NCBI GenBank assembly: GCA_013416795.1
Contig: RQSC01001099.1
Coordinates: 1-21,781, forward strand
From: Prasinococcaceae sp. CCMP 1430
Taxonomy: Eukaryota > Plantae > Prasinodermophyta
Direction of reading: 5' to 3'
Length of the DNA stretch: 21,781 nt
Shown: positions 1 through 21,781 of the stretch, one piece after another
Layout of the letters: every line of letters begins with the position of its first letter
Position numbering within the stretch: the first letter of the stretch is position 1
The notes under the pieces: generated by a model
What the model was told of the DNA's origin: nothing
Databases searched by the model: none
The model's input: the letters and a program-made list of their open reading frames with translations, nothing else
Program-made: the position numbers and the translations under genes

Positions 1-518
1 CGGCCGGCGCTCGCGCTCTGTGGCCGCGCGGCGGCTGCGGCGCCCCCTGCGTGCACACGCACGCGCCTCGCTCCGGCGGCGCCTCTCCCCAAGCCCTCAG
101 CGATCGACCACGCAACACAAATGGAAGAAAAAGAGGTAAACGTATCCCACGGGCAACTTCATGGGCCTGACACAGCAGCTGTGAACGAACACCGCGTTTT
201 TTTCTTTGTCTCTCGCTCAAATGAGGCTGTTGCGAGGCGGCGGGCGGCGCAGGCGTCGGCGGGAGGCCCACACAGCGCGCTGCACGCGGCGCCCCGAGGG
301 GCGGGCGAGAGGCAGAAGGTCGGCTCCGCAGGCGGCTCGCGCATTCTTCCGCTCTTGGGCGGCGCGCGCGCCGCGCGCGCCGATGGGCCCGCATCGCGCG
401 AGCCAACGGCCTTCGCGGCGGCTGGAGCGGCGGCGGAGGCGGCGACGCAGCCAGCGGCGGCGGCGCAGGCGGCAGCAGGCAGGCGGGCGCCCCGTGCGGG
501 GCAGGCGCTGAGGGGAGG

Positions 519-1517
519 GATGATGAGGATACTGCGGAGGACCCAGCCGCTCCCCCGCCTCGCTACGACGAAAACGGGAAGTACATCGGGCCGGGCACGG
601 AGGCGATCCCGTACTGGCACGCAACGTACGAGGGCCTCGTTTACCTGCCGTACGTGCGCAAGCACCTACTCGACCGCATGCGCTCGGAGAACGAGCTGCT
701 GGAGCGCGACATCGTTGTGGCGAGCTTCCCGAAGACTGGCACAACGTGGCTGCAGACGGTGCTGCTTTCGCTCGTCATGGGCGGGCCTGAGCGGCTGCGC
801 GACCCGATGCGCCAGTCGGTCTGGATCGAGGCGGCAGTGTGCCGACGCAAGTGCACGTGCGACGAGTTTATGGACGGCTGGGGGGCCATCAGAGGGGTTC
901 TGCCCGAGCAGCGTGTGCTCAAGACGCACGCACAGGCGCACGTGGCGCCGTGGGTGGGCTGCGCCGATCCGACCATGCTGCGCGCGTGCGGCGCGAAGCT
1001 CGCCATCACATGGCGCGACCCTCGCGACGTGGCCGTGTCGTGCTTCCACCACATCACCGCCTCCAACGCGTACCGCTATCGCGGCACCTGGGATGAGTTC
1101 ATAGAGATGTTCTTGGCGGGGGGCACCGAAGGCGGGGACTTCTGGGAGTGGCAGCTCGGCTGGAGGCGCGCCACGGCGAAGGCCGTCAGGAGCGGGGACG
1201 CCATGTGGGTGCGGTACGAGGACATGAAGGCCGACCTGCCCGGGATGGTGCGCAGGCTGCAGGCGTTTGCGGGCCTTCCGCCAGACGAGGAGCTCGTGCG
1301 GCGCACGGCGGAGGCAGGCGAGTTCGGTGCGATGCGCGCGCTGTTCGAACGGCGAAACGTGCGCAAGCTCGCCAACGGCAAAAAGTTCAACGCCGAGCAC
1401 ATCAGGAAGGGCGAGGTCGGCGGATTCGACGAACTCATGACTGAGGAGCAGAGCCAGGAGTTCCAGAGGCGGACAGCGCAGCTGGAAGCCCAGCTACACG
1501 CAGAGGGTCTCTTATAG
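519..1517 (+). CDS. Cytosolic-type PAPS-dependent sulfotransferase (Sulfotransfer_1 family); 5' end unresolved
   Basis: 5'-PSB motif VASFPKTGTTWLQ, catalytic His in VLKTH, 3'-PB motif WRDPRDVAVSCFHH, VRYEDMK and C-terminal IRKGEVGG. The frame is open upstream of the tracked GTG at 654 back to a TGA at 222-224 (DDEDTAEDPAAPPPRYDENGKY...YEGLVYLPY), with no in-frame ATG, so the start given is approximate. Confidence 0.92.
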   Translation, partial: DDEDTAEDPAAPPPRYDENGKYIGPGTEAIPYWHATYEGLVYLPYVRKHLLDRMRSENELLERDIVVASFPKTGTTWLQTVLLSLVMGGPERLRDPMRQSVWIEAAVCRRKCTCDEFMDGWGAIRGVLPEQRVLKTHAQAHVAPWVGCADPTMLRACGAKLAITWRDPRDVAVSCFHHITASNAYRYRGTWDEFIEMFLAGGTEGGDFWEWQLGWRRATAKAVRSGDAMWVRYEDMKADLPGMVRRLQAFAGLPPDEELVRRTAEAGEFGAMRALFERRNVRKLANGKKFNAEHIRKGEVGGFDELMTEEQSQEFQRRTAQLEAQLHAEGLL

Positions 1518-2551
1518 GCGCTCGCACTGATCTCTCCCTGCGCGCCATCCTCTGTCGTCACCCACCCGAATGTTCCCGCCACACGTGCATGCATGATGCC
1601 CGACACACGTTAATACACGACGACGAGAGGTGACACGCTGGCCTCCCTGGCCTCCCGCCACCGCCGCCGCCGCCGCCACCGTCGCCGCCGATGCCGCGCC
1701 CGTCGTAGCCGCCGCCGCGCCCGCCGCCACCGCGCGCACTCCGCGCGCACCCTCGCCCCATCCCCCCCCCCGCACACACACAGACACAGGGAGGGGTGAG
1801 GAGGCCTCCGAGGCGATCCTGCCGCGCGCGCCGCCGTGACACACAAACCCTACCATACAGTTTCACCCCAAATGTCGACCCTTACCGGACGCCATCTGCC
1901 CGGCTGGCCGGAGCTGGCTGTGGCCGCGACCCGACCCAGGCCACCCTAGTGTCTCGAACGCCTCGGGCGCGTCGCCCAGGCTGACTCAGCGGGCGCGGCT
2001 GGTTAGTCGAAGAAAGGCACGGACGGTCGGTCGCAATAGGGCGATGGCTTTTGGTTGTCGTTGCTGGCCGGACCTTCCTTCTGTCGCCACGCAGTCAGCG
2101 GGCTCCGCTTCAGGTCAGCCGGGCGTCGGCAGCCCACGTTGTGGTGGGGTGGTCACGTCGTCCTCCGCTCGCCCTCGCCGTCGTTCGGTCGTCGTTCGAT
2201 CCTGGCGCGAGCGCCGGATGCTCCCAGCTGCCACCCCGCCGAGCCGAGCGGGCGATGGGACGTCGCGCCCCGGCGTTGACCCGATGGAGGGAGCCGGCGC
2301 GACCACGGCGACGCCGGCAGGCGCATGCGCTTCGAACGACCCCAACCCAAACCTCCGCGTCCCTCGAATGCACATCAACATCACTCACGGAAGCGACCGG
2401 TACCTCGGAGTTCACGGCAAATCGAACCGTCATTCCACAGTCGCCCGTGGGTGTAAGACATACTGTATCAAGAATAGTATATTATGATAAACCATAGCAA
2501 AAAGCGAGAAACCTGAAGGGAGCGCCTGCGCGCATCGCATCGCGTCCGGCA

Positions 2552-2573
2552 GCGCGCGCGCGCGCGCGCGCGC
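2552..2573. repeat. (GC)11 alternating purine-pyrimidine microsatellite in intergenic/promoter DNA
   Basis: Read directly: gcgcgcgcgcgcgcgcgcgcgc. Confidence 0.95.
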
Positions 2574-2946
2574 CCGGCCACGGTCGCGCGGCGGAACAGG
2601 TTTGTGCACATCAGGGTCTATGTCCAAACCTCTCGAAATGTTGTTTGATGCGTGCCTTCTCTGGAATTGGAGGTGGAAGGTTTGGGTTGCGCAGGCACGC
2701 GCCGGGCGCGCGCCACGGGAGCGCGCGCGCTGCTGCCAGGTGGGCGCGCGCCGCCACGTGGCACATCAAAACGCATGCGCGGGGCGCGCTGCCGGGGGTG
2801 TTGCTGAGCGCCCCTCACCCCCCGCCCGCCGCCCCACCGTGCCGCGCCGCCCGCCGCGGCAGCGGCAGGCGCCGATCGCCTGCTCCGGCGCCCGAAGCAC
2901 GGTCGCTGCCGTAGCTGCGCCGGTGGCGGAGCTGCCGGGTGAGCAC

Positions 2947-5274
2947 ATGGCCGCCATGAGCCGCCTGCCGCCGATGCTCAGCCCGAACAATATAGAGGTG
3001 GACGGGATGCCCGGGGTTGACGGGCTTGAGGGCGCGCTCTGGAGTCAGGGCCACGCCAGCGACAGCAGAGCATCGCCGCGCGAGGAGCGCGACCGGATGG
3101 GGAGCGGCGCGCTCCAGTGGCGATGGCAGCAGGAGCGTGAGGAGCTGCAGCAGCAGTCCGAGGAAGGCTGGCAGGGACGCAACAAACGGCAGGAGAGGCA
3201 GCGCAGGCAAGCGTCGGGCCTATCGTCGCGCGAAACGATGGGGGGCGAGGGAGGGGGCCAGCGGCATCGATCGCCTAAGCTCCCAGACTATCCCGAACCT
3301 GAGATTGACTTGGCGACGGTCGGCGTGGTGCTCGGGGTGCTGCTGCTAGGCATGGGCACGTGGTACGGGTGGCGGTGGAAGCGGCGGCGCGAGAAGAAGC
3401 GGCGGCTGGTAGGAAGCGTGAACGCGAGCAGGCAAGCGAGGCCGGCGGCCCAGAAGGATGGGCGCGCGCGCAAACTGATCAAGTCCAAGTCGGTGCCGAG
3501 ACGCGTCGCCAAGGCCGCTCGGCAGCCCGCGGTGAAGCCGTCGCCGCCGCTACCCAAGGGCGGGCCGGTTAAGTCGCGCAAGTCGCACATCGGGCGCATC
3601 ACGAGTGCACCGTCGTCCATCGCGTCGAAGACGAAGAGCATGGCGGAACACCCCTCCGCGCGGGTGGCGAAGGTACCCGCCGCGGGCAGGGTCTCGGAGG
3701 CGCGGCCCGAGGAGCAGGCGCTGGCCGAGTCTGCGTCCCCAAACGAGCGCGCTGCGCACTCGGACGAGGAGGAGCGCGCACCCTCTTCGAGCGCGAGTGA
3801 CTCGGGGGCGAGCGTCACGGGTTCCGATCAGACAATCAGCGACTACTGCCACTCGCACTCCGGCTCCATCACCTCGGTGCTCGAGGTGAACAGCGCCGGC
3901 AAGTGCGACCCACTGGCTGGGTCTCCCCCCGTGGCCGTCTTCGGCAACGGCCCGCCAAAGCCGAGGCAGAGAAATGCCGGCAAGCAGAAGGTCGAGGGCA
4001 CGCCCGGCGCACTCGCAAGCAAAGGCGCCCCCACTTTCTACGCGAGGTCCGCGGCCAAACCGAAGTCCCGCAGCGCGAGCCTCGAACTCCCTGCAGGAAA
4101 CAGGCTGTTGCCACGCTCGGCCGTGTCAGTTGACGCCCAAGGCGCATCGACCTCCAAGATAATGTACGTTGAGCCTGAGGAAGGGCCACAGCCGTGGCAG
4201 CTCAAGGAGAGCACCAACAAGTACGCCAGATCGAAGGCCAGGCGCGGCGAGCAGGCGAAAGGGAGCGCCGAACCTGCCGCCACAGATGCGCTCGCCGAGG
4301 GGACGGCACGAGCGGGAGAGGGAAAACCGCAACGAGCCTCTCATCTGTCGCCGACGGCAGCGCCATTTGAGCCCCTCTCGATGCAGGTCAAGCAGCTGCT
4401 GGTCGCAGCGCCGCACCAACTTGTCGCGCCGCACGCGATGCAACAGCATATTCATCATCAGCACGTCGATCAGGGGCGGCAGCAACAACAGCGGCAGGAT
4501 GGAAGAGGGGCGACCCCTACGAGGATCGGCCCGATGGTGCTGGCTAAGTTCAGGCGAGGGCAGGGTGTCCCAGGGACGCCTGTCGACGCGCCGCCCCACG
4601 TGCACGCGATGGCGAAAGGCATCAATCTGGTTCCAGGCCTCGTACCGAGCACGTTCCTGGAGGACCTCGCGAAGGAGTGTGCCTTCCTGGTGGAAAGAGG
4701 TCGCAAGGGAATGCTGCAGAACGACTCGTTCGCGCCGCTGCGCGCGATGAGCCTGCGCGCGAGCACGTCACGATGCCGCGTGGTCCTTGGCGCTTCGCAC
4801 TGTCGATCCAACAGCGGCCGCAAGAAGCTGCACCTGGAGCCCTTCACACCCCTCATGCGCACGCTTGCTACGAGCCTGCGCAAAGGAGGACACCTGCACA
4901 CCGACCCGACCGTCGTTTCCGTGCAAGCATACTGCAAAGGAGACGTGCTCACGCCGCAGTGGCTGGTTGCCGATGCGGAGGACGCGATGGCGGTGCGTGA
5001 CGAGGTGGTCGGCAGCATGGCCATCGTCAACGTGTGCTCGTCCCACAGCCTGATGATTGGCGGCGCTGAGGACCTAGTGCGCCTGCCAATGCCATCGAAT
5101 GACGCCCTCGCGGACTGGACGGCGCCGCTCCACGTGCGTATGTCGCCCGGTGCCGTGCTGGTTGCCCCGATGGGCTCAGCGGCTCTTGATACCGCCCACT
5201 GCTGCGTGACGGAGGTCGAGCAGCACTGCTTCACAGTCGCCCTCTTCTCGCCCGCAAAGCTTCCGTCCGAGTGA
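2947..5274 (+). CDS. Single-pass membrane protein with a C-terminal AlkB-family 2OG-Fe(II) domain resembling plant ALKBH9/10 (m6A demethylase clade); catalytic residues degenerate
   Basis: TM helix VGVVLGVLLLGMGTWYGWRW (3319-3378) followed by KRRREKKRR, then a long low-complexity linker. From ~4612 the sequence KGINLVPGL...LVERGRKGML...EPFTPLMRTL...VVSVQAYCKGDVLTPQWL...MAIVNVCSSHSLMIGG...GAVLVA...TAHCCVTEVEQHCFTVALF follows the order of ALKBH9-type motifs as I recall them. The ATG at 2947 is preferred over the upstream GC-repeat-rich in-frame extension. Confidence 0.72.
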   Translation: MAAMSRLPPMLSPNNIEVDGMPGVDGLEGALWSQGHASDSRASPREERDRMGSGALQWRWQQEREELQQQSEEGWQGRNKRQERQRRQASGLSSRETMGGEGGGQRHRSPKLPDYPEPEIDLATVGVVLGVLLLGMGTWYGWRWKRRREKKRRLVGSVNASRQARPAAQKDGRARKLIKSKSVPRRVAKAARQPAVKPSPPLPKGGPVKSRKSHIGRITSAPSSIASKTKSMAEHPSARVAKVPAAGRVSEARPEEQALAESASPNERAAHSDEEERAPSSSASDSGASVTGSDQTISDYCHSHSGSITSVLEVNSAGKCDPLAGSPPVAVFGNGPPKPRQRNAGKQKVEGTPGALASKGAPTFYARSAAKPKSRSASLELPAGNRLLPRSAVSVDAQGASTSKIMYVEPEEGPQPWQLKESTNKYARSKARRGEQAKGSAEPAATDALAEGTARAGEGKPQRASHLSPTAAPFEPLSMQVKQLLVAAPHQLVAPHAMQQHIHHQHVDQGRQQQQRQDGRGATPTRIGPMVLAKFRRGQGVPGTPVDAPPHVHAMAKGINLVPGLVPSTFLEDLAKECAFLVERGRKGMLQNDSFAPLRAMSLRASTSRCRVVLGASHCRSNSGRKKLHLEPFTPLMRTLATSLRKGGHLHTDPTVVSVQAYCKGDVLTPQWLVADAEDAMAVRDEVVGSMAIVNVCSSHSLMIGGAEDLVRLPMPSNDALADWTAPLHVRMSPGAVLVAPMGSAALDTAHCCVTEVEQHCFTVALFSPAKLPSE

Positions 5275-5344
5275 GGTCTTTGACTGGCGCGAACGCGACC
5301 TACGCATGGCCGCCGCGAGCGCTGGCAAGCCCACAGACACGTAT

Positions 5345-5365
5345 ACACACACACACACACACACA
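5345..5365. repeat. (AC)10 microsatellite in convergent 3' UTR region
   Basis: Read directly. Confidence 0.95.
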
Positions 5366-5414
5366 GCGGACCTCTCGGCCCTGTAGGAGACTTGTCCTAT
5401 ATGTAGACACACCC

Positions 5415-5419
5415 TGTAA
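5415..5419 (+). terminator. TGTAA (UGUAA) polyadenylation signal of the ALKBH-like gene
   Basis: TGTAA about 140 nt after the stop at 5274; UGUAA is the established chlorophyte near-upstream poly(A) element. Confidence 0.55.
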
Positions 5420-5465
5420 AGTGAGACAACAACTTCATGCAATGGTCTGTCCTAGTACCGAGGGG

Positions 5466-6482
5466 CTATGTCCTGAAGCTAAATTCGCCCCCCAAACGCT
5501 TGAGCGCCTCCTCGACGAGCATCCATGTCATACCCATCTGTAGAGCGCGCTTCAACACTCGCGGGGCCGCGCCTAGGTAGAGCGCACTCACGCCTTCCTC
5601 TGTAATTAACTTGCGCACCACGGCGGCGATCGACCTGCCGCCACCCTTGCTGCGCTCGAGTTGCAGCCGCGTGCGGATGACGTCCGGTGGATGCGTGATA
5701 AACGTCGCCAGCCCGCTGCATGTCGCGCCCGTCAAAAATCGCGCGGGCGCGCTCTGCGCCGCGTCTGGAGCGACGTTCTCCGCGATGCGGCGCGCGCGTT
5801 CGTACAACATGAGGTATATGCCCGAGTACGGCGCATCGCGCACGAACGTGGGCAGCAAGCCGCTACCAAGGCCGCGCACTCCCTCCTGCCTCGTGATGCA
5901 TCCCAAGGCGTGGATGGTACCTTTGTATCGCTTGCCGCTCACGCCCGAGAACTCCATGCGAGTCTTGATGACGTTGATGGGATTGAGGATGATCGCCGCC
6001 AGGATGCGCGTCGTCGCCCCAGCGGCGGCGAGGCCCGCTGAACCGAGCTGCTGGCCGTCGCCCTCCGTTTGGCCAAGAGCCCTGCGCATGCCGCTCGCCA
6101 CGGCATCAAGCATGCCAAAGTACAACGCCTGCCCACAGCCCACGCGGATCATGGAAGGCCCCACGCCGCGCCACAGCGCCCTCGGCCCGTCTGTCTTGGC
6201 GACACCAGCGATCGCCTGCACGAAATTCGTCGGGCGCACGCAAGCCGGGTTGCGCGCAGCGCGCGCGAAGTCGGCCTGCATTATTGTCTTTGAGACGTCC
6301 AACGGCTGCAGCACAGCAACGGCCAGCATTCCCGCGGCACCACCAGCGAGGCTTTGCACGAGGGTCTTCTTCCCGCGCTCGGCTTTCTGCTGCCTCTTGG
6401 TCGTAACTGCGCGCTGCGAGGCCGCTGCTGCACCCGATGCCGGCGCGCCCCCGCCCGGCGTACTCGCGACGGCGCCTGCCAT
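5466..6482 (-). CDS. SLC25A38: Mitochondrial carrier, SLC25A38/Hem25-like (glycine or IPP transporter clade)
   Basis: Three carrier signature repeats: QPLDVSKTIMQ, NPINVIKTRME, HPPDVIRTRLQ. Clade-typical segments LWRGVGPSMIRV..GQALYFGML, VRDAPYSGIYLMLY and PRVLKRALQMGMTWMLVEE. ATG at 6482 (MAGAVASTPGG) chosen as the likely start. Confidence 0.88.
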   Translation of the reverse strand: MAGAVASTPGGGAPASGAAAASQRAVTTKRQQKAERGKKTLVQSLAGGAAGMLAVAVLQPLDVSKTIMQADFARAARNPACVRPTNFVQAIAGVAKTDGPRALWRGVGPSMIRVGCGQALYFGMLDAVASGMRRALGQTEGDGQQLGSAGLAAAGATTRILAAIILNPINVIKTRMEFSGVSGKRYKGTIHALGCITRQEGVRGLGSGLLPTFVRDAPYSGIYLMLYERARRIAENVAPDAAQSAPARFLTGATCSGLATFITHPPDVIRTRLQLERSKGGGRSIAAVVRKLITEEGVSALYLGAAPRVLKRALQMGMTWMLVEEALKRLGGEFSFRT

Positions 6483-7072
6483 TGCCGACGCGACCAGCGC
6501 AGCCACGCTCACCCAGGCGTCTCCCAAGACTCCCACTAGAGCGCCTGCTCCAGCGTGCACGCGAGCGCGTTTGTTGCCCCCCCGTCCCGGCAGCTGCTTG
6601 CCTGCGGGCGCTGGCGGCCGGCGGCACCGGCAGCGCCCGCGGACCCTCACCGGCCCGCGGCGCGGCCGCTCGACCGGCGACGGGCGGCCAGGCGAGAACC
6701 CACCCCACCCCGGAGCACCGGCAGCCCGAGGCTGCGACGTGCTACAGGCCGGGGGATGGGGTGGGCGCCGCCTGGCCGCACGGCGCGCGCGCCGAGTGCC
6801 GCCGCGCGCCCAGCGCCCAGTGCAGAGTGCGTCGCGCAGGCACGGATGCAACACCAAGGGAGACTCAAAATCATATCAAAATACATTGGATGGCGCGTCA
6901 CTCGGCGCGGGTCCCGAAACCCTCACCGGGTCGAATCCCCCATCAGCGGGCGCTTGCGGGGCTGCTCGGCCCGCGGCCGTGCGGGCGGCCGCATGGATGA
7001 AAGTTTGGGCAGCGGCGCTGCGCCGGGCGGCGCGGAAATAATGATACAGGCACGGGCGCCGCCGCACAGCCT

Positions 7073-7816
7073 TCAGCCGGTCCCGCCGCACTCGATGAGC
7101 CTCGTGGGCGTGGCGACGAGGTCGACGGGGTGGTCGTGGCCGTCCGCGGGTACGCTCGCAACCACCTGCTCGTCGTACGCGAGCGCGAGCAGTGCGGGCG
7201 GCCGCGCGCCTGCCGCGGCTGCGGCAGCGGTCAGGCGTGCGACGAAGCGGTCGTAGAAGCCCCCACCGCGACCGAGCCGCAGGCCACTGGCATCGAACGC
7301 CAGGCCGGGCATGAGCACCAGGTCGTACGCGTCCGCGTCTGAGCCACCGTTGCCGCTGGGCCCGCCGCGAGGTGCGTTGCGTCGCGCGTTGACGTCCTCG
7401 ATGTCCTCACGCGGCTCTCCGCGCGCATTCAGCAGCGGCGGCTCGAGCAGACCCATCGCTCCCGGCTCGAGGTCGTCCAGCGATTCGATGCGCAGCATCC
7501 GCATGGCGCCGTCAGCGCTGTCCCCAATCACGCGTGGTGCGTAGCACGGCGTGCCATGCGCGAGCGCTGCTCGGATGAGCGGGGCCGTGTCGACTTCGCG
7601 GAGCCGCGCCGTGTCTGCTATGAACACGCACGCCGCGCGTGCACGCGCCCACACTTCAGACTGTCGCGCCCGCTCGCACGCGGCGGCCGCGCCCGCCTCG
7701 AGCTCCGCCTCAGACATGCGGCGCAGGCGCGCGCGAACGTCCGCGCGCATTGCGCGCTTCTCATCCGCGGCCGCATCCCCCCCCGCTGTGGCAGCGGCGC
7801 CCGCGGCCGCGGCCAT
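7073..7816 (-). CDS. MTHFS: 5-formyltetrahydrofolate cyclo-ligase (5,10-methenyl-THF synthetase)
   Basis: EKRAMRADVRARL N-terminal helix, EVDTAPLI, LLEP, DLVLMPGLAFDASGLRLGRGGGFYDRF and ALAYDEQVVASVPADGHDHPVDLVATP. Alternative ATG at 7825. Confidence 0.96.
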   Translation of the reverse strand: MAAAAGAAATAGGDAAADEKRAMRADVRARLRRMSEAELEAGAAAACERARQSEVWARARAACVFIADTARLREVDTAPLIRAALAHGTPCYAPRVIGDSADGAMRMLRIESLDDLEPGAMGLLEPPLLNARGEPREDIEDVNARRNAPRGGPSGNGGSDADAYDLVLMPGLAFDASGLRLGRGGGFYDRFVARLTAAAAAAGARPPALLALAYDEQVVASVPADGHDHPVDLVATPTRLIECGGTG

Positions 7817-7817
7817 C

Positions 7818-8846
7818 GCGCGCATCTTCGGCCTTCACGACGAGTGCCTTCACAGTGTTGGTGATCTCCGCCATCTCTGCTGTCATTCGCACGCGAGTGT
7901 CGTTGTACTGCTCGACGCGTGCGAGCACCTCAGCGAATGTATCCATCTGCGTGGGAAAGTCCGCCTGCGACTCGAGGTCGGTGATGTCAAGCACCGCACA
8001 GATGTCTTGCACGATGTTGCCCGCCACATCCATATCCTCGCAACGCACCGTGACCTCCCCCACCGCAGCGTTCGCCCGGATGGCCAACGCGGAGCCGTCG
8101 CGCAAGCTCACGAAGACCTCGTTGACGTTGCCAGAATCGTCAACCACTCTTGCCGGCGCCAAAGCCCCCTCTTTCTCCGCGCCCGATGCCAAGGAAGTAC
8201 CAATCCAATGCGCAAGCATCGGTATGGCGCTGGGCGACAGTGAGAACGTGACGCCGGCGTTAGGCACGGGCACCTGGCCCGGCGCTGCACGCTTGTACAT
8301 CGCGTACGCGCCCAGGGTCTCCTCAAGCTCGAACACGTGGTACCCCGCCGCGCCGGGCATGGACACAATGACTTTGCCGACGATGGCAACGGGCTGGTCC
8401 ACCTTGGGGCGCAGCTGAACTCGGAACTCGGAGGCCGGCTGGGAGGGCACAGCATAGAGGCTCTCGTCGGTGAAGATGCGCTCGCCAAAAATCAGTGCCC
8501 CAGTGATGACTGCAGGTGGCGTGCAGTTCAGCACGAGGTCGATGGCGCCTGCGCGAACGTTCTGCTCGAGGCGGTGATCAAGGCGCGTTGAGACGGGGAT
8601 GACCGACGATGTGTTGGAGGAGGCACCCTTGCCTACACGCGCGTCCAGCGCCTGCAGCTGGAAGAGCAGCTCGGCGCGAGTCTGGGCCAGCGATTGGATC
8701 CGCTCCTCGTTGGCGTCAGCGTCCATCAACGAGCCGGCGCCATCGCCACCGATGTTGTTCAAGCCTGCATCGTCTGCCACACGCTCGGCGGGCAGGTAGC
8801 CCTTGACCTCACCGTTCACACTGCACACGATCAGCTCGTCCTTGCC
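7818..8846 (-). CDS. BBS2: Bardet-Biedl syndrome 2 protein (BBSome core), internal/C-terminal fragment
   Basis: GKDELIVCSVNGEVKGYLP (end of beta-propeller), GAE/platform region, then RCEDMDVAGNIVQDI...DLESQADFP...LARVEQYNDTRVRMTAEMAEITNTVKALVVKAEDAR. The 5' half is cut by N at 8848. Similarity ends at AEDAR (7818); the frame runs on to a stop at 7761-7763. Confidence 0.9.
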
Positions 8847-8847
8847 G

Positions 8848-8848
8848 N
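8848..8848. other. Single-N assembly gap (true size unknown)
   Basis: N at 8848; BBS2 coding sequence stops abruptly here, so substantial sequence (the beta-propeller-coding part) is missing. Confidence 0.9.
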
Positions 8849-8875
8849 ATCGGCGTCGTCAAGGAGGACGACTGA
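8849..8875 (+). CDS. Possible last codons of an unidentified gene cut by the gap (IGVVKEDD*)
   Basis: atc ggc gtc gtc aag gag gac gac tga immediately after the N, with GC-ending codons; too short to identify. Confidence 0.25.
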   Translation: MGVVKEDD

Positions 8876-9073
8876 GCGGCGCACGCGGGCCCTCCGCCAT
8901 CCTCCCTCCCCGACCCACCCACCCACCCACCCAACTTCCCCCCCTCGCGTGGCGCCTCGCGTATGGCGCCGCCGAGCATGCCAGCATGCTCCACCCCCCC
9001 TTCCCCTGCAGTGCATCGCACGACACAGCTCAAGAGCTGGCCTCAACGACCAACCGACCGTTTGGGTTCGAAC

Positions 9074-9082
9074 AAACCCTAA
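9074..9082 (+). promoter_or_regulatory. Telo-box AAACCCTAA (overlaps a CTAAC...CTGCAG branch/acceptor-like motif)
   Basis: Exact match to the plant telo-box; function here untested. Confidence 0.35.
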
Positions 9083-9793
9083 CTTGTTCACTGCAGGCTC
9101 GTCAAATGCCGAGGTTGCGTTCTGCTACAAGGAACCCTCTTTTTCTGTTTACATGGGGATGGGGGGGGGGAGAACGCGTCGCTTCGCCGGACGCGACGCG
9201 ACTCGCGGCGGCGCTGCGCTGCGGCGCTGCGCTGCGCTGCGCGGCGAGGTGGAAGGGGTAGTCCCCCTTCCCTCGCCGCGCGAGGCGGTCGCGGCGGTCC
9301 TACCGGTGCTGCGCGCGCGCGAGCGCGCGGGCGGGCGACGGGGGGGGGGGAAGGGGGCGAGCGCCAGTGCCGCCGGCGCGCGGCCTTGGTCGCTGCACTC
9401 GGTGGGGCACCGAGTTTTGCTTTTGTGCCTCCGCGATCGATGGCGTACTCCACAAAAAAAAAAGTCAACAGACGGGAGAGTGACGCAGGCGCATTTTCGA
9501 TTTGATTTTTGATCGGAAATGCACTCTTCAGTACGTGTTCGTTGAGCGGATGCCACTACCTCTCACACACCCTTCCTGACGACCCCATCGACCCGCGATC
9601 TGATCTGGCGGTGACGCGCGCCAGGCGGGTGGGATTTGACGCGGGCATCGCTGGTGCGTGGTGTTTGACGTGGGTGCTGGCGCATTGTATTTTTCCTTGG
9701 GAGTCGCGTGCGCGTGTGATTTGACGTGCGGGTAGGGCGCGCGGGCGGCGCGCTCGCGCGCGCCCCCGTGCCACTGCGCGCGCGTGGCGCGCG

Positions 9794-9940
9794 NNNNNNN
9801 NNNNNNNNNNNNNNNNNNNNNNNNNNNNNNNNNNNNNNNNNNNNNNNNNNNNNNNNNNNNNNNNNNNNNNNNNNNNNNNNNNNNNNNNNNNNNNNNNNNN
9901 NNNNNNNNNNNNNNNNNNNNNNNNNNNNNNNNNNNNNNNN
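9794..9940. other. 147-N assembly gap
   Basis: Run of N; may hide the start codon of the downstream gene. Confidence 0.99.
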
Positions 9941-9941
9941 G

Positions 9942-12900
9942 AGCCCCGCCAAGCGGCCGCGCGTGCGGCCGCCGCGAGGGCAGCCGCAGGGCGAGGCCGC
10001 GGGTGCAGGGGCTGCCGGCGTGCAGGCCGACGGCGCGCCGACCGCCAAGGATCGTGGCTCGGACGAGTCAGATGAGGACGCACGCATGGTGGAGGCAGCC
10101 GAGGGCACCGACGCGCCTGCTGCGCCCGCCGTCCCGGAATTCAGCGATGCGAGGAAGGTAGCGTTGCGCGACCGAATCGCCGAGCTGGACCAGGACCAGA
10201 TCCGCCAGATCTTCGAAATCGTCAAGCGTGCCCACGAGACTGGCGAGGGCGAGGGCGACGAGATTGAGATCGACCTGGACTTTGATGCGCTCGCGCCGGG
10301 GACGCTGCGTGATCTGCAGGAGTATGTGGACGCGCTGCCGTCAGCCGCCGACGATGCGGGCGAGGGCGGCGAGGAAGCGCACCAGGGCGATGCGCCGGGC
10401 GCGGATGGTGCAGACGGAAAGGATGCTCGCAGCAGCGAGGAGCGACGGGCGAAACCGCAGCAAAGGGGCTTGAAGCGCCAACGCGACGAGAATGGCGGCG
10501 GAAGTCCCGGCAGCAGCCGGGGTCATGGCAGCGAGAGCTCCGGCGGGGAGGCGGCGGGGGACGGCGGGGAGGACGAGGAGATCGAGCAACCACGAAAACG
10601 CGATGGCGGTGACCACGGCAGTGGCAGCAGCGATCATTCGGGTTCTGTGCTCTCGATCGAAGAGGAATCTGACGACGAAGACGACGCGATTGCGTCGGCG
10701 CCGAGCGGAAGCGCACCCGACTTGTCACGAGCTGGCGCGCCCGGTAGCCACGCCGTGGACTTGAGCTCGGTGGCGCTGCCCGAGCCGTCGCGGTTGCAGC
10801 GCCAGTTGCCTGGCGCTGCTTGCAAGGACAGCTCGGGAGCCATTGACGGCGAGGTGCAGGCGTGGGCTGCACGCGAAGCAGAGAAACACGCTGCCAGCAG
10901 CGCGCAGAAGCAGAAACCGGCGGCCAAAGCGCCGCCGCCGGCGAAGAAGGCCAAAATGAGCCTGATGAGCGACATCCTGAAAAACATCGGGGGGGAGAAT
11001 GACGCGCAGTTCAAGCCGGCGTTTGAGATGACGCCCGCACCCGTGTGGCAGGGGTTGCTCACCGTGAGTGGCACGCGTTACTCAGCGCGTGCGCACGCCA
11101 CGCTACCGCCCGATGGCTGCGAGTCGGCCGATGAGTGGACCATCAAGAGAAAGGGCATGGACATGCTGCCTCCCAACTGGATCTGTGGAGAGGTCGCGCG
11201 GCGCGAGGACCTGCCTCACCGCTGGACACACACTGGCAACTTCGCCGTGCCACTTGAGGACGTGGCGTTCGTCATCTTCCCTGGGTCACCAGGCGACACG
11301 CCCGCCTACAACGGCCTTCTGAGGCACCTGGAGGTGACGCGCATGCCTTTGCGTATCATGCTCAATTCAGACGTACAGATGCTGGTGCTGCCCAACGTCG
11401 GCCTTCCCAACTGTGGCCAGGATCTGCACAGAGGACCATTCATCTGGGCTGCGATCATGCCCATCGAGGTGCGTGACGAGGGGTCACTCGTGCCAAAGGG
11501 ATCCCGCTCACCCACCCACGCGGCGAGCATTGCGCTCAGCTCGGTCCGTAGCATCCTCAAGCGACGAGGCTCCGTCGACTCCAAGGCGGCGACAGAGAAG
11601 GCCGCGAAGGAGGCTGAGGCGACGGTGCAGGCCGCTGCTGAGGTGATGCGTGCCTCCCGCGAGCAGTCAGGTCACACCAGCGAGAAGGCGGCGACCGCAA
11701 AGAAGGCATCGGCCGATGCCGAGGAGGCCGCGGCAGCTGCGGGTGGCGGCTCGCCCGCAGACAGCGCGTCTCCCGGTGGCGGAAATGCCGGTCAGCAGCA
11801 GGCACTTCCGCCGCTGCCATCGCAGCAGCCAGCACACTTCGGCAGCACCCCCGCTGAGCGTGCGTCGATGGTGGGTGCAGCGCCTTTCAAGGGCTGCAAC
11901 TTTATCTTGCCCGGGTGTGACGTAAGCAAGCCCGAGGTGTCCAGCGTGATCGCCGCGGCCGAGGCAGCCGGCGGCACATATCAGTCTCGCATGGGTCCTG
12001 ACGACCACGACAAGGTGGACGTGGTGGTGATGACCATCAGTTTTCTGCGCGCGCTGCCCGAGAATCGCTGGTTCGACCTAAATCGCCTGCAGCGCCGCCG
12101 CGGTGTTGTCTTCGTCAAGAACGTCGAGTATCTCAAGCTGTGCGTGCGCACGGGGCTGCGGCTCGACCCAACACCGCTGGGTATGGCGCTGTTCCCTCAG
12201 GGCGGCTTCGTGCTGGTTGACAGGCGGCTCTTTACGGCTTCGCCGCGCGCGGCCAGCAAGGTGCTCGAAGCGCTCGCGGCGACGAGCGCCTCGAGCGCGG
12301 CGCGCGAGGGCCTGCGCATGGCAGCGCTGATGCGTGCGCACCGTGACGACGAGGACACGAATCTGGGAGAGCGGCGATCCAGCGGGGAGCGCTGGGTGAT
12401 GAAACTTCCGCAGCAGGACGTCGACTTCCTGCGGCGTGCTGCCAACTCGAGTGCGCCCGGTGCGAAGATGGTGGCCAAGAGTGCGAGGGCAACGCTCGAC
12501 GCCCTCGCCGTCCATCGGCGCCGCGTTCTGATGATCACGCCCGAGGAGGAGTCGAAGAGCAAAAATGCACCCATCCCGCAGATCGTGCGCAACGCCGTCA
12601 AGATCGCCACAATCCTTGCCGAGAACTTCCGTTTCGCCATCCTGGTGACCAACGATCCAGAGTTGAGCGCCGCTGCTCGCCACCACCGTGGCCTGCTGCG
12701 CTGCTCTCTCGACAAGCTACCGGACATGCTGAAGAGCCTCGACAAGGACACTGGCAGCCTTGGCCTGGAGTTCGACTTCCTGTCCGATGAAAAGCCCTCG
12801 GGCAACGGCAGAGCGGCGGGCGAACAGGGGGTCGATGCCAGCGGGGACGGCAGCGGGGACGGCAGCGGGGGCGCAATTGGCAGCACAGGCGATGGTAGCC

Positions 12901-13247
12901 GGGATGACAGTGCCACGCCGCCGCCTGGGACGAGTGCGCGTAAGCGCAAGGTGAGCTTCTCCACTGAGGCTCTGGAGCACTGTGAAGCGACGGACGCCCA
13001 CAAGGCCGAGACATCTCCAGCGAGGCGGTCACCAATGAAGGAGCGGTGGATCGACCCAGAGGAGGCCTCGGCGGCCCCGGGCGCCTCGAGCGCAGCGACC
13101 TCGTTGTCGCTTGGTGCGCCCGAGAAGCCGGCCGCGGGGTCGTCGGTCGCATCGCCGAGTCCTGGCGCCGATGCAGGCGCCTCGGTGGCGGCTGCGAAAG
13201 TCGGTGCAGACGTGAATGATATGTGGGCAGACGAGTTCGGCGACTGA
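9942..13247 (+). CDS. Large nuclear protein: BET-type ET domain + SPOC + BRCT-like DomII + PIN-like domain (TASOR/Chp1-like C-terminal architecture)
   Basis: ET 10131-10328 (RKVALRDRIAELDQDQIRQIFEIVK...DEIEIDLDFDALAPGTLRDLQEYV). SPOC-like 11040-11462 (PVWQGLL...LPPNW...FVIFP...YNGLLRHL...QMLVLP...FIWAAI). BRCT-like DomII ~11883-12156 (PFKGCNFILPG...AGGTY...KVDVVVM). PIN-like ~12189-12731 (LFPQGGFVLVD...RWVMKL...RFAILVTNDPELSAAARHHRGLL). Basic NLS-like patches (KRQR, PAKKAK, RKRK). Start lies in the gap or at ATG 10086. Confidence 0.8.
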   Translation, partial: SPAKRPRVRPPRGQPQGEAAGAGAAGVQADGAPTAKDRGSDESDEDARMVEAAEGTDAPAAPAVPEFSDARKVALRDRIAELDQDQIRQIFEIVKRAHETGEGEGDEIEIDLDFDALAPGTLRDLQEYVDALPSAADDAGEGGEEAHQGDAPGADGADGKDARSSEERRAKPQQRGLKRQRDENGGGSPGSSRGHGSESSGGEAAGDGGEDEEIEQPRKRDGGDHGSGSSDHSGSVLSIEEESDDEDDAIASAPSGSAPDLSRAGAPGSHAVDLSSVALPEPSRLQRQLPGAACKDSSGAIDGEVQAWAAREAEKHAASSAQKQKPAAKAPPPAKKAKMSLMSDILKNIGGENDAQFKPAFEMTPAPVWQGLLTVSGTRYSARAHATLPPDGCESADEWTIKRKGMDMLPPNWICGEVARREDLPHRWTHTGNFAVPLEDVAFVIFPGSPGDTPAYNGLLRHLEVTRMPLRIMLNSDVQMLVLPNVGLPNCGQDLHRGPFIWAAIMPIEVRDEGSLVPKGSRSPTHAASIALSSVRSILKRRGSVDSKAATEKAAKEAEATVQAAAEVMRASREQSGHTSEKAATAKKASADAEEAAAAAGGGSPADSASPGGGNAGQQQALPPLPSQQPAHFGSTPAERASMVGAAPFKGCNFILPGCDVSKPEVSSVIAAAEAAGGTYQSRMGPDDHDKVDVVVMTISFLRALPENRWFDLNRLQRRRGVVFVKNVEYLKLCVRTGLRLDPTPLGMALFPQGGFVLVDRRLFTASPRAASKVLEALAATSASSAAREGLRMAALMRAHRDDEDTNLGERRSSGERWVMKLPQQDVDFLRRAANSSAPGAKMVAKSARATLDALAVHRRRVLMITPEEESKSKNAPIPQIVRNAVKIATILAENFRFAILVTNDPELSAAARHHRGLLRCSLDKLPDMLKSLDKDTGSLGLEFDFLSDEKPSGNGRAAGEQGVDASGDGSGDGSGGAIGSTGDGSRDDSATPPPGTSARKRKVSFSTEALEHCEATDAHKAETSPARRSPMKERWIDPEEASAAPGASSAATSLSLGAPEKPAAGSSVASPSPGADAGASVAAAKVGADVNDMWADEFGD

Positions 13248-13310
13248 CGAGGCATGAGCTTCTGTGTGTCCGCGGGGTGGAGCATGGAGGCGCAATGGAT
13301 GGGAGCTGCA

Positions 13311-13315
13311 TGTAA
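13311..13315 (+). terminator. TGTAA polyadenylation signal
   Basis: About 64 nt after the stop at 13247. Confidence 0.6.
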
Positions 13316-13478
13316 AAACAAAACGGTGCTGTACCTTGCACGTCTAGATGCACTCACAGCGGCGTGGTGGGCATACCCAGGACAATGTCTTGGCGCTGGT
13401 CGGCGCTTTTGCCGGTGGTGGTGGGCATCATGTCGTCTTCGTGGTCAACGAGGCCTATGAGCTTCGTGCGGGTGACCA

Positions 13479-13800
13479 TTAGGCCTCTGCGAGCATTTCC
13501 GCAGTGAGCTTAGCCGTGGAGGCAATCAGCGCAATCTTGTGCGCCTCCGCAGCGTGCAGTACGCTTGCGACCGCCCTGTCGAGCACCGTTGCCAACATTT
13601 CCTCGACCGTTGGACCCGACCTGTCGCTACAGGCTTGCACCTGCGCTGTCCCCTCCTCAGACCCCGCGCTCGGCGGCACACGCGCAGTGCACGCCGTCAC
13701 CACTGCGTTGCCGCGACCCGCAAGCGCCCCAGCATGAGCCTCCCAGAGCCCCTCAGCACTACGCGCCGCACCCGACCTCGCACGCGTCACTATCGCCCCC
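13479..13800 (-). CDS. Hypothetical protein, 3' part; start unresolved
   Basis: The C-terminal stretch SGPTVEEMLATVLDRAVASVLHAAEAHKIALIASTAKLTAEMLAEA* looks amphipathic and protein-like and fills an otherwise empty 1.2 kb; no upstream in-frame ATG and no recognised family. Confidence 0.3.
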
Positions 13801-14114
13801 GGGGCCGAGGCCTGCGTGCGGCTCGCCGCGGCGCGCGCCTTCGCCACCGAGCGGGTCACCGGGCCCGCCGCCGGGCACCGCGCAGGCCGCCGATGCGCGC
13901 GCCCCGCCCCGCGTCGCCACGGGGCCCATCTCTCGCCCGCGTGCGAGAGCAGGGAACCTTGCGCCGCGCAAGCGAGGCCGCCCCGCGCCTTCTGCCCCCT
14001 CACGGTCCCCGTTGCGCGTGGCGCCCACCGTCTGCTGCTGGCGCAGCGCCCGCGCGCGTTCGGCGCCGCGCGGGCGCCAGCCTGGCGTGGAAAGCCCCCT
14101 CGAGCCACATGACC

Positions 14115-14138
14115 GAACCCTGATCCCAACCCTAACCC
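14115..14138 (+). promoter_or_regulatory. Telomere-like/telo-box cluster (gaaccctgatcccaaccctaaccc) upstream of SPOUT1
   Basis: AACCCTAACCC at 14128-14138 plus a degenerate copy, followed by aaatatat; telo-boxes are established in plant promoters of ribosome-biogenesis genes. Confidence 0.35.
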
Positions 14139-14469
14139 AAATATATCTGCCGTAAAGCGCCCCTTCGCGCGCGCTCACATGTCAAACGCATCTACCATGC
14201 GCGGGACTTCCGCGCGCGCGCGCCCGTTCGGCGCCGCTCCCCGCGCGTCGTCCGCGGCGCGGCGCGGCTTGGAATTACGGGCGGGGGCTACGGTCGACTT
14301 CTGGCAGGTGAGGCGCGAGGCGAGCACGGGGTGGGAAGGGGCTCGGCGGCCGAGGGCGTGCGGTAGGGGGCTCGCGGGGGCGGGGGAAGGGGAGAGAGCG
14401 GGAGGGGTTGCGGCGCGGTGGGCGCGGTGGGCAGGCTGGGGCGGGGCGGGTGCGCTGCGGGCAGTCGCG

Positions 14470-15840
14470 ATGGGCCGCAAGGAGAAGGAGCACCGCGCGT
14501 GGTGCATCGCCAACGGCATCGAGCCCGTGGAGGAGAAGAAGTCCAACAAGCGCAAGGAGCGCGACGAGGCGCACGAGCAGCGCGCGGCCGAGGTAGAGTG
14601 TGAGGCACGCCGCCGCGAGGCCGCTCAGTCGTGGGGCGGGGCTGGTGGCGACGCCGCGGAGGGGCGTGGCGACGAGGGCCACGGCGATGGCCCCCAGCAG
14701 CAGGCCGAGGCGTGGGGCGGCGGAGGCGGAGGCGGCGGCAGCAACGAGCAGGTTGAGGACCCCGCCCGGGCCGCAGCCGCGGCCGCCGCAGACTATGGGG
14801 TCGCGCCGTCGCGTGCGCCACCGCGGCCGACCGAAGCGGGTCACGACTTGCCCACCCTGACCATCGCGCTGCCTGGCTCCATCGTCGAGAATACGCAGTC
14901 GTTCGAGCTCGCGACCGCGCTCGCCGGCCAGATCGCGCGCGCTGCTGCCGTGTTCCGCGTGGACGAGATCGTCGTCTTCGAGGAGGAAACCATGTCTGGT
15001 AGCAGCAAGTGGCGCTCCACAATCGGCGGCGGCGCGTCTGCCGGAGGTGGCGGCGACGGTCCGACGGTGTTCCTCGCGCGTGTTCTGCAGTACCTGGAGA
15101 TGCCGCAGTATCTGCGCAAGGCGCTCATCCCCATGCATCGCGACCTGCGCCTGGCTGGCCTGCTGCCGCCCACCGACATGCCGCACCACCCGCGGCGACA
15201 CGAGTGGTCGGTGTATCGCGAAGGTGTCACTGTCGGGGACGGCGCGAGCAGCCGCGGCGAAGGTACGCCGGTGGACGTAGGCCTGGACGCACCCGTGAGC
15301 ATCGCGCAGGAGCTCCCAAAGGGCATGCGCGTCACCGTGCGCATGGGGCCCGAGCCGCGCGTCTCTGGCGGGGATCGCGGCGGCCGCGGCTACGGCGGCG
15401 GCTACAATTACTCTGGAACGCATGGCAAGTGGGACGTCAAGGGCATCAAGGCCGCCGTGGCGCCCACCGAGCCGCGCGCGGTCGAGGGCGCCTACAACGG
15501 GTACACCGTGCGCTGCGCTTCGGGCCTCTCGGGCGTGTTCTCCGGCTGCCCGTGGGAAGGCGGCTACGACCTCTGCCTGGGCACATCCGAGCATGGCGTG
15601 CCGCTTAGCTCCGACGCGGTCAAGCCCGACCACAAGCACCTCATGGTGGTGCTGGGCGGCCTGTACGGCCTCGAGGCGAGCGCGAAGAGCGACCCACAAC
15701 TTCAGGGCGTTGACGTGGCGACGCTCTTCGATGCCTACATCAACACATGCCCGGAGCAGGGCTCGCGCACCATCCGCACGGAGGAGGCGCTGCTGATCAC
15801 ACTCAGCGCCATGCAACCGTTCATGCCCGCGTACGCGTGA
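14470..15840 (+). CDS. SPOUT1: SPOUT-family RNA methyltransferase, SPOUT1/C9orf114 (CENP-32) type
   Basis: TLTIALPGSIVEN...GQIARAAAVFRVDEIVVFEE, LQYLEMPQYLRKAL..H.DL.LAGLLPP.DMPHH, YREGV, YNGYTVR, YDLCLGTSEHG, VVLGGLYGLE and FDAYINTCPEQGSRTIRTEEALLITL. ATG at 14470 (MGRKEKE) preferred. Confidence 0.95.
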   Translation: MGRKEKEHRAWCIANGIEPVEEKKSNKRKERDEAHEQRAAEVECEARRREAAQSWGGAGGDAAEGRGDEGHGDGPQQQAEAWGGGGGGGGSNEQVEDPARAAAAAAADYGVAPSRAPPRPTEAGHDLPTLTIALPGSIVENTQSFELATALAGQIARAAAVFRVDEIVVFEEETMSGSSKWRSTIGGGASAGGGGDGPTVFLARVLQYLEMPQYLRKALIPMHRDLRLAGLLPPTDMPHHPRRHEWSVYREGVTVGDGASSRGEGTPVDVGLDAPVSIAQELPKGMRVTVRMGPEPRVSGGDRGGRGYGGGYNYSGTHGKWDVKGIKAAVAPTEPRAVEGAYNGYTVRCASGLSGVFSGCPWEGGYDLCLGTSEHGVPLSSDAVKPDHKHLMVVLGGLYGLEASAKSDPQLQGVDVATLFDAYINTCPEQGSRTIRTEEALLITLSAMQPFMPAYA

Positions 15841-15882
15841 GCACGTCCGGCGGCTCGCGCGGCGCCGCGCCCATGTACTGTA

Positions 15883-15887
15883 TGTAA
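15883..15887 (+). terminator. TGTAA polyadenylation signal
   Basis: About 43 nt after the SPOUT1 stop. Confidence 0.6.
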
Positions 15888-15897
15888 TCGAGGCTTC

Positions 15898-16747
15898 TTA
15901 CGCGCCAGTCCTGTTGTCACCATCGCAGGCGGCGGGCGCACGCATGCAAGCGCGTGGGCGTCGTGGGCGTGTCAGCAAGGACGCAGACGCGATGGCGAAT
16001 AGCACAGCGCGCGCAGGTGGCGCGTGGCGCATCGGCGGCGGTGAGCACGGGCGCTGCGGAGCGGACGTACACTAGCATCATGTCCACATCGCAGACGAGC
16101 TCGCCGTCGACGTAGGCCTCGCCGTGCATCTTGGCGATGCCGAAACGCTTGCGCATGGACGTGAGAGTCACCTTCATCTCAAGCGTGTCGCCCGGCACCA
16201 CCGGCTTGCGGAAGCGGCACTTGTCCACGCCGCCGAAGAAGAAGCTGCCCTTGGCGTCCGGATCGGCGTCGAGCATCACGATGCCACCCACCTGGGCCAT
16301 AGCCTCGACCTGCAGCACGCCCGGCATGATGGGCCTCTCGGGGAAATGGCCCGGGAAGAAGTTGTCGTTGATGGTCACGTTCTTGATGCCGATGGCGTAC
16401 TCGCCGGGCACGTACTCCTTGACCTTGTCGACCTGTGGACGCAGCGGGGCGCGGGCGGAGGGCGGGCGCGCCACCGACGGTCAGGCCCTGCTTCGTGCTC
16501 CAGGTCGCAGAGCAGCTCACCCCACTGCGCGGCTGCCCCGGGATATGCAGCGCGGTCGCGAGGGCGCGGCCCCGCAGGGCGGGAGGCATCGCAGGCGCGG
16601 GGTGCTTCGCCGGCGTGGGGCGCTCACACACACACAGCACACACAGCACAATCACACACACGCACCGACGATGCGAAAGACCGCGCGCCTGCGCGAGGCA
16701 GGCGCCGCCGAGGCGGTGGCGGCCGCGCGCAGCGTCGTGCACGCCAT
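15898..16747 (-). CDS. fabZ: Plastid 3-hydroxyacyl-ACP dehydratase, spliced; exons 16747-16666, [missing exon], 16432-16071, 15910-15898
   Basis: Core VDKVKEYVPGEYAIGIKNVTINDNFFPGHFPERPIMPGVLQVEAMAQVGG...GVDKCRFRKPVVPGDTL, with catalytic His and Glu. Exon 1 encodes transit-peptide-like MACTTLRAAATASAAPASRRRAVFRIV and ends at a GTGCGT donor. The predicted last intron gives ...DVDMMLVTGA*. Confidence 0.9.
15911..16070 (-). other. Spliceosomal intron (FabZ last intron)
   Basis: GTACGT donor at 16070, GCTGAC branch motif at 15976-15971; the first AG downstream is ACAACAG ending at 15911. Confidence 0.6.
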
Positions 16748-17477
16748 CCTCCGAGAGGAGGGGGTCGGCGGGTGAGTAGGCCGGTCTGAGGGCGGGTGGG
16801 TGGGTGGGTGCGAGAGGCTCGCCCTGCGCGTCAAGTGGCGGCACGCCGCGTGCCCCTGCCTCCCCCCTGCCCCCCCACCCCCTCCCCCACCCATCGCCCA
16901 CAGCCCTTTTCTGTGGCTGTGTTTCGCGGTGGCGCCCCGCGGATCGCGCGCGCGCGCGCGCCGAAACCGCGGATTTCGCGCCGCGCGCAAAAAAACGCCA
17001 TGCGAACGACCCCGTCTTTCTTCCGCGGGCCGAATGAACGCGCGCGGTCGGGCCAAAAAACGAAAGCGCGATATGGTACGTACAGTACAGTCGTACGAGA
17101 ACAAGCATAGCTGGAAGGCAAACTGGGCCTCCAGCGCGCGCGCCCCGCCGTGCGTCCGCGCCTCCGCCTCAGCCTCAGTCAGCCCCGCCCAGACCCTCGC
17201 GCAGAGAGGAGCCCTCGCGCCGGCGCCGCTCGAACCAACCACCAACCACCCAACCACCCAACGCAGCGGCGACTCCTTGCTTGCCCTCCCGTCCCACCCA
17301 CCGACGCCTGGCTGGCTGCTGCGAGCCCAGAGAGATGTCCCGCGACTGCAAAGCAAGGGGGCGCGCGGGTCGTCAGGCGCGTCGGGCACGCCCCACAGCC
17401 GCAGCGGTAAGTTGATCGCCAGCGAGACTGTCCACAGCGCGGCGTGCGTGCGCCAGGCGGGGGAGAGCACCACGCGC

Positions 17478-17478
17478 N
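17478..17478. other. Single-N assembly gap
   Basis: N at 17478 in a GC-repeat context. Confidence 0.9.
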
Positions 17479-17581
17479 GCCGGGAGCGCGGCGGGTGGCC
17501 CGTGGTGGCGCGACCGCCTGGCGCCGCGCCCCCCCAGCCGGCTCCGTGCGTGCACGGGCGCGGGCAGGACTTGGGCAGGCC

Positions 17582-18940
17582 ATGATGCGCTCGTCGCGCG
17601 CGCTCGCGGCGCTAGCACTGGCGTCGGCGCTGGCGTCCGCTTTGCCACGCGCCGCGCTCGCGGGCGAGCCATTCATGGACGCCATCGCCTCTCCGTGCAA
17701 GTGCGAGCGCCTCGAGGAGGACAAGGTCGAGTGCCCCGCCGGGCGCGTGATGCGCGGCCTGGAGACGGGGCGCCAACTCGGCGTGCCGTACGGCCCGGCG
17801 GAGTGCTGTGAGCTCTGCGTGAACGCCGCGCACCATGAGACGGGAGAGGACGCACACACCTGGACGACGGTCACCGTCGACACGGAGGGATGCGACGACG
17901 AGTTTCAGATCCTCGACAGCCCATGGGAGTGCGCCGACGGAACCTTCCTCGTCGCCTTCACGGGCACGCAGCAATTTGGGGAAGTGACGCTCCCCACTTT
18001 GCCCGCGCGCTGCTGCCCGCTCCGCGCCTCCGGCGTCACCGCGGCCGGCCTCCAGATGAGCCGCACGCTGGGCACCTGTGGCTGCTATTGGGATGAGGAG
18101 GCAACGTGCCAAGGGCTCGCGCCTCTGGGCACGAGCTTGCCCTCGGCGCTCGTTGCGGGCTTCAAGTACGTGGTCGAGATGGAGGCTTCCGAGAGCACGT
18201 ACATCCCGCATCTGCCCACGCGCTGCTGCTACGCGTGCGAGCCTCACGCGTCGCCATTTCCGCGCGCGTGGCTGAGCTCCGAGTGGGCGCTCGCGCTGGT
18301 GGTGCTCGCGGGCTTCGTGCTGGGATGCTGCGCACGTCTTTTCGTGTGCGCGCCGAGCGCCAGACGAGGTGCTCGAGGCGGCGGGAGCGCACACACTCCG
18401 CTGCTCAACATCGAGACGCACAGGGGGCTGCTGGACAGCTCCGACAGCTCCGACGACTCGTCGGAAGAGGAGGATTCCGATGACGAGGGCGGCGAGCAAG
18501 GCAGCGAGGAGGGCGAGGGCGAGCGCGAGGGCGAGGGTGAGGGCGAGGGTGCCGACGGCGGCGAGGAAGGCGCAGATTCGGGCAGCGATGGTGCCGACAC
18601 CAACTTCGATGCCGGTGGCTCTGCTGCAGAAGCGTCGGATGAGGAGGTGGAAGAGCACGCGGAGCGCGCGATTGACATCGAGCAAGGCGCCGTGCCTTCC
18701 GAGTCCGATGCGGACAAGGACGTGTCAATCCCGATGCCTGACAAGGCCGCCGGTGCTGCTTCGGGCGGCAACGAGCTGCTGCGCGGGACCGAGTGCGTGG
18801 TGTGCATGGCCAAGCCGGTACAGGTGGTGTGCGTGCCCTGCGGCCATGCCTGCATGTGCAAAAAGTGCGGAAAGCGCGTTCCCACGTGCCCGGTGTGCAG
18901 GGTGGACATCCTGCGGAGGCAGAAGCTCTTCATTGGCTGA
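17582..18940 (+). CDS. Type I membrane RING E3 ubiquitin ligase: signal peptide, Cys-rich three-repeat ectodomain, TM helix, acidic linker, C3HC4 RING
   Basis: Signal peptide MMRSSRALAALALASALASALPRAALA; TM WALALVVLAGFVLGCCARLFV (~18284-18350); terminal RING CVVCMAKPVQVVCVPCGHACMCKKCGKRVPTCPVCR..I....KLF (18794-18898) of the IAP/MUL1/RNF34-like type. Confidence 0.88.
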   Translation: MMRSSRALAALALASALASALPRAALAGEPFMDAIASPCKCERLEEDKVECPAGRVMRGLETGRQLGVPYGPAECCELCVNAAHHETGEDAHTWTTVTVDTEGCDDEFQILDSPWECADGTFLVAFTGTQQFGEVTLPTLPARCCPLRASGVTAAGLQMSRTLGTCGCYWDEEATCQGLAPLGTSLPSALVAGFKYVVEMEASESTYIPHLPTRCCYACEPHASPFPRAWLSSEWALALVVLAGFVLGCCARLFVCAPSARRGARGGGSAHTPLLNIETHRGLLDSSDSSDDSSEEEDSDDEGGEQGSEEGEGEREGEGEGEGADGGEEGADSGSDGADTNFDAGGSAAEASDEEVEEHAERAIDIEQGAVPSESDADKDVSIPMPDKAAGAASGGNELLRGTECVVCMAKPVQVVCVPCGHACMCKKCGKRVPTCPVCRVDILRRQKLFIG

Positions 18941-19073
18941 GAGAGTATCACCTGGGTATCCCACTGCACGATACCTCGAGCGTCTGGCACCACCTCTGTC
19001 CCGCGCTCATGCTTGTACATTCCTTTGCCCCAAGCGCATCGTCCTACCAACGTGACAGTGTACTCGACGGGCA

Positions 19074-19078
19074 TGTAA
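19074..19078 (+). terminator. TGTAA polyadenylation signal (second copy at 19156-19160)
   Basis: About 134 nt after the RING gene stop. Confidence 0.55.
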
Positions 19079-19233
19079 ATTTTCTCTCCGCCGAGGGATG
19101 CCCATGCCGGCAGGCCTCCTCGGCGGGGCAGTGTAGAGGTGCTCGCAGCACAGATTGTAAGAGAGGTAAGAGTACGAAGAATGAACATTATACAGTGCTG
19201 ACGACGCACGTACGTCGCCACCGTTGACGTCGC

Positions 19234-20154
19234 TCAGCCCATCGCGCTGCCGGCCGCTTTATCCCCCTGCGCATGGCACGCGTCTGAGGCATCAAAGAAT
19301 ATGTCGCCGTCAGCGTCGGGCGCCGGCGTGCGCTTGAGCGCGTCCTCGGCGCGCATGCGCGCCGCGTAGGCGGCATGATCGTAGGAGTCGTCAATGCGCT
19401 TGCCACTGGGACACAGCCCCAGCGCGGCGAGCTGCTCAGGCGTGTACAGCTGCTGCAGGAGCTCCGAACCCTTATCGCCCGCCTTCTGGGAGGAGCTCTG
19501 CTTGGGGAAGCAGAACACGATCTTCCCCCTCGTGCGTGCTTCAATGAACGGCGAGATGATGCGCCAGAAAGCGTAGAATATGCGTGGCGGATCCCACAGC
19601 ACTGCTTCGCCAAGCGACTCCGGGTAGCAGTCCTGCAGCACGCGGAGCGTCTCGCGGCTCGTCTTTATCGGCGGGGCATTGCGCAGGCTGTAGCCCTTGA
19701 AGTCAATGATCCAGCGGAACCTTGAGACCGCCTCGGGATAGCTGCGGCCAGCTGCGGTCTCCTCCCTCTCCAGGGCCGTTCTCGCGGATTCGAGGGTATA
19801 AACGAGGTTGCGGATGTTGCCCTCGTGGTCCTTTGTGTTCTCGTTGCGCGGTCGCATGAGGATGGTGGGCAGGCCGTCGGCAGCACGGAAGTCCGCGCGA
19901 TACATCTTGCCCGTCTTCATCTCGTGCTCCACGTCCTCCCAGACGAGAGTTTCGGGCCTCGCGCGCGCGCGCCACTTGAGCGCCCCCCGCAGCAGTGCAT
20001 CGGCCTTGCTCATGTCGTGGCCGCGCGCGCGCAGGAAGCGCGCCGCCGTCCCCACGCAGCCGTCGGCGTCGAGGCCCACCCGCTCGCACAGTGACCGCGC
20101 GAGCGCAGCCTCCTCCGGCGAGCCACGCTCCACCTTGCGCTTTTGCGCACCCAT
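19234..20154 (-). CDS. CRAL-TRIO/Sec14-like lipid-transfer protein (Pdr16/Sfh3-like)
   Basis: RFLRARGHDMSKADALLRGALKWR (CRAL-TRIO N), EMKTGKMY, ILMRPRNEN, LVYTLESA, WIIDFKGYS, LQDCYPESLG, PPRIFYAFWRIISPFIEARTRGKIVF. Confidence 0.95.
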   Translation of the reverse strand: MGAQKRKVERGSPEEAALARSLCERVGLDADGCVGTAARFLRARGHDMSKADALLRGALKWRARARPETLVWEDVEHEMKTGKMYRADFRAADGLPTILMRPRNENTKDHEGNIRNLVYTLESARTALEREETAAGRSYPEAVSRFRWIIDFKGYSLRNAPPIKTSRETLRVLQDCYPESLGEAVLWDPPRIFYAFWRIISPFIEARTRGKIVFCFPKQSSSQKAGDKGSELLQQLYTPEQLAALGLCPSGKRIDDSYDHAAYAARMRAEDALKRTPAPDADGDIFFDASDACHAQGDKAAGSAMG

Positions 20155-21140
20155 GACGGCCGCGCCTTCCCGCTCGCCCCCCCCGTTCGGGCACGCAGGC
20201 GCACGCTCAAGGCGCGACCGCAGCGGCGCCCAACGCCCACCACCTGCGCCTGCACCTGCACCAGCGCCAGCGCCGCAGCCGCCAGCGCATTGGAGATGCC
20301 CGGGATACCCAACGCCGCAATGGTGTCGGCTGGCGTCATGCGCACCTTTGCGTCATCCAGCAGGCCGAGGATGCGATTCACGCGCTGCTCACCCATGCGC
20401 GGCAGGGCCTCAATGGCCTCGCGGTGGGCGGCCAGGCGAAAGAAGTCGGGTGGCGATGACACGATGCCGGCCTCCACCATTAGCTCCACCGTATTCTCGC
20501 CGATGCCTGCCTTCAGTGCCCGGGCGAAGTGCTGCAGCGCGCGGCCAGTGCGCAAGGGGCACTGCACGTTGCGGCACCACATGGTGAGCACGCTCTGCCC
20601 ATCGCTTTCGTCCATCTCACCGTCTTCCTCGCCCCTGTCCTCGACGCTGACATCGCCGCCAGCGGCTGCGACAACCCGCTCCCACTCGGGTAGAACAGGG
20701 CCGTGTTGCTCGACGTGCAGGACGCTGCCGCAGCCAGGGCACTTGGAGGGCGCGACGAAGCCGTCCGCCTGCTCGCCCCGAAGCCCTTCGACCGGTCCAA
20801 GTACGCGCGGGATAACATCGCCGGCGCGCTCAATCACGACCGTGTCGCCCTCGCGCACGCCCATGCGCAGAGCGTGGCCGACGTTGTGCAGGGTCGTGCG
20901 CGAGATGAGCGCGCCGCCGATCTCTACCGGGCGCACGCGCGCAACGGGCACCACGTGGCCCGTGCGCCCCACCGCCACGCTCAGGTTCTCGAGCACGGAC
21001 GTGGCCTGCCGCGCGGGCGGCTTGAGCGCCACCGCCCATCGCGGGTCGGAAGACGTCGATCCCATCAACCGCTGCGTCTCGGCGCTGTCCATCTTCAGCA
21101 CGGCGCCGTCCGTGTCGAAGTCGCACTCGTCGCGCGCGGC
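20010..21140 (-). CDS. ligA: NAD+-dependent (bacterial LigA-type) DNA ligase, partial
   Basis: FDTDGAVLK (motif IV), PRWAVALK (motif V), VGRTGHVVPVA, TTLHN, GDTVVIERAGDVIP (OB fold, motif VI), C4 zinc finger CPGC...CRNVQC, HhH motifs GIGENTV, LPRMGEQRV and ALGIPGI. The N-terminal adenylation half is cut by N at 21142. Similarity ends near 20260; the frame continues to 20010. Confidence 0.93.
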   Translation of the reverse strand, partial: AARDECDFDTDGAVLKMDSAETQRLMGSTSSDPRWAVALKPPARQATSVLENLSVAVGRTGHVVPVARVRPVEIGGALISRTTLHNVGHALRMGVREGDTVVIERAGDVIPRVLGPVEGLRGEQADGFVAPSKCPGCGSVLHVEQHGPVLPEWERVVAAAGGDVSVEDRGEEDGEMDESDGQSVLTMWCRNVQCPLRTGRALQHFARALKAGIGENTVELMVEAGIVSSPPDFFRLAAHREAIEALPRMGEQRVNRILGLLDDAKVRMTPADTIAALGIPGISNALAAAALALVQVQAQVVGVGRRCGRALSVRLRARTGGASGKARPSWVRKSARWSVARRRRLRSRGHCASGWASTPTAAWGRRRASCARAATT

Positions 21141-21141
21141 G

Positions 21142-21142
21142 N
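21142..21142. other. Single-N assembly gap separating divergent ligA and PDH E2
   Basis: Both flanking genes lose their 5' ends at this N. Confidence 0.9.
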
Positions 21143-21143
21143 C

Positions 21144-21781
21144 GCGGCGCGGCGCGCGAGGCGCGCGCCGCCCGTCGCGGCAATCAGGGAGGTCCCAATG
21201 CCTGCGCTGTCGTCGACCATGACGGGTACGGGCGCAGCGGTGACGTGGGCGCGCGCGGGGGCGCGGTAGCGGATGCAGGAGCGCGCGCCAGCGATGACGG
21301 CGCGCGCGCTCTGCTGCGGGACGCGCCTCTTTCGCGCGCGCTCGGGCCACGCTAACTCCTGCAATGCGCCCCCGCGCGTCCTTCGACTGGCTCTCGTGCG
21401 CCCCGCTCACGCGCTGCTAACCCCCCGCCTCCTTCGGACCTCGTGATGGCCGCCGCGATCGCGCGCGTGTTTGCTCGCGCGGTGCTCGCAGAGGGCAAGA
21501 TCGTGAGCTGGCTCGTGGAGGAGGGCGACGAGATGAGCAAGGGCGACGCCATCGTGGTCGTCGAGTCGGACAAGGCTGACATGGACGTCGAGGTGTTCTA
21601 CGACGGCATCCTAGCGGCTGTTCTGGTCGATGAGGGCGAGACCGCGCCCGTGGGCGCGCCCATCGGCGTGCTGGCTGACACTGAGGCCGAGATCGAGGAG
21701 GCCAAGGCCAAGTACGCCGGCGGCGCGCCAGCGGCCGCCGCTCCCGCTGCCCCCGCTGCCGCCGAGCCGGCGCCCGCGCCT
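21144..21781 (+). CDS. LTA2: Plastid pyruvate dehydrogenase E2 (dihydrolipoyllysine acetyltransferase), partial; exons <21144-21225 and 21492->21781
   Basis: The spliced product reads AIREVPMPALSSTMT-E-GKIVSWLVEEGDEMSKGDAIVVVESDKADMDVEVFYDGILA, a plastid-type lipoyl domain with lipoyl-Lys at 21572-21574, then an Ala/Pro linker. An Arg/Ala-rich transit-peptide remnant lies upstream. Confidence 0.95.
21226..21491 (+). other. Spliceosomal intron (PDH E2)
   Basis: GTACGG donor, GCTAAC branch motif at ~21416-21421, CGCAG acceptor; splicing restores the conserved TMTEGKIV exactly. Confidence 0.92.

Follow-up and report, generated by a model that had tools for sequence, protein, structure and literature searches.

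The SPOC, DomII and PIN domains, in that order, are the defining shared module of TASOR and Chp1 (PMC7532188; PMC7619638). In the searchable literature, TASOR-like proteins are discussed within Metazoa only (PMC10578480), and we found no mention there of DomII-PIN relatives in algae or Amoebozoa. A 21,781-nucleotide stretch of DNA from the alga Prasinococcaceae sp. CCMP 1430, referred to here as the window, contains an open reading frame that was originally predicted to encode the same module behind an N-terminal ET domain. The locus raises two questions: is the encoded protein related to TASOR and Chp1, and what might such a protein do?

The features of the locus are listed below. Amino acid positions refer to the readable reading frame.

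9794..9941, + strand: assembly gap (N run 9794-9940), concealing the start codon and approximately the first 45 codons
9942..13247, + strand: readable coding sequence, 1101 codons plus stop, without interruption
10143..10331, + strand: ET (extra-terminal, BET-type) peptide-docking domain, amino acids 68-130 (Pfam PF17035)
11034..11468, + strand: SPOC-type beta-barrel, amino acids 365-509 (weak Pfam and fold matches)
11469..11873, + strand: low-complexity Ala/Ser/Gly-rich linker, amino acids 510-644 (no Pfam match)
11874..12197, + strand: BRCT-fold alpha/beta domain, equivalent to Chp1/TASOR DomII, amino acids 645-752 (predicted model)
12198..12746, + strand: PIN-fold domain, amino acids 753-935 (predicted model)
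12942..12959, + strand: RVxF-type PP1-docking motif KRKVSF in a disordered tail, amino acids 1001-1006 (consensus match)

A single open frame runs from the stop codon (13245-13247) back to the gap, so the predicted frame at 9942-13247 holds. Its predicted start does not. Position 9942 is the first base past a gap of 147 Ns that directly precedes it and, in a near-identical TARA scaffold (P0066/L006; identical downstream of the gap), an ATG lies 135 nt before the base matching 9942. The predicted full-length protein is about 1146 amino acids long. A split gene was rejected: the frame is continuous, a homologue (P0002; 66% identical) is collinear with the window protein end to end, and complete Ostreococcus transcripts span SPOC to PIN. 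The motif blocks were found exactly where the original prediction had placed them (LFPQGGF at 12189, RWVMKL at 12390, VLMITPE at 12525, FRFAILV at 12627 and RGLL at 12687). They are kept in 14 diverse homologues, whose algal and amoebozoan-type subfamilies align with an hhalign probability of 99.8% (E 1e-28), and are thus not a chance pattern. The window protein carries basic clusters of nuclear type (KRPR, KRQR and KKAK). An NCBIfam scan of the window protein gave no match. GC content is ~68%. This value, the near-identical TARA ocean scaffolds, and Ostreococcus and Bathycoccus as the closest relatives after these point to a marine green alga resembling Micromonas.

We modelled the BRCT-like and PIN domains together. 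The model is confident (pLDDT 83.4, pTM 0.80) and confirms both folds: an alpha/beta block of BRCT type, at model residues 10-117, is followed by PIN. As had been anticipated for this region, the best structural match among 48,161 PDB representatives is the DomII-PIN unit of Chp1 (PDB 3TIX), to residues 664-958 of which the two domains align jointly (Foldseek E 1.6e-5 over 308 columns). Among the matches listed, Chp1 alone covers both domains; single-domain matches to the SMG6 PIN and to BRCT domains score nearly as high, and superposing both domains on Chp1 gives a large rmsd (7.7 A). BRCA1-type phosphopeptide-binding BRCTs use Ser or Thr before the conserved Gly, in the phosphate pocket after strand 1. 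Here, that residue is Pro, Leu or Ile across the family (L-P-G, L-L-G or L-I-G). A phosphopeptide-binding BRCT was rejected because the pocket Ser/Thr is absent from the family.

A sequence link to TASOR had also been proposed for the DomII-PIN region, and profile comparison bears this out only indirectly. The window protein scored 13 bits (E 0.089) against Pfam PF24630 PIN_TASOR and did not reach the cut-off of 27. Conversely, a Thecamoeba relative (P0007), matched by the algal profile with E 4e-10, scored 28.3 bits and so passed the curated cut-off. A Paradermamoeba relative (P0012) scored 26.8 bits. Matches to TASOR_alpha-beta were weak and were seen in two relatives, with E 0.002 (P0012) and E 0.011. 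For 4 of the 14 members, PIN_TASOR ranks first among PIN families and, among Pfam PIN and alpha/beta families, members best matched PIN_TASOR and TASOR_alpha-beta only. TASOR and Chp1 themselves were not retrieved. An exhaustive search of 1.84 billion proteins with the algal profile gave 15 matches, each to the C-terminal half, with neither protein among them. Profiles A2 (BRCT-PIN) and A4 matched no Chp1, TASOR or PIN entry among PDB sequences. Word-indexed searches recovered P0001 and P0002 alone with the window protein, P0007 alone with P0007 residues 600-1000, and Picocystis-type proteins alone, with no TASOR or Chp1, using the 14-sequence profile A6. Homology to TASOR and Chp1 is thus transitive and structural, because the window protein misses PIN_TASOR and its amoebozoan relative passes.

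Relatives were found in Ostreococcus, Bathycoccus, Picocystis, Thecamoeba and Paradermamoeba. The BRCT-PIN family thus ranges over Mamiellophyceae and Picocystis (Chlorophyta) as well as Amoebozoa. From profiles and the predicted structure, we show that the BRCT-PIN pair represents a conserved eukaryotic family, to which DomII-PIN of TASOR and of Chp1 are the nearest described relatives. The C-terminal half is distantly related to the TASOR/Chp1 core module, which suggests that this module long predates animals and fungi. The proposal that it lies deep in eukaryote evolution gains support from the chlorophyte and amoebozoan members.

The N-terminal module differs between members, being either PHD fingers (Picocystis, Thecamoeba) or ET. 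In the window protein, the ET domain matched Pfam BET PF17035 (E 4.6e-10; 39.9 bits, cut-off 24.5). A PDB sequence search with the window protein returned ET matches alone, to BRD4, BRD3 and BRD2, which were weak (E ~0.02-0.06). The protein gave no Pfam match to a chromodomain. For pseudo-PARP (DUF3715) and DomII families, there was no Pfam match at E up to 1 across the whole window protein, and no DomI-like domain was seen. An ET domain thus stands where Chp1 has a chromodomain and TASOR a pseudo-PARP, as originally proposed. Assignment as a BET protein was rejected, since the window protein has no Pfam match to a bromodomain; with BRD2/3/4 and the plant GTEs it has the ET module alone in common.

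The SPOC-like block is less clear by sequence. In isolation, it matched Pfam SPOC_AIPP2 with E 3.9e-4, under the cut-off, and among Pfam families it matched SPOC families alone. The model of this block has low confidence (pLDDT 49.5); every top fold match was a SPOC or Ku-type barrel. We therefore retain the SPOC assignment as a sub-threshold one. The domain lies nearer to the PHF3 and AIPP2 types, and AIPP2 SPOC is its best Pfam match. The linker that follows, of ~135 amino acids, shows little conservation when the window protein is compared with P0002 and is presumed to be disordered. ET, SPOC, the BRCT-like alpha/beta domain and PIN thus follow one another on a single polypeptide, in the order foreseen.

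The algal protein is not an orthologue of TASOR or Chp1, because it has neither the pseudo-PARP of the former nor the chromodomain of the latter. With human TASOR and TASOR2 (HUSH and HUSH2) it shares SPOC, a long linker (disordered in TASOR), DomII and PIN. It differs from TASOR in having no DomI and a SPOC of PHF3/AIPP2 type. The C-terminal half of S. pombe Chp1, a RITS component that acts with Tas3 and Ago1, is the structural match of the algal BRCT-PIN unit; sequence similarity is undetectable, and the algal protein adds an RVxF tail and the linker that separates SPOC from the BRCT-like domain. DomII and PIN of TASOR are dispensable for reporter silencing (PMC7532188), and homology there therefore says little about function. 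[quoted passage not shown] The combination of a chromatin-reader module with a SPOC-like domain is alike, and delivery of a phosphatase to Pol II by AIPP2 parallels the candidate algal RVxF motif. However, AIPP2 has no BRCT-PIN, recruits CPL2 rather than PP1, and uses a PHD histone reader rather than ET.

We consider it probable that the gene encodes a nuclear scaffold of ~1146 amino acids (ET-SPOC-linker-BRCT-PIN-RVxF tail), related to TASOR and Chp1, which would serve as an RNAi-independent chromatin or polymerase platform that docks PP1. Such a protein would be an assembly platform on chromatin or transcribing polymerase. It would be recruited by its variable N-terminal module: ET here, PHD in Picocystis and Thecamoeba, the chromodomain in Chp1 and the pseudo-PARP in TASOR. 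Nascent RNA or partner proteins may then bind to SPOC and the BRCT-PIN module. Within the green-algal branch, protein phosphatase 1 would dock on the tail motif, and local dephosphorylation of targets such as elongation factors or the polymerase CTD could lead to repression or termination. By analogy with HUSH and RITS, we infer that this could amount to co-transcriptional silencing, the role originally proposed. The mode would be RNAi-independent. Dicer and Argonaute are reportedly missing from both O. tauri and O. lucimarinus (PMC4014436); since a homologue is present in Ostreococcus, an RNAi-guided, RITS-like mode appears unlikely.

The RVxF consensus, located within disordered sequence, is [K/R]-x(0,1)-[V/I/L]-x-[F/W] (PMC10731240). 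One motif of this type is present per tail in 8 of 8 green-algal-type homologues, the tails being otherwise unconserved. All eight real tails fit the looser published consensus and five fit the stricter form with two basic residues, which shuffled tails fit in 0.05-3% of trials. A hydrophobic pair, 4-5 residues downstream of RVxF, is also conserved in green-algal-type tails. RVxF motifs are short and degenerate. At the sequence level, a candidate PP1-docking motif in every green-algal-type tail is a new observation. Could the protein be chiefly a PP1 regulatory subunit, PNUTS-like, that controls transcription termination or elongation and is unconnected with heterochromatin or heritable silencing? 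The motif and hydrophobic pair in all green-algal-type tails would fit such a role. Moreover, PNUTS-type regulators provide an established means of targeting PP1 to Pol II (PMC10731240), and the SPOC domains of PHF3, SHARP and RBM15 read phosphorylated CTD (PMC10111866). However, amoebozoan-type members have no RVxF motif, so PP1 docking is not the core function of the family. We regard this reading as possible, if somewhat unlikely.

A second alternative is that the PIN domain may be catalytically active, like the SMG6 endonuclease. This would make the protein an RNase, tethered to chromatin or polymerase and cutting nascent or unwanted transcripts, and not a passive scaffold. By secondary-structure order, rather than residue-level superposition, the PIN acids map to D760 (after strand 1), E868-870 (after strand 3) and D905 (after strand 4). 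D905 belongs to a T-N-D motif of the kind usual in PIN domains, and D826/D828 follow strand 2 in the two Micromonas-type proteins. The strand-1 Asp is retained in all green-algal-type members, which also favours activity. Conversely, it is lost in the amoebozoan type, several members lack the strand-4 acid, and the Glu after strand 3 is the sole acid conserved family-wide. SMG6/EST1A and Nmd4 differ in that their acidic active site is fully conserved, they act in cytoplasmic NMD, and they have no BRCT or SPOC. To our knowledge, no nuclease activity has been demonstrated for the PIN domains of Chp1 or TASOR. We judge an active nuclease unlikely.

Convergent shuffling of unrelated SPOC, BRCT and PIN domains, with a function elsewhere such as BRCT DNA-damage signalling, would be in keeping with the widespread occurrence of these nuclear folds, the sub-threshold PIN_TASOR score of the window protein and its PHF3/AIPP2-like SPOC, but is quite improbable given that BRCT-PIN is one conserved unit across 14 homologues, that relatives match the two TASOR-specific Pfam families in the order expected (one relative past the curated cut-off), that Chp1 is the sole two-domain match among those listed from the 48,161-chain search, and that the Ser/Thr of phosphopeptide-binding BRCTs is missing.

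The favoured reading, a TASOR/Chp1-related scaffold, bears on the origin of HUSH and on the relation between HUSH and RITS, for which the basis so far has been a single protein each from animals and fission yeast. A conserved family in picoplanktonic green algae and Amoebozoa would place the module in early eukaryotes and reveal an exchangeable recruiting head: chromodomain, pseudo-PARP, PHD or ET. We tentatively propose, as a doubtful extension, that a SPOC-BRCT-PIN scaffold was present in the ancestor of Amorphea and Archaeplastida, that TASOR and Chp1 are its opisthokont descendants, and that algae use it for RNAi-free tethering of PP1, and possibly of a still-active PIN nuclease, to chromatin or Pol II via ET or PHD. 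If true, small-RNA-independent co-transcriptional silencing would be ancestral. The conserved candidate PP1-docking motif would provide a concrete, testable biochemical hypothesis. Ostreococcus tauri is transformable, and small, genetically tractable genomes would help to ask what the still-enigmatic DomII-PIN module does.

The gene is read as a single plus-strand open frame, bounded by an N run and a stop codon at 13245-13247, with its motif blocks in place. Each motif string named in the original prediction was found exactly where it had been placed. The features needed to read the locus are as follows.

9794-9940: N run (assembly gap)
7761-8828 (-): ORF matching the GAE, platform and hairpin domains of BBS2, a ciliary BBSome component
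20010-21410 (-): ORF matching the OB-fold and part of the adenylation domain of NAD-dependent DNA ligase

Given the N run, position 9942 is merely the first readable base and not the gene start. Downstream of the gap, the TARA Oceans scaffold L006 is identical to the window. It encodes a protein of 1146 aa (P0066), the ATG of which lies 135 nt upstream of the counterpart of base 9942. The start codon is thus hidden within the gap, and the 45 N-terminal residues were supplied by this near-identical scaffold. On the 5' side of the gap, the window aligns poorly with L006. The contig carrying homologue P0001 (L005:1-210, compared with window positions ~9942-10025) departs from the window sequence immediately 5' of a GCAG|GCC junction. 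Either a chimeric assembly or an alternative 5' exon, with its splice acceptor at the junction, may account for this.

The GC content of the window is ~62-74% outside the block holding the gap. Neighbouring ORFs are ordinary eukaryotic ones: a mitochondrial carrier, BBS2 pieces, a SPOUT-type RNA methyltransferase, a RING protein and a CRAL-TRIO protein. The BBS2 ORF is consistent with a flagellate alga. Homologue P0002 (997 aa), from marine metagenome scaffolds, is 66% identical and collinear. As in the window, P0002 is followed after a few kb by a Methyltrn_RNA_3 gene, with additional genes between them on the P0002 scaffolds.

The family members are listed below, with the N-terminal module where one was recognised and the position of an RVxF motif in the tail after PIN.

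Window protein: BET-type ET domain at ORF aa 68-130; RVxF KRKVSF at 12942-12959 (+)
P0002: RVxF at aa 949
P0003, Ostreococcus mediterraneus cluster: RVxF at aa 865
P0006, Bathycoccus prasinos cluster: RVxF at aa 1375
P0013, Picocystis salinarum cluster: N-terminal PHD finger; RVxF at aa 760
P0009: RVxF at aa 659
P0010: RVxF at aa 644
P0005: RVxF at aa 297
Thecamoeba member: several PHD-type fingers by Pfam
Paradermamoeba member

The BET-type ET domain originally predicted for the window protein was recovered by Pfam (E 4.6e-10, above the curated cut-off). Within the family this domain was detected in the two Micromonas-type proteins only. P0009 and P0010 represent two GC-rich metagenomic clades and start with a Cys-x2-Cys knuckle. 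Every full-length member carries a SPOC-like block of the W-x-G type upstream. When isolated, the block of the window protein matched SPOC families alone (SPOC_AIPP2, E 3.9e-4), and eight homologous blocks gave values as low as 1.5e-6 for SPOC_AIPP2 and 0.01 for SPOC, all of these scores being below or near threshold. We assign the window block as a SPOC domain with moderate confidence. Since the N-termini vary (ET, PHD, Cys-x2-Cys) and SPOC and BRCT-PIN are kept, the head module is exchangeable. The database entry for P0005 (NCBI MEM7767740.1) assigns it to a 'Pseudomonadota bacterium' MAG, though the family is clearly eukaryotic; the label probably reflects eukaryotic contamination of the MAG bin.

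TASOR and Chp1 share a SPOC domain and a C-terminal DomII/PIN pair (PMC7532188; PMC7619638). The corresponding region of the window protein (aa 636-950), modelled from a 14-sequence alignment, gave a confident two-part structure (pLDDT 83.4, pTM 0.80). In a Foldseek search of the PDB, the best match was the Chp1-Tas3 core (3TIX, E 1.6e-5, 308 columns), the sole match covering both domains among those listed. The rmsd of the two-domain superposition was high (7.7 A). Hence, the relative domain orientation or a helical insert differs from Chp1.

An exhaustive profile search with the Micromonas-type alignment against 1.84 billion representatives retrieved 15 proteins, all via the C-terminal half. 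Neither this search nor PDB sequence searches retrieved TASOR or Chp1 themselves. One protein retrieved was P0007 of Thecamoeba quadrilineata (E 4e-10). The likeness to TASOR had been proposed subject to a profile check: the window protein itself gave only E 0.089 against Pfam PIN_TASOR, whereas P0007 passed (28.3 bits, cut-off 27). Paradermamoeba P0012 scored 26.8 bits against PIN_TASOR (cut-off 27) and matched TASOR_alpha-beta (E 0.002); P0014 matched TASOR_alpha-beta (E 0.011). Aligned by hhalign, the Mamiellales and amoebozoan-type subfamilies matched across both domains (probability 99.8%, E 1e-28). Taken together, the score of the window protein, that of P0007 and the 3TIX fold match make kinship with the TASOR module transitive and structural, not direct.

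The window protein has no pseudo-PARP, chromodomain or bromodomain and so is not a TASOR orthologue, a Chp1 orthologue or a BET protein, respectively. It is a variant SPOC-DomII-PIN scaffold with an ET head, an explicit BRCT-fold DomII and a putative PP1-docking tail. We found no published description of such a scaffold in these lineages in the literature searched; domain databases may already list such proteins under TASOR Pfam families.

Pocket residues of PIN and BRCT were assigned from strand order in the model. Acidic residues follow PIN strand 1 (D760), strand 3 (E868-870) and strand 4 (D905, within a T-N-D motif); in the two Micromonas-type proteins, D826/D828 come after strand 2. All green-algal-type members retain the strand-1 Asp, which the amoebozoan type has lost, and the strand-4 acid is missing from several family members. 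Hence, PIN catalysis would be possible in the algal branch and not a family-wide constraint. R883, K887 and R897 are invariant across the family; an F-P-x-G turn before PIN strand 1, W818 and E869 are nearly so. Phosphopeptide-binding BRCTs carry Ser or Thr before a conserved Gly. In this family the residue is Pro, Leu or Ile, and a canonical phospho-pocket is unlikely.

Green-algal-type tails are otherwise unconserved, and each contains exactly one RVxF match. Each of the eight conforms to the published consensus, [K/R]-x(0,1)-[V/I/L]-x-[F/W], where x preceding F/W is not proline (PMC10731240). A strict form with two basic residues occurs in 5 of the 8 real tails and in 0.05-3% of shuffled-tail trials. 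Most tails have a hydrophobic pair 4-5 positions downstream. No RVxF motif was found in amoebozoan-type proteins. We regard the conserved algal RVxF match, a new observation, as a predicted PP1-docking motif. A second short tail motif, S-P-M-K-E-R-W-I (13026-13061), is one that the window protein has in common with P0002 alone.

The architecture and deep homology expected of a TASOR/Chp1-like silencing scaffold thus stand, at the level of fold and transitive sequence kinship; silencing as the biological output would be by analogy only. In TASOR, DomII/PIN is dispensable for reporter repression, and the Chp1 PIN is required at subtelomeres only (PMC7532188). An RNAi-guided, RITS-like mode is unlikely because the family is present in Ostreococcus (O. 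mediterraneus), and Dicer and Argonaute are reported absent from O. tauri and O. lucimarinus (PMC4014436). The window protein contains basic clusters (KRPR, KRQR, KKAK) and may be a nuclear scaffold. Plant AIPP2/PAIPP2 are reader-SPOC proteins bringing the phosphatase CPL2 to Pol II (PMC7718874), and RVxF-based PP1 targeting to Pol II is established for PNUTS (PMC10731240). In our proposal, the scaffold would be recruited via ET (PHD in relatives) and via SPOC, the BRCT-PIN module would hold partners or RNA and, in green algae, the scaffold would dock PP1.

Follow-up and report, generated by a model that had tools for sequence, protein, structure and literature searches.

The bacterial LigA of E. 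coli (structure 2OWO) is our point of reference for NAD+-dependent DNA ligases, with its succession of Ia, adenylation, OB, zinc finger, HhH and BRCT domains. Members of the same family also occur outside bacteria, in giant viruses (mimivirus, entomopoxviruses and iridoviruses) and in phages, and the published viral enzymes cluster with gammaproteobacterial and phage sequences (PMC2806865). In eukaryotes the class is sporadic; the tree of Yutin and Koonin (2009) contained NAD-dependent ligases of Ostreococcus lucimarinus and Dictyostelium (PMC2806865). Neither the gene family nor its presence in green algae is new. For the sealing of organelle DNA, reviews of organellar replication list the ATP-dependent LIG1 alone, and the plastid ligase of Arabidopsis has been called unclear (PMC4166229, PMC3914683). 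Our literature searches turned up no characterisation of a LigA from plants or algae, and the genome paper of Prasinoderma coloniale does not mention a ligase.

The DNA that we analysed, the window from here on, is a stretch of 21,781 nucleotides from Prasinococcaceae sp. CCMP 1430. It contains part of a LigA-like ligase close to a CRAL-TRIO gene. Our results suggest, with a probability of about 85%, that window positions 20278-21141 are a misplaced internal 864-base piece of a single-copy, complete and expressed nuclear LigA gene of Prasinoderma coloniale. The ligase features of the window are the following.

20278..21141, minus strand: LigA internal block (codons 20280-21140), equal to residues 335-622 of the 800-residue protein P0403.
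21021..21110, minus strand: C-terminal end of the adenylation domain, about 45 residues (Pfam PF01653 profile positions 211-252, E 4e-8).
21093-21110, minus strand: motif IV, DGAVLK, aligned to E. coli D285/G286/K290.
21021-21038, minus strand: motif V, WAVALK, aligned to E. coli K314.
20772..20999, minus strand: full OB fold including GRTG (Pfam PF03120, E 4.9e-24; 84 bits, cut-off 32.9).
20802-20828, minus strand: motif VI, RAGDVIPRV, within the OB fold.
20559..20741, minus strand: Cys4 zinc finger, CPGC...CRNVQC, aligned to E. coli C408/C411/C426/C432.
About 20577-20729, minus strand: acidic loop of 51 residues between Cys2 and Cys3 (P0403 residues 472-522).
20280..20558, minus strand: beginning of the HhH domain, some two and a half repeats (E. 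coli about 428-530; weak Pfam HHH_5).

The block 20280-21140 is one open frame on the minus strand, and its best match among solved structures is E. coli LigA (2OWO residues 279-530, E 2.3e-40). The initial annotation had recognised LigA motifs IV to VI, an OB fold, a C4 zinc finger and HhH repeats here, and the Pfam profiles and the alignment to 2OWO confirm all of them. It had also described the composition as GC rich and host like, which is borne out: G+C is 0.70-0.72 in the ligase block, the same as in its flanks and in the rest of the window. The block itself has neither an Ia domain nor KxDG, it stops before the HhH domain is finished, and it has no BRCT domain; its score on the NCBIfam model NF005932, 200.6 bits, stays below the cut-off (369). 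It is not a complete gene. Past the HhH part the true gene continues with RLAVQVGTLAGL..., which lies outside the window and can be read in L004 (a public contig described below) and in the proteins P0284 and P0403.

The complete gene is found elsewhere. A metagenome scan with the fragment returned a single distant bacterial locus (L001, 33%). A length-limited protein search with the bare fragment returned nothing closer than 39% identity; a search with the longer open reading frame, in which the ligase part was treated as a region, returned P0284 (593 aa, 100% identity) and P0285 (731 aa, 69%). P0403 shares a 90% cluster with P0284, and over 288 residues the window block is 100% identical to it. 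P0403 is the EukProt entry EP00793_Prasinoderma_coloniale_P005698, gene model PRCOL_00004172-RA, with a length of 800 aa. It opens with an Ia-like start (AYYN...SDDAFD), followed by EPKIDG, TRGDG, EVRGE, NARNAASGSLR, the window block, the remaining HhH part and a BRCT-like C-terminus, the same domain order as in E. coli. The protein passes the LigA equivalog model NF005932 with 441.7 bits (cut-off 369), a match that reaches model position 650 of 664; on TIGR00575 it stays below the cut-off (392 against 444).

The adenylation domain of P0403 matches Pfam PF01653 with E 9e-54, the OB fold its profile with E 3e-23, and HHH_5 scores 30.4 bits against a cut-off of 27. EPKIDG (K142), TRGDG, EVRGE, NARNAASGSLR, DGAVLK and WAVALK align to the corresponding E. 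coli residues (motifs I, III, IIIa, IV and V), and P0403 keeps E. coli K115, R136, E173, R200, R208, D285, K290, K314, R333 and R379 as well as the four cysteines, which are conserved in all seven eukaryotic homologues. In the Ia and BRCT domains the likeness is weaker. In the Ia domain, E. coli Y22, H23, D32, Y35 and D36 correspond to P0403 Y19, Y20, D29, F32 and D33; the stretch is not significant alone, and Pfam Nlig-Ia reaches an E of only 0.008. The C-terminus aligns to the E. coli BRCT domain (AGKRVRITG...), and Pfam BRCT gives no match to P0403 even at E 5. The BRCT, Ia and zinc-finger domains of P0403 all fall below the Pfam gathering scores and are therefore diverged compared to bacterial LigA. 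Judged from its residues, P0403 is a complete LigA with a weak BRCT domain, in which every catalytic and DNA-binding element of the family can be recognised, an annotated LigA homologue and as such ordinary in kind. From this conservation one would expect it to seal nicks in the usual three steps: an enzyme-AMP would be formed from NAD+, the AMP would be transferred to the 5' phosphate, and the phosphodiester bond would then be formed.

Apart from its weaker domains, the Prasinoderma ligase differs from bacterial LigA in its low identity (30-35%), in being nuclear encoded and in the length of its zinc-finger loop. Between Cys2 and Cys3 the acidic loop measures 50-56 residues in Prasinoderma, P0121 and P0222; for 165 LigAs from bacteria and viruses the median is 14. 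The loop is 34 residues long in Chlamydomonas sp. UWO241 and 14-17 residues long in P0186 and the streptophyte members. A long loop is something that Prasinoderma has in common with chlorophyte members, whereas streptophyte members combine a short loop with far longer N-termini.

A LigA in an algal assembly raises the question of contamination. LigA is typically bacterial, and the block is bounded by unsupported junctions, so one could argue that a bacterial read or contig was stitched into the algal scaffold. We consider this explanation extremely improbable, for the following reasons. First, among 5.8 billion clustered proteins there is no bacterial relative of P0403 above about 35% identity; the best reach 30-35%. 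Second, both the annotated gene model of P. coloniale and RNA sequencing of the alga contain the same sequence. The RNA run, X15, can be recognised as RNA because the intron of the PDH-E2 gene, described below, is spliced out in it, and it contains a ligase contig of 1,533 nt; a marine metatranscriptome, X16, contains one of 479 nt. Third, a sister species that is abundant in Tara Oceans metagenomes carries an orthologue that is 69% identical over the block and 63% over the whole protein. Its coding sequence is interrupted by a canonical GT-AG spliceosomal intron with a pyrimidine tract, and its neighbours are eukaryotic genes (a diacylglycerol-kinase-domain protein, a WW-domain protein, PfkB, CDC50 and an ABC transporter). 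Fourth, the ligase groups with plant and algal ligases. Because bacterial identity does not exceed 35%, the composition is host like, the gene is expressed and the orthologue has eukaryotic neighbours and an intron, the ligase is a genuine algal nuclear gene and not a contaminant. Hence, a bacterial-type NAD+ ligase of the algal nuclear genome, as the initial annotation had proposed, is indeed what we find. A missing KxDG motif or a lack of expression had been named there as grounds for giving up the idea; the motif is present in the full gene model (EPKIDG, K142), and both RNA runs contain ligase contigs.

The position of the ligase is a different matter. The features on both sides of the block are listed here.

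17444-18940, plus strand: RING (zf-C3HC4_3) gene, which also has a Pfam DUF8241 match.
19234..20154, minus strand: CRAL-TRIO gene (Pfam PF00650, E 7.7e-24).
20278..20288: point at which the ligase block is falsely joined to sequence upstream of the CRAL-TRIO gene, in G+C-rich low-complexity sequence (20240-20290).
21142: single N at the other end of the misplaced block, interrupting exon 1 of the PDH-E2 gene.
21143..21781, plus strand: plastid-type pyruvate dehydrogenase E2 (PDH-E2), lipoyl domain (Pfam Biotin_lipoyl, E 2e-15), with a remnant of exon 1 at 21143-21225, a GT-AG intron at 21226-21490 and exon 2 from 21491.

We compared the contigs of two DNA runs (X1 and X3) and two RNA runs (X15 and X16) with window positions 19000-21781. 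All four runs contain 20278-21141 intact and with zero differences, and in all four both ends of the block run into sequence that is not in the window. The ligase contig of X1 extends beyond the block by 4,296 nt on the left and 293 nt on the right, that of X3 by 4,809 nt and 293 nt. Beyond 21141 the ligase contigs read ATGAGTGCC..., the real upstream codons of the ligase (...AAADAAEALI). Seen from the other side, the CRAL-TRIO contigs of X1 and X3 continue after 20283 with GCGCCCGCCGGCGGCGGCGGC, unlike the window, and the E2 contig of X3 has 1,131 nt of non-window sequence to the left of 21136.

Public data agree with the runs. L004, a 2,118-nt contig of the same organism, matches the window at 20278-21141 only (L004 positions 591-1454), with 100% DNA identity, and the loose ends of the run contigs are exactly the flanks found in L004. 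In L004, L005, L108 and L109 the block is the sole part in common with the 21.8-kb window. Six Tara Oceans scaffolds are 99.3-99.8% identical to the window over about 17471-20288 and diverge beyond; after 20288 they carry up to 1,025 nt of non-ligase sequence, and their upstream parts agree with one another. The join at 20278-20288 is present neither in the contigs of the four runs nor in the six Tara Oceans scaffolds, the same-organism contig or the sister-species loci, bearing in mind that contigs prove presence, not absence, and that a rare real junction could in principle be dropped. Of the sampled words, 2% are absent from all 14 best-matching runs, about the amount that the two junctions would account for. 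We conclude that the join between ligase and CRAL-TRIO gene is an assembly artefact.

It follows that one argument of the initial annotation fails, namely that the physical linkage to a eukaryotic CRAL-TRIO gene places the ligase in the nuclear genome. The two are contiguous without an N in the sequence as written, and to that extent the observation was right; the join itself is absent from all independent data sets that we examined. Similarly, the catalytic KxDG motif and any targeting peptide were thought to lie in the gap at this locus; the rest of the gene, the motif included, is present in the complete model P0403, and none of the data place it in this gap.

Could the junction nevertheless be real in the genome, in the form of a recent segmental duplication that left a truncated, non-functional ligase copy between the CRAL-TRIO gene and the E2 gene, beside the intact gene? 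The left junction is read through without an N, and 100% identity between fragment and intact gene is what one would expect of a very recent copy. Against such a copy speaks, apart from the junction words that are missing from all 14 runs containing 98% of the stretch, likely source runs among them, that the ligase contigs cross both ends of the block without a fork. The depth of the ligase block contig is 366, compared to 374 for the contig of the single-copy CRAL-TRIO gene, and therefore the reads contain one copy of the block. Such an insertion would, moreover, have removed 1 kb or more of the DNA between the genes, together with the E2 gene's 5' end. A duplication is very unlikely on these grounds.

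It is also conceivable that the order of the scaffold is right and that its sequence has collapsed. The complete ligase would then lie more than 1 kb from the CRAL-TRIO gene, in the gap between the CRAL-TRIO and PDH-E2 genes, and the gap filler would have recovered only its middle. Gap fillers use read pairs anchored in the flanks, the sequence that they fill in often comes from nearby, and a gap that was only partly closed typically leaves a single N like the one at 21142. Yet the ligase contigs of X1 and X3 go 4.3-4.8 kb past 20278 without reaching the CRAL-TRIO gene, and the 1,025 nt that truly lie upstream of that gene are unlike the ligase loci. In the sister species, the 17.5-kb ligase locus (5 kb upstream and 10 kb downstream) contains none of the other genes of the window. 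A collapsed gap is hence unlikely, although not as far-fetched as a duplication.

Our preferred reading remains a piece of LigA that comes from elsewhere in the genome. The assembly would have put this piece into the gap that separates the CRAL-TRIO and PDH-E2 genes; on the left, G+C-rich microhomology of a few bases would have served for the join, and on the right an N would have remained. At its present locus the piece is neither a truncated gene nor a gene neighbour, and the window here lacks at least 1 kb of true sequence and contains 864 nt from elsewhere. The main value of what appears to be a truncated ligase next to a CRAL-TRIO gene is accordingly a correction. Behind the artefact, 1 kb or more of genuine intergenic sequence is hidden, together with the PDH-E2 gene's 5' end, and gene models drawn up at this locus would be wrong. 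The assembly of the window consists of at least 184 pieces, whereas the genome paper of P. coloniale describes a PacBio assembly with 22 chromosomes; therefore the window seems to stem from another assembly, one in more pieces.

In three runs (two DNA and one RNA) the ligase contig ends at the same base, 293 nt past 21141. This common stop corresponds to about position 298 of L004, where L004 leaves the annotated frame, and marks the edge of an odd segment. Positions 1-300 of L004 contain N10, T10 and about 100 nt of AT-rich sequence after EVRGEI, as well as two compensating frameshifts around 66 nt. We take the two frameshifts to be assembly errors because P0403 and the sister species are in frame there. 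We also considered the AT-rich stretch as a P. coloniale intron and rejected it: no AG acceptor fits the annotated protein, and N10 with T10 suggests a chimera. Chimerism or an error in the scaffold seems a better description of this segment than an intron or a pseudogene.

The exact CRAL-TRIO protein occurs on 15 contigs and always beside the RING gene; the six that we show are Tara Oceans scaffolds (L111-L116), in all of which the two genes adjoin. The CRAL-TRIO gene is a true neighbour of the RING E3 gene, not of the ligase. In X15 a transcript contig covers 19175-20173 over the CRAL-TRIO gene. Positions 1-1025 of L111 represent the true sequence upstream of window position 20288. They have 76% G+C, are apparently non-coding and contain an AT-rich island and a (GT)n run. 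This continuation opens with GCCGCCGCCGCCGGCGGGCGC, as in the culture runs, is common to L112 and L113 at 86-89%, and its 1,025 nt show no similarity to any ligase locus. Among Tara Oceans populations the region upstream of the CRAL-TRIO gene differs by 11-14%, with indels; the adjacent genes are more than 99% identical. On the other side of the block, the spliced junction of the E2 gene joins ACCATGACG to GAGGGC in X15, and a spliced contig is also present in X16. The E2 frame reads ...RRARRAPPVAAIREVPMPALSSTMT; its start codon and most of its transit peptide are missing from the window, cut off by the N at 21142.

Another aspect of our study concerns the relatives of the gene. A scan of 1.84 billion representatives, combined with cluster look-ups, revealed nuclear ligases in three further members of the green lineage.

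Marchantia polymorpha: PTQ31770.1, named DNA ligase (NAD+).
Chlamydomonas sp. UWO241: KAG1671906.1.
Mesotaenium endlicherianum: ME000039S06725.

These orthologues have the same domain set as the Prasinoderma ligase, together with N-terminal extensions, and the annotated green ligases are about 35% identical to the Prasinoderma protein. P0222, a further member, lies on an algal contig alongside kinesin, P450 and syntaxin genes. The initial annotation had warned that its find would lose novelty if orthologues were already annotated in green algae; with these three annotated ligases, and with Ostreococcus in the 2009 tree (PMC2806865), that loss has occurred.

We built trees from green-lineage, bacterial, viral-contig and unnamed sequences, a sample without named cyanobacteria and without Ostreococcus. 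Relatives from a genome scan were mainly Chloroflexota and Actinomycetota, and most of the near-redundant loci of these two phyla were left out of the later tree, as was L033, whose longest open reading frame is not a ligase (branch length 10). The nine green-lineage ligases form one clade in FastTree (99), in a quick IQ-TREE run (SH-aLRT 99, 82 rows) and in a careful search (UFBoot 88, SH-aLRT 100, 59 rows); support in the careful tree is moderate. Within the clade, streptophytes and chlorophytes each form a well-supported subclade, a topology that fits vertical descent from an early green-plant ancestor. The ligase of Prasinoderma sits on a long stem (branch length 1.27). Chloroflexota take the sister position to the green clade with a support of only 26/57.

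For the origin of the ligase, an acquisition from a giant virus had also been suggested. The nine viral contigs that we sampled do not group with the green clade. The green-lineage ligases form a clade of their own away from them, and we reject a giant-virus origin. Two alphaproteobacteria are likewise placed apart from the green clade. One viral sequence shifts between analyses. L096, an IMG/VR contig of 77.8 kb, contains at 1501-2427 a LigA piece that is 39% identical to positions 138-473 of P0403, closer than any other viral match. It falls within the green clade in FastTree and outside it in the IQ-TREE runs, where it has a long branch.

What could a nuclear LigA do in a green alga? Its likeliest role would be the sealing of nicks during replication and repair of plastid and/or mitochondrial DNA. 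We infer import into organelles from the N-terminal extensions of the orthologues (about 30-340 residues), which resemble transit peptides in most members of the clade, and from the bacterial nature of organelle replication. This proposed job, sealing nicks in organelle DNA, is also that of the organelle-targeted DNA ligase 1 of Arabidopsis (LIG1) and Cyanidioschyzon (CmLIG1). However, these two ligases belong to an unrelated cofactor class (ATP) and are of eukaryotic origin.

One could go further and suggest that the LigA clade of Prasinodermophyta, Chlorophyta, streptophyte algae and liverworts is the ancestral nick-sealing ligase of the plastids and/or mitochondria of green plants, present before the three phyla split. 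We regard this as a tentative idea, and would put its chances at somewhat less than even. If it is true, the clade would be the 'missing' organellar ligase of algae and bryophytes. In any case, this clade of nuclear NAD+ ligases, which extends over green algae and bryophytes, has been little discussed, and it offers a plastid-ligase candidate that can be tested cheaply in Chlamydomonas or Marchantia.

An organellar role is plausible because the orthologues carry extensions in front of the ligase, and these vary considerably in length. They comprise about 30 residues in P0186, about 100 in P0121 and Chlamydomonas sp. UWO241, and about 320-340 in Marchantia and P0136. P0403 starts directly at the Ia domain without a presequence, and part of the 5' end may be missing from the P. 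coloniale model. In the sister species the orthologue begins with a transit-peptide-like presequence of 55 residues, whose first 50 include 12 arginines, 13 alanines and no acidic residue.
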